The position numbers and the translations under genes are program-made. Below the pieces are notes generated by a model that ran no database searches, had not been told where the DNA came from, and saw only the letters and a list, made by a program, of their open reading frames with translations. This document shows, piece by piece, positions 1 to 64,000 of a DNA stretch of 64,000 nucleotides (positions are counted from its first letter, which is position 1; each line of letters starts with the position of its first letter). Origin of the DNA: Candidatus Daviesbacteria bacterium (GTDB lineage Bacteria; Patescibacteriota; Microgenomatia; Daviesbacterales; UBA10151). The stretch spans positions 2,340 through 66,339 of the forward strand of contig JACQIX010000038.1 of the NCBI GenBank assembly GCA_016198275.1. Reading direction: 5' to 3'.

Positions 1-2520
1 TTCTTTGGTGGCAGCTTCCTCCAGATCTTTTGGCTCAATGGCTTTTTTACCCTCACGCGCAGCCAAAATAGCTGCCTCATTTAACATATTGGCCAAATCT
101 GCCCCGGAAAAACCAACAGTACGTCTTGCCAGTTTTTCCACACTAACATCCTCTGTAAAAGGTTTTCCTTTCATATGAAGCTGGATAATGGCTTTCCTTT
201 CCTCAAGGTCCGGTAAAGTTAACACCACTCTCCTGTCAAACCTGCCCGGTCTGATTAAAGCTGCATCCAAAAGGTCAGGCCTGTTGGATGCCCCGATCAC
301 GATTACCCTTTCATTAGGAGTAAATCCGTCCATTTCCACCAAAATTTGATTTAAGGTCTGCTCCCTTTCATCATGCCCCCCTGAAATTCCCATCCCCCGC
401 TGACGCCCAATGGATTCAATCTCATCAATAAAAATAATGGAGGGTGAATTCTTTTTAGCCTGTAAAAACATGTCTCTCACTCTCGAAGCACCCACACCTA
501 CGAGCATTTCCATAAACTCGCTGCCGGCAATTGAATAAAATGGTACTCCGGCTTCGCCTGCTATGGCCCGGGAAATTAAGGTATTATGATTTATAAATCC
601 ATTACCTAAAAAGCTGTGAGTTTGGGGGACTGTAAAATCATAAACCCTAGCCTGACTTTGCGTTTTCTCAACTACCCTGGAGAAGAATAGCTTAACTTCT
701 AGCAAATTACGTAAATATTCTAAATGCGGAATTTCAGATTGAAGAGAGTTAGCATATTCCACATAATCGTTTAGTGTTTCCCTCGAAATCCTCCCTCTTC
801 TACGAACTTTATCAATAGTTTTAGATAAATTCTCGTTACTTAATTTTTTAACAGAAACTTCTCTCCAAGATTCTTCCACTATCTTAGCTATTGAAGGAAT
901 CACATCAATATTGGTATTGACTCTCCCCATTTTTTGAACATGCGAATGAAGCAATTGCTGCTTTCTAGATAAACGAAAACCCACACTACTACTGAAGCTG
1001 ATCAGCGACGAACCAGTAATGTTTATTCTGTAAACTGAACGATAATAGCCATTTTCTTTTCTGCCTTTAACATTTAAACTGGCGACGATTCCCAAGTTCA
1101 AAAGCATCATGTGTACCTGTCTGGCCATACGCTCGCTTACTGTGCAGTATTCAAATGCTGCCCTTTTTCTTTCTATAGAACCATCTGTATCAAAAAGTCC
1201 CTGCAGAAAAGCAACTTGGATAATTTCAGAAGCCTGTAGAATTGTTGGTGGTATAACTTTATCATATGATAATAAGTAAGACATACCTAGTTGATACAAT
1301 TGCCTTTTAAAATCCCAATTTGAAATAGTAAACGATTGACCATTAGTACTGGTAGAAATTGCACCTTTTGGGTAATGAGTTTTAAGATAGTTCTTATAAA
1401 ATTCGGTGATTTCTGGTTCGATACTTGTTAGTCCTACTCTTGATGCATGACTTAGATTACCGTCACCTGTTAAAAGACCCAAAAGATATGCTGTATCTTG
1501 ATCTACCAAATCAAGGTTTCCAAAAATTCTTCTTCCAAATTGAATTGCTACATTGTCACCTTCTTGTAAGTATTGAATATTTCTAAAACGTAGCTTACCA
1601 TCGTTATCCATTACTACAACTGGATGCTCAGGAGTTCCCTCAAGAGTAAATCCTTGAGCCAATCTTATCTTAATAGTTTTTTGTTCCCCCAAATTGAACC
1701 AATGAGAAGCAAAGTTTTCGCTGGAAATTACATCATCTGTATTAAAACCTGGAAGTCTTGCTCCGTAGACTTGATGGGATCTTGGATCAACATAAAAATA
1801 ACGCGGAATTTCTCTTATTTCCATTAACCCTTTATTTGTCCAGATAATAGTATCCCCTGTAACACATTTACCTGTTCCGGGCGGTCCTAGCAGAAGTACC
1901 CCTTTAGGCACTCTGGCTCCCAAAGCCCTGAATTTTTCCGGAGTTTTTAAAAACTCAACTATCTCTGACAACTCTCTTTTAGCTTCCTCTGCCCCGGCCA
2001 CATCGGAAAATTTAATTTGGGGAGAATCTTTGGTGAAAAGCCTGGCTCGTGATTGGGCAAAAGAAAAAATTCCCTGAGCGCCTTCGCGGGCATTTCTAAA
2101 AAGAAAAAACATCAAACCTACCAAAACCAGTATTGGTAAAACCGCCGAGATCACCCCCACCCAAGCTTGTTGGATTGACAAATCCTTTACTTCAATGGTG
2201 ACTCCTTTTGGATCAACTCCTGAACTTTCCAAAATTTTATAAATTGATTCCCCTGCTTCCTTGCGGGAAATCAGTTTTTGATCAGAACCTTTAATCTCTG
2301 CTGTGACTTTATCGCCTTCAAGAGAAATCTTTTGCACTTTTTCATCTTTGATTTGGTTAATAATTTGGGAGATTGGCACTTCTCCGCCTGGCGCAGGACT
2401 GCCTGAAACCTGGTAGAAAAAAATCAGTGCCGCCAAAGCTATTAAAAGATAAATCAGGGCTCCTTTAACAGTGGCCCAAACCTTTTTATTTAAATTAATC
2501 CGTCTTTTGCCGTTGGCCAT
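1..2520 (-). CDS. ftsH: ATP-dependent zinc metalloprotease FtsH (N-terminal TM and AAA module; C-terminus lies beyond the window start), interrupted by an intein
   Basis: The minus-strand frame is open from ATG at 2520 to the window edge, so it has no stop in the window and is absent from the ORF track. It has two TM segments and Walker A GPPGTGK. After removing 583..1866 it continues [23 protein letters not shown], then Walker B IIFIDEIDS and [18 protein letters not shown]. Confidence 0.9.
583..1866 (-). mobile_element. Intein (428 codons) with a LAGLIDADG homing-endonuclease domain, inserted between K and T of the FtsH Walker A GKT
   Basis: It starts with Cys (CVTGDTIIW, block A) and has block B GTPEHPV. 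It carries two LAGLIDADG motifs ([11 protein letters not shown] and [11 protein letters not shown]) and ends [21 protein letters not shown], followed by Thr +1. The length is 1284 nt, so it is in frame, and excision restores GPPGTGKT. Confidence 0.85.
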
Positions 2521-2539
2521 GTGGGGATTTTACCATAAT

Positions 2540-3535
2540 TTATAAGAGATAATCTATTTTCATAACCTTTTTAACTTCTGCTAAAGTTTTTTGGGCTTCT
2601 GCTTTTGCTTTTTCAGTCCCCTCATTAAGAATCTTCTTCACCAAATTTGGCTGTTTTTCATATTCAACTCTTTTTTTTCTGATTGGATCTAAGAAATTAT
2701 TTAAAACTTTGACCAGGTACTTTTTTACCTCAATATCTCCTATTTGGCCATTTCTGTATTCTTCTTTAAACTTTGCTATTTGGGCTTTATCCTCTTCTGT
2801 ACCAAAAACATCTAAGTAGATAAATACCGGATTGCCTTCCACTTCTCCTGGATCAGTGGCATGAATTCTCTTTGGGTCCGTATACATACCCATCACCTTT
2901 TTTTCTACTTCCAAAGCAGAATCACTCAGAAAAATTGCATTCCCCAAAGATTTACCCATCTTGGATTGCCCATTTGTGCCTGGCAAAGTTGGTACCTCAC
3001 CTATTAAAGGTTCAGGTATGGGAAAAACCTGCCCATAAAGGTTATTAAACTTAATAGCAATATCCCTGGCAAATTCCACATGAGCTTTTTGATCTTTTCC
3101 CACCGGTACAAGATTGGCTTTTGGCAACAAAATATCAGCTGCCATAAGAATTGGGTATTGGAACAGAGCAAAGGTGTCTTGTTCCCCTGAATCAAGCTTT
3201 TCTTTTAGAGCTGGCTGGCGCTCCAGCACCGCTCTGGAAGTGAGAGTACCCAGAAAATATGCTAATTCCAAAACTTCCGGAACTTTAGATTGTAAAACAA
3301 AGGTCACCTTCTTATGATCAAGTCCAACTGATAAATACCCGAGCATCAGACCCCTGATATTTTTTTGTAAATCAGCTGTTTTATCAAAATGAGTAGTTAA
3401 AGCATGTAAGTCTGCAATTAAAATATAAGTGTCATACTCATATTGCAGTTTAACCCTATTTTTAAGTGATCCAATATAGTTTCCCAGATGGAAACTATCT
3501 AAAGTAGGCCTGTCACCTGTCAGAATCCGTTTCAT
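2540..3535 (-). CDS. trpS: Tryptophanyl-tRNA synthetase
   Basis: MKRILTGDRPT..FHLGNYIGS is a HIGH-type motif. GKDQKAHVEF and KMGKS (KMSKS motif) are also present. Homology begins at Met50 of the tracked ORF 2540..3682, so the shorter start at 3535 is preferred. Confidence 0.85.
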   Translation of the reverse strand: MKRILTGDRPTLDSFHLGNYIGSLKNRVKLQYEYDTYILIADLHALTTHFDKTADLQKNIRGLMLGYLSVGLDHKKVTFVLQSKVPEVLELAYFLGTLTSRAVLERQPALKEKLDSGEQDTFALFQYPILMAADILLPKANLVPVGKDQKAHVEFARDIAIKFNNLYGQVFPIPEPLIGEVPTLPGTNGQSKMGKSLGNAIFLSDSALEVEKKVMGMYTDPKRIHATDPGEVEGNPVFIYLDVFGTEEDKAQIAKFKEEYRNGQIGDIEVKKYLVKVLNNFLDPIRKKRVEYEKQPNLVKKILNEGTEKAKAEAQKTLAEVKKVMKIDYLL

Positions 3536-3566
3536 AACTGCTAAATCATATAATATTTTTCTAATA
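3515..3566. repeat. Direct repeat copy A (52 nt) covering the trpS 5' leader and its first 7 codons
   Basis: acctgtcagaatccgtttcataactgctaaatca plus aatatttttctaata is repeated at 3975..4026, with 49 of 52 positions identical. Confidence 0.9.
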
Positions 3567-3742
3567 AGTGGTAGTTCTTCTGAAATAAATATCCTAAATA
3601 TGGAAATTTGTGGCAGTTTGGAAAAATGCTTCTCAACTTTTCTTTTTCTTTTCCACTTCCCCAAAGAAGGCAAAGAAGGCAAAGAAGGCTAATACCATCA
3701 GTATTCCTATCATAAGTCCTACAAAACGATCATTTAAATCAA

Positions 3743-3967
3743 TCACTGTTCCCCCTTTTTGATGAGTATAACACCTAATCCTATCGCAAACAATCCGCTT
3801 AGTACCAGTAAAGCAAATCGGCCAATCTGGATTGGCTCTCTCATTTGAAATGTCTCTGGTAGAAAAAATGCTGCAGAAGCCCCAAGTAAAATCCCTTCGC
3901 CAAAAGTTCTGACAGAGGATGATAAAAATAACCACTGGTCTCTTGATAGTTTTGGTTTAACTATCAT
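3743..3967 (-). CDS. Small two-TM membrane protein (74 aa), hypothetical
   Basis: The ORF lies between the two 52-nt repeat copies and encodes two hydrophobic segments. Its ATG is 7 nt downstream of the mini-ORF MKRILTG-stop carried by repeat copy B. The competing overlapping ORF 3633..3935 makes the frame choice uncertain. Confidence 0.4.
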   Translation of the reverse strand: MIVKPKLSRDQWLFLSSSVRTFGEGILLGASAAFFLPETFQMREPIQIGRFALLVLSGLFAIGLGVILIKKGEQ

Positions 3968-3974
3968 AATGTTA

Positions 3975-4026
3975 ACCTGTCAGAATCCGTTTCATAACTG
4001 CTAAATCAGCCAATATTTTTCTAATA
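3975..4026. repeat. Direct repeat copy B of the trpS 5' region
   Basis: It matches 3515..3566. On the minus strand it reads ATG AAA CGG ATT CTG ACA GGT TAA, which is the trpS start truncated after 7 codons. Confidence 0.9.
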
Positions 4027-4053
4027 TACACCTTGTCAATAGGAAAATGTGCT

Positions 4054-4275
4054 TTATGGTAAAGAGAATTTAAACCTGCCTAACTTTCCTCCATCTACAA
4101 CTCCCCCGTTCAACAAAGCTCCCTTCATTGCAATTACTCCAATAGTTCTACTTCTTCCCGGACTGATTATAACTCTGCCATCCGGGCACACAGCCTGAAC
4201 TCTAAAGTCTACCGGTTTTCTACTTCTCTCTGTTTCTCCTTGTATAACATCTCCAGGCCTAATTTCTATTGTCAT
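4054..4275 (-). CDS. Hypothetical 73-aa protein
   Basis: The ORF is preceded by a strong SD (aaaggagagtg) about 8 nt upstream and lies directly downstream of the 436-aa gene. No motif was recognised. Confidence 0.55.
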   Translation of the reverse strand: MTIEIRPGDVIQGETERSRKPVDFRVQAVCPDGRVIISPGRSRTIGVIAMKGALLNGGVVDGGKLGRFKFSLP

Positions 4276-4325
4276 AATTTATCACTCTCCTTTCATTTTA
4301 TTTTTAAAAAATCTATCTAAATGAC

Positions 4326-5636
4326 TTAGGAAACTTTATACATAGCTCTAAGCTCTTCAGCGTATAGTAAAGACCTATTAATGAAAGCACGACCCGAGCA
4401 ATCCGGAGAGTTTACCGGAAACCTCTTTTTAGGGAATAAGATAGTAAAACCTTCTTCTGCTCTCCTATTTCCATATAACTCATGTGCTCTACCGTTATGG
4501 AGACCGGTTTGGGGATCCCTCGTGCCAACTTCCAATCTGGAATTTAGATAAGTTTCGCGGTCGTAAAATATTAATTCTAAAGGAACTTGAATATCTTCAA
4601 ACCAGGTCCTTCTCCGCGCACTAAAATTCATTTCAGCAGCCTGACCATGATCTTTACCAGTCTTATCATCTTTTTCCACCCCTACAACTCTTAACTTAGG
4701 GTCAGAATTTATAATTGAAGCTGTCTTATCTGCCAATTCTTCTGGTTTAGCACGGTCATCCATTAAGACAATGATCATCCCAATTGGGTCCAGAACACCA
4801 GTATCCATATGATTTATATCAACCACTCCACCATTTTTTTTAGCTTTGACTAAACATTTAATTACCGCCAATCTATCATCCTTTTTTCTAGGACTCGTAT
4901 ATACCATTAGTTCGTCTTTACCTACATCTATCACTTCACGTCGTATTTTACGAACGGTAGTTGGCACTGTTTTTAAATGAGCTGTAGCAGGAATTCGTTG
5001 CATTGTATTCGGGAATCCAATTACTTGATTGGTTTCATCATCATGAATAGATCCCAAGACAACTCTGCTTCCAGCCCCTACTGGACCTGAAAAATATACC
5101 TGGTTTAGTAGACGGTGAACATCAGATAATCTGGTACGGAGCCTATTATTTAACGTTCGGGAGGCAATCATTGCTGAAATATCCGTCACAAGTATATGTC
5201 TATGAGCCTCATAGGCTAAAACAGGATCAATTTGACCTTCCGGCATGGATGCTAATTCAAATAGATTACTTGGCCTATCTGAAAGTAAACTAATCTCATC
5301 TTTTAATTCCAAACCATCTAATGCTGGTAAAAGTGCGTGATAAAACTCAATAATTCCTATTGCGTGCTTTTGATTTTGCAAATAGAACTCACGAAGATCC
5401 ACATATTCTGGCAAAGAATAACGTATCCTACTAGATCCAAAAACATAATCATCAATAGCTTTAGGCGCATCCTCGGGTAAATTACCTCCAGCTCTCATTA
5501 TTTTACGAAAGCGCAAACTATCCCTGCCCCACCTATCCCTCATTAACAATGCCAACTGACGATTAGTCTCAGGCATCCGATCTTCAACTTCGGGCTGAAA
5601 CATATCTATTGTGACAGGTATTATTTTTTCTGACAT
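4326..5636 (-). CDS. Hypothetical 436-aa protein, possibly a RelA/SpoT-like nucleotidyltransferase fold (weak)
   Basis: This is a long ORF with an SD (aagga). Motifs occur in the order SPRKKDDRLAVIKCLVKAKK, VLDPIGMIIVLMDD, KDHGQAAEMNFS, PLELIFYDRETYLNS, GRAHELYGNRR. That order parallels the RxKxxxSxxxK / DxxGxRhh / GYxSxH / EhQhRT / HxxYK order of RSH synthetase domains. It looks richer in G+C codons than its neighbours. Confidence 0.6.
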   Translation of the reverse strand: MSEKIIPVTIDMFQPEVEDRMPETNRQLALLMRDRWGRDSLRFRKIMRAGGNLPEDAPKAIDDYVFGSSRIRYSLPEYVDLREFYLQNQKHAIGIIEFYHALLPALDGLELKDEISLLSDRPSNLFELASMPEGQIDPVLAYEAHRHILVTDISAMIASRTLNNRLRTRLSDVHRLLNQVYFSGPVGAGSRVVLGSIHDDETNQVIGFPNTMQRIPATAHLKTVPTTVRKIRREVIDVGKDELMVYTSPRKKDDRLAVIKCLVKAKKNGGVVDINHMDTGVLDPIGMIIVLMDDRAKPEELADKTASIINSDPKLRVVGVEKDDKTGKDHGQAAEMNFSARRRTWFEDIQVPLELIFYDRETYLNSRLEVGTRDPQTGLHNGRAHELYGNRRAEEGFTILFPKKRFPVNSPDCSGRAFINRSLLYAEELRAMYKVS

Positions 5637-5647
5637 ATTTTTCCTTT

Positions 5648-5674
5648 AAAAAACCGCCCTTTTTAAGGGGGCGG
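5648..5674 (-). terminator. Intrinsic terminator-like hairpin with T-run
   Basis: The minus strand reads ccgccccc-ttaaaaa-gggcgg followed by tttttt. It ends only about 12 nt upstream of the ATG at 5636. Confidence 0.55.
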
Positions 5675-5683
5675 CTGAAAGTC

Positions 5684-5782
5684 TTAATCCTGATTATCCT
5701 CCGGACTAAGCCCCACAGAGCCCCACACCCCAATAAATAGGGCATACATTTTCCAAAAATTAAAGAGTCCTTTTTTGATCAT
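5684..5782 (-). CDS. Possible 32-codon leader or small hydrophobic peptide (MIKKGLFNFWKMYALFIGVWGSVGLSPEDNQD)
   Basis: It is below the ORF-track size cutoff. It sits between a promoter-like TTGACA-17-TAAAAA and the terminator at 5648..5674. Confidence 0.3.
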   Translation of the reverse strand: MIKKGLFNFWKMYALFIGVWGSVGLSPEDNQD

Positions 5783-5825
5783 ATTTTTAAAACCAAAAAT
5801 CCCTTGAAAGGGATATCTACTCTAA

Positions 5826-5854
5826 TTTTTAATAAATTAAAGAATTTTTGTCAA
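5826..5854 (-). promoter_or_regulatory. Candidate sigma70-type promoter (TTGACA-17 nt-TAAAAA)
   Basis: The minus strand reads ttgaca aaaattctttaatttat taaaaa. It is followed by the hairpin atcccttt-c-aagggat in the presumed 5' UTR. Confidence 0.35.
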
Positions 5855-5889
5855 TAACGATTATACTATGGGTTGACGTAAAAATCAAG

Positions 5890-6315
5890 TTATGATTCCA
5901 CCTCTTCCAAAAATTGAACTGGAGTAACAATTTTAATTCCCTTAAACATTCCCAATTCTAACAAATCCTGATCTCCTGTGATAATAAAATCACATCTGCC
6001 CTCAACTGCTGCCTCTAACACTTTGTTATCATCTATATCCCTGACAATATTAAGTGACTTTTTTGGCTGCACTATCAGAAAAGATTCATTTATACTGGCT
6101 TCAATACCAAGTAAATCAGGGATTAGCTTGGGAAACTTTTTATTTATAACCTCTATCAACTCTATTAAAAGTACTGGCGAGATAACACCTTTGATTTTCT
6201 CTTGTATTGCAAGTAATAGTGCTGCCCTGGGAGCACCACCAAAACCAATTGCTGAAATCAAAATATTGGTATCAAGAACAACTCTAACATGGTTTTCGCC
6301 CGTGCCTGAATTCAT
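5890..6315 (-). CDS. PIN-domain toxin (VapC-like)
   Basis: VVLDTNILISA is the first acidic motif. DNKVLEAAVEG and ITGDQDLL are typical PIN signatures. It overlaps the upstream RHH gene. Confidence 0.85.
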   Translation of the reverse strand: MNSGTGENHVRVVLDTNILISAIGFGGAPRAALLLAIQEKIKGVISPVLLIELIEVINKKFPKLIPDLLGIEASINESFLIVQPKKSLNIVRDIDDNKVLEAAVEGRCDFIITGDQDLLELGMFKGIKIVTPVQFLEEVES

Positions 6316-6535
6316 AAACTATTTCATTAATTTGATCTTCGCTCTTAATTCCCATCTTTTTCATTACTCTCTCTCCCGCTTTGAAAATACGATCCCACGA
6401 ATCTTTCCTTTCCATATATATCCTTAATGCTTCTCTTATTAACTCTGAACGATTCCGATATTCTTTTTTTGCCCTCTCATCTACTTTTTTGACTAATTCT
6501 TTTGGTAAAGAAATATTAAATGTTTGTGTTTGCAT
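6284..6535 (-). CDS. Ribbon-helix-helix (CopG/RHH) antitoxin
   Basis: FNISLPKELVKKVDERAKKEYRNRSELIREALRIYM has the RHH pattern. It lies upstream of and overlaps the PIN gene. Confidence 0.8.
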   Translation of the reverse strand: MQTQTFNISLPKELVKKVDERAKKEYRNRSELIREALRIYMERKDSWDRIFKAGERVMKKMGIKSEDQINEIVYEFRHGRKPC

Positions 6536-6566
6536 ACAAATATTGTATAGATTTTGTATATATCTG

Positions 6567-7310
6567 TCAAGGCTTTAGCTTCCTGGGCCTAACCCCATCA
6601 TATTCAATTTCTTCACCAGGTATTCTTCTAAATGGCTTTTCGCGGATATATTCTTCAAAAATGTGAGCTACCAATCCCACTACCCTGCCGATAATAAAAA
6701 ATCCTTTGCCCAATCTATAGTTAAACCCCATTTCAGAAATTACTGCTGCTATTGCCCCGTCCACATTTATGGGGATTTTTTTACCTTTTTTTTCTTCCAA
6801 AACTTTTTCCACCTCAACTGCTAATTTACAATATTCTCCCCAAAAACCTAAACTTTTTGCTTTGGCAAAAATTTGAGTAGCTCTGGGATCTTCTGTATAA
6901 ACTTTATGACCATAGCCCGGGACCCTATCACCTGATCCAATCACCTTTTCCACCAGTTTCTCTGCTGTCGAACCCATCTGTAGTAATCTAGCGCACTCCT
7001 CTATTGCCCCTCCATGAAATTCCCCTATCCCTAAAACTCCGGCAGCTACTGCTGCCTGCATCGGATTTCCGGCAGAGGCGCAGTTTCTGGCATTCGTTAC
7101 AGAAGGTGGCCCCAGACCATTGTCTATAGTGGAGATCAATATTGCATCCAGCATGGCTTTTTCTTTATCTGTAGGAAGTTCTCCTTTTAACTCTAACCAG
7201 ATTGCATCAGTAAAATTTACTTTGTCTATTAAATCAGTCACTTCGTACCCATGAATATGGGCTTCCCCGTCAATAATCCCAGCAATAGACGTTTTCCATT
7301 TTTTATCCAT
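6567..7310 (-). CDS. Citrate-synthase-like / citryl-CoA lyase domain protein (C-terminal part of ATP-citrate lyase alpha)
   Basis: The motifs are GLGPPSVTNARNCASAG, FHGGAIE and VPGYGHKVYTEDPRA. It is the last gene of the ACL-like cluster. Confidence 0.7.
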   Translation of the reverse strand: MDKKWKTSIAGIIDGEAHIHGYEVTDLIDKVNFTDAIWLELKGELPTDKEKAMLDAILISTIDNGLGPPSVTNARNCASAGNPMQAAVAAGVLGIGEFHGGAIEECARLLQMGSTAEKLVEKVIGSGDRVPGYGHKVYTEDPRATQIFAKAKSLGFWGEYCKLAVEVEKVLEEKKGKKIPINVDGAIAAVISEMGFNYRLGKGFFIIGRVVGLVAHIFEEYIREKPFRRIPGEEIEYDGVRPRKLKP

Positions 7311-7357
7311 ATTGTTTACTTTAACATGCTATATTAAAACAAGTTATGCTTATCTTA

Positions 7358-8242
7358 TCATTTTAACAGATCTGGTATTTCATCCGGCGTCTTGGCAATT
7401 TTAACCCCAGCTGATTTTAGGCTTTCAATCTTGGACTTGTAACTTCCTTTTTTCCCATAAATTATGGCGCCTGCATGGCCTAATTTAGTGCCTTGCGGTA
7501 AGTTTTGGGCAAATAACCCTGAAATAAAGGCGACAACTTTCTTGCTGAATTTACCGTGTTTAATCATGTCTGCTGCCTCTTCTTCATAGGTTCCGCCAAT
7601 CTCTCCAAATAAAACAACTGCTTTTGTTTGTTCATCTTTTTCAAAATCGACCATGAGATCTGCAAAAGTTGAACCCACCAATACATCCCCGCCAATCCCC
7701 ACAACTGTTGATTGCCCCATTCCATTTTTAGTGAGGATCCATGATACCTCGGATGCCATCCCTCCTGATTTGGAAATTACCCCAATATTGCCCTTGTTAA
7801 AAACCCCTCTTGGGTCATCCCCTCCTATTGATCCTACTTTCCCTACTGTGGGAGAAATAATTCCAATAGATGATGGGCCAACAATCCTTACACCAGCTTT
7901 CCGGGCCAAAGCTATTGCTTTGGCAGTATCAGCAATTGGTATATGTTCAGTTAATACATTAATCAAGGGTATTTTGGCCTGTATAGCCTCTTCCATAGCA
8001 CCAAATGCTGCAAAGTTAGGCACAGCTATAAAAGAGGTGTTAATACCCGGGTGATTATCCAAAGCCTCGTTAATGGAGTTATAAACCGGAACTGCATGGA
8101 CTTCCTGCCCTCCTTTTTTGGGAGTGACGCCAGCCAGTACCTTGGTGCCATAGTTTTGCATCTGCAAGGTCACTTTAGACCCTTCTTTACCGGTTATTCC
8201 TTGTACTAGTACTTTTGTTTTTTCATTCACAAGTATTGCCAT
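7358..8242 (-). CDS. CoA-ligase alpha subunit (SucD / AclA N-terminal-like)
   Basis: MAILVNEKTKVLVQGITGKEG is a CoA-binding Rossmann motif. GHAGAII carries the phosphohistidine. The 8 codons upstream in the tracked ORF (to 8266) are encoded by the GIY-YIG flanking repeat, so the start at 8242 is preferred. Confidence 0.8.
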   Translation of the reverse strand: MAILVNEKTKVLVQGITGKEGSKVTLQMQNYGTKVLAGVTPKKGGQEVHAVPVYNSINEALDNHPGINTSFIAVPNFAAFGAMEEAIQAKIPLINVLTEHIPIADTAKAIALARKAGVRIVGPSSIGIISPTVGKVGSIGGDDPRGVFNKGNIGVISKSGGMASEVSWILTKNGMGQSTVVGIGGDVLVGSTFADLMVDFEKDEQTKAVVLFGEIGGTYEEEAADMIKHGKFSKKVVAFISGLFAQNLPQGTKLGHAGAIIYGKKGSYKSKIESLKSAGVKIAKTPDEIPDLLK

Positions 8243-8250
8243 TGTTTCCT

Positions 8251-8286
8251 TTGTCATCCCGACCAAGCGAAGCGCGTGGAGGGACC
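8251..8286. repeat. Left inverted repeat flanking the GIY-YIG cassette
   Basis: ttgtcatcccgaccaagcgaagcgcgtggagggacc. The reverse complement of 8602..8649 begins ttgtcatcccgagcgaag and ends gagggatc. Confidence 0.7.
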
Positions 8287-8291
8287 TATAA

Positions 8292-8585
8292 TCACCAGAT
8301 TAAAGTCTCAAATCTAACTTCTTCAAATCTTGGATTAAATTTGGTGATTAATAATATCTTTTTCTTTCTATTCCAGTTTTTTAGTTGTTTTTCTCTCGCT
8401 ATAGCAGTTTCTGGATCATTAAAAACCTCATAATAAATTAATCTATCTATATTGTATTTCTCAGTATATCCTTTAACCAATTTATTTTTGTGCTCCCATA
8501 ATCTTCTCACCAGATCATTTGTTATTCCTATATAAAAGTTTCCTGATTTATTCCTTAGAATATAAATGTAATATTGTTTACTCAT
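8292..8585 (-). CDS. GIY-YIG nuclease family protein (UPF0213-type)
   Basis: The N-terminus YYIYILRNKSGNFYIGITNDLVRRLWEH and the later REKQLK are GIY-YIG signatures. Confidence 0.85.
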   Translation of the reverse strand: MSKQYYIYILRNKSGNFYIGITNDLVRRLWEHKNKLVKGYTEKYNIDRLIYYEVFNDPETAIAREKQLKNWNRKKKILLITKFNPRFEEVRFETLIW

Positions 8586-8601
8586 TAACTTAGTTGAATG
8601 A

Positions 8602-8649
8602 GATCCCTCGACTTCGGGAAGTTTTACTTCCCTTCGCTCGGGATGACAA
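8602..8649. repeat. Right inverted repeat flanking the GIY-YIG cassette; contains an internal hairpin
   Basis: gatccctcgacttcgggaagttttacttcccttcgctcgggatgacaa, with the hairpin gggaagt-ttt-acttccc. It also supplies the last codons (IVIPSEGK) of the upstream gene. Confidence 0.7.
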
Positions 8650-9847
8650 TTTGTTTCTTACCGTAAGCCAGTTCTACCATGATCTTTGCCGTAGAAGTCA
8701 TTGGTGTTTCTTTGCCATAAATATGAAAATCAAAGCCTTCTTCCTTTCCTATTCTTTTCAACTCCTCAAAAGCCTCTTTATCCCTTGGTCCACCTCTTCT
8801 TATTACAATCGGATATGCAGGTCTAGGTTTTAGCTCTCTTAACCCTTCCACAAACCCCATTAAAGTTTCATAAATATCAGTAAAATTGGCAGTTCCCCCT
8901 ACAAACCAGCAACCTTTTAAGTTAGGTTTGGAAAGAACAATTTTGGTTAACTTTTTTAGCTTTTCCCTGGGAGGATTACCCGAGTGTTCCGTATAATTGG
9001 CAGGTTTTCCGCCCAAAGCAATTAAAGCATCCATATTTACAACAGATCCTCCGCCTCCCGCAGCCATCACCGCAATATCTCCGGGAAGGTCCCAATAAAC
9101 AGAACCTGAGGTTCCTCTATGATCTCCTTCATCAATTTTCCTGGCTTCAATTTCAGCCTTAGCTGGCGGCCTACCAAACAGATTCCTCTCTTCAAATTTT
9201 ACCTCTCTTCTAAAATCAGCATCATCATCTAAAATAACTTTAGCGTCCAAAGCCCAAACTTTACCATTTTTATCCAAACTTAACGGATTAATTTCTGCCA
9301 ATTCACAATCATATTTAATAAAAACTTCCCAAAGCTTTTTTGCAGTATCTACCAACTCCCCAGGTAGGTGTTTCAAAACTTCCTTATCAACCCCTATAAG
9401 AATGTTCACCTCAAAACTTTTGCTCTTACCCTTACTCTCCACTCCTGTCCCGCCTGCACCAAAAGTTAATACAGGCCCCCGAGTTTCTGTGCTATAAGAA
9501 AATGACAAGTAGTACTCTCTGACAATATCCACCATCTCCTCCACCAAAATCTTCTCTACTTTCTCGCCGTTAATAGTTCTTTGAAACAATTCTTTAATCT
9601 TAAATCTTAAATCATTAATCTTTGTTACCTTAACTATTCCCCCTGCATCAGCCCGTTTCCCTGATAAAACCTGAGCTTTTAAAACAACCTCCCCTGTCAT
9701 TCTGACTCTGAGCGAACCTGTACTGAGCGGAGTCGAAGTAGCCGAAGAGGAAGAATCTAATTTCTCAAATGTAATAAGCTGTGACTTTGGCACATTTATG
9801 CCGCAGATCTTAAAAAGTTCTTTCCCCTCAAATTCAAAAAGTTGCAT
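8624..9847 (-). CDS. ATP-grasp beta subunit, ATP-citrate lyase (AclB)-like
   Basis: The strings are GGKPANYTEHSGNPP, GGTANFTDI, IVIRRGGPRDKEA and HIYGKETPMT. As I recall them, these parallel the ACLY/AclB strings ANYGEYSGAPSE, GGSIANFTNV, FVRRGGPNYQEG and HVFGTETHMT rather than SucC. Confidence 0.75.
   Translation of the reverse strand: MQLFEFEGKELFKICGINVPKSQLITFEKLDSSSSATSTPLSTGSLRVRMTGEVVLKAQVLSGKRADAGGIVKVTKINDLRFKIKELFQRTINGEKVEKILVEEMVDIVREYYLSFSYSTETRGPVLTFGAGGTGVESKGKSKSFEVNILIGVDKEVLKHLPGELVDTAKKLWEVFIKYDCELAEINPLSLDKNGKVWALDAKVILDDDADFRREVKFEERNLFGRPPAKAEIEARKIDEGDHRGTSGSVYWDLPGDIAVMAAGGGGSVVNMDALIALGGKPANYTEHSGNPPREKLKKLTKIVLSKPNLKGCWFVGGTANFTDIYETLMGFVEGLRELKPRPAYPIVIRRGGPRDKEAFEELKRIGKEEGFDFHIYGKETPMTSTAKIMVELAYGKKQIVIPSEGK
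9693..9757. repeat. GC-rich dispersed repeat copy embedded in frame in the AclB-like gene
   Basis: cctgtcattctgactctgagcgaacctgtactgagcggagtcgaagtagccgaagaggaagaatc shares tgtcatYcYga, gagcgaa, gtcgaag and gaaRaatc with the GIY-YIG flanks. It encodes DSSSSATSTPLSTGSLRVRMTG. Confidence 0.55.
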
Positions 9848-9955
9848 AAGATTAGTAGAAGTATAGCAATTTCTTGTACTAAGTTGTAGTTGTATATGGG
9901 TGATATAATTATGTCTTGCTTCACAAGATTAATAATTATGAAAGGAGGTGATTTT

Positions 9956-10207
9956 ATGGAAAGAGAACCAATTCCTCAAGCTGTTACTCCAGTTGTTACA
10001 AAACCTGAGAGTGTTGAAGGTATTAAGAATTCAAGATTTCCAGAAAGGGTGGGTAGAACTAGACACTTGAAAGTAGCTGCAGATTCATTAACAGATGCAC
10101 TGCAAGTAGCTACAGTAGGAACAGTATCTAGACATGGCGAAATAACATCATATTTGGTAGACCGTGTTACCTTTACTAGCGTGAGTAGCATGGATGGAAG
10201 GGAATAA
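9956..10207 (+). CDS. Hypothetical 83-aa protein
   Basis: A very strong SD (aaaggaggtgatttt) precedes the ATG at 9956, which is internal to the tracked ORF 9890..10207. No motif was recognised. Confidence 0.55.
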   Translation: MEREPIPQAVTPVVTKPESVEGIKNSRFPERVGRTRHLKVAADSLTDALQVATVGTVSRHGEITSYLVDRVTFTSVSSMDGRE

Positions 10208-10241
10208 AGAAAGCGACCTGATTCCCAAAGTCATATTATAA

Positions 10242-10263
10242 CCCCCCTAGACATCTAGGGGGG
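10242..10263. terminator. Bidirectional terminator hairpin between convergent genes
   Basis: cccccctag-acat-ctagggggg forms a perfect 9-bp stem. It is flanked by T-rich tracts on both strands. Confidence 0.7.
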
Positions 10264-10267
10264 TTAA

Positions 10268-11554
10268 TTAAAGTTTTTTTCTGAATTGATCATAGCTGGT
10301 GAGATTTGGGGTATGCTCAGATATTTGATATTCTTGCTTTACTAAAATCTTAGTATTATCTTTAACATCCTGATATAAAGTAACCCCCGGGCCAACTAGT
10401 GAATTTGCCCCAATTTTAACCCCAGGCATGGTTGAAGCATTAACCCCTACTCTTGATCCTTGGCCGGCAATTAAGCCTAATTTATGTCTACCAGTATCAA
10501 CCTCTTTTTCAGCCACCCTGACTCTAATGGTATGATCATCCAGCCTTAAATTAGCCAATACCGCCCCGGAGCCCATGCCAAAATTTCCCTCAATCACAGA
10601 ATCTCCAATATAATTGGTATGGAACCAACAATTAGGGCCAATGTAGGATCTGGTAATATCAGAATTAAATCCTGTTACTACTCCCTCTTCCAAATTAGTT
10701 TCCCGCACCATGGAATTATTACCCACAACCACCCCTTTACCAATGTAACAAGGACCTTTAATCACAGCCCCTTCAAAAACTTTAGCGCCTTCTTCTATTA
10801 ATACCTTGCCTGTAATAATTGCCTTTTCAGACACATTTGCGTCCGAGTAAATTTTTTGTTCAATACTAGATAAAAAATAGCCCTGGATATCTAAAATCTG
10901 CCATGGATATTTAAGAGGAATCCATGGTCCATCATACTTTATAAACTTTACTTCTATTCCATCAACAATCATCTGGTTTAAAGCTTTTTCGTAAACATTA
11001 TCACTGCCTGAAGTAATTTTTTCTAAGTATTCCACTAATTTTTTACCATCTTTAAAATAATCCACCACCAGTTTTACTAAATCTGAAGGCTCATTCCTCT
11101 CTCCCGGCTTCTCTACTATCCCACTAACCTTGTCTCTATCTACCTTTAAATACCCTCCTGGAAAATATTTGTTTACTTTTAATGCTGCAAAAACTACCTC
11201 TGCTCCGCCTTTTGCTACTTCTGAATATATTTTTCCATCTAATAGATCCTCAGCATTAACTACCAAAATCTCCTCCTTTAAATATTCTTTTGCTGAAAGT
11301 AATCCATCAGCCATACCTTTGGGTTCACTTTGAACAACAACTTGATAAGTCAATTCCAGCTCTTTTGCAACCTTTTCAATATGGTCTTTATTTTGAGGGG
11401 TAGCCACAATAATAAATTCACCTTTTACATTATCTTTAATTTTTTTTAAATTATGGTACAAAAGAGGTTTTCCCAAAAAAGGAATTAAACATTTATCAGT
11501 TTGGATCGGCCACATCCTTTTACCTTCTCCACCAGCTAGAATTATTATCTTCAT
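10268..11554 (-). CDS. Sugar-phosphate nucleotidyltransferase with C-terminal left-handed beta-helix (GlmU / NDP-sugar pyrophosphorylase-like)
   Basis: MKIIILAGGEGKRMWP is the N-terminal signature. The C-terminal half is rich in hexapeptide repeats (IGxxxxI/V). Confidence 0.75.
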   Translation of the reverse strand: MKIIILAGGEGKRMWPIQTDKCLIPFLGKPLLYHNLKKIKDNVKGEFIIVATPQNKDHIEKVAKELELTYQVVVQSEPKGMADGLLSAKEYLKEEILVVNAEDLLDGKIYSEVAKGGAEVVFAALKVNKYFPGGYLKVDRDKVSGIVEKPGERNEPSDLVKLVVDYFKDGKKLVEYLEKITSGSDNVYEKALNQMIVDGIEVKFIKYDGPWIPLKYPWQILDIQGYFLSSIEQKIYSDANVSEKAIITGKVLIEEGAKVFEGAVIKGPCYIGKGVVVGNNSMVRETNLEEGVVTGFNSDITRSYIGPNCWFHTNYIGDSVIEGNFGMGSGAVLANLRLDDHTIRVRVAEKEVDTGRHKLGLIAGQGSRVGVNASTMPGVKIGANSLVGPGVTLYQDVKDNTKILVKQEYQISEHTPNLTSYDQFRKKL

Positions 11555-11580
11555 AATATATAACTATACATTAAACTAAG

Positions 11581-11652
11581 TAGCAGCGGCTGGAATCGGA
11601 CCAGCGGCCTATCGCTTATGAAACGATTGCTCTACCATTGAGCTACGCTGCC
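11581..11652 (-). tRNA. tRNA-Met (or Ile2), anticodon CAU
   Basis: The minus strand reads GGCAGCG-TA-GCTC-AATGGTA-GAGC-A-ATCGT-TTCATAA-GCGAT-AGGCC-GCTGG-TCCGATT-CCAGC-CGCTGCT-A. This is a full cloverleaf, and CCA is not encoded. Confidence 0.85.
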
Positions 11653-11718
11653 GTAAGGGAATTTTATCATATAACTGCTTGACGCAACCTGCAAAATAGG
11701 TTTACTCTTAAATTACTT

Positions 11719-13098
11719 ATGAATTCTTCTGAAAAACTATTTGAAAAAATGGCAGGCGTTCCAGCTGATATGTTAGGTAAAACCATTGAAGTATCAAAAA
11801 ATGTTGCTGACAGTTTTGATACTAGAAAACATATCCAAAGAGCTAAAGATTATTGGCATAATTTGGGACCGGGTTTAACAACCGGCGCAGCAGATGATGA
11901 TCCCTCCGGCATTACCACTTATTCACAAACCGGCGCCCAATACGGCTTTCAACTTCTCTGGTTGGCTCCTTTTACCTTCCCGCTCATGGCAATTATCCAA
12001 GAAATGTGTGCCAGAATCGGCTTGGTCACAGGCAGCGGTTTGGCTGCCAATATCAGACAACATTATCCCAGATGGGTCTTATACACCTGTACGGCATTAC
12101 TTTTTTTGGCAAATACCTTAAATATTGGTGCAGATTTAGGCGCCATGGCCAAAGGGGTACAGCTTATTTTCCCAGAATTCGGTTTTGTCAGCCTGGTGCT
12201 GTTTTTTGCTCTTTTTAGCCTGAGTTTGCAGATTTTTACCAGCTATGAAAGTTACGCCAAATACTTAAAGTGGCTGGCCTTAATATTGCTTTCTTACATC
12301 TTTGCCACCCTGGCTATTAAAGATTTGGATTGGAACCAAATTTTTATCTCCACCATTGTACCTTCAATCACCTTTTCCAAAGATCAGATCTTTTTGATTA
12401 CTGCAGTGCTTGGAACAACTATTTCACCTTATTTGTTTTTTTGGCAGACTTCGCAGGAGGTGGAGGAGGAAATTTTAGCCGGTAAAATCACTTTAAAACT
12501 TCGAAGAGGCACTAATGTGGAGGATGTTAAAAATATGCGTATAGATATTTGGTCAGGGATGTTTTTATCAAATTTAGTGATGTTTTTTATTATCGCTGCT
12601 TGCGGTGCGGTTCTTTTCAGTAGTGGCATTACTTCTATTGCCACTGCCGAGGATGCTGCGCGCGCTCTTAAACCAATTGCCGGGGATCAGGCTTATCTGC
12701 TGTTTGCCTTGGGAATAATTGGCACAGGACTGTTGGCTGTACCTATCCTAGCAGGATCTGCCTCATATGCTCTATCTGAAAGTTTTGGCTGGAAATTTGG
12801 TCTTTACAGAAAATTAAAAGAAGCCAATGCCTTTTATGGAGTCATTATTATTGCCACCATGGTTGGGCTAAGCATTAATCTGTTAGGATTTGACCCAATT
12901 AAGGCTCTCATTTATTCTGCTTTAGCCAACGGCATAATTGCACCGGTAATTTTAGTGTTAATTGTGATGATAAGCAGTAATAAAAAGATTATGGGAGAGT
13001 GGAAAAATAATCTGATTTTTGCTATTTTAGGCTGGCTGATTACCATCCTGATGATTATGGCAGGAATTGCCACCATATTCTCTTTACTCAACCCTTAA
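11719..13098 (+). CDS. mntH: NRAMP-family divalent metal transporter
   Basis: GPGLTTGAADDDPSGITTYSQTGAQYGFQLLW is the NRAMP signature, and the protein has many TM segments. Confidence 0.8.
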   Translation: MNSSEKLFEKMAGVPADMLGKTIEVSKNVADSFDTRKHIQRAKDYWHNLGPGLTTGAADDDPSGITTYSQTGAQYGFQLLWLAPFTFPLMAIIQEMCARIGLVTGSGLAANIRQHYPRWVLYTCTALLFLANTLNIGADLGAMAKGVQLIFPEFGFVSLVLFFALFSLSLQIFTSYESYAKYLKWLALILLSYIFATLAIKDLDWNQIFISTIVPSITFSKDQIFLITAVLGTTISPYLFFWQTSQEVEEEILAGKITLKLRRGTNVEDVKNMRIDIWSGMFLSNLVMFFIIAACGAVLFSSGITSIATAEDAARALKPIAGDQAYLLFALGIIGTGLLAVPILAGSASYALSESFGWKFGLYRKLKEANAFYGVIIIATMVGLSINLLGFDPIKALIYSALANGIIAPVILVLIVMISSNKKIMGEWKNNLIFAILGWLITILMIMAGIATIFSLLNP

Positions 13099-13117
13099 TA
13101 AGTATACCACATTTTAT

Positions 13118-13783
13118 TTAGCTTAAACACCCCTTTTGGAAGTAAGCAGGTTGTGCTGCCTCAGAATCCCTGGGTTTAAAACTTGGGTCATTAGGATTAA
13201 ATGTTCTAAGGCCTTCAAATCTTCCTTGCAAGTTTCCACTACCATCTCTTGTTATGTAATAAGTATGCATCTCTTTATAAGTAGTCAGACAATCTTCACC
13301 TGGTAATTTAAATCCTAAAGAGATTAAGTATTCTTCTCTGGGACCAAAACGAATAACAGGAAATTTTCTAACTGGACCTGCTTTCTCCAATGTTGGAGCG
13401 CAAAAGATTATACCTGGATTGGTGGATAAAACTTGGTCACGTTCATCGCTAATTAACCTAAATTCAGCGTCTTTTCTCAAAATAGTATCCAATACTAAAC
13501 TACCGCCCTGACGAGCTGGATCAAAAGAGAATTTTACAGCCTCTAAAAATGGATGTTGTAGAAAATCAATTCTTCCATCTGTTAATACACCGTTTGCCTC
13601 TGTTAAATCATAGGGACCTTGATTTGGACCATTACCTATAGATCTTATAGCGACAGTTGGCGTGAGAGAGGGCCGCTCAGGAAGTCTGCCACAAGCAGCC
13701 AGTAATAAAAATACACCAGCTCTGAAGCTAGTTGTAAAAAAATCTCTTCTACTTACTCTTTCCACATTTTCAATATAATACAA
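13118..13783 (-). CDS. Hypothetical exported lipoprotein with a twin-arginine-like signal
   Basis: The N-terminus reads SRRDFFTTSFRAGVFLLLAAC-G, which combines a TAT-like SRRxFF motif with a lipobox. Confidence 0.55.
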   Translation of the reverse strand: MYYIENVERVSRRDFFTTSFRAGVFLLLAACGRLPERPSLTPTVAIRSIGNGPNQGPYDLTEANGVLTDGRIDFLQHPFLEAVKFSFDPARQGGSLVLDTILRKDAEFRLISDERDQVLSTNPGIIFCAPTLEKAGPVRKFPVIRFGPREEYLISLGFKLPGEDCLTTYKEMHTYYITRDGSGNLQGRFEGLRTFNPNDPSFKPRDSEAAQPAYFQKGCLS

Positions 13784-14009
13784 GTGTAGTTTTGCCTTTA
13801 GTTGTTTTAAAATATTCTTCTCTTCTTATGGCATCCTTTTTACTTAAATATGCTTCATAGAAGATTAGCTTAAGTGGCATATAGCCTTTCGTAGATAAAT
13901 TTTCTCCATTATTATGACTTTTAAATCTTTTTCTTAAATCACCTGTGGATCCTACATAAATCCAATCACGGCTTAAACTTTGGAGTACATAAACATAATA
14001 GAATTTCAC
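13770..14009 (-). CDS. GIY-YIG nuclease family protein
   Basis: FYYVYVLQSLSRDWIYVGSTGDLRKRFKSHNNG is the N-terminal signature, and RREEYFK follows later. Confidence 0.8.
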   Translation of the reverse strand: MKFYYVYVLQSLSRDWIYVGSTGDLRKRFKSHNNGENLSTKGYMPLKLIFYEAYLSKKDAIRREEYFKTTKGKTTLVLY

Positions 14010-14021
14010 ACCTCTATCTTA

Positions 14022-14108
14022 CCAAAAAGAAAGGGGCGCACCATACGGTGCACCCCTCACTTACCTTCGTTGCAGGCTGCTGTGCAGTCATGCACCATTC
14101 GGTGCATG
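14022..14108 (-). terminator. Pair of GC-rich hairpins, the distal one followed by a T-run on the minus strand
   Basis: The hairpins are ggggcgcacc-atac-ggtgcacccc and catgcacc-attc-ggtgcatg. After the first, the minus strand continues ttcttttt. They lie downstream of the gene 14169..14750. Confidence 0.5.
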
Positions 14109-14168
14109 GTTGCGGGGGCGGGAGGCTGTTAGAACTTACATTTATGCCTGATACTGATGTTATTATGT

Positions 14169-14750
14169 TTATCTTAACAATGTGCCCAACCTAAACCTGA
14201 TTAGAATAGTTAAGAGTAGAGTAACTATCAAGATGTAGACAGGCCAAGCATAGTATGCAAAACTCCAAATATTTATAGTTAATAATGTTATTGCAGCAGA
14301 TGAAGCACCAAGGAGATATACTTTGTAATCTTCAGTTTCAGGTTCATAATAGGATTTTACTATTGTAGGTATAGCTGCTAATCCATCAGCTAGGATGCTA
14401 AATGCTATTGCAGCATTGCCAGTTTTTGTAATATACCAAAACAGTATACCTATTACAGAAATAGTACCACAGATCATGTCAAGCCGACCTAATCTCCAAT
14501 AGGACTTTTTATTAACAAATGAAGCAAGAAAAATCATAAGTGGGGTAAACCCTGTCATAAAAGTCATTAAGGATTGTAAACCAACACCTTGCTTAATTTG
14601 AGCAATAAAAGCAATAAATGGTATTATTGACCACAAAAGCCAAGTAACCCTATCTGGTTTTACCTTTCCCTTTATAGTATCAACAAAGTAACTAATGCTG
14701 CCAATAAGGTTAAGGATTGCTCCCACAATGACAAAATTTGGATGAAGCAT
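14169..14750 (-). CDS. Polytopic membrane protein, hypothetical
   Basis: The ORF encodes 193 aa with about 6 hydrophobic segments. No family was recognised. Confidence 0.6.
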   Translation of the reverse strand: MLHPNFVIVGAILNLIGSISYFVDTIKGKVKPDRVTWLLWSIIPFIAFIAQIKQGVGLQSLMTFMTGFTPLMIFLASFVNKKSYWRLGRLDMICGTISVIGILFWYITKTGNAAIAFSILADGLAAIPTIVKSYYEPETEDYKVYLLGASSAAITLLTINIWSFAYYAWPVYILIVTLLLTILIRFRLGTLLR

Positions 14751-14788
14751 ATTTTTGAGTATAACAGACTAGGAGGAAAAGATTTGTG

Positions 14789-15060
14789 TTGCGGGGGTGG
14801 GAATCGAACCCACTACCTCAAGATTATGCTCCGTTTTGCATTACTGCAAGGGTAGGACTATATCATCATCCTGTTCCGTACGGTACAGGAGTCCGGCGTG
14901 TAGTCTCTACGGGATCCTGAGTATTAATCGAAGGACTTCCCTCGGTATTACCTAGGTATTTAAACATTTAGGTTTCACCGATATAGCCAGATTCTCACAA
15001 AAAATTACTTTCTTGCGGGCCCAAACTGAGCCTTGTGTGCAGCCTTTACACTTCCCCGCG
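14789..15060 (-). tRNA. tRNA(CAU) gene (Met/fMet/Ile2 type) interrupted by a group I intron
   Basis: The 5' exon is 15060..15029 and the 3' exon is 14828..14789. Joined, they give a 72-nt cloverleaf with anticodon loop CUCAUAA, T arm GUGGG-UUCGAUU-CCCAC, and acceptor CGCGGGG/CCCCGCA with a C1xA72 mismatch. Confidence 0.8.
14829..15028 (-). ncRNA. Group I intron (IC3-like, about 200 nt), no ORF
   Basis: It is preceded by U and ends in G (..AAAACGGAG). It contains GGUGAAACCUAAAU and GUAGAGACUACACG, which closely match the core strings of the Azoarcus and Anabaena tRNA introns as I recall them. Exon GGCU can pair with intron GGCC to form P1 with a U.G pair. Confidence 0.75.
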
Positions 15061-15183
15061 AAAAGTATTGTAGCTTTCTTGCTTTTAGTTGTCAATCAAA
15101 CGAATAAATTGTGTTCAGGAGTTGCCAAATCCAAAGTAATTTAACACCATCTATTTATTAGAAAATTTTGGTATAATTAATTA

Positions 15184-15675
15184 ATGCAGCACATCCACGA
15201 AGATTACTTCAGGTCAGCGATGTTTGGACTCCAGGATGGTCTTGTTTCCACAACCGGGGTAGTAGTGGGAGTAAGCACCGGCGTTGAAGATAAAGCAATT
15301 ATCATTCTAGCCAGCTTAGTTACTGTGACTGTTGAAGCAACATCAATGGCTGCTGGTCAATATTCCTCTGAGAAAGCAGTCCATCAAATGGACAAATCTG
15401 GAAAACATACGGACAGTTTACTCCTTGGAGCTATAATTATGTTCCTGGCTTATTTTATGGCTGGAATGATACCTATCATTCCCACCATACTTCTCCCCCA
15501 GCCTAGTGCCAGGTTTGTAGCAATACTTGCAGCACTAACCGGCCTTTTTACAATTGGATTTATAAAAGGACATCTTGTTAACTCAAAACCCTTACGCTCA
15601 GCCGTGGAGCTTGCAGTGATAGGCGGTATAGCAACCTCTATCGGGCTAATCGTTGGCTACTTCCTTAAAATCTAA
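15184..15675 (+). CDS. VIT1/CCC1-family iron/manganese transporter
   Basis: FGLQDGLVSTTGVVVGV is the motif, and the remainder is TM-rich. Confidence 0.7.
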   Translation: MQHIHEDYFRSAMFGLQDGLVSTTGVVVGVSTGVEDKAIIILASLVTVTVEATSMAAGQYSSEKAVHQMDKSGKHTDSLLLGAIIMFLAYFMAGMIPIIPTILLPQPSARFVAILAALTGLFTIGFIKGHLVNSKPLRSAVELAVIGGIATSIGLIVGYFLKI

Positions 15676-15678
15676 AAA

Positions 15679-16053
15679 TCAGTGCCAGAATACCCTTAAC
15701 CAACCTAACCAATTTGGCAGCCTGATTTGAGCTGTCTGGCTTGCTCCCAAAATCATTTTTAATTTTTCCTCCGCAATTACTACCACACTCTCCCCTGTTT
15801 TAGAAAGGCCCAGTTTATTCCTAGCCTGCTCTTCTATAAATTCTACTGATTGAACTTGAAATAATTTTTGCTTTAATTCTTTATTCTTTATCTCCAGCTT
15901 ATAAACTGTTTCTGCTGCCGAGCTTAATCTTTCTCCGGATTTGACAGCTTCCATTATTTGAGCTATCAGATTATAAACTATTACTAAAACAACTAAAATA
16001 ATTAGACCTAAAAAAATTCTTTTAATCATTAAAAATAATTTGCTACTTGACAA
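15679..16053 (-). CDS. ftsB: Septum formation initiator (FtsB/DivIC-like)
   Basis: It has an N-terminal TM segment, then a coiled coil (LEIKNKELKQKL), then EEQARNKLGLSKTGE. Confidence 0.7.
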   Translation of the reverse strand: MSSSKLFLMIKRIFLGLIILVVLVIVYNLIAQIMEAVKSGERLSSAAETVYKLEIKNKELKQKLFQVQSVEFIEEQARNKLGLSKTGESVVVIAEEKLKMILGASQTAQIRLPNWLGWLRVFWH

Positions 16054-16082
16054 AAATACCCTATAACATTAAGCTAAATGTT

Positions 16083-16946
16083 ATGATTTCTTTGCGTGAT
16101 GCTCATCAACAATTTATCGGACACCTTCAAGGCAAATCCCGCTCCTCTGCTACTATCTTAGCGTATGGCAAAGATATTGAGCAACTGGTCAAATTCCTGA
16201 CCGGTTTGAATAAAAATGAGGCTTCTGAAATAATCCTAGGGGACCTACAAGCTTTTATGGAAAAATTAGCCAAAGAGTCTTATACCCCTAAATCAGTCTC
16301 CCGTAAAACCAATTCCACCAAAACCTTTTTTAAATTTTTAAAATCCTCAAATTTAATTCAAAACGATCCTGCGGACAATTTAGAACATCCCAAATTTGAA
16401 AATAAACCTCCTAGAATTTTAACCAAGCTGGAATACCGCTCCTTAAGGGATGCTGCCAGATCAGATATCAGAATGATTGCTGTCATTGAGCTATTTTTGC
16501 AAACAGGAGTCAGAATCGGGGAACTTGCTAAAATTAGCGTAGGGGATGTTAATGTGACCGAAGGAACCATTCACGTTCCCCCGTTTGAAGATACCAGAGA
16601 GAGAATTATCCCGCTAAACAAACCAGCGGCAAACTCCATTGCCAAGTATTTGACTATCAGACCTAAATCCCCTTCCCATACTCTTTTTATTACTAAAACC
16701 GGCAGGCCTTTGTTAATTCGAAATATCCGGACTGCCATTGACAGATATTTTAAAATTGCCGGCATTAAGGGCGCTAAAGTCAATGATTTACGCCATACCT
16801 GGGTAGCCCATCAGTTGCAATCAGGGGTACCTATGACCATTGTTTCCAAGCTGGCAGGCCACAAAAGATTATCCACCACCGAAAGATACCTGCAATTTAT
16901 CCAGGGTCAAACTATAGAAGGTAAAGTTAAACTTGAAGAGCTATAA
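16083..16946 (+). CDS. Tyrosine recombinase XerC/XerD-like
   Basis: The N-terminal SAM-like domain reads LQGKSRSSATILAYGKDIEQ. The catalytic region reads RHTWVAHQLQSG..LAGHKRLSTTERYL. The ATG at 16083 is preferred over 16047, which overlaps ftsB. Confidence 0.8.
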   Translation: MISLRDAHQQFIGHLQGKSRSSATILAYGKDIEQLVKFLTGLNKNEASEIILGDLQAFMEKLAKESYTPKSVSRKTNSTKTFFKFLKSSNLIQNDPADNLEHPKFENKPPRILTKLEYRSLRDAARSDIRMIAVIELFLQTGVRIGELAKISVGDVNVTEGTIHVPPFEDTRERIIPLNKPAANSIAKYLTIRPKSPSHTLFITKTGRPLLIRNIRTAIDRYFKIAGIKGAKVNDLRHTWVAHQLQSGVPMTIVSKLAGHKRLSTTERYLQFIQGQTIEGKVKLEEL

Positions 16947-17021
16947 TGGTGGGCGGACCAGGATTTGAACCTGGAACCAATTGTGTATAAGACAATCGCT
17001 CTACCGTTGAGCTATCCGCCC
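16947..17021 (-). tRNA. tRNA-Ile, anticodon UAU, CCA encoded
   Basis: GGGCGGA-TA-GCTC-AACGGTA-GAGC-G-ATTGT-CTTATAC-ACAAT-TGGTT-CCAGG-TTCAAAT-CCTGG-TCCGCCC-A-CCA. Confidence 0.85.
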
Positions 17022-17036
17022 GTGGGTAGAATTATA

Positions 17037-19379
17037 CTAAAGTCTGGCCCTTGATGCTATCTCCCCCTCCACTTGAACCACATCTCTGCCATATTTTAAG
17101 CGGGATAGTTCTCTGATGGCCTGGCCGATAGCTGGTTTTAACATTGCCTTCCACTTTTTCATATCCTTGGTAGTATCCAAGGAAAACGGCACCACCGGCT
17201 CACCATTGACTATGGTTTTAATATAGGCATGAGGGGATTCAATGTTGACTAGATCCGCCTCTGCAAAGGTTGGTGAAAATTCATGCTGAAGGTAATTAGC
17301 ATCTGTCACTCCTACTCTGAAAGCCAGCACAGTGCCCACATTGCCAAAAACAGCATTTTTTAAATCTTCACCAATTTGGCCGATAAACTGGTTAGCCACA
17401 ATCAGATTTAATCTGTACTTTCTGGCCTCAGATAAAATATCAGCGAAAGTGTCTGTAGCAAAGTTTTGAAACTCATCAACGTATAAGTAAAAATCACGCC
17501 TTTGCTCTATCTGCATGTCTGTCCGAGACATGGCAGCAGCCAAAATTTTGGGGACCAGAATCAGGCCTAAGAAGTTGGAGTTTTCCTCTCCGATCTTTCC
17601 TTTAGACAGGTTCATGATTAAAATTTTCCCTTCATCCATCACTTTGCGAAGATCAAATGATGATTTTGACTGACCAATGATATTTCTTATCATCTTATTG
17701 GTGACAAAACGGCCAAATTTGGAAACCGTGTAATCCAGCACCTCTGATTTATGAAAATCAGTAGTTTGGGCGATTTGATCTGTCCAGTAACGCCGAACAA
17801 CCGGGTCAGCCACTTTTGGCAGTAATTCCCTAACAAAGTTAGCATCAGTCATAATTCTGACTACTTCTACAAAAGTTGCTCCTTCTGAAGACATGGCAGT
17901 CAGCATGGCATTTCTAACTCCATGTTCAAAACGGGGGCCAATAATCCCTGTTTTATTAGGGTCAAATAATTTGTACATCAGCCCGATAATGGAAGCCACC
18001 ACAAAATGTCTCTGCTGTTCGGAATATGCTTCCAACATGTTCAAACCAAAAGGACGAGTCATATCCGAGGGGTCAAAATAAATCACATCTTCGGCCCGGG
18101 ACGGCGGGATGAGTTGCAACATCTCCTCTGCCGCGTCTCCGTGCGGGTCAATAAAACAAAGCCCTTTGCCTGCCAAAACATCTTGTAACATCAAAGTTTT
18201 CAGCAGTTCTGATTTACCGGTGCCTGTCCGGCCGATAATATACATGTGTTTGCGCCTGTCATCTTCTGACAGATAAACCGGCCGACCCACCCCCCTGAAA
18301 ACTGACCTGCCTAAATACAAACCACTGACCGGAATCTTTTCCGGCGCCGGGGCCCGCTTGGATGACAACCAGCTAATGTAGGGTGTTTCAATGGATTTAT
18401 TTGGAAAATGAAACACTGTGGCCAGTTCATCTGCTGTCAAAACCGACAGTTTGGCAAACTTAGGCATATAGCGATAAATAAAATCAGTCAAAAATCCTTT
18501 TTCAGAATAAACTTTATCAGCGCTGAATGAATTGTAGGGCCCGCTAAATTGTTCAAAGGCGGATTTGATATTGGTTAAATGAGCCTTGGCAAGTTCCGAA
18601 GATTCAGATGAAACCACTATTCTAATTACTGTTTCAAAACCGCTTCTGGTAATTTTACCTTCCACTGCTTCCAATTGTTTGGCATCAGGGGCAGGTTTAG
18701 GATTTTTTTCATCCCCGGGTTCTTTTTCTTTTTTCACCCAATTTTTACCCAAGTTTTTCCAGCTGTTATCTGCAGGAGAAATCATCATCTGCACTGCCGC
18801 TCCTTCACTTAACTGCATCTTGGCCAAAGCTGAAGTCAAAGCTGAGAGCGGATCTGTTGGTAAATCCCGGAAAGTTTTAATAGGAAAGTAGTCTGCGCTT
18901 TTCAACTTCAGTTGAGCATAGGCTGTTTGCGAGTTTTCAGAAAAAATATTATATTCCGGCGCTTCTTTAATTTCAGCATCCGGGTAAGCCCCGTGAATTT
19001 GTTTTTCTACTAAATCCTGGTGAGATTGATGGCAGGAAACAAAAAACCTGATAGATTCATGCAAGGCCACAATTTCAAAAGATAAATGAGGTTGGAGCTT
19101 GAAAGCAGATAACATTCCTCCGCTCGAGCGGAGCGAAGCAAAGGTGGCAAATAATTGCTCTGAGGCGTCAATTTTAACTTCATTGCCTCTGGGAACTTTG
19201 ATCTGCAGCAGGACAAATTGCAAAGATTTTTTCTCTCTATCTTTATATTTAATCCAGCCGACAAAAAATTTTTTTAAAAAAAACCCTAGCCCCACCAACA
19301 GTGATAAGACTGCCAAAATTCCCACCACTGCTACTATCAAACTAATAAAATCAATTCCTCCGTTTTGTGTTACTTCCAT
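17037..19379 (-). CDS. Membrane-anchored P-loop ATPase of the TraD/TraG/VirD4 (type IV coupling protein)-like family
   Basis: It has an N-terminal TM segment, Walker A IIGRTGTGKSELL, then CFIDPHGD and Walker B-like FYLYVDEFQNF. Confidence 0.65.
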   Translation of the reverse strand: MEVTQNGGIDFISLIVAVVGILAVLSLLVGLGFFLKKFFVGWIKYKDREKKSLQFVLLQIKVPRGNEVKIDASEQLFATFASLRSSGGMLSAFKLQPHLSFEIVALHESIRFFVSCHQSHQDLVEKQIHGAYPDAEIKEAPEYNIFSENSQTAYAQLKLKSADYFPIKTFRDLPTDPLSALTSALAKMQLSEGAAVQMMISPADNSWKNLGKNWVKKEKEPGDEKNPKPAPDAKQLEAVEGKITRSGFETVIRIVVSSESSELAKAHLTNIKSAFEQFSGPYNSFSADKVYSEKGFLTDFIYRYMPKFAKLSVLTADELATVFHFPNKSIETPYISWLSSKRAPAPEKIPVSGLYLGRSVFRGVGRPVYLSEDDRRKHMYIIGRTGTGKSELLKTLMLQDVLAGKGLCFIDPHGDAAEEMLQLIPPSRAEDVIYFDPSDMTRPFGLNMLEAYSEQQRHFVVASIIGLMYKLFDPNKTGIIGPRFEHGVRNAMLTAMSSEGATFVEVVRIMTDANFVRELLPKVADPVVRRYWTDQIAQTTDFHKSEVLDYTVSKFGRFVTNKMIRNIIGQSKSSFDLRKVMDEGKILIMNLSKGKIGEENSNFLGLILVPKILAAAMSRTDMQIEQRRDFYLYVDEFQNFATDTFADILSEARKYRLNLIVANQFIGQIGEDLKNAVFGNVGTVLAFRVGVTDANYLQHEFSPTFAEADLVNIESPHAYIKTIVNGEPVVPFSLDTTKDMKKWKAMLKPAIGQAIRELSRLKYGRDVVQVEGEIASRARL

Positions 19380-19690
19380 TATGCTGCTTTATTATTTTTC
19401 AATCTAACTTTCTTTAGTCTTTCTAAAGCAAGACTTATTGGATTTTTACTACTGGTTACTCTAGTTCTGGTTAATACTCCTTTGCCACTAGTCCATTCTT
19501 CAACAGCGCCACGACCAAAATGTGATAAATCTCCCGAAGATATATCAACCAGTTTTCCGTCAGGTATCTTGGTCAATGCAGATTGGTCATTTGGATTAAC
19601 AGATTCAGGAGTAGATGGATAATCGGCTTGATTTAAATTACCGCTGACCCCTTTGTGTAAATCCTGATCCCTTTGGGCAGTTGTTTCCAT
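19379..19690 (-). CDS. Hypothetical 103-aa protein
   Basis: The ORF ends where the ATPase gene starts, with a 1-nt overlap. No motif was recognised. Confidence 0.45.
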   Translation of the reverse strand: METTAQRDQDLHKGVSGNLNQADYPSTPESVNPNDQSALTKIPDGKLVDISSGDLSHFGRGAVEEWTSGKGVLTRTRVTSSKNPISLALERLKKVRLKNNKAA

Positions 19691-19750
19691 AAACTAATTA
19701 TCTCACATCTGATTGATTGCGCCAATTAACTAAAACTGTATAATTCCCAC

Positions 19751-20392
19751 ATGCTTTTAAAAGTTTTAGATAAAAAATCAGAAGCTAAAGATGTTTTTAG
19801 CTTAATTTTTGAAAAACCAAAAAGTTTTATTTTTTACCCGGGACAATATTTAGATTATGAACTAGCAGTTAATGACCCAAATGGAAATACCAGAGCTTTT
19901 ACTATCTCCTCATCCCCTACTGAAAATTTCTTAATGTTAGTAACCAAAAAAGGATTTTCTGAATTTAAAAAAGCTCTCATCAAGTTTAAAAAAGGTGATG
20001 AAATTAAAACTTCCCACCCTGCCGGCACTTTCATCCTGGATGAGTCTACCCCTGCTGTTTTTATAGCAGGCGGAATTGGTATTACCCCATTTAGATCAAT
20101 GGTCAAATATGCTGCGGACTATAAATTAAAAATTCCTATCATTTTAATTTACTCAAATTCTGATGAGAATTTTCTTTTCAAAAAGGAGTTGGCAGTTTGG
20201 GAAAAAAACCTATCTAATCTAAAAATTATTTATCACTCTTCCGGCAAAATTGAGCCGATTGTCCAGTACGTTAATAACGCAATATATTATCTGGCTGGGC
20301 CGCCTAAGATGGTGAAAAATTATGAAAAATTACTGCTTGGTTTAGGAATAGACCAGATCAACATCCGCTATGATCAGTTTGATGGATATTGA
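19751..20392 (+). CDS. Ferredoxin-NADP reductase-like FAD/NAD(P)-binding oxidoreductase
   Basis: RAFTISSSP matches the RxYS FAD motif. GGIGITPFRSM is the NAD(P)-binding motif. Confidence 0.7.
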   Translation: MLLKVLDKKSEAKDVFSLIFEKPKSFIFYPGQYLDYELAVNDPNGNTRAFTISSSPTENFLMLVTKKGFSEFKKALIKFKKGDEIKTSHPAGTFILDESTPAVFIAGGIGITPFRSMVKYAADYKLKIPIILIYSNSDENFLFKKELAVWEKNLSNLKIIYHSSGKIEPIVQYVNNAIYYLAGPPKMVKNYEKLLLGLGIDQINIRYDQFDGY

Positions 20393-20439
20393 ATATGATA
20401 AAATAACTTTGCATGGCTTCACAGAGACTAGGAAAGAGA

Positions 20440-20568
20440 ATGTCCATTAAAGAATCTCAATACTGGTCAAGCATAGCATCTCAGTGTGGTCAGATATTTT
20501 TTGGCATATCAGCTGTCACTGTATTTGCAGGGAAATTTGATCAAAGTCAAATACTTGTGATATCATAA
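20440..20568 (+). pseudogene. Small membrane-protein ORF with an in-frame TAA (the frame continues to 20625)
   Basis: MSIKESQYWSSIASQCGQIFFGISAVTVFAGKFDQSQILVIS-stop-ALVSSIIFWIIGWRLNE. The stop falls in the middle of the second hydrophobic segment. Confidence 0.3.
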
Positions 20569-20618
20569 GCATTAGTGTCTTCAATTATTTTCTGGATAAT
20601 TGGATGGAGATTAAATGA

Positions 20619-20738
20619 ATGATAATAGATTTTAATCAAATAAACTGGGGGAATGTTTTAATAGGAGAAGCAATAATTGTAGGGGTAATGATTACTTTTT
20701 TTCTGTTTATTCTAAGCAGAAAAGGTTCACACAAATAA
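20619..20738 (+). CDS. Possible 39-aa single-TM peptide
   Basis: MIIDFNQINWGNVLIGEAIIVGVMITFFLFILSRKGSHK. It is below the ORF-track cutoff. Confidence 0.3.
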   Translation: MIIDFNQINWGNVLIGEAIIVGVMITFFLFILSRKGSHK

Positions 20739-20850
20739 TTATCTTCTTTCAATAGATAATATTGGCCATGATTCCATTAGCAGACTTTATCCATACTAAA
20801 CTTACATTAGGAACCTAAGGGAACAATGATACCTCAAATTCACTAAAATT

Positions 20851-21144
20851 TTAAGGAAGGTAATCTAACAGTTTAAACAGGGGAACCCTATTTTTTACCT
20901 TTTCCTGTTGCTCCGGGGTTGAGGTTTTGTAATTAACCCCAAAACCAACAATCGCACCAACTCCAATTAAGGCCATTTTTAAAAATCTTCTTCTAGATAT
21001 GAGTTGCGATCTAACAGCCTCTCTAGGTTGATGCATTTGTTCGTTTCTCTCACAAGACATACGTGTATTATAACAGATTTGAGCTAATTTAGCAACTATA
21101 GGCTCTGGCGATGTCCTGACCGCTGCTACTAAGGCTCGCCGCAA
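20851..21144 (-). CDS. Small protein with a twin-arginine-like signal (true start probably internal)
   Basis: SRRRFLKMALIGVGAIVGFG is a TAT-type motif. The N-terminal part of the tracked ORF overlaps sodX. Confidence 0.45.
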   Translation of the reverse strand: MRRALVAAVRTSPEPIVAKLAQICYNTRMSCERNEQMHQPREAVRSQLISRRRFLKMALIGVGAIVGFGVNYKTSTPEQQEKVKNRVPLFKLLDYLP

Positions 21145-21503
21145 CAGGTAATTTTAAAACCGCAATTATGACAAATTGCATCTTTTCTGTTTGGACAATC
21201 TATCTTACTCGGATAAACTACTTTTCCCACTATTTGATTTATATTAACTTTGCCAAAATGTCTGGAATCGGTACTGCTCTTTTGATTATCTCCGATCACA
21301 AAAACGCGACGACCGTCAACTTTTTGTATCCGCTTAACTATCTCTTTCCTAGCCAGTTTTATAATCACAATATCTCCTACTTTTGGCTTATTTCCAAAGT
21401 AAGCCCAATTAAAAGATAGTACGTCTTGTCCTGGTTTTAAGGTGGGAAGCATACTATTACCATAAATAGTGAATCTGGAAATAGGAAACATAATACATAC
21501 CAC
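21129..21503 (-). CDS. sodX: S26-type signal-peptidase-like NiSOD maturation protease
   Basis: GNSMLPTL carries the catalytic Ser, and GDNQKSSTDSRHFG is also present. It lies immediately downstream of sodN. Confidence 0.7.
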   Translation of the reverse strand: MVCIMFPISRFTIYGNSMLPTLKPGQDVLSFNWAYFGNKPKVGDIVIIKLARKEIVKRIQKVDGRRVFVIGDNQKSSTDSRHFGKVNINQIVGKVVYPSKIDCPNRKDAICHNCGFKITCCGEP

Positions 21504-21517
21504 CTACTACATGCTAC

Positions 21518-22021
21518 TTATTTATGACTGACTATCTCTCCTTCTGTGGAATAGCCTGAAAGAATTCTGGCAGGTTCAAAACCTTTAGTTTTCCAAAAAA
21601 TTTCAGCAATTTGTTGGACATTAGCAAGCAGTTTTTGGGAAATTTCCAGATCGATTTTTTGCCTGACATCTCCGGTTAATTTAAGAGTCTTCCAAACTAA
21701 ATCGTGCAGATCCGGATAATCTTTAAAATGCTCCTGCTTAAAATAATCTGCCCATAAAGTCACTATCTCATGCTCCACTTTTTGAGCATGCTCCTCTTTA
21801 ACTCTAGTAAATCTTGAAATTTGGGAGATGATCTTTTTTCTTTCATCAAATGGAGGTTCTGAAGAAGTGGGCTTAAGATCATTGATTAAATTTACCATCC
21901 TAATAATGGTGTGCGCTGCCATTTGTGCTTCATGAGGGTCGTAAATCCCGCAAGGAATATCACAATGAGCATAAACTAACTTTGTTGGAAGAATTTTAAT
22001 AAGAGAATTTAGAAGCCTCAT
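21518..22021 (-). CDS. sodN: Nickel superoxide dismutase precursor
   Basis: The leader MRLLNSLIKILPTKLVYA is followed by the Ni-hook HCDIPCGIYDP. The start is set at Met62 of the tracked ORF, which removes the overlap with trxB. Confidence 0.85.
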   Translation of the reverse strand: MRLLNSLIKILPTKLVYAHCDIPCGIYDPHEAQMAAHTIIRMVNLINDLKPTSSEPPFDERKKIISQISRFTRVKEEHAQKVEHEIVTLWADYFKQEHFKDYPDLHDLVWKTLKLTGDVRQKIDLEISQKLLANVQQIAEIFWKTKGFEPARILSGYSTEGEIVSHK

Positions 22022-22064
22022 AAATTTTATATCAGTATTATAACATTTATACCAGTGGTATATA

Positions 22065-22985
22065 TCAAGTAAGATTTTCCAAATATTCTTCCACATCGAA
22101 GCTGGCTTTGCAACCTGCCCCAGCTGCTGTAACTGCCTGGCGGTATTTAAAATCAGATACATCACCTGCTGAAAATACTCCTTCTGCGGAAGTTTTTGTT
22201 CCATCTGCCACCACTACATAACCTTTTTTGTCTAAATCAATTTGTCCTTTTAAAAAGCTGGTATTGGGCTGATGGCCGATGGCAATGAATAATCCATCCA
22301 ATTGCAATTGACTGATCTGCCCATTCTGAGTATTTTTTAATTTCACTCCAGTTACTTTATCCTGCCCTAAGACTTCTATTACTTCGCTGTTCCAGATAAA
22401 ATCAATATTTGGTTTACTTTTGACAAGTCGTTGCAAAGCGTCCTGGGCCCGTAAATTATCCCTGCGATGGATTACCGTCACTTTTTTACAGAGCCTGGAT
22501 AAGAAATTGGCTTCTCTCATGGCAGTATCTCCTCCGCCAACCACTGCCACCTTTTTTCCTTTGAAGAAAAAGCCGTCGCAAACTGCGCAAGCAGACACCC
22601 CTTTTCCGCGTAGCCTTTGTTCTGATTCTAAACCTAACCACGTAGCCGAAGCTCCTGTAGCCAAGATTACTGACTGAGTTAACAAAGTCTGAGTTTCAGT
22701 TTTAATAGCAAAGGGTTTTTGGGAAAAATTTACAGATACAACATCTTCAGCTAAAAATTTGGTGTTAAAACGTTGGGCCTGTTTTCGCATCTTGGCCATC
22801 AAATCAGGACCTTGAATACTTTCATCAAACCCCGGATAATCGTCTACATCGGTTGTCAGCATCAACTGACCGCCTGCCTCTCTTCCGGCAATAACCAAAG
22901 GATGTAAATTCCCCCGGGCAGCATAAATTGCCGCAGTCAAACCAGCTGGTCCAGAACCAATAATGATTAGCCTTTCCGTCCTCAC
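22065..22985 (-). CDS. trxB: Thioredoxin-disulfide reductase
   Basis: IIGSGPAGLTAAIYAAR is the FAD motif, CAVCDG is the redox centre, and VVGGGDTAMREA is the NADPH motif. Confidence 0.9.
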   Translation of the reverse strand: MRTERLIIIGSGPAGLTAAIYAARGNLHPLVIAGREAGGQLMLTTDVDDYPGFDESIQGPDLMAKMRKQAQRFNTKFLAEDVVSVNFSQKPFAIKTETQTLLTQSVILATGASATWLGLESEQRLRGKGVSACAVCDGFFFKGKKVAVVGGGDTAMREANFLSRLCKKVTVIHRRDNLRAQDALQRLVKSKPNIDFIWNSEVIEVLGQDKVTGVKLKNTQNGQISQLQLDGLFIAIGHQPNTSFLKGQIDLDKKGYVVVADGTKTSAEGVFSAGDVSDFKYRQAVTAAGAGCKASFDVEEYLENLT

Positions 22986-23215
22986 CTATTAGTTGCTCCT
23001 TGGGTGGAAATTTTTTGCTTTGTTGATCCTGTTGCCTCCTCTCCCGAGGGGACGGCAGAAGGAGTAGCTGTTGGTGTTGATTGGACACTAACCTGAACTT
23101 GCTCTTCTACTTTCGGGAGCATTGGCGGCTGATATCTACTCCTTAACCAAACTAAAAAGCCGGCTATCACTACAAACATCAAGATAATTATTGTAATTGT
23201 CACATTTCTATTCAT
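22982..23215 (-). CDS. Small membrane-anchored protein, hypothetical
   Basis: It has an N-terminal TM segment and a low-complexity tail. Its stop overlaps the trxB start by 4 nt. Confidence 0.45.
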   Translation of the reverse strand: MNRNVTITIIILMFVVIAGFLVWLRSRYQPPMLPKVEEQVQVSVQSTPTATPSAVPSGEEATGSTKQKISTQGATNR

Positions 23216-23896
23216 TTACAACTCACCCCCTTGGGCATCTTGGGCTATCTTAACTTTTTGTTTTTGCAAAATCAACCCTGACGCAAAAAAACCTACTCCT
23301 GCACCCAGTAAAGTCCCGCCAAAAACATCTGACAACCAATGTTCCCCCAGATAAACTCTGGTTAATCCCATTAGAATTGCCAGAGAAGAAAGGCAGCCAA
23401 AAATAGTCAGCCTGAATAAGAAATTTTTGCTGGAAAAAATGATCATACAGATTAAAACAGTGATAACAAAAATTGTTCTAGTCATATGTCCTGAGGGATA
23501 AGAAAAATCAGTATGAATATAAAAAGAGGGTAGGTTTGTTGGTAGTAATGTTCTATGCAAAAATGCTGGTGGAGCCGGGTGAAAAAGAACCAGTTTTCCA
23601 AAAACCTCAGCTGCGGATGCCGGAATTATCATCAGCCACCCTAAAATTGCCAGCCATTTGCCCTTAAAAAAAGCCAGTGCAGATAATATTAAACAAAAGC
23701 CTAAAGTAATCTCCGCGCTGCCTAATAAACTAAAGTAAGAAAAGATTACATCAAACTTTCGGGAGACATGATCTTGCAATTTGACGGTAGTATCAAAATC
23801 AATTTGCTGCCATCTTTCCTTGGCTACCAGGTAGGAAAAATAAGTAAAAAAACCAATAAAAAAAGCAGCTAGCAGAAATAATTTAATTCTCACCAA
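23216..23896 (-). CDS. PAP2-family phosphatase
   Basis: YPSGHMTRT and RVYLGEHWLSDVFGG are the PAP2 motifs, and the protein is polytopic. Confidence 0.75.
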   Translation of the reverse strand: MVRIKLFLLAAFFIGFFTYFSYLVAKERWQQIDFDTTVKLQDHVSRKFDVIFSYFSLLGSAEITLGFCLILSALAFFKGKWLAILGWLMIIPASAAEVFGKLVLFHPAPPAFLHRTLLPTNLPSFYIHTDFSYPSGHMTRTIFVITVLICMIIFSSKNFLFRLTIFGCLSSLAILMGLTRVYLGEHWLSDVFGGTLLGAGVGFFASGLILQKQKVKIAQDAQGGEL

Positions 23897-23899
23897 TAA

Positions 23900-24340
23900 C
23901 TATCTTACAGTAACTGAGCCGAATAAAGAAGGATTTAGGTGATCATGATATTTATAAGTTCCGGCTTTGGGAAAAGTTAAAGATTTTTTCTCACCAGGTT
24001 TAATCTCACCAAGATTTAAAGGAGGGTAAACCAAGTGGGTTGGATGAACAGCAGAATTAACAGTATGATCCACTGTATCATTATTCATCCAGGCAACACT
24101 ATCCCCTGCTGAAATTGTGATATCTTTGGGAGAAAAACCTACTGAAGTAACTGTGACCAGATTTTTGTTTTCAGTTTCAGCTGCGGAAGGGGAACCGGTA
24201 TCATCAGACTGTGCAGAAACAGGAGCTTGAGTAGGCTGGGATACTACTGGAGCAATAGTTGGTTCGGGGCGCATCAGAAACCAACCGCCAATTACTAAAA
24301 TTAAAACTACTACTGCTGCAATTACTACAGTCCTGGACAT
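23900..24340 (-). CDS. Cupredoxin-like domain protein with an N-terminal anchor
   Basis: The strings are ISAGDSVAWMNNDTVDHTV and YKYHDHLNPSLFGSVTV. Met13 of the tracked ORF is preferred as the start. Confidence 0.55.
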   Translation of the reverse strand: MSRTVVIAAVVVLILVIGGWFLMRPEPTIAPVVSQPTQAPVSAQSDDTGSPSAAETENKNLVTVTSVGFSPKDITISAGDSVAWMNNDTVDHTVNSAVHPTHLVYPPLNLGEIKPGEKKSLTFPKAGTYKYHDHLNPSLFGSVTVR

Positions 24341-24353
24341 AAATCTTAATTTA

Positions 24354-24791
24354 TCAAAGATCCTTTGTTTGTGCAAGTGGCAAAATCTGACTGGTAGAAT
24401 AGTTTCCTATTTTTTTCGTCACAAACTTTAATTTTGCTCCCACTAACTTAGCTATTCTTTGGTGATTATCAATATTAGTATAATCTTTAGTAACAGCAAT
24501 AATATCCGGCTTCAACTTAGTAATTAAACGGTCATAATCCTGATCCGAATCCATCTTAGGCAGATTAACAACTAAGTCTACTGCTTTCAATGCCTGTAAA
24601 ATTTTAGCTCGCTGACTTTGTTTAAAAACAGGTCTTCTATCCCCTTTTAACCTTCTGATCTTTTCATCGCTTTCCAAAAGCACTACCAAGTAATCCCCTA
24701 CCTTTTTGGCTTTTTCCAAAAAAATGATATGGCCGGGGTGCAAAATATCAAAACAGCCTCCCACCAAAACAATTTTTTTCTCTTTTTTCAT
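24354..24791 (-). CDS. Cytidylyltransferase-family nucleotidyltransferase (RfaE domain II / FAD-synthase-like)
   Basis: VLVGGCFDILHPGHIIFL is the HxGH motif. Confidence 0.7.
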   Translation of the reverse strand: MKKEKKIVLVGGCFDILHPGHIIFLEKAKKVGDYLVVLLESDEKIRRLKGDRRPVFKQSQRAKILQALKAVDLVVNLPKMDSDQDYDRLITKLKPDIIAVTKDYTNIDNHQRIAKLVGAKLKFVTKKIGNYSTSQILPLAQTKDL

Positions 24792-24809
24792 TTGTGGTAC
24801 ACTTTTGTT

Positions 24810-26648
24810 ATGAACAATCTATACCAATCGTTGCTCATTTTGCAAACATTTTATCTCAAAATGAGCTTACGAATGGTTATACCCGTAGCAAAGTCATTTG
24901 CAAGTGGTATATCAAAGATTAACACTGTAGCGCAACTTCGAACCTCTTTTACCCAAATTAATCAAAATGGTTTTGCCCATATTCTTACTCTTTTATTTGT
25001 CTTGCTGGGAATCGCTGCTGGAGTTTATTTAGTAAATAACAGAACAACTTTTTTACCAAAAGCGAATGTAGGCTCAGGCAGCGAATATGACGCAGTCGGT
25101 AAATTTACTGCTATACATTCTGACTTTTTTAATCAGAAAAAGAGCCGTGATTTATATCTTTTTGCCCCTGATAATAACCCCACATCTACTTTAATCATCG
25201 ATAGTGGCAATAAACGAATACCAATAGCCGGAGGAAGCAGGATCAGGATAAAGGGAGTCTTAAAAGACGGCAAGATCACAGCGAAAGCCCGCTCTTCAGA
25301 CTTTATAAACATCTTAGAGGATACAGGCAAAAAAGAAGCTTTGGGCGAGATAAAGGTGGGAATAATAAAAGTAAATATTAAAAAAGGAGGGCTAAGGACT
25401 AATCCTGCAAAGATGCCTTCGGATGCTATTTTAAATTCCATAATGGGCAGTGAGGGAGTTGTTAGCAAAGACTATTTCAAAGAAAATTCTTATGGAAAAC
25501 TCCAATTTAACGCTGAGATTATCAAAAATATTGACCTGGAAGATACTCCGGCAGTTGATATTCCAGATGACTTGAAATTTTGCAAATTTCCTAGCATTAT
25601 CACCAATGAGATTGAGAGACAAATTGATAGTAATAAACTTTCCCAATTTACTCACTTAATGTTTATCATTCCAATTGCAGATTTATTTGATTGCCCGAAT
25701 GGAGTTGGAACTATTTTTGCCTCCCTGGATGGTAAGCATCGAACATGGATGCTTACAAACCTTAATAATATTAGTCTTTATGCCCACGAGCTGGGGCATA
25801 ATTTGGGTTTAGGCCACTCTGGAATGATCTCTTGCAGACTAAATGCTCCAAGAGATTATGATAACTGCTTTTTTAACCAATACGGAGAGACTTACAGCGC
25901 CATGGGATATTTATCTTTCGATGAGGATTTGGTCTACCACTATAACGCTTTACAAAAATCAGCACTTGGGTGGCTCAAGAGTGGAGATTCAAAAGGAGTA
26001 GTTGAATTGGATGAGATAGTTAATGAAAAAACTTATAAAATAGCTCCCCTGGAATATCCAGGTAAAGACCAATTGAAACTGGTAAAAATACGTTTAGAGA
26101 GATTTCAAAACCCTCCTTGGGGGAGGGTTTTTGACGAAGAATATCCCTATGTCCTTATTCCGGATATTTTCAAACAAACTGAATACATTTATATTTCTTA
26201 TCGAAGACCAGTGGGATTTGACTCAAGATTGCCACCTGAAATTACTAACGGTGTCAGTATCCATACCTGGACAGGTATCCCATACTACATAACCACTCTT
26301 TGGAACTTACAGCCAGCCAGAGAAATTATCTTCCCTTCTCCGTCTGACGACTCTACACCCCCACCTACACCTACACCTACACCTACACCTACACCTACAC
26401 CTACACCTACACCTACACCTACACCTACTACAAATAATAGCAGGTATTTGTACGGAGGACCGGAAGAAAACTACTTTTATACGGTCAGCCTATGCGATAA
26501 AATAGCTGATTTAGCCTGTAATAAAGACAAGCACCAATTCTTTGGCAGTAAAATTGTGATTGAACAGATAAGCCATGACGCTGACTTTGCAGAAGTTAAG
26601 ATTTATCCTGAAAAGATACCAGTTTTGCCACCCGCTAATACCTACTGA
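24810..26648 (+). CDS. Secreted zinc metalloprotease-like protein with a Pro-Thr linker
   Basis: YAHELGHNLGLGHSG is an extended HExxHxxGxxH zincin motif. It has a TM or signal segment and a (PT)n linker. The start at 24810 avoids the divergent gene. Confidence 0.7.
   Translation: MNNLYQSLLILQTFYLKMSLRMVIPVAKSFASGISKINTVAQLRTSFTQINQNGFAHILTLLFVLLGIAAGVYLVNNRTTFLPKANVGSGSEYDAVGKFTAIHSDFFNQKKSRDLYLFAPDNNPTSTLIIDSGNKRIPIAGGSRIRIKGVLKDGKITAKARSSDFINILEDTGKKEALGEIKVGIIKVNIKKGGLRTNPAKMPSDAILNSIMGSEGVVSKDYFKENSYGKLQFNAEIIKNIDLEDTPAVDIPDDLKFCKFPSIITNEIERQIDSNKLSQFTHLMFIIPIADLFDCPNGVGTIFASLDGKHRTWMLTNLNNISLYAHELGHNLGLGHSGMISCRLNAPRDYDNCFFNQYGETYSAMGYLSFDEDLVYHYNALQKSALGWLKSGDSKGVVELDEIVNEKTYKIAPLEYPGKDQLKLVKIRLERFQNPPWGRVFDEEYPYVLIPDIFKQTEYIYISYRRPVGFDSRLPPEITNGVSIHTWTGIPYYITTLWNLQPAREIIFPSPSDDSTPPPTPTPTPTPTPTPTPTPTPTPTTNNSRYLYGGPEENYFYTVSLCDKIADLACNKDKHQFFGSKIVIEQISHDADFAEVKIYPEKIPVLPPANTY
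26358..26430 (+). repeat. Tandem hexanucleotide repeat (cctaca, about 11 copies) encoding (PT)n
   Basis: The run reads ccacctacacctacacctacacc... and lies inside the metalloprotease ORF. Confidence 0.9.
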
Positions 26649-26655
26649 TAACTTT

Positions 26656-27186
26656 ATGCAAACAATTACTTTGGCTGGAGGTTGCTTTTGGTGCACAGAA
26701 GCTATTTTTAAAAGACTTAAGGGAGTTAAATCTGTGGTATCCGGATACGCGGGAGGAGATGTGGAAAACCCCACCTATCAAGCTGTTTCATCCGGCACAA
26801 CCGGCCATGCGGAAGCAATCCAAATCAAATTTGACCCCAAGATTATTCCTTTGGAAAAAATATTAGACATCTTTTGGCATTTAATTAATCCTACCAGCTT
26901 AAATAAACAGGGGGCAGACATTGGGACGCAGTACCGTTCTGTTATTTTTTATCAAAACAATGATCAGAAAAAAATTGCCGAAGCATCCAGGAAAAAAATT
27001 GAACAATCAGGATTATATACTGACCCAATTGTAACTAAAATTGAGCAATTCAAAAATTTCTATCCTGCAGAAAGCTACCATCAGAATTATTATGAAAGAA
27101 ATTACTCTCAATCCTATTGCCAGTTAATCATCAGTCCCAAGATAGAAAAACTAATTAAACAATTTGGGGAAAGTGTCAAAAATTAG
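26656..27186 (+). CDS. msrA: Peptide-methionine (S)-S-oxide reductase
   Basis: MQTITLAGGCFWCTEAIF carries the GCFWC motif, and HAEAIQIKFDP follows. The start is Met28 of the tracked ORF. Confidence 0.9.
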   Translation: MQTITLAGGCFWCTEAIFKRLKGVKSVVSGYAGGDVENPTYQAVSSGTTGHAEAIQIKFDPKIIPLEKILDIFWHLINPTSLNKQGADIGTQYRSVIFYQNNDQKKIAEASRKKIEQSGLYTDPIVTKIEQFKNFYPAESYHQNYYERNYSQSYCQLIISPKIEKLIKQFGESVKN

Positions 27187-27410
27187 ATGCCCGCTACTAA
27201 CTTTTCTTTGGCTAATTTTGCTTCAGCTTTCTTTTTAATTAAGAGAGCGCTTTTTTCTTTACGTTCAGCTGTAACTTGATCGACTATTTTTTGGCAACCG
27301 GCATCAGGACAGATGGTTAAGGTATAGGTAACTGTAGAACTGCCAATTTTCCCCTTCCAGGTTTTACCATCAAGTCTTTGTTTTCCGCACCTAATACAAG
27401 GGTTACTCAT
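27183..27410 (-). CDS. Small zinc-ribbon protein, hypothetical
   Basis: It has two Cys pairs, CIRC and CPDAGC, and a lysine-rich tail. Confidence 0.5.
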   Translation of the reverse strand: MSNPCIRCGKQRLDGKTWKGKIGSSTVTYTLTICPDAGCQKIVDQVTAERKEKSALLIKKKAEAKLAKEKLVAGI

Positions 27411-27479
27411 AAATGAAGTCGTGCATAGTATAGCAGAACTTGCTGACTAAAACAATAACGTGTTACCAGGTTTTTCCAG

Positions 27480-27749
27480 TTAAGAAAATGATTTTCTGAC
27501 AATTCCTCCTACCTCACTACCAATTTCATCAGCTGCCTTTAAAATTCCCATTACGGCACCTTTTGCAAGTTCTCCTGAATCTGCACCAATATCCCCTGCT
27601 GCTTGGATTGCTCCCTCAACAGCAGATATAGCCACTTCTCCTACAACTTGGTCAACTGTTTGAAGACCGCTGCTTGCTACATCTCCTGTTCCCTGAAGAA
27701 GTTTGACAACATTTTCCCGAGCTACATTTTGAACAAAGGTATAATTCAT
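27480..27749 (-). CDS. Truncated paralog of the Gly/Ala/Val-rich repeat protein at 33192..33752
   Basis: VARENVVKLLQGTGDVASSGLQTVD and GEVAISAVEGAIQAAGDIGADSGELAKGAVMGILKAADEIGSEVGGIVRK are near-identical to segments of the 186-aa protein. Confidence 0.55.
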   Translation of the reverse strand: MNYTFVQNVARENVVKLLQGTGDVASSGLQTVDQVVGEVAISAVEGAIQAAGDIGADSGELAKGAVMGILKAADEIGSEVGGIVRKSFS

Positions 27750-27973
27750 GAAGACTACACTGGGTTAGCTGATACTACCAGGGCAGAAGGAGCTAGAAAT
27801 GCAGCTACAATCCTTGGAAAGAAAGAAGGGCAATTATTAAATCAGGAGGACATAAACCCGAAATGTTAGTAAGGGTCTTAACGCATACTTTAACTGATGT
27901 TTTTGGAGCTAGCCAAGAAGAAATAACCGAAGTATTTTCTCATCATAAAGGAAGAAGATATTAAGAAAAATTT

Positions 27974-29293
27974 TTACTTCCCTGCAAGATAATCTTTATT
28001 AATTTCCGAGGCAGTGCGTGCTATTCTGGAAAGTCTTAGTTCATCGACAATACCGTTGAAGAATCTGTTATCCAAAACCTTTTGGTTTGGTGAATTATTA
28101 ATGCTTGAAGAATCTTGATTGAGTGGTGAAATTCCTACCATCACTTGTGCGGCGTCTCGTATGGTAACGGGGGTTTGACCTTGAGAAACTAATTTGCCAT
28201 TTAGATAGAGTTTCATGTCGGTATTTGGTCCATTTTGTGTCGCGGCAATATGAAAGAATTCAGACGTGTTTAATTGACTATACGCAACACCAATACTGCT
28301 TGCACCATTGTCTCCTGCAACAGTGAATTTCAATTGTCCCTCATCGAGCAAAAGTTCAAGTCCCTTACGATTTAAGGATTTTGAAATAATTACCTGACCA
28401 TCACTCAGTGAATCAAATTTTACCCACATCTCTATTGTTTTGATATTTTCCACAACGTCAACTGGGCCAAAATCAATATAGTTACCCTCAGAAGAGACAA
28501 CCCCACTATTCCTTATTATTTGTGCTCTCCCAAATTTTCCAATTACAGAATTTGTACCAACTGGCGTACCCGGATAGATTCCATTAGGCGCACCTGCTAC
28601 CGGTGTGCTGTTGCACGAATTTACCAAAGCAGCAGATTTGGTGGCTTCTTCAAATTTCCATAATGCTATTGTTTGGCTATCGCAGCCAACAGATTCTTGC
28701 GCTGATTTTGTCCGACCCATAGAGGCTGGAGCAGGGTTACAACGAATAGTCGCCTTTTGAACAGCGCTTTCATTTATAGTTGTCCCTCCAAAGTTTTTTA
28801 ATTTCCAATAAATATCTTTGCCACAGACATATCGATCCCACTGTAAAATCGATTCTACAACTATTGGGCTTACCAAAGATCCCTGATCTATGCCGGGGGC
28901 AACATCTAGTTGAAAAGTAGGATCGGTGGACATAACAACATCGTATTCAACCGAACTACCATCATAGCTAAATTGGAATATGGCCTTGTCGGAAAACAGA
29001 TTTGCAGAAAGGTCGCTAAACACACCCGTTTTTTGTGGCAAACTTCTTACAACTGGTGGTGGGGAACTTGGATTAGTTCCAACAGATGGCGGATTATTTG
29101 CCTGCTTAAATTCAACAGCTGGTAGGGTTGACACGCCTAGAATTCGATAGCTAATAAACCCAAGTAAAAGAAGAAAAACAGTAACACATATTATGAAGAT
29201 GAGCTTTTTCCAATTCTTTTTTCCATAAGAAGGCTTTAAAGGTTGCACAGGAGGAACTGCGGAAGCAATCGACTCTTGTGTTTGATCGTCCAT
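27974..29293 (-). CDS. Membrane-anchored LamG (concanavalin A-like) domain protein
   Basis: It has an N-terminal TM segment. The C-terminus FFNGIVDELRLSRIARTASEI is typical of LamG-like jellyroll domains. Confidence 0.65.
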   Translation of the reverse strand: MDDQTQESIASAVPPVQPLKPSYGKKNWKKLIFIICVTVFLLLLGFISYRILGVSTLPAVEFKQANNPPSVGTNPSSPPPVVRSLPQKTGVFSDLSANLFSDKAIFQFSYDGSSVEYDVVMSTDPTFQLDVAPGIDQGSLVSPIVVESILQWDRYVCGKDIYWKLKNFGGTTINESAVQKATIRCNPAPASMGRTKSAQESVGCDSQTIALWKFEEATKSAALVNSCNSTPVAGAPNGIYPGTPVGTNSVIGKFGRAQIIRNSGVVSSEGNYIDFGPVDVVENIKTIEMWVKFDSLSDGQVIISKSLNRKGLELLLDEGQLKFTVAGDNGASSIGVAYSQLNTSEFFHIAATQNGPNTDMKLYLNGKLVSQGQTPVTIRDAAQVMVGISPLNQDSSSINNSPNQKVLDNRFFNGIVDELRLSRIARTASEINKDYLAGK

Positions 29294-29376
29294 TCACTCA
29301 AGTATTTCATATATTAAAAGGTAAATCAAATTGCAAATATTTTCAACTAAAAAAGGCTTAATGAAGACGGGGCTTT

Positions 29377-30201
29377 TTAAGAACTCTTAACTATTATATT
29401 TGTCAAAGAAAAAATTATCAAAGTAACTAAAACAATCGCTCCTCCTGCTGCCAAATTTAGGTAATAAGAGGCAAATATACCAACAATCACGGAAAATAAG
29501 GAGATTATTTCTGCAAAGATTATGGTGGTCAAAAAACCCTTTTTCAATTGTAGGGCTGCAGTAACAGGGATGACCATCAAACCTGAAATAAGCAAAACTC
29601 CCACAATTCTTAAAGAAATTGCAATGGTGGTGGCAGTCAGGATAATAAGGAGTGAATTAATAAATTTTGTCGGAACTCCTGATACCCGGGCTGTTTCTTC
29701 ATCAAACGAAATATAGACTAATTCTTTGTAGAAAAGGACTATCAACCCGATTACTGCAATTCCTAAAATGGAAATAGTTCCCAAATCAGATGCTTGTACA
29801 GTGGTAATGCTGCCGAAAAGATAGCCGAATAAATCTGCATTAAATCCCCGGGCAAGGCTTATTAAAACAATTGCCAGCGCCAAACTGCCGGAAAGAAACA
29901 ATGCTAAGGCTGATTCTCCATATACTCTTTTTGTCTCCCGCAGCTTTTCAATAGCGATGGAAGAAATAATAGTAGTAATCAAAGCAGTAATAAAAGGGTT
30001 TATTTTGGTAATTAGGCCAATTGCCACCCCTGCCAGCGAAACATGAGCCAAAGTATCAGCCATCAGTGAATAACGGCGAAGAACCAGAAAAATACCAATC
30101 AGAGGACAAATCAGCCCGACAATTAGTCCTGCCTGAAGGGCCCTAACCATAAAAGAATATTGAAAAATTTCTAGCATATTAATATTAAAAATGTTTGTCA
30201 A
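29377..30201 (-). CDS. Metal ABC transporter permease (ZnuB/TroD-like)
   Basis: It is polytopic and lies in an operon with the ATPase and the ZnuA-like binding protein. Confidence 0.75.
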   Translation of the reverse strand: MTNIFNINMLEIFQYSFMVRALQAGLIVGLICPLIGIFLVLRRYSLMADTLAHVSLAGVAIGLITKINPFITALITTIISSIAIEKLRETKRVYGESALALFLSGSLALAIVLISLARGFNADLFGYLFGSITTVQASDLGTISILGIAVIGLIVLFYKELVYISFDEETARVSGVPTKFINSLLIILTATTIAISLRIVGVLLISGLMVIPVTAALQLKKGFLTTIIFAEIISLFSVIVGIFASYYLNLAAGGAIVLVTLIIFSLTNIIVKSS

Positions 30202-30892
30202 TAAATTTTGTTTTCAGCAAATCAGCAGGGCGTCCATAGAATAATACTTTTTTGTTCATAAAGGCTACTTCCAAAACCCCGTGATGCAAAATTATATCCA
30301 TATCATGAGTAATCAGTACCAGTGTTAAGGCTAATTTTTTATTCAAAACCTCCAAAAGTGTAAAAAACTGATTTCTGGTTTCTATATCAACTCCAACTGT
30401 TGGCTCATCCAAAAAGATCACCTCTGGCTGGGAAACAAGCGCCCTGGCAATAAACACCCTTTGCTGCTGTCCCCCGGACAGATCACCAATCCGTCTCATA
30501 GCAAATTTTTGCATACCTACCTTCGCCAAAGCTTCCTCTGCTGCCTGCCAATCTTTCCCAGTTAAGGGTTTGAATAACCCCTTTTTCCCATACATTCCCA
30601 TTCCTACTACCTCTTTGGCAGTTGAGGGAAAGTTAGGGTCAAAATTAACCTTCTGAGGCACATAGCCAATACGATCTTGGTTAAGCAGTTTAATAGTACC
30701 TTTGGTAGGTTTAAGCAGACCAAGGATACATTTTAAAAGAGTGGTTTTACCGCCACCATTAGGCCCAACAATACCAAGATAGTCTCCTTTTTGAATTTGC
30801 AGGTTGATATTTTCTAAAACTTCCTCACTACCGTAGGCAAATGAGACATTATTTATTTCAATTATATTCTGGCTGTGATCGGCGTTTTGCAT
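30185..30892 (-). CDS. Metal ABC transporter ATP-binding protein (ZnuC-like)
   Basis: Walker A is GPNGGGKTT, the signature is LSGGQQQR, and Walker B is IFLDEP. Confidence 0.85.
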   Translation of the reverse strand: MQNADHSQNIIEINNVSFAYGSEEVLENINLQIQKGDYLGIVGPNGGGKTTLLKCILGLLKPTKGTIKLLNQDRIGYVPQKVNFDPNFPSTAKEVVGMGMYGKKGLFKPLTGKDWQAAEEALAKVGMQKFAMRRIGDLSGGQQQRVFIARALVSQPEVIFLDEPTVGVDIETRNQFFTLLEVLNKKLALTLVLITHDMDIILHHGVLEVAFMNKKVLFYGRPADLLKTKFIDKHF

Positions 30893-30899
30893 CAGGTCC

Positions 30900-31772
30900 T
30901 CATTGGCATTTTAAAGCTATTTTTAAATTTTGCAGATTTTCCTCCATGATTGTAAAGTAATTCTTTTTCCCATTTTTATGATCACTAATTCCTTCTATAG
31001 GATCAAGTACCAAAGTTTGTACCCCAATTTCTTTTGCGATTGTTTCTGCTAATTTTGGACTGACCAGGTTTTCAAAAAAAATATACTCTATATTATTTTC
31101 CCTGGCAAACTTGGTGACTTTAGCCATCTGTGCCGGAGACGGTTCTTCCTGGGGGGACAAGCCGGAAATTGGAACCTGGGTTAAATTGTATTCTCTTGCT
31201 AAGTATCCAAAGGCTGCATGGGAAGTAATAAAACTGTTCTGTTTACAGGAACTGAAACCTTGTTTGAATTTGTTATCCAGCTCAGTAAGTTTTCTCTTTA
31301 ATTCTTCTGCATTTGCCTCATAATAACTTCTGCTGCTAGAATCCATCTGTATATACCCTTGCAGTATTTTGTCTACTTGTGATTTTGCCAAAACAGGGCT
31401 AAGCCAGATGTGCGAATCTTTGCTTTGTTGATTTATCCCTGCTGAAGTATCTATAATAGGAATACTCTCTAACTCCTTTTTTAACTTATCAACCCAAGGT
31501 TCAAAACCCAAACCATTAACAATCAAAAGTTTACTTTCTAAGATACGGACAATATCTTGGGGGCTGGGATCATAATCATGAGGTTCAATGCCAGAGGGAG
31601 TAATATTAAAAACTTCTGCTTTACCTTTCCCTATTTCAGAGGCAAAGAAATAAAGAGGGTAAAAAGAAGCTGCAATTTGAATTTTTTGACTGGAAACTCT
31701 GGGAGTTTGGGCAACTTGATAGATTAAAGCAGCTATCAATAAAACCACAATCAAGATAATTTTGTTTCTCAT
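30900..31772 (-). CDS. Metal ABC transporter substrate-binding protein (ZnuA/TroA family)
   Basis: It has a signal anchor, FYPLYFF..EPHDYDPSP, and DSHIWLSP. Confidence 0.8.
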   Translation of the reverse strand: MRNKIILIVVLLIAALIYQVAQTPRVSSQKIQIAASFYPLYFFASEIGKGKAEVFNITPSGIEPHDYDPSPQDIVRILESKLLIVNGLGFEPWVDKLKKELESIPIIDTSAGINQQSKDSHIWLSPVLAKSQVDKILQGYIQMDSSSRSYYEANAEELKRKLTELDNKFKQGFSSCKQNSFITSHAAFGYLAREYNLTQVPISGLSPQEEPSPAQMAKVTKFARENNIEYIFFENLVSPKLAETIAKEIGVQTLVLDPIEGISDHKNGKKNYFTIMEENLQNLKIALKCQ

Positions 31773-31839
31773 CTTTGGAAACTATAAAATATTTGAAGCT
31801 AATAATCAACATAAAGCTTGTAAATGTTAAGATAAAGAT

Positions 31840-32412
31840 ATGGAAGAATTGGCTAATTTAAATACCCGCTGGAAGCACTGGCAGTTTAAGAATACCGCTT
31901 TACTCATTGTCAGCATGGTTATCTTTTTTCTTTTTGTTGGACATCCTGCTTTGCAAGATGCCATCAAATTGATTGGAAGTTTTGGCTATATTGGAGCTTT
32001 TGCTGTAGGAATATTGTTTGTTTCTCTTTTTACTGTAGCCCCCGCAGCAGTTGTTCTCTATTTTTTGGCAGATTACTTAAATCCCCTACTGATTGCATTA
32101 TTTGCCGGATTAGGGGCAGTTGTTGGTGATTATTTGATCTTGAAGTTTTTGAAAGATCGGGTATTTGAGGAGCTTAAACCTTTGGTTGTCAAAAATGGAG
32201 GTGATACCTTCCTAAAGTTATTTAAAACACCCCTATTTGGCTGGTTACTGCCTTTTGTAGGTGCGGTTATTATTGCTTCTCCTTTGCCAGATGAAATAGG
32301 AATCGGGCTACTTGGAGCATCAAAGTTAAAAAACTGGCAGTTTCTTATGCTATCTTTCCTTTTAAACTCAGTTGGGATATTTATGGTGATAATTGCATCC
32401 AGGTCTTTTTAA
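31840..32412 (+). CDS. Membrane protein, hypothetical
   Basis: The ORF encodes 190 aa with about 5 TM segments. Confidence 0.55.
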   Translation: MEELANLNTRWKHWQFKNTALLIVSMVIFFLFVGHPALQDAIKLIGSFGYIGAFAVGILFVSLFTVAPAAVVLYFLADYLNPLLIALFAGLGAVVGDYLILKFLKDRVFEELKPLVVKNGGDTFLKLFKTPLFGWLLPFVGAVIIASPLPDEIGIGLLGASKLKNWQFLMLSFLLNSVGIFMVIIASRSF

Positions 32413-32659
32413 TAATTATTAATTGTACCAAAACTCTCTTTCTTCATCTTCATTTTTAAACTTGGGTAATTTTAAGTGGTTTCTTCATACAAGTACGCCT
32501 TCCTTTTTGTTAATATTTCTTACTGAATATAATTCTAATTTTTCCCTTATACACTCAAAATAAGTTTTGTCAACGGTAAGACAAATCTCGTCTATCCTGA
32601 AAGTGATTTTTAGTACCAATTCAGGTATAATTTTCCTCCATAAGTAAAGAATGTACTAA

Positions 32660-33166
32660 ATGATTGAGAAATACTATCTTTTCAGACATGGTCATACCAA
32701 AGTAACAAATGAACAAGCCGAAACAAGTTTGCCAATCCATTATGATGAAACAAACCTTACTGCTCCTATTCTGTCTGAAGGCGTTCAAGTTTTAGAGAGA
32801 ATGGGAAGATTTTTAGGTCATGAGGATATTGATGGATGGTTTTCTTCTCCCCTGCTTCGCTGCAAGCAAACTTGTGAAGTAATCAGTGCAGTCACAGGAA
32901 AAAAATTTGAGTTTGCTGAAGGACTAGCAGAAGACGAAACACAAACTCTTGAGCAAAAAGAGCAAAGATTAACAGATTTCTTGGCAAGTTTAGCTGGAGT
33001 TAATTATCAAAGTGTGGCAATCTGCACTCATGGAACCAATCTTTCAATCTTGGTTAATCTGCTTAGTAAGGCTAAAAGGTTTACTGACCCATCAAAAGAA
33101 TTTCCTAAACCAGGAATAATCATAGTAATAATAGATGGTAATATAAACGAAGTTAACTTCAATTAA
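32660..33166 (+). CDS. Histidine phosphatase (phosphoglycerate mutase-like) family protein
   Basis: YLFRHGHT is the RHG motif, and a later CTHG is present. Confidence 0.65.
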   Translation: MIEKYYLFRHGHTKVTNEQAETSLPIHYDETNLTAPILSEGVQVLERMGRFLGHEDIDGWFSSPLLRCKQTCEVISAVTGKKFEFAEGLAEDETQTLEQKEQRLTDFLASLAGVNYQSVAICTHGTNLSILVNLLSKAKRFTDPSKEFPKPGIIIVIIDGNINEVNFN

Positions 33167-33191
33167 TCAAATTGGTGCAGACAAGTTACTT

Positions 33192-33752
33192 TCACTCTGT
33201 TCTACCAGTTAGAAGAGCATCAATAATATCATGAGGTAGGGCTGCTGCATTAAGAAGTGCTTTTCTAACAATACTGCCTACTTCTGATCCAATTTCATCT
33301 GCTGCTTTAAGGGTTCCCATGACAGCGCTTTTGGCAAGTTCTCCCGAATCTTCACCAATGTCACCCGCTGCTTTGATTGCTCCCTCAACAGAAGATATGG
33401 CTACTTCTCCTACATCTCCACCAACTTTGGAGGCTGTTTTAACAGCTTGTGAAGCTGCTTCTCCTGCTGCTTGGGTAACGTTTACTCCTGTTTCTTTTGC
33501 CCCATTAACCACACCTCTAACCAAACCTGCAGCCCCATCAGTTAAATTAACTCCTGTTTGGGATATGGTTTCCAAACCTTCACTTACAACATTATCAACT
33601 GTTTGAATACCTGAGGTAGCAACATCACCTGCACCTTGCAGAAGTTTAACAACATTTTCCCTTGCTACATCTTGGACAGTTGAGGCAACATCACCTACAC
33701 CTGAAACTAAAGAAGAAAGAGCATTTTTTAAATCATCAGTGAAATTTGGCAT
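33192..33752 (-). CDS. Gly/Ala/Val-rich internally repetitive protein, hypothetical
   Basis: It has repeated G(D/E)V(A/G)..V.. segments. A truncated paralog lies at 27480..27749. Confidence 0.6.
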   Translation of the reverse strand: MPNFTDDLKNALSSLVSGVGDVASTVQDVARENVVKLLQGAGDVATSGIQTVDNVVSEGLETISQTGVNLTDGAAGLVRGVVNGAKETGVNVTQAAGEAASQAVKTASKVGGDVGEVAISSVEGAIKAAGDIGEDSGELAKSAVMGTLKAADEIGSEVGSIVRKALLNAAALPHDIIDALLTGRTE

Positions 33753-33846
33753 TAATACTATACTATCATATTTGTAAAAAATCTGTCAACCCTCTACAGA
33801 CGCTTGAATTTTTTGTGTAATTATACAATAATAAAATAAATACATC

Positions 33847-34188
33847 ATGGAAGTAATCATTTTGGGCGTTATTGTAGGTCTGGGGATTGGCTATTTTGCT
33901 ACTCAAAATACTAATCTGATTAGTTTATACATTGGTCCTTACGCTATTCCAAATATCCCTCTTTATCTTGTAGTAATAAGCACCCTTCTTATAGGATTGC
34001 TTCTTGCTTGGATTTTTTATTTAGTCAACTCATTCTCTTCTAAAATTACTTTATACGGAAAAGAGAATAAAATTAAAGCAGACGAGAAAACTATTGCAGA
34101 GCTTACCAAAGAAATCCACAAACTCGAACTTGAGAATACCCGTTTGAGAGAAAAATCCGGAGAGGAAGAAGATGTCAAATCTTTATGA
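33847..34188 (+). CDS. LapA-domain (DUF1049-like) membrane protein
   Basis: It has two TM segments followed by a coiled coil (IAELTKEIHKLELENTRLREK). Confidence 0.55.
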   Translation: MEVIILGVIVGLGIGYFATQNTNLISLYIGPYAIPNIPLYLVVISTLLIGLLLAWIFYLVNSFSSKITLYGKENKIKADEKTIAELTKEIHKLELENTRLREKSGEEEDVKSL

Positions 34189-34646
34189 CCAGTCTTTTGG
34201 CAAAACTGTGGCGATTGCTTAAACTCCCCAAAAATATTCAGCTTAATATCATGAGACTGACCCAAGATCAATTCCTAGTTGGAACAACAGGGATTATCTT
34301 CAATAACAAAAATGAGGTTCTGCTATTTAAGCATACTTATAGACAAAATCAGTGGAGCTTGCCTGGTGGTTATATGAAAGCAACAGAACACCCTTCTGAA
34401 GGTCTAGACAGGGAGATAGAGGAAGAGTCTGGACTCATTGTAAGCATTGATAAGGAAATGAAAATCAGGGCAGACAGGGAAACAGCAAGATTGGATATTA
34501 CATACATTGGTACTTATATTGGTGGCAGGTTTACACCCAGCAGTGAAGTGTCCGATGCCAGATTTTTCTCTTTTGAGAATTTACCCATTTTGCCTAAAAA
34601 TCAGCTACTTATGATCAAGGAGGCTCTGCAGATAAAAGTCACCTAA
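34185..34646 (+). CDS. NUDIX hydrolase
   Basis: The Nudix box reads GGYMKATEHPSEGLDREIEEESGL. The true start may be the internal Met at 34251. Confidence 0.75.
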   Translation: MTSLLAKLWRLLKLPKNIQLNIMRLTQDQFLVGTTGIIFNNKNEVLLFKHTYRQNQWSLPGGYMKATEHPSEGLDREIEEESGLIVSIDKEMKIRADRETARLDITYIGTYIGGRFTPSSEVSDARFFSFENLPILPKNQLLMIKEALQIKVT

Positions 34647-34652
34647 AATGTG

Positions 34653-34967
34653 TCATCTGAACCCAACTAGATATAGTACCAAACCTACAATTATAGCAAT
34701 AACTAACATTGAAGAAAGTCCTCCAAAAGCTAATATCCCCAAAACTGATAGTATCCATAAAATAAGAAAAACGCCAGCTACTTCTCTAAAAGGAGAAGGT
34801 AATACCCCAATTATTGATGAAATAACAAGCAGAATCAGAATATTCCATAAAGTAATTGGTTGACCATTAATGTTAAATAAAACTAAATCAGGAATGGGAA
34901 AAGCATCAACTCTTAAATACCCTGCAAACCAAAGGATGATCAAAATGACAAGTAAAGCTTCAAGCAT
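34653..34967 (-). CDS. Small polytopic membrane protein, hypothetical
   Basis: It encodes 104 aa and is almost entirely hydrophobic. Confidence 0.5.
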   Translation of the reverse strand: MLEALLVILIILWFAGYLRVDAFPIPDLVLFNINGQPITLWNILILLVISSIIGVLPSPFREVAGVFLILWILSVLGILAFGGLSSMLVIAIIVGLVLYLVGFR

Positions 34968-35418
34968 TTGAATCGACTTCTTTGTCTACTTCATCTGGGG
35001 TAATTGGTTTAATAAATTGGAATAATTGAACAATACCGTAGGCTAACAATAGATATACTATTCCAGCAATGACTGTTGACCATTCAAATATTGAAGTACC
35101 ACTGGCCATTGGACTGACCACTCCGATAAAGGGCAAAGCTAGCGGGTTACTAAGAGAATAGATTAAATTAGTAAAACCACTAAAAGGATTTGCTCCAATC
35201 ATTTTTAATAAGAAACGAAATATTAGTAATACCTCAATAATACTTAAGATATACCAAATTATTTGATAGGAACGGAAAATGACTTTCTTTTTTTGAAATA
35301 CTTTTTGCGGGTGTTCTGTTTGTATCGGTGATGGAGTCACCCTGCTAATTTTTCTGACAACCTGACCAGGTGAAGATTTTTCAACTGTGGTGATTTCTTC
35401 TCTAGTTTGATCCTCCAT
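34960..35418 (-). CDS. YggT-family membrane protein
   Basis: IWYILSIIEVLLIFRFLLKMIGANP is followed by a second hydrophobic half. Confidence 0.55.
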   Translation of the reverse strand: MEDQTREEITTVEKSSPGQVVRKISRVTPSPIQTEHPQKVFQKKKVIFRSYQIIWYILSIIEVLLIFRFLLKMIGANPFSGFTNLIYSLSNPLALPFIGVVSPMASGTSIFEWSTVIAGIVYLLLAYGIVQLFQFIKPITPDEVDKEVDSNA

Positions 35419-35557
35419 AAAATCCCTTTATAATTATTTATACTAAATAAACATTACTTTTGCAAGTAAATTGTTTAATCATCTTCCCTCATATGCCTGC
35501 TTTAAACCAGAAACGCTTCGGTCACTCACGCCGATTTCTCCTATTTAATTTCATAAG

Positions 35558-35755
35558 TCAATTACCAACAATGCGAAGTTTCCGCCCTTCAACTAATACC
35601 AGGGATACTTTTTTGTACGCGGAGGAGAGGACTCTTTGGAAGGTGGACTGCGATACATCCATTTTTTTGGCAGCTTCGGTTTGGTCAAAATCTTTAATAT
35701 TTTCAAGCCTTAAAGATTCCAACTCTTCAAGGGTTATAATTAAAAGACCTTTTGC
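35558..35755 (-). pseudogene. 5'-truncated DUF134/UPF0251-like HTH gene remnant
   Basis: The frame is open with no ATG at its head. LIITLEELESLRLENIKDFDQTEAAKKMDVSQSTFQRVLSSAYKKVSLVLVEGRKL matches the C-terminal two thirds of DUF134 proteins. A GC-rich repeat lies where the N-terminal part should be. Confidence 0.45.
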
Positions 35756-35846
35756 TCACCAGATGGGCTTTAGAAGTGAGCCATTCGGCCCTGAGCTCAT
35801 GGTCGAAGGACTTGTCGAACTGACGATTTTAGACAAATTGATCGGG

Positions 35847-37892
35847 TTAGTGAGATAGAATTTCCAAATCTCTTTTTATTTCATCGACGCTGATTTTTTC
35901 GAAAGGGCCAATAACAATAGGCATCCTAATAAAAGCAGTTACTTTAACTCCATTCTTATCAATAACTTTGCTTCGGTAACGATCTTGGAAAGTGTTGGTT
36001 AAATAACAGCCACTTTGATTCTCTATGATTAACTGATAAATATCAGGGTTGACATTTGGCATGAATCCTAATTTAAAGTCAAAATCCTTATCAAAGCTGC
36101 ACAATTTAATATTGAAGGCGAACTTTTCTAGATCTACAACTTGTATTTCATTTTTTTCAAAGATTGTTCCTTTTTGGAGAAAAACTTGGTTTAGAGAGAG
36201 GTTTTGAACTTGTTCTGCGGTGAGTAAATCTTTGTGAATAATGATATATTGTATGCCGATAGCATACAACTCTTTAAGTTTATTTTCCTCAAAGGGTATT
36301 TTAAAAGATCCCAAAAAGTAAAACGCGTCAGGAGGGGTGTAACCATTGTATCCATTGATCATTTTTTCGCCAGTTAAAGTGCCAAAGTTGAGAATTCCCG
36401 TTGTGTCACCTAGGGTGTAGGAATGAAACGTGCCTTTGCCTTTTAAGAAGCTAAAATTATGTTTGATATAATCTTTTTCCCCGAGAATTGCAGAGGTAGA
36501 ATCAAACCTAAAGTGATTAAAATTCTCTACTATTAATAGAGTCGCCAACAAAATCAGGATCGGCAGAAAAGAACGTTTTTTAGTCCTGAAAATCATCAAA
36601 GAGCCATAAGCTACTAGAATTGAAAAGGGAATATAAAAGATAAATTGAAACCTTGACAGCACCCTTATGCCTTTGAAAATCGGTAACCATTGAATAAGGT
36701 AATGAAATGGCATTTTGATATTGCTACTTTGACTTGAATTGAAAGCTAAGTTTGGTCCAAAAGCCAGCATACCACTCGTAATTAAGACGAGACAACTGGT
36801 GGCCAAAACTAATCGGTCGTTATTTTCTCTATTATCCCATCTTCGAAGTGATTTAATAAGAAAAAATAAACCCAGTATAGCTAAGATTGAAGGTATAGTA
36901 TTTAAGAAAAGGGTATGTTCCTCACTTGCTGTATCACCTCCTCCAGGAATTTTTTCAGATCTATCTGTCTTCAACAAATTCTTATATAAAAGGTTATTAG
37001 GAAGTGGCGAAACCCAGTCTTCTAAAGTTGCTGAATACCACCATAAGTACTGGATATCAAAAGCAGCCTTTTCTTTATGTGCAAAGTTTAAAATAGGCAG
37101 GTAGAAAAAGGTTAATATGGGAATAAATAGAATAAAAAATAAGCTTTTCTTCAAGATTTTTACAAAATAAATGTAGTTTCTTCTATAAAAATTCAGGAAG
37201 AAGAAAAATAGAAGGTAGACAACTAAAGCAAAATTACTAAAAAACATAAGGTAGAAGGAAGTTAAAGCATTGAGGGTAAAAAACAAGAAAAAAAGAAGCG
37301 CTGCCTTAGTCTCCGGCTTTTTAAAAAACAAATATCCATATAACAACAAAGGAGGAAGAAAATATTTACCCATCAATTGAACATGATTGGGGAAATGAGC
37401 ATAAGTCATTGGATTAAAGGTATAAACTATAGCTCCAATAAAAGAGGCATATTTATTTTTTATTAGATAGTTTAGGCAATAAAAACTAGAAATAAATGAT
37501 AGAACAAAACTTAGGAAAACATAGAAGTTAACAGAGAATGCTAATTGTTGGCTTATCCAGTAAATAGGTGAAAAAATTAACGATGGAATAAATAAAAATT
37601 CACCAAAAGCTACTGAATATGGCCAAGGATAGAGTTGGAAAGAATTAAAATATTGATTTGGATTTAAAATTCTGCCCGTAGCAAGAGAAAGCTGGTTGTA
37701 CCAAAGAATGTAACCGTTCAAAGGATAATCTCCAATATCTGAATAAAATGTTGCGAGCTTAAGAAGAAATGGCCAAGTGAGAATTGTTGTTAAAATACTC
37801 CCCAGGACTATGAGAATAAATAGTTGAAATAATTTTTGTCTCACTTTAAATTCATTTAGTATGAAGTTACCATAATGTCTACCCCTGAACAA
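35847..37892 (-). CDS. Large polytopic membrane protein, possibly a GT-C-type glycosyltransferase
   Basis: The ORF encodes 681 aa, with at least 12 TM segments followed by a soluble C-terminal domain. Only the architecture supports the call. Confidence 0.6.
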   Translation of the reverse strand: MFRGRHYGNFILNEFKVRQKLFQLFILIVLGSILTTILTWPFLLKLATFYSDIGDYPLNGYILWYNQLSLATGRILNPNQYFNSFQLYPWPYSVAFGEFLFIPSLIFSPIYWISQQLAFSVNFYVFLSFVLSFISSFYCLNYLIKNKYASFIGAIVYTFNPMTYAHFPNHVQLMGKYFLPPLLLYGYLFFKKPETKAALLFFLFFTLNALTSFYLMFFSNFALVVYLLFFFFLNFYRRNYIYFVKILKKSLFFILFIPILTFFYLPILNFAHKEKAAFDIQYLWWYSATLEDWVSPLPNNLLYKNLLKTDRSEKIPGGGDTASEEHTLFLNTIPSILAILGLFFLIKSLRRWDNRENNDRLVLATSCLVLITSGMLAFGPNLAFNSSQSSNIKMPFHYLIQWLPIFKGIRVLSRFQFIFYIPFSILVAYGSLMIFRTKKRSFLPILILLATLLIVENFNHFRFDSTSAILGEKDYIKHNFSFLKGKGTFHSYTLGDTTGILNFGTLTGEKMINGYNGYTPPDAFYFLGSFKIPFEENKLKELYAIGIQYIIIHKDLLTAEQVQNLSLNQVFLQKGTIFEKNEIQVVDLEKFAFNIKLCSFDKDFDFKLGFMPNVNPDIYQLIIENQSGCYLTNTFQDRYRSKVIDKNGVKVTAFIRMPIVIGPFEKISVDEIKRDLEILSH

Positions 37893-37990
37893 CAGACTTT
37901 ACACGCAAGAAGTAGCTATCTTTTACAACTTTTTCAAAATTAAGGAAGTAGCTTTTCTCCTTGATACTCGAATACATCGTAGTCTGGGAA

Positions 37991-38290
37991 CTAAGAAACC
38001 CTTTTGTTTAGTAGATATCTCAAATATTCGTATAGCCTAGAGAAAGAAACGTTATTTTGATTAATGAAGCTCCTCATCGACTCAAGAAGGCTGTTGCTAT
38101 CTAAATGCCTCTGCAGAGTAGTTTTTATATCTTCTGGTATATCTTTAGAGACCTGCACCTCCTCCATTAATTTATCGATCTTGTGATTAGAACTAACCTG
38201 TTCGCCCACGGTAATCAATAACCCTTTCATTAGAAGCTCAAGGCCGTGATAGAAATTGAATTTCCAGAACTTACTCTCCAGCAAACTCAA
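37991..38290 (-). CDS. Small helical protein, HEPN-like (weak)
   Basis: FNFYHGLELLMKGLLITVGEQVSSNHKIDKL resembles the HEPN helix pattern. It starts at a non-ATG codon (TTG). Confidence 0.35.
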   Translation of the reverse strand: MSLLESKFWKFNFYHGLELLMKGLLITVGEQVSSNHKIDKLMEEVQVSKDIPEDIKTTLQRHLDSNSLLESMRSFINQNNVSFSRLYEYLRYLLNKRVS

Positions 38291-38349
38291 GACTTATTAG
38301 CTATAGCTTAATCACCTGATATTTCGGGTAAGGTAGTTGTCCCAAATAT

Positions 38350-39606
38350 TTATTTAATTCTCCAGCGATGGATACGTTTTACCTTAATACTTTCGACACT
38401 CCCTTTCCTAGCCAACGAAATTAAAATATTCCGTGTGCCATCTTTGGATCGAACCATATTATGTTCATCTTTTAAATACTCTAATAACTGAACAATGGTT
38501 ATATCGGGATATCTTGCCAAAACTCCTAAAACCGTACCTGCAAATACTTCTCTCTCAAGGACATATGGAGATCGATTTTTAGCCCTCAAAAGCAAACTAG
38601 TTACTCTTTGAGGGTCTGCTATAAAATTACGTGCATACTCACTATTTCTTCTCATCCAATCTGGATTCATCTGCTGGAATTGATCAATGACAGTTAATAG
38701 ATCTGCTAGTCTAAGTCTTTGATTATCAGTTAAGTCGATTTCTGATTTCACATTGTATCCGAATTTACCTTTTTCTAAATATCCCTGCTTGACTAAGCTT
38801 GCTAATACACCTGAAACGGTAGCCATCTTCTTATGACCTCCCTGTACTACTGAAGCTGTTACTTGTTGTATATCTACTAACTCGCCAGAATGCCGCAACA
38901 TAAAATCATATATTTCTTCTGTTAATTTAACCGATGTTCGATAAGTATTAGGTGTGTTTGCTGGTCTTTCTGAAGATAGCCTAAAAAATGACACTGGAGC
39001 CTCGGATTCGGCAGCATGATATGTAATAACGTTACCTCTTCCAAGTACATCTAAATGTTCACCTATCTGAAAAGGTGCTACTCCTAATGATAGTGCTAGT
39101 TCATAGGTTTTAATCGGAAGTTTCTGGGTTAATAACTCCCAAAAGATGCGAAACCTGTTTAAAGGTGATCTAACTTTATCTCTTAACGTATCTTCCGGCA
39201 CTGGAGAATTATCTGTTTTGAAAAAACTAGACGCTGTAGAACCAAATAGTTGACGGAGTGACACATCTTCATGCCTTTCTAAGAATGATATTAATGCACC
39301 TATGAATGGTTCCCCCACATTTTGCCCATATTCTGTTTTAATATAACCGTAAGTGGATAGGTCTGGGTTTAACACCTCTTTAGCTACCAAGCCAGTAGGC
39401 TCAAGAGAATTTTGAAGGTACTGAAATGGACCATTTACATTCATTCTCCAACTTACATATGACCCCTGAACATCAATAAATAATCTATGCGCACTAGGAC
39501 GATTATAGATCGTATGAGGATCCATAGCTACAAGAAGAACTCCTTTTGCCTCATGATTGCCCACAGATGCTAATAGGTTTCCTATTTCGTTTTCCTGAAA
39601 ACTCAT
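38350..39606 (-). CDS. Hypothetical 418-aa protein, apparently with several winged-helix-like modules
   Basis: This is a long ORF. Segments such as TVSGVLASLVKQGYLEKGKFGY and RNILISLARKGSVESIKV look like wHTH recognition regions. Confidence 0.6.
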   Translation of the reverse strand: MSFQENEIGNLLASVGNHEAKGVLLVAMDPHTIYNRPSAHRLFIDVQGSYVSWRMNVNGPFQYLQNSLEPTGLVAKEVLNPDLSTYGYIKTEYGQNVGEPFIGALISFLERHEDVSLRQLFGSTASSFFKTDNSPVPEDTLRDKVRSPLNRFRIFWELLTQKLPIKTYELALSLGVAPFQIGEHLDVLGRGNVITYHAAESEAPVSFFRLSSERPANTPNTYRTSVKLTEEIYDFMLRHSGELVDIQQVTASVVQGGHKKMATVSGVLASLVKQGYLEKGKFGYNVKSEIDLTDNQRLRLADLLTVIDQFQQMNPDWMRRNSEYARNFIADPQRVTSLLLRAKNRSPYVLEREVFAGTVLGVLARYPDITIVQLLEYLKDEHNMVRSKDGTRNILISLARKGSVESIKVKRIHRWRIK

Positions 39607-39715
39607 AGGGTTAATTATAGCGCAAAAGGATTAAAATATCAAACTATAGGACTTTGCTCCGTAATCCTAGTTTTAATCGAACTAAAGGTTTAACACAAGT
39701 TATTAGGGCTTCTAT

Positions 39716-39997
39716 TTAAAGAGCTACTTTCTTCTCACCTTTTACGTATTGGCTAATCAGCAAGTTAATAAGAGTTTGGTAGGCAATTCTATTTCTTTTA
39801 GCCTTAGCTTTCACTTTAATTAAATCTTCCTTGTTAATCCTTAGAGTAATGCTTTTAGTTCCCTGTAATTCTCTGTAGTTTTTAACAGCTTCCTTAAACA
39901 GAAGTTTAGTATCTTCAAGATTAGAAACACTTTCAAACTCACCCTTTTCTAAAGCATCTTCAATCTCCTGTTCGTACTTATCATGAGTAATCTTCAT
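39716..39997 (-). CDS. brnA: BrnA-type (CopG/RHH-like) antitoxin
   Basis: KSITLRINKEDLIKVKAKAKRNRIAYQTLINLLISQY is the motif. It overlaps the upstream toxin gene by 4 nt. Confidence 0.7.
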   Translation of the reverse strand: MKITHDKYEQEIEDALEKGEFESVSNLEDTKLLFKEAVKNYRELQGTKSITLRINKEDLIKVKAKAKRNRIAYQTLINLLISQYVKGEKKVAL

Positions 39998-40317
39998 CTT
40001 TTCATCCCTCCTTTCAAATATTTTTCTGTTAACACCCTGCTCGGGTAGACAGTCTTAAGAAAGATCACTTTCCTGTTTGAATCTATGACATAAGGCACAG
40101 CATAGGCATATTTATCTCTCTTTATTACCAGTATTCTTTGGTGAGCATATTTTTTATTACTATGCTTTAAATCACCCAGTATCTCTTTTTCTTCAATAGC
40201 AACAATAATATCCTCAAGCCCTATACCTCTGGTTTCTTTTAATAACAAATTTTTCTCTTCAGAAAACTCAATTCTGTAACCTCTATACTTCACATATTCA
40301 TTATACTCTATGTACAT
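39994..40317 (-). CDS. brnT: BrnT-type (DUF497) toxin
   Basis: IEFSEEKNLLLKETRGIGLEDI parallels the BrnT pattern FEWDxxKxxxNxxKHGhxFEEA. The toxin-first order is as in brnTA operons. Confidence 0.6.
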   Translation of the reverse strand: MYIEYNEYVKYRGYRIEFSEEKNLLLKETRGIGLEDIIVAIEEKEILGDLKHSNKKYAHQRILVIKRDKYAYAVPYVIDSNRKVIFLKTVYPSRVLTEKYLKGGMKR

Positions 40318-40867
40318 ACTTTGTCAATACACAGTATAATTTATTTTAAGAGAATCATAACTCTAATAAAACTATTCAATTAGCTTGTATCTACAAGGCT
40401 TTCTTTAACTTTAGGCTTGCACTTGTTCTGAGCGGACTTGTGGTGAGCAAAGTCGAACCAGCCGAAGGATAGCTCAAATCAGGGAGGAAATAGAAAAAAG
40501 TAGTTTTATCTAACCGTGGGTAATCCGTAAACGGTACCTATTGGAAAAACAAATAAGGTTTTTGTTTGATTTGGTTCTGTTGGAGCTTTTAAACCACAGC
40601 CGTATTCTATCATACAAAACAGAGTACCACGCCTTTAGGCGTGGGTGAATGTTTTTCCGCCGACTTGTCCTGAGCTTGTCGAAGGAAGGCGGTCTTCGCG
40701 AAGCGAAGTATGAGAAGATACCACGGCTTTATAAGAACTATCTGACTCCCCCTAATTGACTTATTCAGGAACCGAAAGCTTGAGTTTGGTTGTGACCTAA
40801 GTAGCCTCAAAATCCTTTACTCTGAACTTAATATACCAGAACCGAACTATAGATATGCTTAGAACTC

Positions 40868-42241
40868 TTAATTATGCAAAGGCATATCAAGAAGCTTTTG
40901 AGTAGCATTATATTTAATATATTTTCCTTCTCTGAGTCCCTTTATCAAACCTATCTTTACCAGCTGTTTAATATCTTTAGCCGCCGTCTGTCTAGAAATA
41001 TTATTAAGAGTAGCATGAGATGTAATTGTTGAGTAAGCATTAGTCTCAGATGCTAAATGATGTATCAAATATCTCTGTCTATCTACAAGATTTATATCTT
41101 TGCTAATAATACTATCTATCTGCTTATTTTCTAAAATTTTCTCATTCACATACTCATTAAAGTCACTCAGAGCCTGCATAATTTTTCTTATATGAAAATC
41201 AAAAAAGTACGTAGCATCATAAAAATCTTGTTCTGAATAGATATAAGCCATTGAGTATTGAATTGGAGCTCGCTTAATTACCAGAGAAATTGGTAAGTAC
41301 ATAAAGGTCCAATACTTTTTCTTTAGGAGATACCAATAAAATAAAGTCCTTGCCAGTCTACCATTTCCATCAACAAAAGGGTGTAAATAACCAATCCAAA
41401 AATGCAAGAAGATGGCTTTAACAATAGGATGTAAAAACTTCTCACTATCTTCATCGTTCGCGAATTCGATCACTCTCCTTATTTCTTCTTTTACAAAATT
41501 CTCATTTGGAGGTATATGCGAAATATACTCCTGACTTCCAATCATACCCTGCACTACAATATTATCTGAATCCTTCCTAAATCTACCTTGCTGCTCCTCT
41601 TTTATTGTTTTCTGGGTTAACATTCTATGCATTTCGAATAATAAGGCTTCAGAAAGAGGTTGACTCTTATAATCTTCATCAATTTTTGCAATAGTATTGT
41701 AATTATTTAGAATCATTTGTTCATCTTTGTTTCTTGGTTCTCTTTTTTCAGTTATCATTTTTTTAGCTGCTTGCCTTGTAGTGTGAGCCCCTTCTAATTG
41801 ACTTGATGCTATTGCTTCCTCCAAAATCCCCCTGGAAATAAACTTTTGTTTGTTAGATTCTGACAACGCCTCCATTGTAGTAAAAATTTGACCACCTGAA
41901 CTAATATCAATTTTATGCAAAAATTCATCTACATAAGGCAGTCTAATCCATCTGAAATAATCCTTCTTTTCTGTTTTAATAGGGGTTGCCCTTGAGACAG
42001 CATTCCGAAACTGCCTAACAAGAAACCATGTCTCCTCTGGAGTTAACCCCTCCGGCATTTGTTTGTATTTCATTTCATCCCAATAGAGATAGCGTGGTTC
42101 ATTTATTACCTGAAGGAACTCAGTGAATTTATTTCCTAAACTTTCAAGTTTTTCAAAAATCTTACTTCTATCTACTCGTCCTAAATCTGGTTTTTCTAAA
42201 AAATAACGCTGTAGTTGATAATTGGTAGTTGTATCTGACAT
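40868..42241 (-). CDS. Fic/DOC family protein with a C-terminal winged helix
   Basis: The Fic motif reads HPFVDGNGRLARTLFYW. The C-terminus reads NISRQTAAKDIKQLVKIGLIKGLREGKYIKY. Confidence 0.85.
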   Translation of the reverse strand: MSDTTTNYQLQRYFLEKPDLGRVDRSKIFEKLESLGNKFTEFLQVINEPRYLYWDEMKYKQMPEGLTPEETWFLVRQFRNAVSRATPIKTEKKDYFRWIRLPYVDEFLHKIDISSGGQIFTTMEALSESNKQKFISRGILEEAIASSQLEGAHTTRQAAKKMITEKREPRNKDEQMILNNYNTIAKIDEDYKSQPLSEALLFEMHRMLTQKTIKEEQQGRFRKDSDNIVVQGMIGSQEYISHIPPNENFVKEEIRRVIEFANDEDSEKFLHPIVKAIFLHFWIGYLHPFVDGNGRLARTLFYWYLLKKKYWTFMYLPISLVIKRAPIQYSMAYIYSEQDFYDATYFFDFHIRKIMQALSDFNEYVNEKILENKQIDSIISKDINLVDRQRYLIHHLASETNAYSTITSHATLNNISRQTAAKDIKQLVKIGLIKGLREGKYIKYNATQKLLDMPLHN

Positions 42242-42320
42242 GTTAAATACATGTTAACTATGTGTTAACACTTAACATGTTAACATCGTGTTAACTATAT
42301 GTCAATATTTAACATATTCG
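42240..42320. promoter_or_regulatory. Array of TGTTAAC (GTTAAC palindrome) repeats directly upstream of the Fic start codon; putative operator
   Basis: TGTTAAC occurs at 42252, 42263, 42278 and 42289, giving spacings of 11, 15 and 11 nt. A TGTTAAA variant lies at the start codon, and inverted TTAACAT copies lie at about 42272 and 42309. Confidence 0.5.
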
Positions 42321-42480
42321 TGCGTACTCTAATTTGCTCCCCCTAGTAAATACGCTTAGAACTTTTGACTACTCACTATTTCAAGGTTACCAGCCACAGT
42401 TTTTACAAGCTTATGCGTAAAAATCAAATTGATGCAAACATATCTGGTAAAATGGCTTGTGATTATTGTAAACTATAATT

Positions 42481-43722
42481 ATGGAAAAAAGTAATGATTT
42501 GAATAATCCTGGAATTGATATACCACAATCTCAACAAGCACAAACGGGCAGTTTACAGCAACCGGTTAATGAAACCTCGCCACGGCCCCCAATCCAACCC
42601 CAATCTAGTAAGAAATGGTTAATACCAGGCTTAATTGGTCTTATTGTATTGTCTTTAAGTTTTGCAGTGTATTTTGCCTATCAAAATATTCAGTTAAAAA
42701 AGCAGTCTAGTTCTATCCAACCAACCCCAACACCATCTTTTTCTCAGGCTCTATCACCCGCGAATAACCCAGTAAGCAAACCAGAATTGAGCAATAAGCT
42801 TATTTCATACACCACAAATGAAGGATTGGTGGTATCCGATATTGATGGAAATAATAAAAAGGTTGTTTTTACAGTAAAAGACCCATATTTTTCTTGGGAT
42901 TGGAACCCTAAAGCTAACGAAGTTGTTGCTAGTAATGCAATTCTAAAAAATCTTGATACTGGAATTGAAAAGAAAGTCCCAGCAGGCAGATGCCACAACT
43001 GGTCTCCAGACGGTAGCAAAATTGCTTATGAAGGTGGAGGTGGGCTTTTCTATATGAACTCTGACGGCACAAATCCTGTCAAAATAACCGATGAAGGTTC
43101 GTTGTGCGGAGGCTCCAATAGTGTATTTCACTGGCTACCTGACAGTAAATCGCTAATATATTTAACTAATAATGGTGCCACATATACTAACGAGGTAGTT
43201 CACTCTATTATGAAATACGATACTAGTAACCGTTCAACAACAAAGATATACCAAGACGAAAAAGGGTCAGGACAAATAAGAACCCCTTCAATTTCCCCAG
43301 ATGGGACAAAGGTGGTATTTATGATGAGTGTTGACAGAGGAAATAATTCAAATCAATTAACCGAAAATGTTTACATTATAAACATAGACGGCTCAGGACT
43401 TACCCAACTTACAAACTTGGAGGCAGAAGGCGAATATGGTCAAGGTATAGGTATGCCCATTTTTAGCACAGATAGTAAAAGCATATTCTTTGTTAGCAAT
43501 AGCACTATAAGCAAATACCAAGGTTTAACAATGTTGGATATTCAAACAAAAACGATTACTCGCCTAGCAAACGAAACAGCAAACGCATACTCTCCCGCGA
43601 CAATTTCGCCTGATGGTAAATATGTCGCATATGATGCCTTTGGTAAAGTCGTAGTAGTTAACTTGGAAACAAAGAATAAAACCCTAATCAATAACGCAGG
43701 ATTTGTGCTGTGGCAAAAATAA
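42481..43722 (+). CDS. Membrane-anchored TolB-like beta-propeller (PD40/WD40-like repeats) protein
   Basis: It has an N-terminal TM segment and repeated SPDG motifs (SPDGSKIAYE, SPDGTKVVFM, SPDGKYVAYD). Confidence 0.7.
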   Translation: MEKSNDLNNPGIDIPQSQQAQTGSLQQPVNETSPRPPIQPQSSKKWLIPGLIGLIVLSLSFAVYFAYQNIQLKKQSSSIQPTPTPSFSQALSPANNPVSKPELSNKLISYTTNEGLVVSDIDGNNKKVVFTVKDPYFSWDWNPKANEVVASNAILKNLDTGIEKKVPAGRCHNWSPDGSKIAYEGGGGLFYMNSDGTNPVKITDEGSLCGGSNSVFHWLPDSKSLIYLTNNGATYTNEVVHSIMKYDTSNRSTTKIYQDEKGSGQIRTPSISPDGTKVVFMMSVDRGNNSNQLTENVYIINIDGSGLTQLTNLEAEGEYGQGIGMPIFSTDSKSIFFVSNSTISKYQGLTMLDIQTKTITRLANETANAYSPATISPDGKYVAYDAFGKVVVVNLETKNKTLINNAGFVLWQK

Positions 43723-44133
43723 TTCTCCAAAAAATAATCTTCTTCAACTTTTTAACTCATATAGGTTACGCCAAAGCAGTATAATTGCATTGGAGCGTAG
43801 TAATGAAAAAAGTAACGAAATTACCACTAGTTGACCCGGATTTATACAAAGTTAGTGATAGCAAGGGTATCACTCTGGGTAAACTGAACCAGTTGCCCCT
43901 GAAGAACGGGTTAAGTTTATTGAACCCATAATTCAAGCAAACAATGAGCAGTTTAGTAAGCTCGCCAATACCATCGCAGAAGTTGCTAACTTCGGTAAAA
44001 CATTTAGCAATCTTGCCACTTCAATTAAATTTCCAATTATTGATATTCTAGACAACTTAAAGCTCCCAGAGTTGCCACAAATACCTGATTTTTATAGCGG
44101 CATTGACACTAAAGCCATTTTTACACTACCAGA

Positions 44134-44651
44134 TTGACTAAACAGCCTCATGGATATATTAATTTAATTAAAAGCTTTGTACCAATTAAAGCTAACCAGT
44201 TGTGGTGTTCGGATTTAAGTTACATTAAGTTCCTGGATAGATTCTGGTACCTAGCAACCATTGAGGATATATTTACCAGACAAATAGTTGGAGTAAATTT
44301 TGGCAAATACCACAACAGTGAGCTGGTTTTGCAAACCGTGAAACAAGCCATTTTAAATACTAAACAAACCCCTGGAACTTTCCACTCTGACCAAGGAACT
44401 GAATTCATGGCTAAAACTTGACAGATTATTTAGAAGAAAAAGGAGCCAAAATATCAGTATCAGACAAAGCCTCACCTTGGCAAAATGGCTACCAGGAATC
44501 ATTTTACTCAGGGTTTAAGTTGGATTTAGGTCCTACCAGTCACATTAAGGAGTTGGGAGAATTGTTTGAGGTGATTGCTAAAACTATGAATTACTACAAC
44601 AACTCAAGAATTCATACTAGCCTGAAAATGAGTCCGGTAGCGTTTAGATAA
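44134..44651 (+). pseudogene. IS3-family transposase (OrfB, rve integrase core) remnant, 5'-truncated and frameshifted
   Basis: NQLWCSDLSYIKF..WYLATIEDIFTRQIVG..FHSDQGTEFMAKT-stop is followed in another frame by TDYLEEKGAKISVSDKASPWQNGYQESF..YNNSRIHTSL. OrfA and the OrfB N-terminus are absent. Confidence 0.8.
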
Positions 44652-44661
44652 GGTAGAGAAT

Positions 44662-44778
44662 ATTTGTTCAAAGAATTGGGTACTTGACATAGAGCAGGGA
44701 AGGAATATTTCAATTAAAACTGCTTATAACATTGCCCATGCTTTAGGAAGAAAATTAAAGGATCTTTTTGATTTCTAA
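44662..44778 (+). pseudogene. XRE-family HTH gene remnant (C-terminal half only)
   Basis: ..LDIEQGRNISIKTAYNIAHALGRKLKDLFDF-stop resembles the C-terminus of the intact XRE at 51814..52038 (IYKIARALDVKVKDIFPF). It abuts the IS3 remnant. Confidence 0.45.
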
Positions 44779-44791
44779 TTTATAAAATATT

Positions 44792-45574
44792 TTAAGTGGT
44801 TTGTTCGCTAAAGACGATAAATTCTTTACCCAATATAGGACAAAGAGAAGAATAAGAATTATCTAAAGTCCACAGTGTACTTCTTCCCATCTGATCAACA
44901 GCAATTACAGCATCTCCAATAGATTTATTGATACTAGGTTTTTCAGAGTTTTTAGTTTCTTTCTGAACCTCTATTAGTCTAGTATGGATTTTTTTAAACC
45001 CTTTATTTTTTAAGTGATTAATACCCTCTTTAGTTAATTTATCTAAATCTTGTTTATGTTTATCCCAGAACCTTTTTAAAGGTATAGTTGGTCTTTCCAT
45101 ATACAACATTAGAAAACCTTCAAAGTCCTCTTTGGAATTTATTCGATACTTCACTATTGGATCGCCACCGAAATCTCCAGTTAGGCTTTTTATATTTGTA
45201 TCAAAATTATCAATTAACCAAATAATTTTTGCTTCTAACTCATCTAAAAAATTGTCTGATCGCTCACTTATCTCATTGCTAAGTTTTAAGATTAAAGAAG
45301 TGACTAATAAAATATTTTTTAATTCTCTAGGTTGAAATTTTTGTGACCATGCAGCATAAGCCCTACTAGGACTACCAGTAATCTTAACTAAATTGTAAAA
45401 ATCAATACAAGATTTTATCAGACTAATCTTAAACTCATATAAAACGAAGTAAGAGGAATAAAGAATTACGTTGCTTTTAGCAAAAGTAAGTGTATAAACC
45501 CAGTCAAAGAAAAATTTAGTTATTTGTACCGATGTTTCGAGGAGAATTTTATTAGGCAAGGATTTATTAGGCAT
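44792..45574 (-). CDS. Hypothetical 260-aa protein, possibly a PIN-like nuclease (weak)
   Basis: It is the third gene of a tight operon. KILLETSVQI near the N-terminus and IGDAVIAVDQ..LWTLD near the C-terminus resemble the first and last PIN acidic motifs. Confidence 0.6.
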   Translation of the reverse strand: MPNKSLPNKILLETSVQITKFFFDWVYTLTFAKSNVILYSSYFVLYEFKISLIKSCIDFYNLVKITGSPSRAYAAWSQKFQPRELKNILLVTSLILKLSNEISERSDNFLDELEAKIIWLIDNFDTNIKSLTGDFGGDPIVKYRINSKEDFEGFLMLYMERPTIPLKRFWDKHKQDLDKLTKEGINHLKNKGFKKIHTRLIEVQKETKNSEKPSINKSIGDAVIAVDQMGRSTLWTLDNSYSSLCPILGKEFIVFSEQTT

Positions 45575-46219
45575 TTATTTGGCTCTTTTTATAGGAGTTA
45601 ATCCTAATCTATATGCTTGTTTAGTGAAGATTTTTACATCACTCAATTTAAATTTCCCTTCATTAAATCTTTTCAACTCTTCATGCAAAGCCTTAACTCT
45701 TCCTAAAGGTATTTCACTCCAAATACTATGATCAAAAATTAACATTAATGTATTTGCTACAACTCTACTGTTTGGGTCAGAAGCGAAGAAGGAATAATTG
45801 CTTGTAAGACTCTCTTTTATACTAGCAATAAAGACTAATGAATCGCTAGTACCAAATTCTACCCATTTTTCAAAGTCAGCAATGACTTTATTTAGAGTTT
45901 CCTTAAGTTTTAGAGTTTGGTAAGGAGAAGAGGGGGTTGACTCTTCTTGTGAAATTAGCATCCTTTCGCTTTCCAAGTCTTTAGTCTGATCTTTACTCGA
46001 CATTATTGGATTCTTAAACTCTACTGGCTTTGTTTCATCTTCAAATGAGAAACGTGGTTCTTGAGGTATGGACTTTCGTAATTCTGTTCCATCAAAATCA
46101 CCCATTAATGAATCAGTTTTATCTTTTTTGAAGGTTGACCTATCTTCTTGATGAGAAGTTCTTAAAAATGGATTAGAAATATTTGTTGCCCAACTATTGG
46201 CGGTAAAAGGTTGCAGCAT
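45575..46219 (-). CDS. Hypothetical 214-aa protein (disordered N-terminal half, helical C-terminal half)
   Basis: It is the middle gene. Its stop abuts the next ATG with a 0-nt gap. Confidence 0.6.
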   Translation of the reverse strand: MLQPFTANSWATNISNPFLRTSHQEDRSTFKKDKTDSLMGDFDGTELRKSIPQEPRFSFEDETKPVEFKNPIMSSKDQTKDLESERMLISQEESTPSSPYQTLKLKETLNKVIADFEKWVEFGTSDSLVFIASIKESLTSNYSFFASDPNSRVVANTLMLIFDHSIWSEIPLGRVKALHEELKRFNEGKFKLSDVKIFTKQAYRLGLTPIKRAK

Positions 46220-46223
46220 ACTG

Positions 46224-46940
46224 TTATTTAAATATATAACTATTATATTCTTTTAAGAGTTTAGTCACTTCCTTATGGGCAGTGGTTAATTTATCTTCTA
46301 CATTCGTAGCAGTTAGATTCTCTACTTCAAAAACGTCTATATCAACATATAAGTTCGCATCAGTCAATTTATCAACATTGTCCTCTTCGGAAAAATTTGC
46401 TTGAAAACGTTTTATTGCCTGTTGTTTATTCACTGGTCCTATTTGTACACGACTCTTTAACCCGTTCTGTTGTTCTGAAACAAGTACAAAAACCGCATCT
46501 TTAATGCTCTCACCTACCAATACTTTTAGCTTCTTATCCTGATTATAGAATTTGTTAAATATAATATCTTTTAACTCATTAAGTTTAAGATTTGTTGACC
46601 ATACTTCGGTAGCCCTAACTCCGATCCTCCCTACTTTTTTCAAGTTGGCTAATTTATTAAGAGATTTAAAAGCCTTTTTTACAATGGTATCAAGTTCTGT
46701 AAAATCCTTCTTGCTCTCATTTAAATAGGTAATTTTATCAGAAGCTATTTGTAAGAACTTTTTCTCCGATGGTGTGTATAACGTTACATCATCACTTTTT
46801 TCTGCAAGCCATTCTTCAAATTTATTTTCGTACTCAGAAGCAGCTTTTGAAGCTATATCAAAAGAAATTAAGTTGGGCCTAAATCTTATTTGCCCAATGA
46901 GTCTTATTAGTACATTATCAACATCTAACATAGTGGTCAT
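46224..46940 (-). CDS. Hypothetical 238-aa protein, TIGR04255-like (recalled resemblance only)
   Basis: It is the first gene of the operon. The N-terminal LIRLIGQIRFRPNL resembles the conserved N-terminus I recall for that family. Confidence 0.6.
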   Translation of the reverse strand: MTTMLDVDNVLIRLIGQIRFRPNLISFDIASKAASEYENKFEEWLAEKSDDVTLYTPSEKKFLQIASDKITYLNESKKDFTELDTIVKKAFKSLNKLANLKKVGRIGVRATEVWSTNLKLNELKDIIFNKFYNQDKKLKVLVGESIKDAVFVLVSEQQNGLKSRVQIGPVNKQQAIKRFQANFSEEDNVDKLTDANLYVDIDVFEVENLTATNVEDKLTTAHKEVTKLLKEYNSYIFK

Positions 46941-47255
46941 TTAAACGAACAGGTTGCGATTATTTTATCAAATTTACATAATAAAAACACCTTTGTGCAT
47001 TAATTTAGTGTAGTAATTTTATATATACTATATTTTAATACTAGATATTAGGTGGAGTTTAAGTTGGATAGTTTATTATAAAGACTTACTACTACCGCCT
47101 CATTCATCAAAAATGAGGCTAAGTTCGAGTAAGAACTATCTAGCTCCCCAATGTTAGCGCACTTAGAAGTTATTTTCTAGAGACGGAGGAAGACTTTGAG
47201 CCCATTTTTATTTAATGGTGACAAAACTTACAAAAATGGTATACGATAAATAACA

Positions 47256-47858
47256 ATGCTAAGTAATTTAAACTGCCTAAAATCTAACGATAGCATAATC
47301 AGAATCGCGCTCATGGAGATACTTAGCAAAGACCATGAAGGCGATCCCGATACAAAAATCATCCCAGAACTCGGTTTAAAACATGGTGAAACTAGGGTGG
47401 ATATTGCAGTAGTTAATGGAGTCATTCATGGTTATGAGCTTAAAAGTGATCTTGATACTCTAATCCGTCTCCCGAATCAGATGAGAATTTATAATTCTGT
47501 TCTTGACCAAGTTACTTTAGTGGTGAGTAAAGATCATCTCCATGAAGCTATTAAGCTCATACCAGATTGGTGGGGAATTATCGTTGCTAAAATGGTCGGG
47601 TCAACTGGAAATATTAAATTCTGCCACATACGTAAACCTGAGGAAAATCACTTTAAAGATAGCTTATCAATTGCTAAGCTTTTATGGAGAGAAGAAGCTC
47701 TAAGTATCCTGGAAAAGTTAAATAAAGCAAATGGGGTGCGTTCCAAATCTAGGCAAATAATCTATGAGAGATTGGCAGCAAATTTAAATCAGGAAATCTT
47801 AGGAAATGAAGTTAGAAAGTGTTTAAAAACTAGGGTAAATTGGAGACCTGTGATATGA
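47256..47858 (+). CDS. PD-(D/E)xK-like protein (resembles the 'sce7726 family')
   Basis: IIPELGLKHGETRVDIAVVNGVIHGYELKSDLDTLIRLPNQ contains a D...ExK arrangement (VDIAVV...YELKS). Its 3' end overlaps the convergent gene by 29 nt. Confidence 0.65.
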   Translation: MLSNLNCLKSNDSIIRIALMEILSKDHEGDPDTKIIPELGLKHGETRVDIAVVNGVIHGYELKSDLDTLIRLPNQMRIYNSVLDQVTLVVSKDHLHEAIKLIPDWWGIIVAKMVGSTGNIKFCHIRKPEENHFKDSLSIAKLLWREEALSILEKLNKANGVRSKSRQIIYERLAANLNQEILGNEVRKCLKTRVNWRPVI

Positions 47859-48933
47859 CACAAGCCAGATGATGATTGATTCCAGCCCTTAGCCAGGTTC
47901 TTGGATTTCCTGTCTCTTTTGTAGTAATATCACTACCGATCCTAGCTATATAAGCATCCCCAAAACTAAAACCTGCACCAAAAAACTCTTTCTGCTCTAA
48001 TAATAAATGAGCCTGAGCGGGATATTGTGCATGGCCTGCACTATTCTCTCCTCTTAAACCCTGGCCCCTCATTATCATCCACTTATCTGGCAAAGTGTAT
48101 CTTATACTTGCACTTGGATTAGATCCTGGAGATGGTTCCAAATAGATAGGATGTTGAATAGTATAGTCACCAAAAGCTGGTTTCCGTAGAAGATCTCCTG
48201 AGTTGATTTGTTCTAACCAGCAGTTCCAATCTGAACGTTCTTTAAAATGCATGTCTACAGTAAATTCCATTAAGTCTTTCGGGAATGTTCCGCTTATAAC
48301 TGTAAAAGTTCTCCAATCAGAAATACTCGGAATTTGTTTTATAAAATCTTTTATCTCTAGACATTTACTGTCTGTTATTTGAAAATCAATTATTAAATCC
48401 ACCTGGTTTGCTAATAATCCCTGGTTTGTGAGAAAACTCTTAACATCATCCCCCAAAGAAGGTTTAAAATCACTTCTAAATAATCGTAGACATATGCCTT
48501 GTTTACTTTTTTGAGCATGTAATGTTGCAACTTTCTTAAGATCATTATCAGATGCTAAGGTAACCACAGGGATTAAATACAGTCCCATATCAATTCCTGT
48601 TGAGAGAATATCTTCCAAACCATTAACTCTAAGAGAGAAATCAATTAGACTTAAGTCTATAAAGATTGGGGCCGTACCCCAAAACTTCAAAATCTCCTCT
48701 GGTATTCCTGGAATTTTACTCTTAAGTTTTTCTATAGATTCATTAAGAAGCTCTTCATGAGTCTTTATAATTTTCACCTCTCCTTCTCCAGTTCTGAATG
48801 CCACGGGTTGGGGCATTATTAATTCAATCAATGGAGTTAGGTACTTCTTTTCTTTATCACTTAACTTTTCCAGCGCCTCTTTCTCAGCAGCTTTCCACCT
48901 TAAAACTGATACATAATGCTTATAATCAAACAT
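47830..48933 (-). CDS. 'Beta protein' family-like protein (resembles the 'sce7725 family')
   Basis: The N-terminus YKHYVSVLRWKAAEKEALEKLSDKEKKYLTPLIELIMPQ matches the YVPxLKxKxGExxAL..PLxE pattern I recall for that family. It is the last gene of the higB operon. Confidence 0.6.
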   Translation of the reverse strand: MFDYKHYVSVLRWKAAEKEALEKLSDKEKKYLTPLIELIMPQPVAFRTGEGEVKIIKTHEELLNESIEKLKSKIPGIPEEILKFWGTAPIFIDLSLIDFSLRVNGLEDILSTGIDMGLYLIPVVTLASDNDLKKVATLHAQKSKQGICLRLFRSDFKPSLGDDVKSFLTNQGLLANQVDLIIDFQITDSKCLEIKDFIKQIPSISDWRTFTVISGTFPKDLMEFTVDMHFKERSDWNCWLEQINSGDLLRKPAFGDYTIQHPIYLEPSPGSNPSASIRYTLPDKWMIMRGQGLRGENSAGHAQYPAQAHLLLEQKEFFGAGFSFGDAYIARIGSDITTKETGNPRTWLRAGINHHLACVISQVSNLP

Positions 48934-48934
48934 A

Positions 48935-50122
48935 TTACTTTTTCTCCTTTACTTCCTGGAAGAGTTTACCTACCTCCCCTTGTCCTAGAAGAGCAATTAA
49001 ATAGGGATATCTATCATTTTCACGCCTCATTCTTCCTGCTACAATCGCTGGGTGAATACCTAACTCTCGAGCTAAACTATGAGCAGCTATAGGGGACGGA
49101 ACTAACCTAGCTGGACTATTTACCCATTTATTCTCTGGAATCAAAGCTTCTCTAGCCTCTTTATCAGCAGCTTCCTCTTCATCGCTGGTAGCATCTTTAT
49201 CATCTAAGTCATCATAAAATAAATCTACAGGATTATTGGAATGTAACTCCATATGAGCTAACTCGTGCATTAAAGTAAACCAAAAATTATCCAATCTGTC
49301 ATACCTAATAGTTAAGCCAATAATTGGACGGTCCTTATTAGTCATAATTGTTACAGCATCTAAATAGGTATTTTGAAAGTGAGGTACTACCACTAAACCG
49401 ATTCCATGTTCTTTCAGAAACTCACAGGCTTGTAAAGGACCTTTAGGATCTAAACTTAATTTAGCTACTTCACGCATAAAGCCTAGATTAACCGAACCCT
49501 TTTTGAATTTAGTAGGATATTCAATCTTATTGGCTTTTTTAACAACAGAGGCTAGCCAAATAGTAAGAGAATATTTATTAACTGGCTTTTTAGAACGATA
49601 ATAAGTTTTGCGTAACATACCTACAAAAGAATCAGGAGCCCCAACTGGACGAAAGAATTCTTCAATAAGTTCTTTAGCACTATAACTTTTTAAATTTTTA
49701 TCCCCGAAATAACCTCTTTTTTCCATCTCCTTTATGGGGTAATTACTCCACTCATCTGGTTTATTCAATAAGACTTTTGCTGGAATATTTAAACCAGACT
49801 CAAGATTTCTTATCATCTCGACGGTTAATGATCTTTTACGAGATAAGACTTCAGATACTCTGCTACTACTTCCAAGATAGGGAACTAAGTCAACAGGTTT
49901 TAGATTCTGTTGTTCCATACGGAACAATATTGCATCAACAGGATCAGGAAGGGATTCAGGAAATGCATTAGATTCATAATCTTTTATTAAAGTAGCAAGA
50001 AGATCTAATTGTTGACCTTCATCAGAGTCTGGATCAGGATCTTTGCTCATTAATTCCTCTACCCAACCAAGGGCTTCTCTGTAATCATCTTCTGTTTTAA
50101 TTGGTCTAATTTTTATATCCAT
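48935..50122 (-). CDS. HigA-like HTH antitoxin fused to an ImmA/IrrE-type zinc metalloprotease domain
   Basis: The N-terminus PIKTEDDYREALGWVEELMSK..LDLLATLIKDYE is HigA-type. The HTH reads LGSSSRVSEVLSRKRSLTVEMIRNLE, and the C-terminal region carries HEXXH (LMHELAHMELH). Confidence 0.7.
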   Translation of the reverse strand: MDIKIRPIKTEDDYREALGWVEELMSKDPDPDSDEGQQLDLLATLIKDYESNAFPESLPDPVDAILFRMEQQNLKPVDLVPYLGSSSRVSEVLSRKRSLTVEMIRNLESGLNIPAKVLLNKPDEWSNYPIKEMEKRGYFGDKNLKSYSAKELIEEFFRPVGAPDSFVGMLRKTYYRSKKPVNKYSLTIWLASVVKKANKIEYPTKFKKGSVNLGFMREVAKLSLDPKGPLQACEFLKEHGIGLVVVPHFQNTYLDAVTIMTNKDRPIIGLTIRYDRLDNFWFTLMHELAHMELHSNNPVDLFYDDLDDKDATSDEEEAADKEAREALIPENKWVNSPARLVPSPIAAHSLARELGIHPAIVAGRMRRENDRYPYLIALLGQGEVGKLFQEVKEKK

Positions 50123-50132
50123 ATATTCCTTT

Positions 50133-50417
50133 CTATTTAATAACCCATTTCATGTATTGACTGTGGGTTCCAACTTCTTTTATCAACACAATTCCATTTT
50201 TATAATTTACTTTTATCCAAAGACGGTAGTTATTCCCTTTTATATTAAAGACAATATTCCCATCTATAATACTTGCGCTGGCATACCGCTGCTTAACATC
50301 CATTGGACTGCTCCATTCTGCTTCTTCCACCTCTGCCAACCAGGAGTTAACCTGTGCACTAGCATCTGAATGCTTAGCTTTAAATTCATCAAGTACTCCT
50401 TTGCCAATAACTTTCAT
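50133..50417 (-). CDS. higB: HigB-family (RelE-like) toxin
   Basis: VFNIKGNNYRLWIKVNYKNGIVLIKEVGTHSQY is the characteristic HigB_toxin C-terminal pattern. Confidence 0.8.
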   Translation of the reverse strand: MKVIGKGVLDEFKAKHSDASAQVNSWLAEVEEAEWSSPMDVKQRYASASIIDGNIVFNIKGNNYRLWIKVNYKNGIVLIKEVGTHSQYMKWVIK

Positions 50418-50555
50418 TTTTTAATGATGTTAGTGATACCCTATAAATCATTACCATCTTGGGAAGATTGTACAGGGTATATCTTTATTTGTCAAGTTTT
50501 GATTTAAGATCCCCTACCTTGAGAAAAAATTATCCCAAGGTTGTAAAATAAAGTT

Positions 50556-50936
50556 ATGGAACCAACCCATCTACTTCAATCAAGAAACCTTACCTTAAAA
50601 CAAAGACTCTGGCTTAAGTATTATATTGAAACAGGTAACGCCACTGAAGCAGCTCGACAGGCTGGGTATAACTGCCAAAATGAAGAGAATTACAGGTATA
50701 TTGGCTATCAGAACTACACCAAGCTCCACATTCCTGAGCTTCTAGAGGAAATGGGTCTCACTAAAGTTGTTTTACTAAAAGTCTTAGCAACAGGAATTAC
50801 AAAACCAGTTAAGTATCTGACAAAGCTTGTAACACATGGTAAGGATACTCAGTCAATTGAACATATTGAGGTTCCTGATTACGAGACAAGACATAAATAT
50901 TTAGCTCTGGCTCTTAAGATGCAAGGAATGTTATAA
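50556..50936 (+). CDS. Terminase small subunit-like HTH protein
   Basis: LTLKQRLWLKYYIETGNATEAARQAGY is the typical N-terminal pattern of phage small terminase. Confidence 0.55.
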   Translation: MEPTHLLQSRNLTLKQRLWLKYYIETGNATEAARQAGYNCQNEENYRYIGYQNYTKLHIPELLEEMGLTKVVLLKVLATGITKPVKYLTKLVTHGKDTQSIEHIEVPDYETRHKYLALALKMQGML

Positions 50937-50946
50937 ATTATAGGAA

Positions 50947-51705
50947 TTAGCTACATTGCTTTTGATAGAAAGGATTAGCATAAACCATATCCCTTATTTT
51001 CTTTATGTATACATCTAGAAAACAGTTCTTATCCGAACCACATTGATTGGTTGCATAATCCGATACTTGGTTAAAACTACTAACAAGTTGTAATTGAGGA
51101 TGTAAATTAGGTTCATTATCTATTCTATAGATTAAAGACCTTAACTCCTCGTCATTTAATTGGGAAATAAATAAAGACTGACTTAGGAACGCTTCTGCCT
51201 CCTTATCCATACAGGATAAATCATTTTCTCCGTTTAATGCTCTAATAAATTGATATGCGTGTGTGATTTCATGCTTCAGCAAGAGTGCAGTTATTAAATC
51301 ATCTGTTTCTTTATAACTATTATCTACATAGACAGGTAAGTAGTTTGCATTTGCTTCTTTATCACCAAATATAAAATATCCTTCAGCACCAATTGTGTTC
51401 TTAACGTCAGTATACTTAACTACAACACAGGGTGTTAAGTTGGTCAAATTAGCTGTTATATTATTCTTTCGGATGTACTCAGTACCTCTTTGATTAATTA
51501 GACTTAATGCTCTATCAAATTCAGGAGGGTTGTCATACCTTTCAGTTCTTGTACATTTATATTTTGAATCGGCTAAGCTACCATTTGGTATCTCAATTTT
51601 TTTATAAGTATGGCTGTAATTACTGGTTACCCAACCTACCAAAAAAATTACCACTATTCCAATAAATATACCTACTACAGTTAGCGCCTTACCTGGCTTC
51701 TTCAT
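50947..51705 (-). CDS. Membrane-anchored protein with an HExxH motif, hypothetical metalloprotease
   Basis: It has an N-terminal TM segment and LLKHEITHAYQF. Confidence 0.5.
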   Translation of the reverse strand: MKKPGKALTVVGIFIGIVVIFLVGWVTSNYSHTYKKIEIPNGSLADSKYKCTRTERYDNPPEFDRALSLINQRGTEYIRKNNITANLTNLTPCVVVKYTDVKNTIGAEGYFIFGDKEANANYLPVYVDNSYKETDDLITALLLKHEITHAYQFIRALNGENDLSCMDKEAEAFLSQSLFISQLNDEELRSLIYRIDNEPNLHPQLQLVSSFNQVSDYATNQCGSDKNCFLDVYIKKIRDMVYANPFYQKQCS

Positions 51706-51813
51706 ACAATTTAAATCCTAACCTATTGGTTTATAAAAAACAATAATTATTGAAGCTAAATCTTAATATATGAGTTAGTTAATATTTCTATCCAAGATTG
51801 CTAGCGTTAAAGC

Positions 51814-52038
51814 ATGGCAACTAAGAAAGTAACTGAACAAGATTTTAAATTAGGAAGAAAAATCCATAAAATTCGAAAAGAAAAGGGGTTTACCCAAGAA
51901 AAATTAGCAGAGAAGATGGGGGTTTCTACCACTTGGATTGGTTATATTGAAACAGGATATAGAGTCCCAAATTTAAAAATGATTTATAAAATCGCACGAG
52001 CCTTAGATGTAAAAGTTAAAGATATATTCCCCTTCTGA
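51814..52038 (+). CDS. XRE-family HTH transcriptional regulator
   Basis: KIRKEKGFTQEKLAEKMGVSTTWIGYIETGYRVPNLKMIYKIARAL. Confidence 0.8.
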   Translation: MATKKVTEQDFKLGRKIHKIRKEKGFTQEKLAEKMGVSTTWIGYIETGYRVPNLKMIYKIARALDVKVKDIFPF

Positions 52039-52129
52039 AGCTAAATTTCCTTTATCAATAGGCTTTACCTATAAAAACCCTTCTAGAAAGTTACTCTAGA
52101 AATATAGGGTATTTTTAATCCCTAAATTT

Positions 52130-52408
52130 TTGACTATGAAGGATAAAGAAGTTTTCGAGACAAAGGATAAACAGCTTGTACCGTTTCTGCTAACACAGCA
52201 GGATATTAGCTTCATTGGTACTAAACTAATTGGTTCCCTACTGTACTTTCAATTCACCCCTTTAGATAAATGCCATCAGTTAATAGTTGATTTTGCCACT
52301 AGAAAAGCTCCACTAGTCCAACCAAAGGACATATTAGAAGCAGTTGAAACATTTAGGGATATGGTTTTTGAGATGAAGGAGAAAAACAGAGGATATGGCA
52401 AACCGTAG
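52130..52408 (+). CDS. Hypothetical 92-aa protein (DUF5659-like, weak)
   Basis: This small ORF sits in the phage-like module. LVPFLLTQQDISFIGTK..LYFQF resembles that family as I recall it. Confidence 0.45.
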   Translation: MTMKDKEVFETKDKQLVPFLLTQQDISFIGTKLIGSLLYFQFTPLDKCHQLIVDFATRKAPLVQPKDILEAVETFRDMVFEMKEKNRGYGKP

Positions 52409-53117
52409 AATGCTTCATAAGTCAATTTCAATTAATCTCCAGGTTAATTCTTTAAGTGAATTTGCACAGCTTATTTTTACTTGGACAATACCCCACTTAG
52501 ATGATTTTGGAAAGATTGAGGGTGAGACTGAAGTTATTAAAGCTTTAGTTAAACCTATGAGTGGTAGATCAATTGATGACTTTGAAGCTGCCCTTAACGA
52601 GATAGTTCAAGCTGGGCTAATAGAAAGATACATTGTTGATGGTAAAAAGATTATCTGCTTTCCCACTTTTGATAAGCATCAGACGGGGTTAACTAGGAGA
52701 ACCGAAAGTAGATATCCTGATAATCCTGCAAAACATTCAGAGAATTTCAATGAAAATCAAATAAGTTCTCCACTAACTGAACAGAACCTAACAGAAGATA
52801 AATTAAGAGAATCTAACCAAAAAAGAAGTAAAGAAGAAGTGAAGCGAAGCGAACGTAATACTGATTCTGGTAGGGATAAGGATGTAAATCCAGTTAGTTT
52901 TTTCCCATCCAATGACGGTGAAGAATTAGCTCTTACTACATGGAGAGAATTCGCTCCTGATAATCCAGAACTTTTTGGTTCTCTTTTTCTTAAAGCCTTA
53001 AGGCAAGGATTATCTGTTTTAGATTATAGAAAGATTGCCACTGACTCAGCGAGAACTAGTGATCCAATCTCGAGCTTTATCAAGAAAGTTGATGAATTTC
53101 TAAATCTTCCCTTCTAA
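52395..53117 (+). CDS. Phage-type replication-initiator-like protein (weak)
   Basis: The N-terminus RRMLHKSISINLQVNSLSEFAQLIFTWTIPHLDDFGKIEG parallels the RRMISKDI...DDDGF pattern of phage replication-associated proteins I recall. Confidence 0.45.
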   Translation: MANRRMLHKSISINLQVNSLSEFAQLIFTWTIPHLDDFGKIEGETEVIKALVKPMSGRSIDDFEAALNEIVQAGLIERYIVDGKKIICFPTFDKHQTGLTRRTESRYPDNPAKHSENFNENQISSPLTEQNLTEDKLRESNQKRSKEEVKRSERNTDSGRDKDVNPVSFFPSNDGEELALTTWREFAPDNPELFGSLFLKALRQGLSVLDYRKIATDSARTSDPISSFIKKVDEFLNLPF

Positions 53118-53121
53118 ATCT

Positions 53122-53349
53122 ATGTATATACTTACTTCGGCATCTGCTTTCAAACTCCAAAAGATTCTTAGTAAAAGATTAGGTCGAGAATTAGATGAGG
53201 AGGAACTAAACCAAGCCCACGAGGCTCTAATGGGATTTGCAGAAGCTCTAATGGATTTAGAGCCTTCAGAAAATAAACCTATTACTAATAACCACACTAT
53301 TAAGAAATCAAAACAATCTATTGAAAATAATAAATATGTTACTGTATAG
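53122..53349 (+). CDS. Hypothetical 75-aa protein
   Basis: The ORF lies in the phage-like module. No motif was recognised. Confidence 0.4.
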   Translation: MYILTSASAFKLQKILSKRLGRELDEEELNQAHEALMGFAEALMDLEPSENKPITNNHTIKKSKQSIENNKYVTV

Positions 53350-53368
53350 TGTTGATAGAGGTTCAAAT

Positions 53369-53548
53369 ATGAAAAAAGGGTTAGTAACTGTTAAAAAGGC
53401 AGCAGAAATAATGGGAGTTAGTGTTCAAACTGTTATTAGATGGGATAAAAAGGGGAAATTAAAAGCTACAAGGCACCCAATGAATAATTATCGTTTATAT
53501 AGATTAGTTGATCTTCAAACCATTGCAAAGAAAGTAGGAGAAGAATGA
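53369..53548 (+). CDS. Excisionase/MerR-type HTH DNA-binding protein
   Basis: VTVKKAAEIMGVSVQTVIRWDKKGKLKATR is the motif. Its stop overlaps the recombinase start by 4 nt. Confidence 0.65.
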   Translation: MKKGLVTVKKAAEIMGVSVQTVIRWDKKGKLKATRHPMNNYRLYRLVDLQTIAKKVGEE

Positions 53549-55125
53549 ACGATATTACAGTTCTAACTTATGAGAGGGTTTCAACAGAAGATCAAACAGT
53601 CACTAAATCTTGTGATGACCAGAAAACTGTTAATGATAGGTTTATTGCTTCTCAAGGCTGGAAAGTGGCAGAAAACGGTGATTATAGGGATGAGGGTATA
53701 TCTGGTTCAACTATAGATAGACCAGGAGTACAAGACATACTAATAAGATGTGGTGAGGACAAAACCATTAAAGCTATCGTTGTAACTGAATCAGATAGAA
53801 TAGCCAGAGGTAATTTAGCATATTTATTCATCAGAGAGGCACTTAAAAAGTATGGAGTAAAGATTGTGGCTGTCACCCAACCAATGATTGATGATAGTGA
53901 TGAAGGTGAAATGATTGGTGAGATTATGGGTGCTGTTAATGGGTTCTTAGGAAAAATAACTAGGCGTAAATCTATGAGAGCCCTAGATGAGAAAGCAGCT
54001 AGAGGTTGGTGGCCTGGGAAAGCCCCCATAGGCTACAAAAACGTCAATATTGGTACAGAAGAGAAGCCTGATAGGATTATTGAAGTTGATGAAGATTTTG
54101 CTCCTTACGTTCGCCAAATTCCCTCTTGGTATAATCAGGGCTATTCCTACCAAGATATTGCTGACAAACTTCATGGACAAGGATTAATAGGAAAGTTAAA
54201 TGGGAAGGTATCTCCTGAAGAGGTTAGAAAGATTATTTTCAATGATTTTTATTTAGGGGAGTTTTTGTGGAGAGGTAAAAAATATAAGGCAAATCATCCC
54301 CCACTCTTGAGATACTTAGAAGTCCATAAAGCACGTAGTAGATCCAAAGAAAAAGGACATACTCATAGCACAAAAGAATTAAAAGACAAATTTCCTTATA
54401 AGAAACTAGATTTTTATTGCTTTGATTGCAAGGACTTAAGAATTACAGCAGAATCTAAAACTAAACACTACCCACGTACTAATAGAACTGTTGAATATAC
54501 CTTTTATCACTGTACTAAATCTAAAGGTGGGTGGTCTAAGTGCACTCAGCCTAGTATTAATAAGGAAGATCTCATTGTACAACTGGCACAAAAAGTAGTA
54601 CTTCCAATCGAGGTTGACGAAGAATTGGCTGAATTTATATTTGAAGAAATGAACAATCAATATACTCATAATAAGGAGGAACAGGCGCAATTCTCACATT
54701 CGATTAATAGACGTTTGGGACAAATAGATATAGAGCTTCAAAATCTTATGGAAATGCGTATAGCAGGTAAAATCCTGCCAATTGGCAATAAAACCCCTGA
54801 TGAAGTTTATGAAGAATATGTAGGCAAAAAGGAATTTGAAAGAAAAAACTTATTATCTACTAAGTTAAAACTGGAAAATAATAGTCTTGAATGGCGTAAA
54901 AAAGCTTCGAACTTCCTTACGGATTGTCAGGATGCCACAAACAAATTTCTAAAAGCTGAGGATGAGAAAAAAGTTAAATTTTTAAGGCGTATAACTTCGA
55001 ACCTATTTTTAAACAACAAAGAGCTTGTTGTGACGCACCAATTTCCCTTTAGCTACCTCCTAAAAGAAGGCAGCCATCCTTCTGTGCTCCCCCGCGTGGA
55101 TTCGAACCACGAACCTCGATCTTAA
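53545..55125 (+). CDS. Large serine recombinase
   Basis: The N-terminal resolvase domain reads LTYERVSTEDQ with the catalytic Ser. A recombinase domain, a Cys-rich zinc ribbon (CFDC..CTKSKGGWSKC) and a coiled coil follow. The last 13 codons are read off the antisense of tRNA-Asn. Confidence 0.85.
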   Translation: MNDITVLTYERVSTEDQTVTKSCDDQKTVNDRFIASQGWKVAENGDYRDEGISGSTIDRPGVQDILIRCGEDKTIKAIVVTESDRIARGNLAYLFIREALKKYGVKIVAVTQPMIDDSDEGEMIGEIMGAVNGFLGKITRRKSMRALDEKAARGWWPGKAPIGYKNVNIGTEEKPDRIIEVDEDFAPYVRQIPSWYNQGYSYQDIADKLHGQGLIGKLNGKVSPEEVRKIIFNDFYLGEFLWRGKKYKANHPPLLRYLEVHKARSRSKEKGHTHSTKELKDKFPYKKLDFYCFDCKDLRITAESKTKHYPRTNRTVEYTFYHCTKSKGGWSKCTQPSINKEDLIVQLAQKVVLPIEVDEELAEFIFEEMNNQYTHNKEEQAQFSHSINRRLGQIDIELQNLMEMRIAGKILPIGNKTPDEVYEEYVGKKEFERKNLLSTKLKLENNSLEWRKKASNFLTDCQDATNKFLKAEDEKKVKFLRRITSNLFLNNKELVVTHQFPFSYLLKEGSHPSVLPRVDSNHEPRS

Positions 55126-55158
55126 CAGGATCTCGCTCTACCGTTGAGCTACAGGGGA
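55087..55158 (-). tRNA. tRNA-Asn, anticodon GUU
   Basis: TCCCCTG-TA-GCTC-AACGGTA-GAGC-G-AGATC-CTGTTAA-GATCG-AGGTT-CGTGG-TTCGAAT-CCACG-CGGGGGA-G. Confidence 0.85.
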
Positions 55159-55404
55159 ATGTATTAAGTTTTTAATGAACTGACGACCTCGATAACTTTT
55201 TAACTGCCTCTCTCTTATTAGAGCTGCTTGCCTAGTTTCGCACTCTTCTTTGTAAAGAAATACCCACTCTCCATCAAACTTAGCAGTATAACTATTCCTA
55301 AATTCCTTATCGTTGTGCAATTTAATCCTCTGATCCAAATTATCAGTTTGACCTATGTAGATTTTACAATGCTTCTTGTTATAAATACTATAAACATAAA
55401 ACAT
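55138..55404 (-). CDS. GIY-YIG nuclease family protein
   Basis: MFYVYSIYNKKHCKIYIGQTDNLDQRIKLHN is the N-terminal signature. The start is Met19 of the tracked ORF. Its last codons overlap the 5' end of tRNA-Asn. Confidence 0.8.
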   Translation of the reverse strand: MFYVYSIYNKKHCKIYIGQTDNLDQRIKLHNDKEFRNSYTAKFDGEWVFLYKEECETRQAALIRERQLKSYRGRQFIKNLIHSPVAQR

Positions 55405-55413
55405 ATTTAATCC

Positions 55414-55454
55414 CGCTCTACCTCCGCCAGCTGGCGGAGAGCTACAGGGGAATA
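55414..55454 (-). repeat. Degenerate duplicate of the 5' part of tRNA-Asn with a 16-nt palindrome replacing part of the D-loop
   Basis: The minus strand reads TCCCCTGTAGCTC-TCCGCCAGCTGGCGGA-GGTAGAGCGGGA. The functional tRNA reads TCCCCTGTAGCTC-AAC-GGTAGAGCGAGA. Confidence 0.75.
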
Positions 55455-55528
55455 TCAATGTACGAGTGATATTCTATCATCCAATAATGCCTAAATCCAC
55501 CCTAATCTTCTCTGTTATAATCCAACTA

Positions 55529-56368
55529 ATGTCTGTTAAAAAAATAGCTCTTTTGATTCTTGGAATTCTGGTAATCCTTATTTCAATCTATTCCTATAAA
55601 CTTTTAAACAAAAATAAACCTCTTGATTACACCCTGGTGTTTGTTGGAGATTCTATGACAGAATATTTGGGTAATTTTGATGAATTAAGAAATTATTTAA
55701 AAAAATATTACCCTAATAAAAATTATACGCTTTTAAATTATGGCTTTAGTTCAACTAATATTTTATCTGTCCCGGATAGAATGGAAAAACTAACTGACCG
55801 TGCAGGAAGAGGTTTTCGACCGATCAATGATATAACCTTTGACTTAATATTTATTGAATCTTTTGGCTACAACCCTTTATCACAATTTTCTCTGGCAGAC
55901 GGATTAAAAAAGCAAAAAGAAACTTTAGATCAGATTATCAATATCATTATTCAAAAACACCCTAAAGCCAGTATTGTTTTTATAGCAACTATTGCTCCTA
56001 ATAAAGAAGTATTCGGAGGAGGAGTATTAAATCTGCTGCCTGATCAAAAAAAGCAGTGGGTTAGCGAAAGAATTGCCTATATTAAAAACCATATTGAATA
56101 TGCCAAATCTCACAATATTCCCCTGATAAATATTTATCAAAATAGTTTAAACGAAAAGGGTGACGGGAACATTGATTATATAAATAGTACTGATTTTATC
56201 CACCCCTCCCCTACTGGAATTTACTTTATCAGCAAACAGATAGCAGATTTTATTTTGTGCGAGAATACTCCGCCTTTGGCGGGGGATAAACGCACGAAAG
56301 AACTTGTCCCGCCTTTTGCGGGATACCCCACTGCTTGCAGTGGGGAGGGGTTCATTTATTCCAGATAG
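55529..56368 (+). CDS. SGNH/GDSL-family hydrolase with an N-terminal anchor
   Basis: [11 protein letters not shown] is block I (GDS). The C-terminal DFIHPS resembles the block V DxxH. The last ~30 codons run through GC-rich hairpin repeats. The start at 55529 is preferred. Confidence 0.65.
56269..56345. repeat. Three GC-rich hairpins between convergent genes (probable terminators / dispersed repeat copies)
   Basis: The hairpins are tccgcc-ttt-ggcggg, cccgc-ctttt-gcggg and ccccactgc-tt-gcagtgggg. Confidence 0.6.
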
Positions 56369-57447
56369 TCCCTTAGTTTCTTGGCCCTGGTTGGGTGTTT
56401 TAGCTTTCTGATGGCTTTGGCTTCAATTTGCCTGATTCGCTCGCGTGTGACCCCAAACTCTTTGCCTACTTCCTCCAATGTCCTTTGTTTTCCATCTTCC
56501 AACCCAAACCTAAGTTGTAACACTCTTTTTTCCCTGGGAGATAACGAGTCTAAAACTTCATCCAAATGAATTTTTAAAAGTTCCCTGGTGGCTTGTTCAT
56601 CCGGCTGCAAGCCCTGATCAGCAATAAAATCCCCCAAATGTGAATCTTCCTCGTCCCCCACCGGAGTTTCCAAGGAGGTGGGCTCTTGTGAAACTTTTAT
56701 AATTTCTCTGGCTTTGCTTTCGTCAATACCAGAAGCCCTAGCTACTTCCTCAGGTAAAGGTTCCCTGCCCAACTCTTGCATTAGCCTACGTTGAGTTCGG
56801 TTAAAACGGTTGATGGTTTCCACCATATGAACCGGAATTCTGATGGTTCTGGCCTGATCCGCAATTGCCCGGGTGATAGCCTGACGGATCCACCAAGTGG
56901 CATAAGTGGAAAATTTGTAGCCTCTTCTCCAGTCATATTTATCAACCGCCCTCATCAGCCCAATATTCCCTTCCTCTATTAAATCCAGCAAGCTCATCCC
57001 CCTACCAACATATTTTTTAGCAATGGAAACAACCAATCTTAAATTAGCTGAAATTAACTTATCGCGGGCAATTTTGACATTTTTCTCTGCTTTTTTGGCC
57101 AGTTCAATCTCATCAGCAGCTGTTAAAAGCGGAATTTTACCAATATCCCGAAGATACTGCCTGACAGGATCTGTCACAGACCCTTCTTCCAAGGTAGATA
57201 AAACCTCCAGTTCCTTTTCCAACTCGGTGGCACTTTTGTTATCAGCTTCTAATTCTTCTGCTGTTGTTTCAAAAACATCAATATTATCCTTGATTAGCTT
57301 AATATAAAAAAGGTCTAGCTGTTCAATTGTTTCCTCTGGTTTTGGGAAAACTTGCAAAATCTCTTCCTGAGTAATAAAACCCCTCTCTTTACCGAGTTTA
57401 AGCAACTTTTTAATATCTAATGGTGTTTCTTTATTTTTTTTAGCCAT
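56356..57447 (-). CDS. rpoD: RNA polymerase sigma factor RpoD (sigma-70)
   Basis: Region 2 reads [27 protein letters not shown]. Region 4 reads [27 protein letters not shown]. Confidence 0.9.
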
Positions 57448-59222
57448 TATAAATTCTTCAGTTTCACTGACAAATCTCTAAATCTTTTGTTTAACCCTTC
57501 CAATATTTCCATTTTACCAAATTCTTGGGCATTCTTAATCTCCAAAGATAATTTTTCCAAAGATGCTTTGATTAAAGCTTTTTTCAATTCAGCAACTACT
57601 CCCATTACTTCCTTTTGCCAATTTTTTTGTTCACTAAGTTTACTGTCAAGCTCAGTTAAATATAACCTGTCTACATCCAAAAGTAATTCTTTAGGCAAGT
57701 CGGCGCTAAATTCATTAATATTAAAAGCTCTGCTTTTAAAAGAGATCGAATCTAAATAAAGTACCAAATAAACAAACAGTTGCCGCCATTTTTCTTCAAA
57801 AAATAGAGTTTCAGGAAAAGGAGGAACAAAAATTGAATCCTTTGGAGATTGTAGTAATAGTGCCATTAAATACTCCTCTAAAAGTTGTCGCCGGGACTTA
57901 AGGGCAACAATATTATCTGCCCCTGTTTTTTGTCTGAAAACTTGAGCATAACTCTTTTGGCTATTTTTTTGCTCTTTGATGATAGCCTCTCTTAAAATCC
58001 CCTCTTCGGTTTTCAAAAATGCTGCCAGCTTTTGTACATACCTTTCTCTAACTAAATTATCAGTTATTTTTGCCCAAATAGGTATTAACTCCGCTCCAAT
58101 TTTTTTTAAATCAGCAGCTTTTTTAATATCAAAACGTGAAGCTGTAGATGCTAAATAATAATCATAAATTGGGATAGAGCCTTCAATTGCCCTCTGCCAA
58201 AGCTTGGGATTTTCCCCAACTGCTTCAGCTGTATCTTTTCCACCCTCGATTTGGATAACCTCAATGTTGAAACCAAACTGGTCCGCCATTTCAATTCCTC
58301 TTCTGGAAGCGCTGTCTCCTGCCAAATCCATATCAAAACAAAGCTTTAGATTTTCCGTATATTTTTTTAAAAGTTCTATTTGGCCTGAAGTTAATCCAGT
58401 ACCTTTGGTGGCAACCACATTTTTAACTCCTGCTTGGTGAGATAGTATCACATCCATTTCTCCTTCCACCAGAATAACTTCTTTTTTCTGTCTGATTTCA
58501 GTTTTGGCCAAATTAATTCCATATAAAAAATTCCCTTTATCAAAAATCGGCGTTTGAGGGGTGTTAATATATTTTGGTTCACTGGCATATAAAACCCGGC
58601 CGGAAAAACCCCTTAGTTTATCTTTTCCGTCAATTAAAGGGAAAATAATTCTCCCCCTGAAACGGTCATATGCTCCCTCTCTTGCAGGCACCCCTAAACC
58701 GGAGGTGATAATTTCAGAAATAGTAAATCCTCTTTTAAGTAAAAATTTAGTCAAAGATTCCCAGGAATTAGGGGCATACCCTAAACCAAACTCTTCTAAA
58801 GAAAAATCGCTGATGCCTCTTTGTCGCAGATACGTATAAGCTGTTTTGCCTAAAGGGTATTTGGTTAAAATATAGTGGAAAAATTCTTGAGCTTTTAAAT
58901 TAATTTCAAATAGTCTGTCTTTAAAATCTTTTTTATCAGGCATTTTTTTCAAAGACACTCCTGCTTTTTTAGCTAATATTTCCAGCGCTTCCTTAAATTC
59001 CATTCCTTCTTTTTCCATTAAAAAGGTAAAATGGTCCCCGCCCTTCTGGCAGCCAAAACAATGCCAGATTTGACGTTCAGGTGAGACTACAAATGAGGGG
59101 GTTTTTTCATTATGAAAAGGACAATTGGCTTTAAAATTTATACCGGACTTTTTCAAAGTGAGATATTCGCTTATTAAATCAACAATATTAATTTTCTCTT
59201 TAATTAAGTCTGTATCATCCAT
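57447..59222 (-). CDS. dnaG: DNA primase
   Basis: The CHC2 zinc finger reads [25 protein letters not shown]. The TOPRIM region reads [10 protein letters not shown]. Confidence 0.9.
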
Positions 59223-59361
59223 AATAGCAGTAATTCATCCAGTCGTCCCAAACTCAATGTTAACAACTAGAGATTACTGCGCAAATAATACACCAAAGAA
59301 GTCCCGAAAACAATCTTTGGATAATCGTTTGGAATAACTATTTTGATATAATGTGGCCACA

Positions 59362-59451
59362 GGAGAGGTCGCATAGTGGCCTAGTGCGGTTGCTTGGAGA
59401 GCAGCTATACCCGCAAGGGTATCGTGGGTTCAAATCCCACCCTCTCCGCCA
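59362..59451 (+). tRNA. tRNA-Ser, anticodon GGA, CCA encoded
   Basis: GGAGAGG..GTTGC-TTGGAGA-GCAGC, then a long variable arm (CTATACCCGCAAGGGTATC), then GTGGG-TTCAAAT-CCCAC-CCTCTCC-G-CCA. Confidence 0.85.
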
Positions 59452-59456
59452 GTTAG

Positions 59457-59537
59457 GAAATATCTTTATTGGCTCGCCAAATGATTGCAAAAATTGCTAA
59501 AGAGTTAGGCGTACAAATGGAAGATTTGCTAAAATAA
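59457..59537 (+). pseudogene. XRE-family HTH gene remnant (C-terminal helix only) immediately 3' of tRNA-Ser
   Basis: The frame opens after a TAG just 2 nt past the tRNA. It reads EISLLARQMIAKIAKELGVQMEDLLK-stop. Confidence 0.4.
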
Positions 59538-59541
59538 AATT

Positions 59542-60570
59542 ATGAATATTAAAATATTCAAAGGTGATTTTTTTGAAGTCGGCCAACAGCAGGGTAAGAT
59601 TTATAAAGCAAACGGAATGAATTTTGACAAAGTTAAAATTGATCCGGTTCTTTATAAAAATCAGCTTCAAGTTTATGAGGAACACTACCCCAAATTACTG
59701 AAAGAATTTAGGGGAATAGCTAAGGGCGGAAATTTTGATGAAGAAAAGCTGATTTATATTTTTATTACCAGCGAGATTTTTTATTACAGAAACAGATTTG
59801 GATTAGATAAAGCATGCACAATTTTTGGTTATAAAGTCAAAAATAATCTTTTTGTGGGCAGAAATTACGATTGGCTTCCAGAAACTGACAAAATATTTGA
59901 AGTTTATAAAGTTGTTAATCCCGAAAGAAATTCTTTTCTAGCTGTAACAGATATGGGAATTGATAATCCTGCCACGGCAAAGATTAGATATTTCTTTTAC
60001 AATGCAGACGATGCCATAAACGATAAAGGATTATTTATCGGGCTTACTTTCGCTTACGCGGATCAATGGTCGTACGGTGTTTCTTGTATTCATATGACGA
60101 AAATTATTGCGGAAACATGCGAGACGGTAAAAGAGGCGATAAAAGTTTTTGAAAAGGTTCCGCTTTGTTTCCCGAAAAATTTCTTTATCGCTGATAAAAA
60201 CGGAGATATGGTGATAGTTGAACATACTTCAAAAAAGTTCAAAGTTGTTTATCCGAAAGATAATATTCTGATTCAAACCAACCATTACGTTGATAATGAA
60301 TTGACAAAAGAAGACACTGTCTTAAAAAGAGTTCCTTTCCATAACACTTTTATTAGGTATTATGAAACCTTGCAAAAGATAAATCTTGAAAGAGATAAAT
60401 TTAAACTAGACAGTGCTATTAAAATTTTGGGTAAACCTGGTAGTTATACTTGCCAAAATTTTCCCGGTATTAAAACTATTTGGACATTGGCGCTTGACAT
60501 GACAAACAAAAAATACAAAATATATTGGGACATTTCTGGAAAAAGAAAAACGGAAGAATTGGTAATTTGA
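59542..60570 (+). CDS. Ntn-hydrolase-like protein (C45 peptidase / acyl-CoA:6-APA acyltransferase-like)
   Basis: A candidate nucleophile Cys sits in LDKACTIFGYK, and RNYDW follows. The call is from recalled family patterns. Confidence 0.5.
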   Translation: MNIKIFKGDFFEVGQQQGKIYKANGMNFDKVKIDPVLYKNQLQVYEEHYPKLLKEFRGIAKGGNFDEEKLIYIFITSEIFYYRNRFGLDKACTIFGYKVKNNLFVGRNYDWLPETDKIFEVYKVVNPERNSFLAVTDMGIDNPATAKIRYFFYNADDAINDKGLFIGLTFAYADQWSYGVSCIHMTKIIAETCETVKEAIKVFEKVPLCFPKNFFIADKNGDMVIVEHTSKKFKVVYPKDNILIQTNHYVDNELTKEDTVLKRVPFHNTFIRYYETLQKINLERDKFKLDSAIKILGKPGSYTCQNFPGIKTIWTLALDMTNKKYKIYWDISGKRKTEELVI

Positions 60571-60753
60571 AAAGAATTTGCCGCCGAACCGAAGCATTGC
60601 TTCGGAGTTCCACCAGATCTCCTTCTACAGGAACCGGGGGAAATACAGGCAACCCTACTGCAACCAGCTTGTCAATCCCCACTTATTCCTGTAACTTTAG
60701 CCATTGCCCTATTAATGCCAAAACTTTGCAGATATGTGAGCTGCAATGCACCC

Positions 60754-61317
60754 CTAATCAGTTACTTTTACTAACAGCAGATATTCCTTATTCCCTGCTC
60801 CACCTAAGATTGGAGACTCCATTTGAACTAAAATCTTAAATTCTAAATTTTCAATCTTTCTGACTACTGCATTTTTTACCTGCTCTACTAATTCAGGCTT
60901 TAGTACCCCTTTAATTAAATCCTTTTTATCTGTTTCATAATGCGGTTTTAATAAAGCAATAATCTGCCCATTAGTTTTTAAAAACTTTTTAACAACAGGC
61001 AAAATTATTTCTAGCCTAGTCCATCCAGCATCAATGGTAATTAAATCCAACTGTTGGGGCAAGTTTTCCAAATAAAGGATATTAGTCCGCTCCATTACCA
61101 CTACTCTGGGATCATTTCTGAGTTTCCAGGCTAACTCTCCATAGGAAACATCCAAAGCATAAACTTTTGCTGCCCCATTTTGCAGCAAACAATCTACAAA
61201 TCCCCCTGTTGAAGAACCAACATCTAATACAACTTGATTCTTAATATCTACTAAGAATTTCTCAATGGCTGCCTGAAGCTTATCCCCGCCCCGGGAAACA
61301 AAGCGTTTACTTGTCAT
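60754..61317 (-). CDS. tlyA: TlyA-family rRNA 2'-O-methyltransferase (no S4 domain)
   Basis: FVSRGGDKLQAAIEKF is followed by the SAM motif VLDVGSSTGGFVDCLLQNGAAKVYALDV. Confidence 0.8.
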   Translation of the reverse strand: MTSKRFVSRGGDKLQAAIEKFLVDIKNQVVLDVGSSTGGFVDCLLQNGAAKVYALDVSYGELAWKLRNDPRVVVMERTNILYLENLPQQLDLITIDAGWTRLEIILPVVKKFLKTNGQIIALLKPHYETDKKDLIKGVLKPELVEQVKNAVVRKIENLEFKILVQMESPILGGAGNKEYLLLVKVTD

Positions 61318-61711
61318 ATAATTCTAGGGCTTTTTTAAATAATGTTTTGTCTTGGGGAAAAGTCAGCTGTTTTAATGCCTTGTCTGGCTCATACCAATCA
61401 GCTTCTTCCACTTCCCAATCATGGTCCTTTGGATCACCCGAAACAAATTTCATTAAAAAGTAAGTGACTACCTTAAAAACTTTCTCTCCTTCGTGGACAT
61501 AAACATACTTTGAATAACCCACTTTATCGATAATTTCAGCTGCTACTCCACCTTCTTCTTTTACTTCCCTGACAGCTGCCTGCTTTGATGTTTGCCCGGG
61601 ATCAATTAAACCTTTGGGGAAACTCCAGTGTTTATTTTGAGAGTGCTTAGTCAAAAGCACTTGTCCTTGTTGATTAAAAACAATTCCACCAGCAGAAAAT
61701 TCCCTTTTCAT
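61307..61711 (-). CDS. NUDIX hydrolase
   Basis: The Nudix box reads PKGLIDPGQTSKQAAVREVKEEGGV. Confidence 0.8.
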   Translation of the reverse strand: MKREFSAGGIVFNQQGQVLLTKHSQNKHWSFPKGLIDPGQTSKQAAVREVKEEGGVAAEIIDKVGYSKYVYVHEGEKVFKVVTYFLMKFVSGDPKDHDWEVEEADWYEPDKALKQLTFPQDKTLFKKALELYDK

Positions 61712-61723
61712 AATATTTTAAAG

Positions 61724-61811
61724 CGGAGGCGGTAGGATTTGAACCTACGTGAATCTTTCGACTCCCAGGGTTTTCGAAACCCGGCTGATAAACCACTCCA
61801 AGCACGCCTCC
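61724..61811 (-). tRNA. tRNA-Ser, anticodon CGA
   Basis: GGAGGCG..anticodon loop TTCGAAA in the stem CGGGT/ACCCT, then a long variable arm and T arm GTAGG-TTCAAAT-CCTAC-CGCCTCC-G. Confidence 0.8.
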
Positions 61812-61812
61812 T

Positions 61813-61888
61813 TGGCGTCCCCGGAGGGAATTGAACCCCCAACCACATGGACCGCAACCATGCGTTCTATCCGTTGAACTACGGGGAC
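61813..61888 (-). tRNA. tRNA-Arg, anticodon GCG, CCA encoded
   Basis: GTCCCCG-TA-GTTC-AACGGATA-GAAC-G-CATGG-TTGCGGT-CCATG-TGGTT-GGGGG-TTCAATT-CCCTC-CGGGGAC-G-CCA. It is 1 nt from tRNA-Ser(CGA). Confidence 0.8.
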
Positions 61889-61962
61889 AATATAGGTATT
61901 TTAACATTGTTTGATTGCCAAGGGATATACCATATGGTATATCCCTTGCAATGACGAGGAAA

Positions 61963-62553
61963 CTATCTATGAATATTTTCCAGCGGAAAATGTTTTTGTA
62001 GCGATTCTGACCATTTTTCCATCCAGGTTTTATAAGGCACCTCAACAAATGGTAAAAACCTGGATATAATTTTCTTGACTTTTTCTTCATTTACTGCTGA
62101 ACCTAAAACCAACATCAATTGGGCCGGAAATCTGAGTCTAGTTTGGATGTGTAACACTTTTGAGTCTTCTTTTTCCTTAAACCAGAATGAGTCTAAAAAA
62201 TGCCAAAAGTAAAAATCTTCCCCAATGGTGATGCCTTGGGTAGAAATTCTATATCTGACATTATGCGGGGGTACAAAAGCCAAAACGTATGCCACAAAAG
62301 TTAAAGCCAAAATTGCTCCTATCAGCAAAAATTGCTGAAAAAGAAAAGCAATCAGGCTTAAAAGAACCACCAAAATAGCTGTAGTGGTATAGTAGGACCT
62401 GTCTTTTTTTCTAAAAGGATGGGATGGAGCTTGCCAGAAAAGCAAGGTTTTCACTTCCATTGCTTCCATCATTTTGGGGGTTAAAAATTCATCTTCTACA
62501 GTTTGTTTAGGCTGGTTCTTTTTAGGTGGATTTTGTTTAGTATTTTTATCCAT
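61963..62553 (-). CDS. Membrane protein, hypothetical
   Basis: The ORF encodes 196 aa with two central TM segments. Confidence 0.55.
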   Translation of the reverse strand: MDKNTKQNPPKKNQPKQTVEDEFLTPKMMEAMEVKTLLFWQAPSHPFRKKDRSYYTTTAILVVLLSLIAFLFQQFLLIGAILALTFVAYVLAFVPPHNVRYRISTQGITIGEDFYFWHFLDSFWFKEKEDSKVLHIQTRLRFPAQLMLVLGSAVNEEKVKKIISRFLPFVEVPYKTWMEKWSESLQKHFPLENIHR

Positions 62554-62826
62554 TTGACTTTAGTTTAACTATAATAAGTTAATATGTAAAGAAGCGGTGC
62601 CTAGTTGACTACGTTGGAACCTACTTTAAGGAACAAATAGACAAAGGTTTAATTCTTCCACAGTTTCAACTAACACCAATTCTTACCAGGTAATTATATC
62701 TCATTTCTTACAAAACCCAAACGTCTAACTACCCCATACCACCCAAGCAAGGGCAATCGCCTTTTGCATGTTAACCCCTCAAGTATCCGCAATATAAAAA
62801 TAACTTTCGTACTCGCGGTAGTTCTG

Positions 62827-62855
62827 TTGACTTTACTATTAAAATAGCCTATAAT
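62827..62855 (+). promoter_or_regulatory. Near-consensus sigma70 promoter TTGACT-17 nt-TATAAT
   Basis: ttgact ttactattaaaatagcc tataat. The ATG of the downstream ORF is only 13 nt past the -10 hexamer. Confidence 0.6.
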
Positions 62856-62868
62856 TTGCGGATTAACT

Positions 62869-64000
62869 ATGGCACAAGCTGAAAGACCAACAAATGGTGA
62901 AGCATTACAACCACAAGTAGCCCTCACAGAAGGACAACGTAGGGCTGCACAAGGTGTATTAAAAGCATTAGATACTACCTCTGAAAGAAGGGTAGTTTTT
63001 TTGGAGGGTTTAGGAGGCACTGGTAAGGACTTCACAATAGATGCACTTACTCCTTATATTACAGCAAAAGGTGCATTTGTAAATAAACATATAGAGATTT
63101 CTTTGAGCATATTCCCATCTGCTGATACAGAAAGAACGTTAAGAGAAGGACATGTAGTAGGTTCTGGCGACCTTAGACAGCAAGAGCTTCTTCAACAAAC
63201 CTTATCAAGAGAATATCCTGACAACAAATTGGTTACTGTTCCTTTACAGGGTATGACTTTGTTTGAAGCCCTTAATTATGTTAGGGCTATTAAAGGTGAA
63301 CAGCCACGACTACTTACAGATGAACAATTAGCAGCTTCTTCTTTGGGTATTCATGAGGTAGCACAAATGTTAGTTGCTGACCCTCACTTACCGGAGGACC
63401 TTGCAGTAAGAGTGGCGGGTAGTCATTTGGGAAGCGATTTACAAAGGTCAGATAGATACCACGACAAATACCCAGAAGCCGTAAAACGTTATTTAAGAAT
63501 TGAGCCAACTGCTGCAATGGTTGAGATTACCCAACAACAAGGAGGATTTCGACAAGGACACCTTTATGACAGATTAGGTAGAGTTCTCAAAAATAAGTTT
63601 GACCTTCAACAAAAAGGTGGAGATGAGGAAAGTCCATTATTTGTTGCCCCTGAGAGTGTCGATATATACAACCGACTTCTTCAAAGCGATGCTATATATG
63701 AAGGTATAAGGATTTTTGTACCTGAGGTTCCTATGCAAGACTTCCCTGCATTAGCTCGAGCTTTTGGTTTGGAAGCCACAAAACAATATCGTGCACAAGG
63801 ATATAGTGACGATGGATATAGAGATGGTACCCGCGTAAGAATGTTTAAAGAAAATGAAAGAAAAGTAGATACATGGTTTAAAGAACCTGATGGAAAAATT
63901 TACTTATCAGATGCACACGAAGGAAGGCATACAGATGAAATAGGCAGAAAATACGAGCAGCGTTTCAGAAGAGGCGAATTACCTGTACAAGCAAGGCATA
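62869..64000 (+). CDS. Hypothetical protein with a P-loop-like GLGGTGKD motif (3' end beyond the window)
   Basis: I read the frame codon by codon from ATG 62869 to the window end (377 codons) and found no stop. It is absent from the ORF track because no stop lies in the window. Two tracked minus-strand ORFs here are antisense artefacts. Confidence 0.7.
   Translation, partial: MAQAERPTNGEALQPQVALTEGQRRAAQGVLKALDTTSERRVVFLEGLGGTGKDFTIDALTPYITAKGAFVNKHIEISLSIFPSADTERTLREGHVVGSGDLRQQELLQQTLSREYPDNKLVTVPLQGMTLFEALNYVRAIKGEQPRLLTDEQLAASSLGIHEVAQMLVADPHLPEDLAVRVAGSHLGSDLQRSDRYHDKYPEAVKRYLRIEPTAAMVEITQQQGGFRQGHLYDRLGRVLKNKFDLQQKGGDEESPLFVAPESVDIYNRLLQSDAIYEGIRIFVPEVPMQDFPALARAFGLEATKQYRAQGYSDDGYRDGTRVRMFKENERKVDTWFKEPDGKIYLSDAHEGRHTDEIGRKYEQRFRRGELPVQARH

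Follow-up and report, generated by a model that had tools for sequence, protein, structure and literature searches.

A very probable LAGLIDADG-bearing class 1 intein in the Walker A motif of FtsH from a Daviesbacteria-like bacterium

The ftsH gene of a Daviesbacteria-like member of the Patescibacteria (CPR) very probably harbors an intein of the canonical class 1 type, judging from sequence profiles, conserved residues, and a predicted structure. The intein lies between the Walker A Lys and Thr codons and encloses a LAGLIDADG endonuclease domain with two motifs. The element is genuine but unexceptional for its familiar type, and it leaves the current view of inteins unchanged.

Insertion site and host gene

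A minus-strand open reading frame of 840 codons without a stop runs from an ATG at position 2520 past the start of the window (the whole stretch of DNA analyzed, 64 kb). Its translation places an in-frame insert of 1284 nt in ftsH, between the Walker A Lys and Thr of FtsH (GPPGTGK/T; slashes mark junctions), and the intein begins with CVTGDTIIW. The borders had been proposed in an initial annotation, made by a model from the letters and translations of the window, and they proved exact to the base. The parts of the gene are as follows.

1867..2520, minus strand: FtsH N-extein, 218 codons, with an N-terminal transmembrane part, FtsH_ext, and the beginning of the AAA module (Pfam FtsH_ext 3.9e-9, AAA)
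1867..1887, minus strand: Walker A stretch GPPGTGK, the end of the N-extein (translation)
583..1866, minus strand: intein, 428 codons, with a predicted class 1 splicing domain and a nested LAGLIDADG homing endonuclease (Pfam, NCBIfam, predicted structure)
580..582, minus strand: Thr+1, the first C-extein codon, which is the Walker A Thr and the predicted splicing nucleophile
1..582, minus strand: FtsH C-extein, 194 codons, cut by the window start, with the rest of the AAA module and the AAA lid (Pfam AAA, AAA_lid_3)

Alignment with FtsH orthologs put the insertion point between Lys and Thr of Walker A, and the flanks run contiguously with those of intein-free orthologs (76–89% identity; query coverage of 92–100%, and 100% for most). 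The N-extein is 83% identical to an intein-free Daviesbacteria FtsH, and the C-extein is 90–93% identical to intein-free orthologs. In the intein-free Daviesbacteria ftsH of locus L007, the same site reads GGCCCTGCTGGAACAGGAAAA followed directly by ACGCTCATTTCGAGAGCT. Removal of the insert thus yields a contiguous, conserved host protein, as had been claimed, and the spliced protein aligns to FtsH without gaps. The spliced extein matches the NCBIfam family FtsH_fam (TIGR01241, 9e-157) and, as a single stretch of query residues 1–256, the FtsH structure 1iy2 (3e-105), while the Pfam AAA profile is matched over positions 1–129 by the spliced sequence and over only 12–129 by the unspliced precursor. 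Across GPPGTGKTLISRA, the spliced sequence also aligns gap-free to solved AAA+ structures, of which p97 provided the residue-by-residue view.

The host has the features expected of FtsH, namely an N-terminal membrane and FtsH_ext region, an AAA module, and an AAA lid (Pfam FtsH_ext, AAA, and AAA_lid_3). Because the window ends within the AAA lid domain of ftsH, it does not include the M41 peptidase domain; Peptidase_M41 is present in all orthologs at 76–89% identity and in the full-length intein-bearing FtsH P0164. Neither a second ftsH nor a second intein was found within the 64-kb window. The neighboring gene occurs in sequencing runs SRR12113383, SRR12113422, SRR12113424, and SRR12113431. 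The initial argument that FtsH is essential and that splicing must therefore work is reasonable, but it presumes a single copy of ftsH.

Splicing domain and endonuclease

Profile searches with the insert matched the splicing and endonuclease families far beyond chance, including Pfam Intein_splicing (7.9e-14) and the N-terminal, C-terminal, and LAGLIDADG profiles of Pfam and NCBIfam given below. All of the motifs named in the initial annotation could be located, and they are listed here with their conservation among the homologs.

1531..1866, minus strand: N-terminal splicing (Hint) lobe, residues 1–112 (NCBIfam intein_Nterm TIGR01445, 4.9e-10, residues 1–85; all-beta in the model)
1864..1866, minus strand: block A Cys1, Cys in 41 of 41 homologs
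1624..1635, minus strand: block B Thr78-Pro-Glu-His81 (TPEH), Thr78 and His81 in 41 of 41 homologs
967..1530, minus strand: LAGLIDADG endonuclease core, about residues 113–300, borders approximate (Pfam LAGLIDADG_3 2.4e-19, Hom_end 1.5e-5)
1456..1485, minus strand: LAGLIDADG motif 1, residues 128–137, Asp135 in 40 of 41 homologs
1258..1260, minus strand: conserved Lys203, 41 of 41 homologs
1177..1206, minus strand: LAGLIDADG motif 2, residues 221–230 (Asp226, Asp228), Asp228 in 41 of 41 homologs
682..966, minus strand: helical module of ~95 residues (301–395), following the endonuclease core and preceding block F (modeled as five helices)
583..681, minus strand: C-terminal splicing lobe, residues 396–428 (NCBIfam intein_Cterm TIGR01443, 3.5e-7)
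within 583..681, minus strand: block F with Asp410 (40 of 41 homologs) and His417 (41 of 41)
583..588, minus strand: His427-Asn428 of block G (NGFINHN), His427 in 41 of 41 homologs and Asn428 in 40 of 41

The exceptions at Asp410 and Asn428 come from one frameshifted metagenome-assembled genome (MAG), and Thr+1 is kept in all 40 loci with a recovered C-terminal junction. Cys1, the Thr-x-x-His motif, the block F Asp and His, the terminal His-Asn, and Thr+1 make up the residue set of a class 1 intein, and the insert is in frame in a gene that has intein-free orthologs. The AlphaFold model of the intein (pLDDT 92.5, pTM 0.92) shows a predicted Hint fold that matches solved inteins and mini-inteins, and the top Foldseek matches were PI-PfuI (2.5e-26), TliVMA (TM 0.71), PI-PkoII, and PI-SceI. 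The identification of the insert as an intein is accordingly borne out by both the sequence profiles and the predicted fold.

Both LAGLIDADG motifs carry a conserved acidic residue (Asp135 and Asp228), and the predicted model contains two alpha-beta-beta-alpha-beta-beta-alpha halves, which is the pseudo-dimeric arrangement of monomeric, double-motif LAGLIDADG enzymes. The model superposes on I-DmoI and I-Tsp061I with TM scores, normalized to the target, of 0.64–0.71. The helical module (about residues 301–396) matched no Pfam family, and it is conserved among FtsH inteins with an invariant N317-T318-N319-x-D321 and W334; an accessory role in DNA binding is conceivable.

Could the insert be a non-working element, that is, an assembly chimera, a non-splicing insertion, or part of an ftsH pseudogene? 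Some homologous loci do show defects: a run of four rather than five A residues causes a −1 frameshift in three assemblies, locus L005 is frameshifted in its C-extein, and L044 carries a 1-nt frameshift. Each of these affects one base, however, in MAGs of low coverage or from long reads. As for the A run, L006 keeps all five A residues at that position, and the frame is open in L013, whose intein allele has the same junction residues. In the window, the frame is open through the N-extein, intein, and C-extein with all splicing residues intact, and the identical, stop-free architecture recurs in 42 independent genomes, which leaves this explanation scarcely credible.

Alleles in other genomes

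The same intein was found at the same FtsH site, without stop codons, in 42 GTDB species-representative genomes, most of them Patescibacteria, together with some Acidobacteriota and one member of the Chloroflexia. Carriers include Candidatus Daviesbacteria RIFCSPLOWO2_01_FULL_39_23 (L013), a Pyrinomonadaceae chromosome (OZ244585.1), and members of the Gottesmanbacteria, Amesbacteria, Levybacteria, and Parcubacteria. Their junctions follow the pattern G-K/C...[NS]HN/T-[LM]-x-[AS]-[RK]-A of FtsH, and the splicing residues are kept in all of these insert-bearing orthologs except L044, whose frameshift lies near the end of the intein. These alleles thus share the gene, the site, the length, and the catalytic residues with the intein of the window. 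They are 426–435 aa long, almost free of indels, and 36–78% identical to it; five full-length alleles at 46–78% identity need only 1–2 indel columns in their alignment. The window carries a distinct allele, because its best match is only 78% identical.

The distribution is patchy. None of the closest 120 Daviesbacteria FtsH orthologs (590–642 aa) has any insertion, which answers the concern, raised with the initial annotation, that close orthologs might carry a homologous non-splicing insertion; the contiguous flanks described above settle the companion concern over the alignment with FtsH. The FtsH extein of the window is nearest to intein-free orthologs (89% identity), and so is that of the other intein-bearing Daviesbacteria FtsH (92%). 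The smallest neighbor-joining cluster that contains both comprises 111 of 119 tips, indicating that the two carriers are non-sister. Divergence is similar in the two parts of these two genes (78% identity for the intein versus 84% for the extein), and at a broad scale the inteins group by host clade (Microgenomates, Parcubacteria, and Acidobacteriota), so that the patchiness may also stem from prolonged vertical inheritance accompanied by many losses. No relative of the intein was found by a scan of viral contigs, and hence no vector is evident. With regard to co-conversion tracts beside the intein, synonymous sites are saturated, and the 30 nt on either side of the two Daviesbacteria inteins show no visibly greater likeness to each other than is seen among intein-free alleles.

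Codon substitution was compared between the intein of the window and the Daviesbacteria intein allele, the latter being a composite built from L011 by restoring one A. The dN was 0.156 for the endonuclease part and 0.138 for the whole intein, against a dS of ~2 or higher; the resulting omega of ~0.07 or lower is a rough upper bound. As dS was saturated or undefined in every pair, we draw from these values no more than that dN lies far below dS. Other constraints, such as folding needed for splicing, may account for part of the endonuclease conservation.

These data bear on a possible but doubtful account in which the intein still splices and its endonuclease no longer cleaves, the element persisting vertically since its imprecise loss from an essential P-loop gene would be lethal. 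The grouping of inteins by host clade, the like divergence of intein and extein within Daviesbacteria, the viral contigs devoid of relatives, a saturated dS that gives no sign of recent transfer, and a GC3 (0.257) within the range of the window genes (0.308 ± 0.048) all point in its direction. An inactive endonuclease should decay, however, yet Asp135, Lys203, and Asp228 are kept in 40–41 of 41 alleles, even those as little as 36% identical, lengths hold steady, and dN of the endonuclease part remains far below dS. Moreover, the nearest relatives of both Daviesbacteria carriers are intein-free, and pure vertical descent would require many precise losses.

We rather favor the reading that the 428-aa protein, once set free, acts as a site-specific endonuclease, which would cut intein-free ftsH at the Walker-A-coding sequence and, through repair from the intein-bearing copy, achieve homing. 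The patchiness, the near-absence of indels, and the low dN of the endonuclease fit an element that is still in its homing cycle. The suggestion of the initial annotation that the intein is still mobile thereby gains indirect backing from the kept catalytic residues, the steady lengths, the dN set against a saturated dS, and the non-sister Daviesbacteria carriers.

Base composition was considered as a sign of foreign origin and set aside, the GC (0.355) and GC3 of the intein being lower than those of the exteins and lying within the range of the 37 long ORFs of the window. It is the exteins, with a GC3 of 0.37–0.43, that are high outliers among these ORFs.

Relation to other inteins

Insertion between Lys and Thr is the "classic" P-loop position, for which the mycobacteriophage intein TerL1-a was named (PMC5050341), and P-loop sites are also occupied by archaeal MCM-a, bacterial DnaB-b, and RFC-S inteins (PMC4760082). 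The FtsH intein, with its GPPGTGK/C...HN/T junctions, agrees with classic P-loop inteins in the identical micro-position, in the use of the +1 Thr of the ATP site as the predicted nucleophile, in the class 1 residues, and in the nested LAGLIDADG endonuclease. It differs in its host, a membrane AAA+ protease outside the top hosts tabulated in PMC4760082, and non-FtsH P-loop inteins are only ~27–40% identical to it.

An exhaustive search returned 381 relatives of the intein at E ≤ 1e-30, and 56 of the 62 best full-length relatives sit directly after the Walker A GK. These GK relatives occur in FtsH and other AAA+ proteins as well as in proteins whose flanks are UvrD/Rep-, RecD-, TerL-, MutS-, or PhoH-like. 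We tentatively raise the possibility, which we hold to be somewhat less than even, that the FtsH intein is a branch of one large lineage specialized for the Walker A Lys/Thr or Lys/Ser position, whose endonucleases bind Walker-A-coding DNA with enough looseness to pass occasionally between such non-orthologous ATPase genes and between phyla (Patescibacteria, Acidobacteriota, and Chloroflexia), FtsH having been colonized at at least three sites, as suggested by the existence of FtsH proteins with two inteins. If so, the bias of inteins toward P-loops would come mainly from target-site homology and descent and not from independent regulatory selection.

Among solved structures, PI-PfuI (1dq3; the best PDB sequence match, 4.6e-7) and TliVMA (7qss) resemble the FtsH intein in combining a Hint domain, a two-lobed LAGLIDADG core, and extra helical elements, whereas they are only 19–21% identical to it, come from archaeal thermophiles, and occupy other insertion sites in ribonucleotide reductase and V-ATPase, respectively. 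Mycobacterial GyrA inteins likewise have Cys1, a terminal His-Asn, and Thr+1. The best NCBIfam match to the whole intein was NF038098 (GyrA_w_intein; 1.8e-29, residues 1–428), with a score far below the family cut-off because the extein is unrelated; the GyrA inteins differ in their host, gyrase A, and in their non-P-loop site. Archaeal LonB inteins (PMC4760082, Table 2) also interrupt an ATP-dependent AAA+ protease, unlike the FtsH intein in being archaeal and in belonging to another protease family.

Proposed mechanism and regulation

Following the established class 1 mechanism, the precursor, with its P-loop split by 428 residues, would be unable to bind ATP. Cys1 and Lys218 would form a thioester with the assistance of Thr78 and His81, and Thr+1, assisted by Asp410, would attack it. 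Cyclization of Asn428, assisted by His427 and His417, would then release the intein, and an O-to-N shift would restore the native bond between Lys and Thr in an active, ~614-aa FtsH.

The position of the insertion guarantees an inactive precursor, which is one reason to ask whether the intein has been domesticated as a post-translational switch, with splicing that responds to redox state, metal, temperature, or substrate and thereby sets the time at which active FtsH is produced. Such switches have been proposed for RadA, DnaB, and other P-loop inteins. Sensor functions of P-loop inteins are put forward in the literature (PMC4760082; see also PMC4513877 and PMC6195587). We consider a switch highly unlikely here, since nothing in the sequence points to one, the endonuclease is conserved at full size, as expected under selfish mobility and not under domestication, and most close relatives lack the intein. 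A redox switch was specifically considered and rejected: Cys240, the sole cysteine besides Cys1, is Thr or Ala in other FtsH alleles, so that no conserved disulfide trap is apparent.

Significance

A description of an FtsH intein was not found in the literature searched, although the supplementary tables of PMC4760082 may contain an entry, and no report on inteins of Patescibacteria or CPR bacteria was found there. A paper on phage MIJ3 was considered as a report of an FtsH intein and set aside, FtsH and the intein being separate features there. With the intein described here, FtsH would join the essential P-loop ATPases that depend on protein splicing, in a host lineage with tiny genomes. The 42 alleles, spread over at least three phyla, and the hundreds of related P-loop inteins constitute a data set on movement between unrelated ATPases via a shared Walker A motif. 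A mesophilic Cys1/Thr+1 intein and a predicted new LAGLIDADG specificity could serve as reagents. For annotation, spotting the intein restores a core housekeeping gene in candidate-phyla genomes; in public records, intein-bearing FtsH is often split and goes by the names "FtsH," "AAA family ATPase," or "hypothetical protein."

An intein in the Walker A motif of FtsH

The ftsH ORF starts at an ATG at position 2520 on the minus strand and runs for 840 codons without a stop, open through the window start. It lies just downstream of, and adjoins, the tryptophanyl-tRNA synthetase (TrpRS) gene, and this gene order (TrpRS, then FtsH) matches that of Daviesbacteria contigs. An insert of 428 codons beginning CVTGDTIIW is flanked on either side by FtsH sequence; minus-strand translation proved the borders in the initial annotation exact to the base, and each motif quoted there was found in its place.

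583..1866, minus strand: intein, between Lys and Thr of the FtsH Walker A motif
682..966, minus strand: five-helix module between endonuclease core and block F (intein residues 301-395; predicted model)
2540..3535, minus strand: TrpRS gene, directly upstream of ftsH

The intein-HMM search that the initial annotation had called for matched both Hint-type splicing and LAGLIDADG profiles to the insert (Pfam Intein_splicing, 7.9e-14, LAGLIDADG_3, 2.4e-19, and Hom_end, 1.5e-5; NCBIfam intein_Nterm, 4.9e-10, and intein_Cterm, 3.5e-7). Over its whole length the best NCBIfam match was the intein part of GyrA_w_intein, and the best PDB sequence match was PI-PfuI. The exteins joined in silico matched FtsH_fam TIGR01241 at 9e-157 and covered positions 1-129 of the Pfam AAA profile, whereas the precursor covered only 12-129; they aligned without a gap to solved p97 across GPPGTGKTLISRA and matched FtsH 1iy2 in a single stretch (3e-105). 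The best 120 matches to the spliced query in a 5.8-billion-protein database were FtsH proteins of 590-642 aa (76-89% identical, 92-100% query coverage), mostly from Candidatus Daviesbacteria where a source was named, and none carried an intein domain. A Daviesbacteria-like bacterium is therefore the host. The flanks are contiguous with intein-free FtsH and behave as an intact FtsH once joined. Together with the same-site alleles described below, these profiles and alignments support the reading as a LAGLIDADG intein in the FtsH Walker A motif.

Splicing residues were identified as Cys1, Thr78-x-x-His81 (block B), Asp410 and His417 (block F), His427-Asn428 (block G), and Thr+1, and endonuclease residues as Asp135 (motif 1), Lys203, and Asp226/Asp228 (motif 2). 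The AlphaFold model, for which 36 homologs were used, was confident (pLDDT 92.5, pTM 0.92), with a beta-rich Hint domain (residues 1-112 and 396-428) and a two-lobed alpha/beta LAGLIDADG core (about residues 113-300). The helical module that follows had no Pfam match and is conserved among FtsH inteins, N317-T318-N319-x-D321 and W334 being invariant. Foldseek against the PDB ranked endonuclease-containing inteins at the top (PI-PfuI, 2.5e-26; TliVMA, TM 0.71; PI-PkoII; PI-SceI), followed by free LAGLIDADG enzymes (e.g., I-DmoI) and mini-inteins.

Judging from these residues and the model, we have little doubt that the FtsH intein would splice. The participating residues are present, and the established class 1 pathway is proposed: the precursor, its P-loop split, should be inactive; Cys1 would form a thioester, to be attacked by Thr+1; cyclization of Asn428 would free the intein; and an O-to-N shift would restore Lys-Thr, hence the Walker A motif. 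Once released, the intein may cut the Walker-A-coding site of ftsH copies that lack it, and repair would copy the intein in.

Alleles at the same site and possible mobility

The first protein search returned FtsH fragments with the same insert (36-78% identity) from Daviesbacteria, Parcubacteria, and Beckwithbacteria. When one genome per GTDB species was scanned, 42 loci emerged, all within FtsH at G-K/C...[NS]HN/T-[LM]-x-[AS]-[RK]-A (slashes mark the intein borders); no stop codon was found in any of the 42, and one long-read MAG had a 1-nt frameshift. The hosts were in the majority Patescibacteria. The remainder comprised Acidobacteriota (two of these loci on complete chromosomes, 4.3 and 4.5 Mb), a single MAG of Chloroflexia, and high-GC hosts grouped under the label Planctomycetia. 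Every splicing and endonuclease residue was retained in 40-41 of 41 alleles (426-435 aa), and five full-length alleles (46-78% identity) aligned with only 1-2 indel columns. The complete Pyrinomonadaceae (Acidobacteriota) chromosomes L033 (OZ244585.1, 4.27 Mb) and L035 (OZ243957.1, 4.53 Mb) carry this P-loop intein at 48-49% identity to that of the window, indicating that the allele is not confined to small-genome candidate phyla. Two database FtsH proteins, P0166 (1494 aa) and P0172 (1499 aa), have two inteins apiece (two Intein_splicing stretches each); the second lies within the AAA domain, before profile position 43 in one and after 108 in the other, so that public data hold at least three FtsH insertion sites.

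The nearest FtsH relatives of both intein-bearing Daviesbacteria are intein-free (extein identity 89% and 92%), and the smallest cluster holding both in a neighbour-joining tree takes in 111 of 119 tips. This patchy distribution argues for mobility, as do the intact, conserved endonuclease residues and a low dN: between the endonuclease parts of the window and the closest allele (a Daviesbacteria composite, from L011 with one A restored) dN was 0.156 with synonymous sites saturated (omega roughly 0.07 or lower). The claim is limited by four results: the inteins group broadly by host clade; a scan of viral contigs found no relatives; the intein shows no compositional anomaly; and dS is saturated, so that nothing points to recent transfer. 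On sequence and model, the endonuclease is probably active.

Place among P-loop inteins

Inteins are known to cluster in ATPase P-loops, and homing-cycle and sensor hypotheses have been set out (Novikova et al., PMC4760082); the main text of that paper does not mention FtsH. An intein lodged between Lys and Thr of a P-loop has been described as the classic insertion (Kelley et al., PMC5050341). Our literature search, which covered main texts, found no paper with the term "FtsH intein" or a variant of it, and none on Patescibacteria inteins. In an exhaustive HMMER search, 1.84 billion representatives yielded 9866 relatives, of which 381 reached E <= 1e-30. Of the 62 best matches whose alignment spans the whole intein, 56 immediately follow a Walker A "GK", so the FtsH element is a typical member of the P-loop group; the hosts include FtsH and other AAA+ proteins, along with proteins whose flanks are UvrD/Rep-, RecD-, TerL-, MutS-, or PhoH-like. 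It is conceivable, though less likely than not, that a single lineage of inteins targeting P-loops moves among unrelated ATPase genes and across phyla. Novelty is limited to the host gene and lineage: the example is clean and complete, and we found no published description for its host protein, but it is no surprise for the specialist, and alone it raises no new question.

Defects in public records

Intein-bearing ftsH was called as two genes in L005 (456..3661, GCA_018816485.1), owing to a frameshift in the C-extein, and in L006 (2926..6088, GCA_000995285.1), where the intein contains a stretch of N. "AAA family ATPase" and "hypothetical protein" are among the public names; such names and split calls indicate systematic mis-annotation. 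Of the public assemblies of one Daviesbacteria FtsH intein, L010 (4627..4807), L011, and L012 (both 3300..3480) have an A4 run where L006 has A5 (from about 4637); the resulting -1 shift of frame brings a stop within the intein and would truncate FtsH. Either an assembly error or a population variant may be the cause, coverage of L010 being only about 2x. Eight loci (L017, L018, L020, L021, L022, L040, L050, and L051) come from third-party-annotated MAGs titled "Gammaproteobacteria", "Pseudomonadales", or "Clostridia"; the nearest matches to their FtsH N-exteins (59-78%) are in Amesbacteria, Levybacteria, Daviesbacteria, or Blastocatellia, and the taxonomic labels are probably wrong.

Other observations in the window

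Besides the FtsH intein, the 64-kb window has a second self-splicing element, a group I intron in the anticodon loop of a tRNA(CAU) gene, between U33 and C34.

14780..15059, minus strand: interrupted tRNA(CAU) gene (ARAGORN call after intron removal)
14829..15028, minus strand: group I intron, 200 nt, ORF-less (Rfam RF00028, 80.6 bits, E 6.9e-19)

ARAGORN missed the unspliced gene and called tRNA-Met(cat) once the 200 nt were removed; its drawing of the spliced tRNA has an unpaired C/A atop the acceptor stem, which might mark an initiator tRNA.

The TrpRS upstream of ftsH has FHLGNY in place of the HIGH signature usual in class I synthetases. Its longest ORF has a TTG start; the likely ATG lies 49 codons further downstream.

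Follow-up and report, generated by a model that had tools for sequence, protein, structure and literature searches.

A putative Ssn-family nuclease gene between inverted hairpin repeats in an ATP-citrate-lyase-like operon of Candidatus Daviesbacteria

Background

Ssn nucleases and the hairpin repeats associated with them were described by Chenal et al. (Nat Commun 2025; PMC11893778). The proteins are single-domain GIY-YIG enzymes of about 94 residues (CDD cd10448, GIY-YIG_unchar_3). Their repeat is called NTS in Neisseria, where it reads CGTCATTCCCGCGMAVGCGGGAATCYRG, and SRM (Ssn-related motif) in general. Ssn proteins bind the hairpin repeat solely as single-stranded DNA, with the cut placed a few nucleotides upstream. 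Cleavage depends most on the three bases that precede the palindrome, and binding on the C that follows it. Mutation of Y6, Y17 or E64 abolishes cleavage by SsnA, which does not bind RNA, and the characterized members of the family, which come from Neisseria and Wolbachia, are inactive on double-stranded DNA. An SRM is found nearby for 71% of homologues and on both sides for 42%. SsnA modulates natural transformation and its domestication has been proposed; the idea that NTS-ssnA-NTS forms a mobile element was put forward as a hypothesis only. Neither CPR/Patescibacteria nor insertion into operons is mentioned in that paper (PMC11893778).

Palindromes with a similar tag have been known for longer. 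CGTC-tagged repetitive extragenic palindromes (REPs), which include the Rickettsia palindromic elements, were described by Di Nocera et al. in 2013, and no dedicated enzyme was found for them in that study (PMC3733652). From the shared tag and architecture, SRMs probably belong to this super-family. In both, the palindrome is short and carries an unpaired (C)GTC tag at one of its ends; inverted dimers are frequent, and copies are occasionally inserted in frame in genes, as at 9696-9757 of the DNA described here and in the beta genes of loci L038 and L039. What sets the present repeats apart is that they bracket a GIY-YIG gene and that in this clade the tag is mostly TGTC.

Here, a cassette is described that lies between the beta and alpha genes of an ATP-citrate-lyase (ACL)-like operon of Candidatus Daviesbacteria. 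The window referred to throughout is the whole 64-kb stretch of DNA that was analysed. The locus is a clean further example of the known Ssn/SRM system and not a new system. Its value lies in comparative hints on mobility, in a broader repeat vocabulary and in consequences for annotation; as the family was described only in 2025, the locus and its relatives add comparative evidence on the mobile-element hypothesis.

Results and discussion

The nuclease gene

The ssn gene (8292..8585, minus strand) encodes a 97-aa single-domain GIY-YIG nuclease, assigned to the Ssn family by Pfam and alignment. Residues 4-76 match PF01541 (E 7e-19) and no other Pfam family was matched; about 20 residues follow the catalytic domain and there is no second domain. 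NCBIfam gave a sub-threshold match alone, to a group I intron endonuclease model, and the UPF0213 structures 1ZG2 and 1YWL were far weaker matches (27-37 bits). The protein aligns over its full length with the SsnA orthologue of N. gonorrhoeae (41% identity over 93 aa, E 6e-27), which was its sole match in the gonococcal chromosome (a PLSDB entry mislabelled as a plasmid). This orthologue is a 94-aa ORF among nine canonical NTS copies, and it was taken as the counterpart of the meningococcal enzyme by context and length. The catalytic triad is conserved: Y8, Y18 and E65 align with Y6, Y17 and E64 of SsnA and are invariant in 35 relatives. The size of the single-domain protein is also as expected (about 95 aa in the Ssn/SRM system). 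Membership in the Ssn nuclease/SRM system is supported on all tested features except the published search pattern, which is discussed below. The protein is 100% identical to an annotated protein of Candidatus Daviesbacteria, and the identical protein was found on five contigs, all of which show the same locus (5/5).

Hairpin repeats at the cassette ends

The whole cassette (8251..8649, minus strand; 399 bp) consists of an SRM hairpin, the ssn gene and a second SRM hairpin in inverted orientation; TTGTCAT stands at each outer end. Its termini form a perfect 12-nt inverted repeat with the copies 375 nt apart. The 12-mer TTGTCATCCCGA has exactly two copies in the window, at 8251-8262 (plus strand) and 8638-8649 (minus strand), in inverted orientation; by our own arithmetic, about 0.008 further exact copies would be expected by chance (128 kb, both strands). 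The two arms read ttgtcatcccgaccaagcgaagcgcgtggagggacc (8251-8286, plus strand) and ttgtcatcccgagcgaagggaagtaaaacttcccgaagtcgagggatc (reverse complement of 8602-8649), and the blocks gcgaag and gaggga are common to both. In these respects the sequence is as a first-pass annotation had described it, including the position of the inverted repeats, the identity of their first 12 nucleotides and the presence of both blocks in each. Overlooked at that stage was that each arm is a stem-loop itself, beyond being half of a terminal inverted repeat.

On the gene strand, the upstream SRM (8602..8649, minus strand) reads TTGTCATCCCGAGCGAAG[GGAAGTAAAACTTCCC]GAAGTCGAGGGATC; a 7-bp hairpin is nested within its ATCCC/GGGAT closing stem. 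Its RNA fold has an energy of -20 kcal/mol (z -3.1), its DNA fold retains both stems, and the same motif is present in the same position and orientation in homologous loci. The downstream SRM is inverted (8251..8286, plus strand) and reads TTGTCATCCCGACCAAGCGAAGCGCGTGGAGGGACC on the plus strand; it was recognized from sequence and DNA fold (-8.4 kcal/mol, z -2.9). Its closing pair is weakened, with GGGACC for GGGATC, such that the outermost pair is lost and the C after the palindrome is retained. It is near-identical to the upstream SRM of a cassette in a thyA-folA operon (L014), and its outer end adjoins the AAAGGAAACA ribosome-binding region of the alpha gene. Both arms form hairpins as RNA and as DNA.

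On the GTCAT strand, the plan of an arm is T-GTC, an AT-initial stem (ATCCC), a loop with a nested hairpin, the GGGAT half-stem and a C, and the tags of the two arms face outward on opposite strands. The window arms thus share the plan of the NTS: GTC, a palindrome starting with AT, then C. As in the described Ssn/SRM system, hairpins of 25-50 nt built in this way lie on either side of the gene. The two differ in host, which here belongs to the CPR (Patescibacteria), and in repeat sequence, which here has an ATCCC stem, nested inner hairpins and a T ahead of GTC. They also differ in arrangement. The window has one SRM per side, with tags outward and inside an operon, whereas Neisseria has dense arrays and the NTS copies nearest to its gene have GTCAT inward, towards the gene; the outward layout is therefore not universal.

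A further difference is that the window copies lie outside the published search pattern. HGTCWYN(0-2)YYVSBRHN(0-5)WNVSBRGN(0-2)RNCYNB, a search tool derived from 29 genomes, had no match in the window, nor had the published NTS pattern, while a canonical NTS used as control was matched. The window copies have an A where C, G or T is demanded and their loops exceed the allowed length. In related loci the SRM pattern matched 40 of 436 hairpins. Since the other 396 near related genes were missed as well, the mismatch is read as a limit of the pattern rather than an exclusion from the family. Surveys with the published pattern will undercount, as it recognizes under a tenth of the hairpins in this branch.

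Insertion into the operon

The genes of the operon are all on the minus strand. The beta gene (8624..9847, minus strand) encodes a 407-aa ATP-citrate-lyase/citryl-CoA-synthetase beta-like protein (Pfam ATP-grasp_2 and Citrate_bind), and the alpha gene (7358..8242, minus strand) a CoA-ligase alpha-like subunit (Pfam, with orthologue alignments starting from the ATG at 8242). They are followed by a gene for a citrate-synthase-C-terminal-like protein (7310..6567, minus strand; Pfam).

The beta ORF ends in ...KKQIVIPSEGK, of which the last eight codons (IVIPSEGK) and the TAA stop lie within the upstream SRM, with the stop in the loop. Beta orthologues end in ...LAYGK plus 0-5 residues, so the alignment points to a C-terminal tail that has been replaced by SRM-encoded residues, much as the first-pass annotation had it when it proposed that the repeat supplies the last codons of the upstream gene. 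It had also suspected spurious N-terminal codons on the downstream gene. The ORF finder started alpha at a TTG at 8266, and the codons upstream of 8242 are indeed spurious because orthologues align from the ATG at 8242 (MAILVNEK...). From its sequence, alpha would now use the AAAGGAAACA motif adjoining the element.

A comparison of orthologous operons, as that annotation had proposed, was informative. None of 20 orthologous ACL operons had a GIY-YIG nuclease gene (0/20). In 8/20 the alpha ATG falls within the beta "AYG" codons, an overlap of the two genes that is probably the ancestral state. Judged against these orthologues, the cassette is a discrete insertion into the operon, and a cassette-free junction can be written in silico as ...AAGAAACAAA|AGGAAACAATGG....

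At the same beta/alpha site (...GGGAAACAA|TTGTCATCCTGA...), another Daviesbacteria MAG (L031) lacks the gene but has a pair of SRMs that face outward with 36 nt between them; the end of its beta protein, KQLSS*, is encoded by the hairpin. In other ACL orthologues this junction is occupied by small palindromic inserts of an unrelated kind or by a larger gene, and it is therefore a hot spot for insertion. A cassette-free allele was also sought in close relatives, in three ways, and none was found. The beta protein had no relative above 77% identity, the DHFR beside the thyA-folA cassette had none between 70% and 99%, and an exact look-up of the downstream citrate-synthase-like protein returned no record.

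Related cassettes in other operons

Two close homologues (72-74% protein identity) are found in other operons, one between thyA and folA and one between a tsf-linked ORF and frr. Both cassettes share the SRM/gene/SRM layout of the window and run in the direction of their operon. In a three-way DNA alignment of the window with these two, similarity runs from TGTCATCCCGA to CGGGATGAC and the flanks are unrelated, so that the resemblance is confined to TGTCAT...ATGACA. As similarity starts and ends there, the boundaries of the element are those of 8251-8649 (399 bp) in the window.

The wider sample comprised 80 metagenome loci (46-64% identity), 67 of which extended 150 nt or more to either side of the gene. 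Hairpins were detected as GTCAY followed by a 5-nt stem whose complement recurs within 75 nt. A forward SRM upstream together with an inverted SRM downstream, GTCAT outermost, was present at 35/67 loci, and the median length of such elements was 392 bp. At least one SRM in the expected orientation was present at 53/67, against a chance rate of about 2% per flank. The C directly after the palindrome, which the detector did not demand, was found in all copies (88/88), and the base before GTC was T in 77%. When the C was required, 436 hairpins were detected in related loci against 28 expected. These loci show that CPR bacteria commonly have members of the Ssn family and their repeats. The counts of covariation for stem positions 1-5 were not used as evidence of pairing, as the detector demands those pairs and the argument would be circular.

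Stems vary among loci (ATCCC, ATTCC, ATTGC, ATTCT, ATGCT, ACCCT and others). Two paralogues on one Curtissbacteria contig, 55% identical, each have their own stem type, in agreement with the enzyme/repeat pairs of the published Ssn/SRM system. Gene-less outward-facing SRM pairs are frequent: the Ssn loci have 82 of them in 492 kb and the ACL loci 5 in 117 kb. Some, in L038 and L039, are in frame within beta genes. Co-direction with both neighbours was seen in 9/17 resolved contexts, which makes it the commonest arrangement and not a rule. An upstream ORF that enters the hairpin, as in the window, is unusual (1/17).

Comparison with other hairpin-bounded and GIY-YIG elements

In REPtrons and REPINs (the REP/RAYT system), RAYT tyrosine transposases are flanked by GTAG-tagged REPs. 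They are the closest functional analogy, and the cassette can be viewed as the GIY-YIG counterpart of a REPtron. In each, a single gene is bracketed by inverted hairpin repeats that its product recognizes, or here would recognize, as single-stranded DNA; the genome also contains dispersed inverted pairs without a gene, and target-site duplication is absent. The likeness is architectural only, as the enzyme is a GIY-YIG nuclease here and an HUH/Y1 transposase in the REPtron, and the tag is GTC in place of GTAG. We know of no strand-transfer chemistry for the GIY-YIG nuclease found here, unlike the HUH/Y1 transposases.

The IS200/IS605 'peel and paste' elements are similar in that subterminal hairpins are recognized in single-stranded DNA, cleavage is beside the hairpin and no duplications are formed. 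However, their two ends, which are not inverted, are on the same strand, and their enzyme is TnpA (HUH). In the window, where the tags are on opposite strands, each strand has one recognizable tag and would be cut at one end only, which rules out excision from one strand in the manner of IS200/IS605. Free-standing GIY-YIG homing endonucleases (phage Seg, I-TevI-like) have in common with the window a GIY-YIG catalytic domain and insertion between conserved genes, but they have 200 or more residues with a DNA-binding domain among them, cleave double-stranded DNA and are not flanked by hairpin repeats.

Transcription through the cassette

A promoter/terminator scan called no such site in 8250-8650 on the gene strand, and inspection of the sequence found no T run after either hairpin stem. 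An intrinsic terminator was therefore rejected as a reading of either hairpin. As the cassette has no promoter-like or terminator-like site of its own on that strand and no T run after the stems, the ssn gene is probably transcribed with the operon. The scan itself speaks neither for nor against read-through signals in the repeats, which the first-pass annotation had suggested along with signals for translational restart. At gathering thresholds, Rfam had no match in the cassette; elsewhere in the window it matched only tRNAs and a group I intron.

Nature and mobility of the cassette

It is very probable that the locus is an SRM-ssn-SRM cassette, with cognate inverted hairpins and YGTCAT outermost, that was inserted as a unit between the ACL-like beta and alpha genes. 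By homology with the Neisseria and Wolbachia enzymes, the 97-aa protein would bind the hairpin only in single-stranded DNA, reading the GTC tag and the C after the palindrome. The cut would fall in the host DNA that borders each cassette end, a few nucleotides 5' of the tag, and, because the tags face outward, there would be one nick per strand. The repeats also spread as solo copies and as gene-less inverted pairs. Weighing against this reading are the mismatch of both copies to the published pattern, the weakened closing pair of the downstream SRM, the inward tags in Neisseria, the lack of target-site duplications and the absence of any sign of proliferation in this genome, with only two copies of the stem type in 64 kb.

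Whether such cassettes are mobile elements can be weighed from sharply bounded copies at unrelated operon junctions, cassette-less orthologues, a gene-less pair at the same site and the lack of duplications. That they are, or recently were, autonomous mobile elements with a new mechanism, in which nicks outside the hairpin ends on opposite strands are followed by copying elsewhere, is put forward tentatively, as possible but doubtful. If they are mobile, 'homing' into gene-less SRM pairs as empty targets is one possibility, suggested by L031; to see such pairs as landing sites for the full cassette is speculation that is consistent with that locus. In streamlined CPR genomes, mobile elements of this kind would live in operons on host transcription, with their hairpins absorbed into coding sequence. 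The cassette may instead be a domesticated and immobile host module, long inherited here, with a role for the host, for example in the restriction or shaping of single-stranded DNA taken up in natural transformation, as proposed for Neisseria. SsnA modulates transformation and its domestication has been proposed (PMC11893778), the five contigs with the identical protein all show the same locus, and no close relative was found without the cassette. In addition, the 64-kb window has only one nuclease gene of this type and two SRMs of its stem type. We regard domestication as possible but doubtful, since close cassettes occur in unrelated operons of other CPR genomes with similarity ending at the hairpin tags, most orthologous operons have no cassette, and gene-less pairs are scattered at many sites, even inside coding regions. 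These same three observations argue for past movement of the cassette and its repeats.

Among the remaining explanations, a free-standing GIY-YIG homing endonuclease gene (phage Seg-like), which would cut the cassette-free double-stranded junction and be copied in by repair, fits the position of related cassettes between conserved, co-oriented housekeeping genes (ACL beta/alpha, thyA/folA and beside frr) and the 9/17 resolved contexts that are co-directional on both sides. It is nevertheless unlikely. A protein of only 97 aa, with some 20 residues past the catalytic domain, has no room for the C-terminal DNA-binding domain, which is absent; moreover, the gene is bracketed by its own recognition hairpins, unlike homing endonuclease genes, and its closest characterized relative cuts solely single-stranded DNA beside a hairpin (PMC11893778). 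A classical cut-and-paste transposon or MITE, whose 12-nt ends would be bound as duplex by a transposase, with the GIY-YIG gene as cargo or as the transposase itself, appears slightly less likely still. The perfect 12-nt inverted termini, the discrete nature of the insertion and the MITE-like gene-less pairs speak for it. Against it, Pfam finds no transposase domain in the cassette, the termini are conserved hairpins with a strand-specific tag, and characterized family members are inactive on double-stranded DNA (PMC11893778). Furthermore, direct repeats in the flanks of 35 elements match a control of shuffled or unrelated flank pairs, and thus target-site duplications are not above control. 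GAAACAA, which is found on both sides of the window cassette, was rejected as a target-site duplication, having no support from other copies. The first-pass annotation had taken the locus for a small transposon-like or MITE-like cassette. What stands of this is a discrete insertion (0/20 orthologues with the nuclease) with defined ends, TGTCAT and ATGACA, and gene-less MITE-like pairs (L031 and 82 more); the term transposon itself is unproven because there is neither a transposase nor a duplication above control, and the family is known for cleavage of single-stranded DNA, not for transposition (PMC11893778). Its proviso that the motif might be a generic REP-like repeat with no relation to GIY-YIG genes holds in one half, as the REP-like repeat also occurs away from nuclease genes, yet its association with GIY-YIG genes is strong and specific (at least one copy in the expected orientation at 53/67 homologues, against about 2% per flank by chance). 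Least probable is that the hairpins are RNA-level elements (terminators, mRNA stabilizers or devices for translational coupling) that flank the gene by chance, a view which we consider highly improbable. Both do fold well as RNA, the beta stop codon is in the upstream hairpin and the downstream hairpin adjoins the alpha ribosome-binding site. However, neither stem is followed by a T/U tract and no terminator-like site was called in the cassette; the GTC tags face outward on opposite strands, so that one copy only is 'sense' in mRNA; the association with ssn genes is specific; and SsnA does not bind RNA (PMC11893778). Effects of the hairpins on RNA are possible as a side consequence of the SRM-ssn-SRM cassette.

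Other SRM-like elements in the window

For annotation, hairpins of this kind explain why neighbouring genes can have unusual C-termini, falsely extended N-termini or inserts in frame. One such insert is an eroded SRM-like element at 9696..9757 (plus strand; GTCATTCTGA...GAAGAATC), found by the detector and by translation, which is in frame within the beta gene and encodes DSSSSATSTPLSTGSLRVRMT. Some orthologues have the insertion and others do not; the fold of the eroded element was no better than that of shuffled sequences.

A solo SRM-like hairpin of another stem type (CGTCATTGC...GCAATC) was found by detector and sequence at 61913..61955 (minus strand). No nuclease gene is nearby. The hairpin adjoins tRNA genes and has a DNA fold of -14.4 kcal/mol (z -7.8).

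Insertions in the ACL-like operon

The junction between beta and alpha, the two genes of the ACL-like operon that flank the ssn cassette, is a recurrent insertion hot spot. Among the orthologous loci L030, L034, L038 and L042 to L046, varied and unrelated small palindromic inserts were found at the same beta/alpha intergenic point. A 75-nt element (GTTCTCC...GGAGAAGTAC) is common to L030 and L045 and is read into the tail of beta, and in L034 a larger gene has been inserted at the junction. The cassette (window 8251-8649) is exactly 399 nt long and the ATG of alpha shares the reading frame of beta; precise removal would join beta to alpha via the linker KKQKET, without a stop codon. This shared frame, which has a one-in-three chance of being coincidental, is only a curiosity.

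Inserts resembling the cassette's hairpins (Ssn-related motif, SRM) also occur in frame within the beta coding sequence. The copy in the window (9696-9757, plus strand) encodes DSSSSATSTPLSTGSLRVRMT and no longer folds better than shuffled sequences. The orthologous beta genes of L038 (3035-3115) and L039 (1283-1368) carry in-frame SRM-type hairpins or hairpin pairs encoding ...VIPS...RNDK and ...VIPAK...GMTS, respectively. Only some of the orthologues have such inserts, which are reminiscent of the Rickettsia palindromic elements.

Directly 3' of the operon are an RHH (CopG-like) antitoxin and PIN-domain toxin pair (window 5890-6535, minus strand) and then a 436-aa ORF (4326-5636, minus strand) with no match in Pfam. 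The orthologous loci L030 and L031 carry insertions of other small genes (toxin-antitoxin-like, methyltransferase) between alpha and the citrate-synthase-like gene.

Ssn homologues in other genomes

Two Ssn paralogues, 55% identical, are encoded on one Curtissbacteria contig (L006/L024, 3001-3285 and 5161-5457), each with its own hairpin type beside it (ATCCC versus ATTGC); repeats are located at 5112-5160 and 5480-5620. Additional hairpins of the second type adjoin an apparent structured RNA gene. The best plasmid homologue (54% identity) is encoded by Planktothrix agardhii plasmid NZ_LR882964.1 (L050, 18847-19131). Since its gene is flanked by an MmeI-type restriction-modification gene on one side and the DISARM helicase gene drmA on the other, its context is that of a defence island. 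Tandem GTCATTCTGAG half-repeats lie downstream of it.

Other elements of the window

A second small GIY-YIG gene (window 13770-14009, minus strand; PF01541, E = 1.6e-15) encodes a 79-aa protein that shares 35% identity with the product of the cassette gene. Ahead of the gene lie GC-rich hairpins of a different kind (ATGCACCGAATGGTGCAT and GGGGTGCACCGTATGGTGCGCCCC, 14030-14135), lacking the GTCAT tag; gene and hairpins may represent another nuclease/repeat pairing.

A very stable solo hairpin (CGTCATTGCAAGGGATATACCATATGGTATATCCCTTGGCAATC, window 61913-61955, minus strand; DNA fold z -7.8) has a stem type different from that of the cassette, with no nuclease gene nearby. It immediately adjoins two tRNA genes.

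A group I intron was detected at window 14834-15038 (minus strand; Rfam RF00028, 80.6 bits). ARAGORN called no tRNA at this site. The intron probably interrupts a tRNA gene, because its flanks, translated on the opposite strand, read GIEPTTS, which is typical of a tRNA 3' half.

Follow-up and report, generated by a model that had tools for sequence, protein, structure and literature searches.

A group I intron that splits a tRNA(CAU) gene of Candidatus Daviesbacteria within the anticodon loop

In the 64-kb stretch of DNA analyzed here (referred to as the window), a 200-nt group I intron splits a Candidatus Daviesbacteria tRNA(CAU) gene within the anticodon loop. The locus very probably forms one transcription unit, in which an initiator-type tRNA(CAU) is split between U33 and C34 by an ORF-less ribozyme that removes itself by standard self-splicing. 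The combination of intron and tRNA is one already published for Microgenomatia, to which the window adds a fairly divergent member.

Exons, splice junction, and intron fold

The best-scoring RNA match of the window in Rfam was to the full Intron_gpI model (RF00028; 14834..15038, minus strand), with 80.6 bits (E = 6.9e-19) against a gathering score of 50 bits. ARAGORN, with introns allowed and thresholds relaxed (-ps), reported the genomic locus as tRNA-Met(cat) i(33,200), placing the insertion between tRNA positions 33 and 34; the split gene was called neither by default ARAGORN nor by ARAGORN -i at default thresholds. When the two exons were joined in silico, they gave 72 nt that ARAGORN called tRNA-Met(cat). 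The 5′ exon provides the acceptor strand CGCGGGG, A8 and A9, the D arm GUGU/AAAGGCU/GCAC, the anticodon stem strand CAAGG, and C32 U33. The 3′ exon provides the anticodon CAU, A37 and A38, the stem strand UCUUG, the variable loop AGGUA, the T arm GUGGG/UUCGAUU/CCCAC, the acceptor strand CCCCGCA, and the discriminator A; as read from the sequence, CCA is not encoded at the 3′ end of the split gene. Coordinates of these and the other features are given in Table 1.

Table 1. Features of the split tRNA(CAU) gene in window coordinates; helix positions count from the first nucleotide of the intron
Feature	Coordinates	Strand	Details and basis
Putative sigma-70-type promoter, TTGACA-17 nt-TACAAT	15067..15095	-	Consensus match 11/12
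5′ exon, tRNA positions 1-33	15029..15060	-	Reads CGCGGGGAAGTGTAAAGGCTGCACACAAGGCT 15060->15029
Group I intron, 200 nt	14829..15028	-	Rfam match, structure and covariation
P1: exon G(-4)G C U(-1) with intron G8 G9 C10 C11, 7-nt loop	15018..15032	-	Model, covariation
P2: 9 bp, intron 12-20/25-33, GUAA tetraloop	14996..15017	-	Both-side changes at 9/9 pairs
P3 5′ strand, intron 38-43	14986..14991	-	P3 100% paired, 3/6 pairs compensatory
P4-P5-P6 domain, intron 48-118	14911..14981	-	Model, covariation
P7 5′ strand: G122, bulged A123, G124-A128	14901..14907	-	Invariant, partly from the search pattern
P3 3′ strand, intron 132-137, closing the P3/P7 pseudoknot	14892..14897	-	Covariation
P8 hairpin, intron 139-160 (139-147/152-160)	14869..14890	-	Both-side changes at 7/8 pairs
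J8/7 UGAUGAUA, then P7 3′ strand UAGUCC, intron 161-174	14855..14868	-	Rfam, model, covariation
P9.0 (C178 C179 with G197 G198) around P9	14831..14851	-	Model, covariation
Terminal guanosine (omega G200), 3′ splice site	14829	-	Direct sequence reading, ARAGORN
3′ exon, tRNA positions 34-73	14789..14828	-	Reads CATAATCTTGAGGTAGTGGGTTCGATTCCCACCCCCGCAA 14828->14789

Because the intron and the 3′ exon both start with CA, three cut positions lead to one and the same product. Only the junction CU/...G/CAUAA combines a U at position -1 with a terminal G. The insert also holds GGTGAAACCTAAAT and GTAGAGACTACACG. Upstream, the 3′ edge of the putative promoter lies 6 nt from tRNA position 1, and its match to the consensus is what suggests its function. 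The order of the genes in this neighborhood, in which DivIC, a Xer-type recombinase, a TraG-like ATPase, a GlmU-like gene, a second tRNA, and Nramp are the conserved neighbors, is common to several metagenome contigs that bear the same split tRNA. Elsewhere in the window, DnaG (57447..59222) is 100% identical to an NCBI DNA primase of Candidatus Daviesbacteria, and its close homologs that carry a name are all from Daviesbacteria or Microgenomates, which places the window in class Microgenomatia of the Patescibacteria. A number of Logan contigs all start at window position 14812; their reading as intron presence/absence variation was rejected because the break falls in a conserved T-arm motif, where k-mer graphs branch.

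A P1-P9 model was drawn by hand with the Rfam alignment as a guide and was projected onto an alignment of 86 homologs. All of its pairs (58/58) are canonical in the window intron. Across the homologs, 86.5% of cells pair, compared with 73.2% in shuffles (0/500 reached the observed value), and sliding the 3′ partners by 1 to 3 columns lowers the proportion to 35-49%. Both sides have changed at 34 of the 58 pairs, with covariation in P2, P3, P5, P6, P8, and P9. Since the search pattern and the parser had fixed P7, parts of P3 and P4, U(-1), the terminal G, and CAUAA beforehand, invariance at these places is not independent evidence.

P1 consists of 4 bp, and its U(-1).G8 wobble marks the 5′ splice site. 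The U.G pair is present in 85/85 distinct relatives, as is the adjoining C-G pair (85/85); the U was fixed by the locus parser, while its G partner was left free. Loop nucleotides U6 G7 may pair with C+1 A+2 of the 3′ exon in a 2-bp P10. P4 (48-53/82-87) is 99.8% paired and is flanked by J4/5 AAA and J5/4 UAA; P5 (57-60/75-78) and P6 (88-97/111-118) show compensatory changes, and conservation is weak at the distal P6 pairs A91-U115 and U94-A114. In P7, G122 and G124-A128 pair with U169-C174, and G124-C173 is presumed to be the guanosine-binding pair. P9 has 5 bp (180-184/189-193) and a GUAA tetraloop and is 97.9% paired, with compensatory changes at 5/5 pairs. The P9.0 pairs (178-179/197-198) are weakly supported, at 40% and 85%, the first being poorly conserved. 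The model of the window intron contains no P2.1, P5abc, or P7.1/7.2, and there is no endonuclease ORF inside the intron, the 200 nt being wholly taken up by ribozyme helices. The GNRA loops on P2 and P9 may engage in tertiary contacts.

The original prediction had proposed that a group I intron interrupts this tRNA(CAU) gene in its anticodon loop, and the Rfam score, far above what chance would give, bears it out. Its readings of the exons, the 72-nt cloverleaf, and the core strings all hold, as does its choice of junction, with U before the intron and G at the end. The P1 it had suggested, between exon GGCU and intron GGCC with a U.G wobble, holds as well; a P3-P9 fold can be drawn; the full-length covariance model match exceeds the gathering score; and an intron-aware tRNA search recovers the gene once thresholds are relaxed.

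Identity of the interrupted tRNA

The interrupted gene is probably an initiator tRNA, to judge from its sequence and that of its neighbors. Position 1:72 is C1xA72 in a canonical initiator acceptor stem (CGCGGGG/CCCCGCA), and the same acceptor sequence was found in other Patescibacteria initiator tRNAs that were recovered, both split and unsplit. At a distance of 3 kb there is another tRNA-Met(CAU) gene (11580..11652), which has G1.U72 and C11:G24 and is of the ordinary elongator type. The window also encodes a tRNA-Ile(UAU) (16947..17021), which covers AUA, so a tRNA-Ile2(CAU) is unnecessary. No second initiator-type tRNA was detected by ARAGORN within the window, which covers 64 kb of the genome.

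All four observations on the acceptor stem and the neighboring tRNAs speak against the alternative that the product of the split gene is an elongator tRNA-Met or else a tRNA-Ile2 with a lysidine-modified CAU anticodon, which we regard as unlikely. That alternative draws on the features in which the tRNA departs from bacterial initiators. The A11:U24 pair is absent and is replaced by U11:A24, and of the three G:C pairs expected at 29-31/39-41 only one is present (A29-U41, G30-C40, G31.U39), leaving two of three missing. U39 is also found in L075, L097, and most type A relatives listed (type A being the intron family of the window, described below), and many relatives have a U1:A72 pair. In addition, the published homologs are labelled Met(CAT), not fMet (Nakagawa et al. 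2026, PMC13011429), labels that stem from tFind and tRNAscan-type models. The original prediction had left Met, fMet, and Ile2 identity open, which was a fair caution. An initiator remains the reading that we prefer.

Relatives, subgroup, and known counterparts

A genome-collection scan was run with a pattern that combined the P7 3′ strand with the 3′ half of an initiator-type tRNA; the counts given here are among the matches listed, which do not include the window's own genome. They comprise 58 uninterrupted genes, at least 45 initiator-type tRNA genes that are split (not counting the window), and 23 loci that the parser left undecided. The 58 were false positives of the pattern ATAGTC..GGTTCRAWTCCNNNCCCCGCA, namely, uninterrupted initiator tRNAs with ATAGTC just upstream. 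With the window included, at least 20 of the split genes listed are interrupted at 33/34 and at least 26 at 36/37, and every one of the introns follows a U(-1) and ends in a G. MAGs titled Patescibacteria or simply bacteria account for nearly all of the split genes listed; the others are L116 (Elusimicrobia) and L075 (titled Gammaproteobacteria).

The 33/34 introns listed fall into two families. Type A comprises the window, L075, L097, and two published genomes; type B comprises 16 loci of Saccharibacteria, Kaiserbacteria, and Paceibacterota in which the core agrees with that of the cyanobacterial IC3 fMet intron. At least 120 metagenome contigs matched a pattern specific to type A. Among 124 listed loci from the type A scan and a viral scan, at least 85 are CU/CAUAA insertions, 180 to 233 nt long, into tRNA genes of the same family, and the best identity to the window among the matches listed is ~73-75% (L075, L142, and L226). 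About 35 other type A cores among the matches listed lie outside split tRNAs; a sample of these was placed in 16S and 23S rRNA genes by Rfam.

Pairwise nhmmer comparisons of the window intron gave 4 to 15 bits with introns labelled IC3, the cyanobacterial ones that share its site in tRNA-fMet giving 4 to 11 bits. The scores were 44.6 and 31.5 bits with the published Microgenomatia Met introns, 16 to 30 bits with other Patescibacteria tRNA introns (26.9 for Microgenomatia tRNA-Asp), and 28.6 bits with an intron labelled IA3 in Table S5 of Nakagawa et al. When the comparison was made with profiles, the window intron scored 64.3 bits for the published Microgenomatia Met introns, 62.7 for other Patescibacteria tRNA introns, 53.5 for type B, 18.5 for introns labelled IC3, and 12.6 for those labelled IA1/IA2. 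A conclusion of "not IC3" from profile HMM scores alone did not hold, given the 53.5 bits for type B, and clustering on core columns was added because of that score. Neighbor joining on 177 shared core columns, a tree without bootstrap support, gave four groups: all IC3-labelled introns with type B; IA1/IA2-labelled introns; 36/37 introns; and type A. The type A group holds the window intron, whose nearest labelled neighbor is the IA3-labelled intron. In the published classification, none of the Patescibacteria tRNA introns of the set, among them the two closest homologs of the window intron, falls in IC (Nakagawa et al. 2026, PMC13011429).

We considered whether the intron could nonetheless belong to the IC3 lineage and share ancestry with the cyanobacterial tRNA-fMet intron. 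Such a descent would fit the identical insertion site (33/34 in a CAU tRNA), the compact P1-P9 fold, in which P2 and P9 end in GNRA loops, core strings in common (e.g., GUAGAGACUA), and the type B profile score, type B being IC3-type Patescibacteria fMet introns. It appears distinctly improbable in view of the pairwise scores (4-15 bits to labelled IC3 versus 29-45 bits to IA3-labelled and Microgenomatia introns), the profile scores (18.5 bits for labelled IC3 versus 63-64 for Patescibacteria profiles), the position of the window outside the clade of IC3 and type B, the published classification, and J3/4, P6, and P9.0, which are unlike the IC3 fMet pattern. The original prediction had called the intron IC3-like. 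We take this description to apply to its architecture, a compact P1-P9 with GNRA loops on P2 and P9 that resembles the minimal IC3 layout, and not to its lineage. By these comparisons, at least two group I lineages that appear to be unrelated, the IC3 type and type A, occupy the 33/34 site of CAU tRNAs among Patescibacteria.

Among the four classical classes of bacterial tRNA group I introns, fMet.2Ug is defined as CU/intron..g/CAUAA (Williams 2020, bioRxiv 10.1101/2020.01.27.920355). The window junction is the fMet.2Ug junction and the initiator-type acceptor is present, so site and host agree; the subgroup of that class, IC3, does not, in that the window intron clusters apart from labelled IC3 fMet introns. 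By sequence, then, the window shares site and host with fMet.2Ug but apparently not lineage. Like the window intron, the cyanobacterial tRNA-fMet intron interrupts an initiator-type CAU tRNA at U33/C34 with U(-1) and a terminal G, and the two-step self-splicing chemistry is presumably the same in both. It is said to have been first described by Biniszkiewicz et al. in 1994. The cyanobacterial intron appears to be of another lineage (4-11 bits pairwise, in a separate clade), is longer (244 to 267 nt versus 200 nt), has a 5-bp P9.0 (ACCAC/GUGGU) unlike that of the window, and in some copies bears a PD-(D/E)XK endonuclease ORF, whereas the window intron bears none. The Azoarcus tRNA-Ile2(CAU) intron is an IC3 intron and a minimal ribozyme of ~200 nt, with P1-P9 only and tetraloops on P2 and P9. 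Compared by description only, it resembles the window intron in its length, its CAU tRNA, its P1-P9 layout, and its P2/P9 tetraloops, but it sits at 36/37, after CAU, and not at 33/34, and in a different host tRNA.

The closest counterparts are in the phylum itself. In a survey of 95 complete Patescibacteria genomes, two Microgenomatia are listed with an intron at 33/34 of tRNA-Met(CAU) (Nakagawa et al. 2026, mSystems, PMC13011429). These introns, from GCA_001029755.1 and GCA_013426185.1 (Tables 1 and S3 of that study), have the same class and insertion site as the window, and both tRNAs have the same unusual GUGU..GCAC D arm and U39. They cluster with the window intron, share the core strings GGCUAUAUCGG, AAUACCGAGGGAAG, and CGUAGAGACUAYACGCC with it, and, as in the window, have no ORF, at lengths of 190 to 216 nt. 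Identity on core columns is ~58-64%; P2, P5, P6, P8, and P9 differ from those of the window by compensatory changes, and the published tRNAs have U1, paired with A72, in place of the C1xA72 of the window. Other complete Microgenomatia genomes have alleles of this tRNA that lack the intron, with 94-97% identity (Table S3), and the distribution of the intron is therefore sporadic. The original prediction had judged an intron in so streamlined a genome noteworthy; that judgment is not supported, as ~40% of Patescibacteria genomes have group I introns (Nakagawa et al. 2026, PMC13011429) and this host and site are published for Microgenomatia.

The Patescibacteria tRNA-Asn and Microgenomatia tRNA-Asp introns come from the same phylum and are compact and ORF-less like the window intron, but they occupy another site in other tRNAs. 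The tRNA-Asp intron is a moderately close relative, and the tRNA-Asn type has extra helices between P3 and P8 that the window intron lacks. Introns in Patescibacteria 16S (L153 and L189) and 23S (L163, L187, and L198) rRNA genes have type A core strings, as in the window; their host is rRNA, and there are several per gene, unlike the tRNA intron of the window. Published Patescibacteria rRNA introns often have LAGLIDADG endonucleases (Nakagawa et al. 2026, PMC13011429), while the window intron has none.

Predicted splicing, inheritance, and possible role

Transcription would begin at the consensus promoter a few bases upstream, and the intron would then fold into its P1-P9 core. The internal guide G8-C11 would pair with exon GGCU to form P1 and so display the wobble pair U(-1).G8. 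The bond after U33 would be attacked by a free guanosine that is bound at G124-C173 of P7; the terminal G200 would next take the place of the guanosine in the P7 site, and the 3′-OH of U33 would attack the bond after G200, with the short P10 (C34-A35 with U6-G7) helping to align the exons. The predicted products are a 72-nt tRNA with the loop CUCAUAA and the freed intron. Self-splicing of this RNA is what membership in the family suggests, and the chemistry described is that of the family. Microgenomatia tRNA-Asp and Patescibacteria tRNA-Asn introns self-splice precisely in vitro (Nakagawa et al. 2026, PMC13011429). The window case leaves the known mechanism of such introns unchanged. As the intron is without an endonuclease gene, it is probably inherited vertically, and its imprecise loss would destroy the anticodon.

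Two other accounts of the locus can be set against an active, vertically inherited intron. One is that the intron has decayed and lost its ability to splice, which would make the split tRNA gene a pseudogene. P1 and P10 are indeed short; however, all core helices are intact in the window intron, the family evolves through compensatory changes, the consensus promoter has been kept, the locus lies within a gene order conserved in relatives, and the 64-kb window holds no second initiator-type tRNA. On this evidence, decay is hardly credible. The other account starts from a 79-aa GIY-YIG ORF (PF01541; 13770..14009) downstream of the split tRNA on the same strand, whose product would mobilize the ORF-less intron in trans. 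Phages have free-standing endonucleases paired with introns, and a GIY-YIG ORF is found 190 to 250 nt past the intron core in 8 of the 65 type A loci with enough flank. It is absent, however, from most of these 65 loci; the protein of 79 aa has no DNA-binding domain; and the window contains three paralogs, one of them 25 nt from an uninterrupted tRNA-Asn, while in L099 a homolog adjoins an uninterrupted initiator tRNA. Because of the paralog at tRNA-Asn and the homolog at an intron-less initiator, the GIY-YIG ORF appears to track tRNA genes and not the intron. It was rejected as a trans-acting homing partner in the main reading, and mobilization by it seems extremely improbable.

Beyond the splicing of a vertically inherited intron in an initiator-type tRNA, a more far-reaching scenario can be sketched, although we consider it a long shot. 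Type A would be one Patescibacteria-specific group I lineage that colonized rRNA genes and the anticodon loop of an atypical initiator tRNA, invading the 33/34 site independently of the cyanobacterial IC3 intron, and the intron would have been kept as useful, for example, by gating or chaperoning the maturation of the only initiator tRNA. The atypical features behind this scenario are A8, U11:A24, the single G:C pair of three, and the noncanonical T loops in relatives. If it were true, translation initiation would be coupled to GTP or Mg status via the intron.

The split gene also bears on genome annotation. Since default tRNA finders miss it, the genome would seem to be without an initiator tRNA, and tRNA-based estimates of completeness would be distorted. 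A separate observation concerns the relatives, many of which ARAGORN calls Leu(caa) i35, a miscall already described (Nakagawa et al. 2026, PMC13011429).

Group I introns in initiator tRNA and rRNA genes of Patescibacteria

Introns of a second 33/34 family, type B, with a core like that of the cyanobacterial IC3 fMet intron, interrupt initiator tRNAs in MAGs of Saccharibacteria, Kaiserbacteria, and Paceibacterota (at least 16 loci: L008, L040, L045, L058, L061, L062, L069, L070, L074, L079, L089, L094, L108, L116, L119, and L124). Clustering groups them with cyanobacterial IC3 fMet introns, and the three tested scored 51 to 75 bits in Rfam. These IC3-type introns are at odds with a published survey of 95 complete genomes, according to which no Patescibacteria tRNA intron is of subgroup IC (Nakagawa et al. 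2026, PMC13011429). In a third set, a group I intron lies at position 36/37 (CUCAU|...g|AA) of Patescibacteria initiator-type tRNAs, at 26 or more loci (e.g., L006, L011, L013, L015, L018, L022, and L029). These introns form a separate cluster of their own; four of the five tested scored 58 to 81 bits in Rfam, the one miss being L018, which fell under the threshold.

Core strings of type A, the family of the window intron, were also found outside tRNA genes, in introns within 16S (L153 and L189) and 23S (L163, L187, and L198) rRNA genes of Patescibacteria, single 23S genes containing as many as four group I matches. Four contigs of the viral collection IMG/VR (L252 to L255) carry introns with type A core strings as well.

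The host tRNA and neighboring genes

In the split tRNA of the window, U8 is replaced, giving A8 A9. Many type A relatives (L132 to L250) have D loops of 6 nt and T loops that depart from UUCRANY (e.g., GCGCAAC and GUGCGAC). Together, these features suggest that the D-loop/T-loop elbow of the tRNA family hosting type A introns is non-standard.

Positions of tRNA genes and other features in the window
Feature	Position	Strand	Pfam match
GIY-YIG paralog 1	13770..14009	-	PF01541
GIY-YIG paralog 2	about 8349..8579	-	PF01541
GIY-YIG paralog 3	about 55183..55410	-	PF01541
Split tRNA(CAU)	14789..15060	-	
Xer/TraG region	16047..19379		
tRNA-Ile (anticodon UAU)	16947..17021	-	
Large serine recombinase region	53545..55125		
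tRNA-Asn, uninterrupted	55086..55158		
DnaG	57447..59222		none (intein, LAGLIDADG)

Three small GIY-YIG paralogs of about 79 aa are encoded within the 64-kb window, one of them separated by 25 nt from tRNA-Asn. Homologs lie directly downstream of split tRNA(CAU) genes at 8 of the 65 type A loci with enough flank, and at L099 a homolog (371-604) adjoins an uninterrupted initiator tRNA; the loci with homologs include L134, L155, L217, L218, and L249. Small GIY-YIG ORFs thus seem to be associated with tRNA genes generally.

tRNA-Ile(UAU) lies between genes for a Xer-type recombinase and a TraG/VirD4-like ATPase, and a large serine recombinase abuts tRNA-Asn. Both regions may be elements integrated at tRNA genes, but the Xer/TraG arrangement is kept in relatives. 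With tRNA-Ile(UAU), AUA would be decoded with no need for a CAU tRNA that carries lysidine. This arrangement is uncommon among bacteria and matters for the number of CAU tRNAs that the window genome requires.

DnaG intein matches and related contigs

Some Daviesbacteria DnaG primases homologous to that of the window (P0050, P0058, P0072, and P0088) are ~985 aa long with intein and LAGLIDADG Pfam matches; the window DnaG (591 aa) has neither. All five Logan contigs with the downstream 193-aa gene (L001 to L005) start at one base, window position 14812, within the T arm of the split tRNA 3′ exon. The shared start is most likely a product of assembly, where the graph branches at a conserved tRNA motif, rather than a biological feature.

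Among the matches listed, the intron closest to that of the window (75%) is on a 5.7-kb contig titled "uncultured Gammaproteobacteria" (L075, CAZWTE010000064.1). Its gene order (GlmU-like gene, tRNA, Nramp, split tRNA) matches that of the Daviesbacteria window, with 64 to 71% amino acid identity, and the contig is probably mis-binned.
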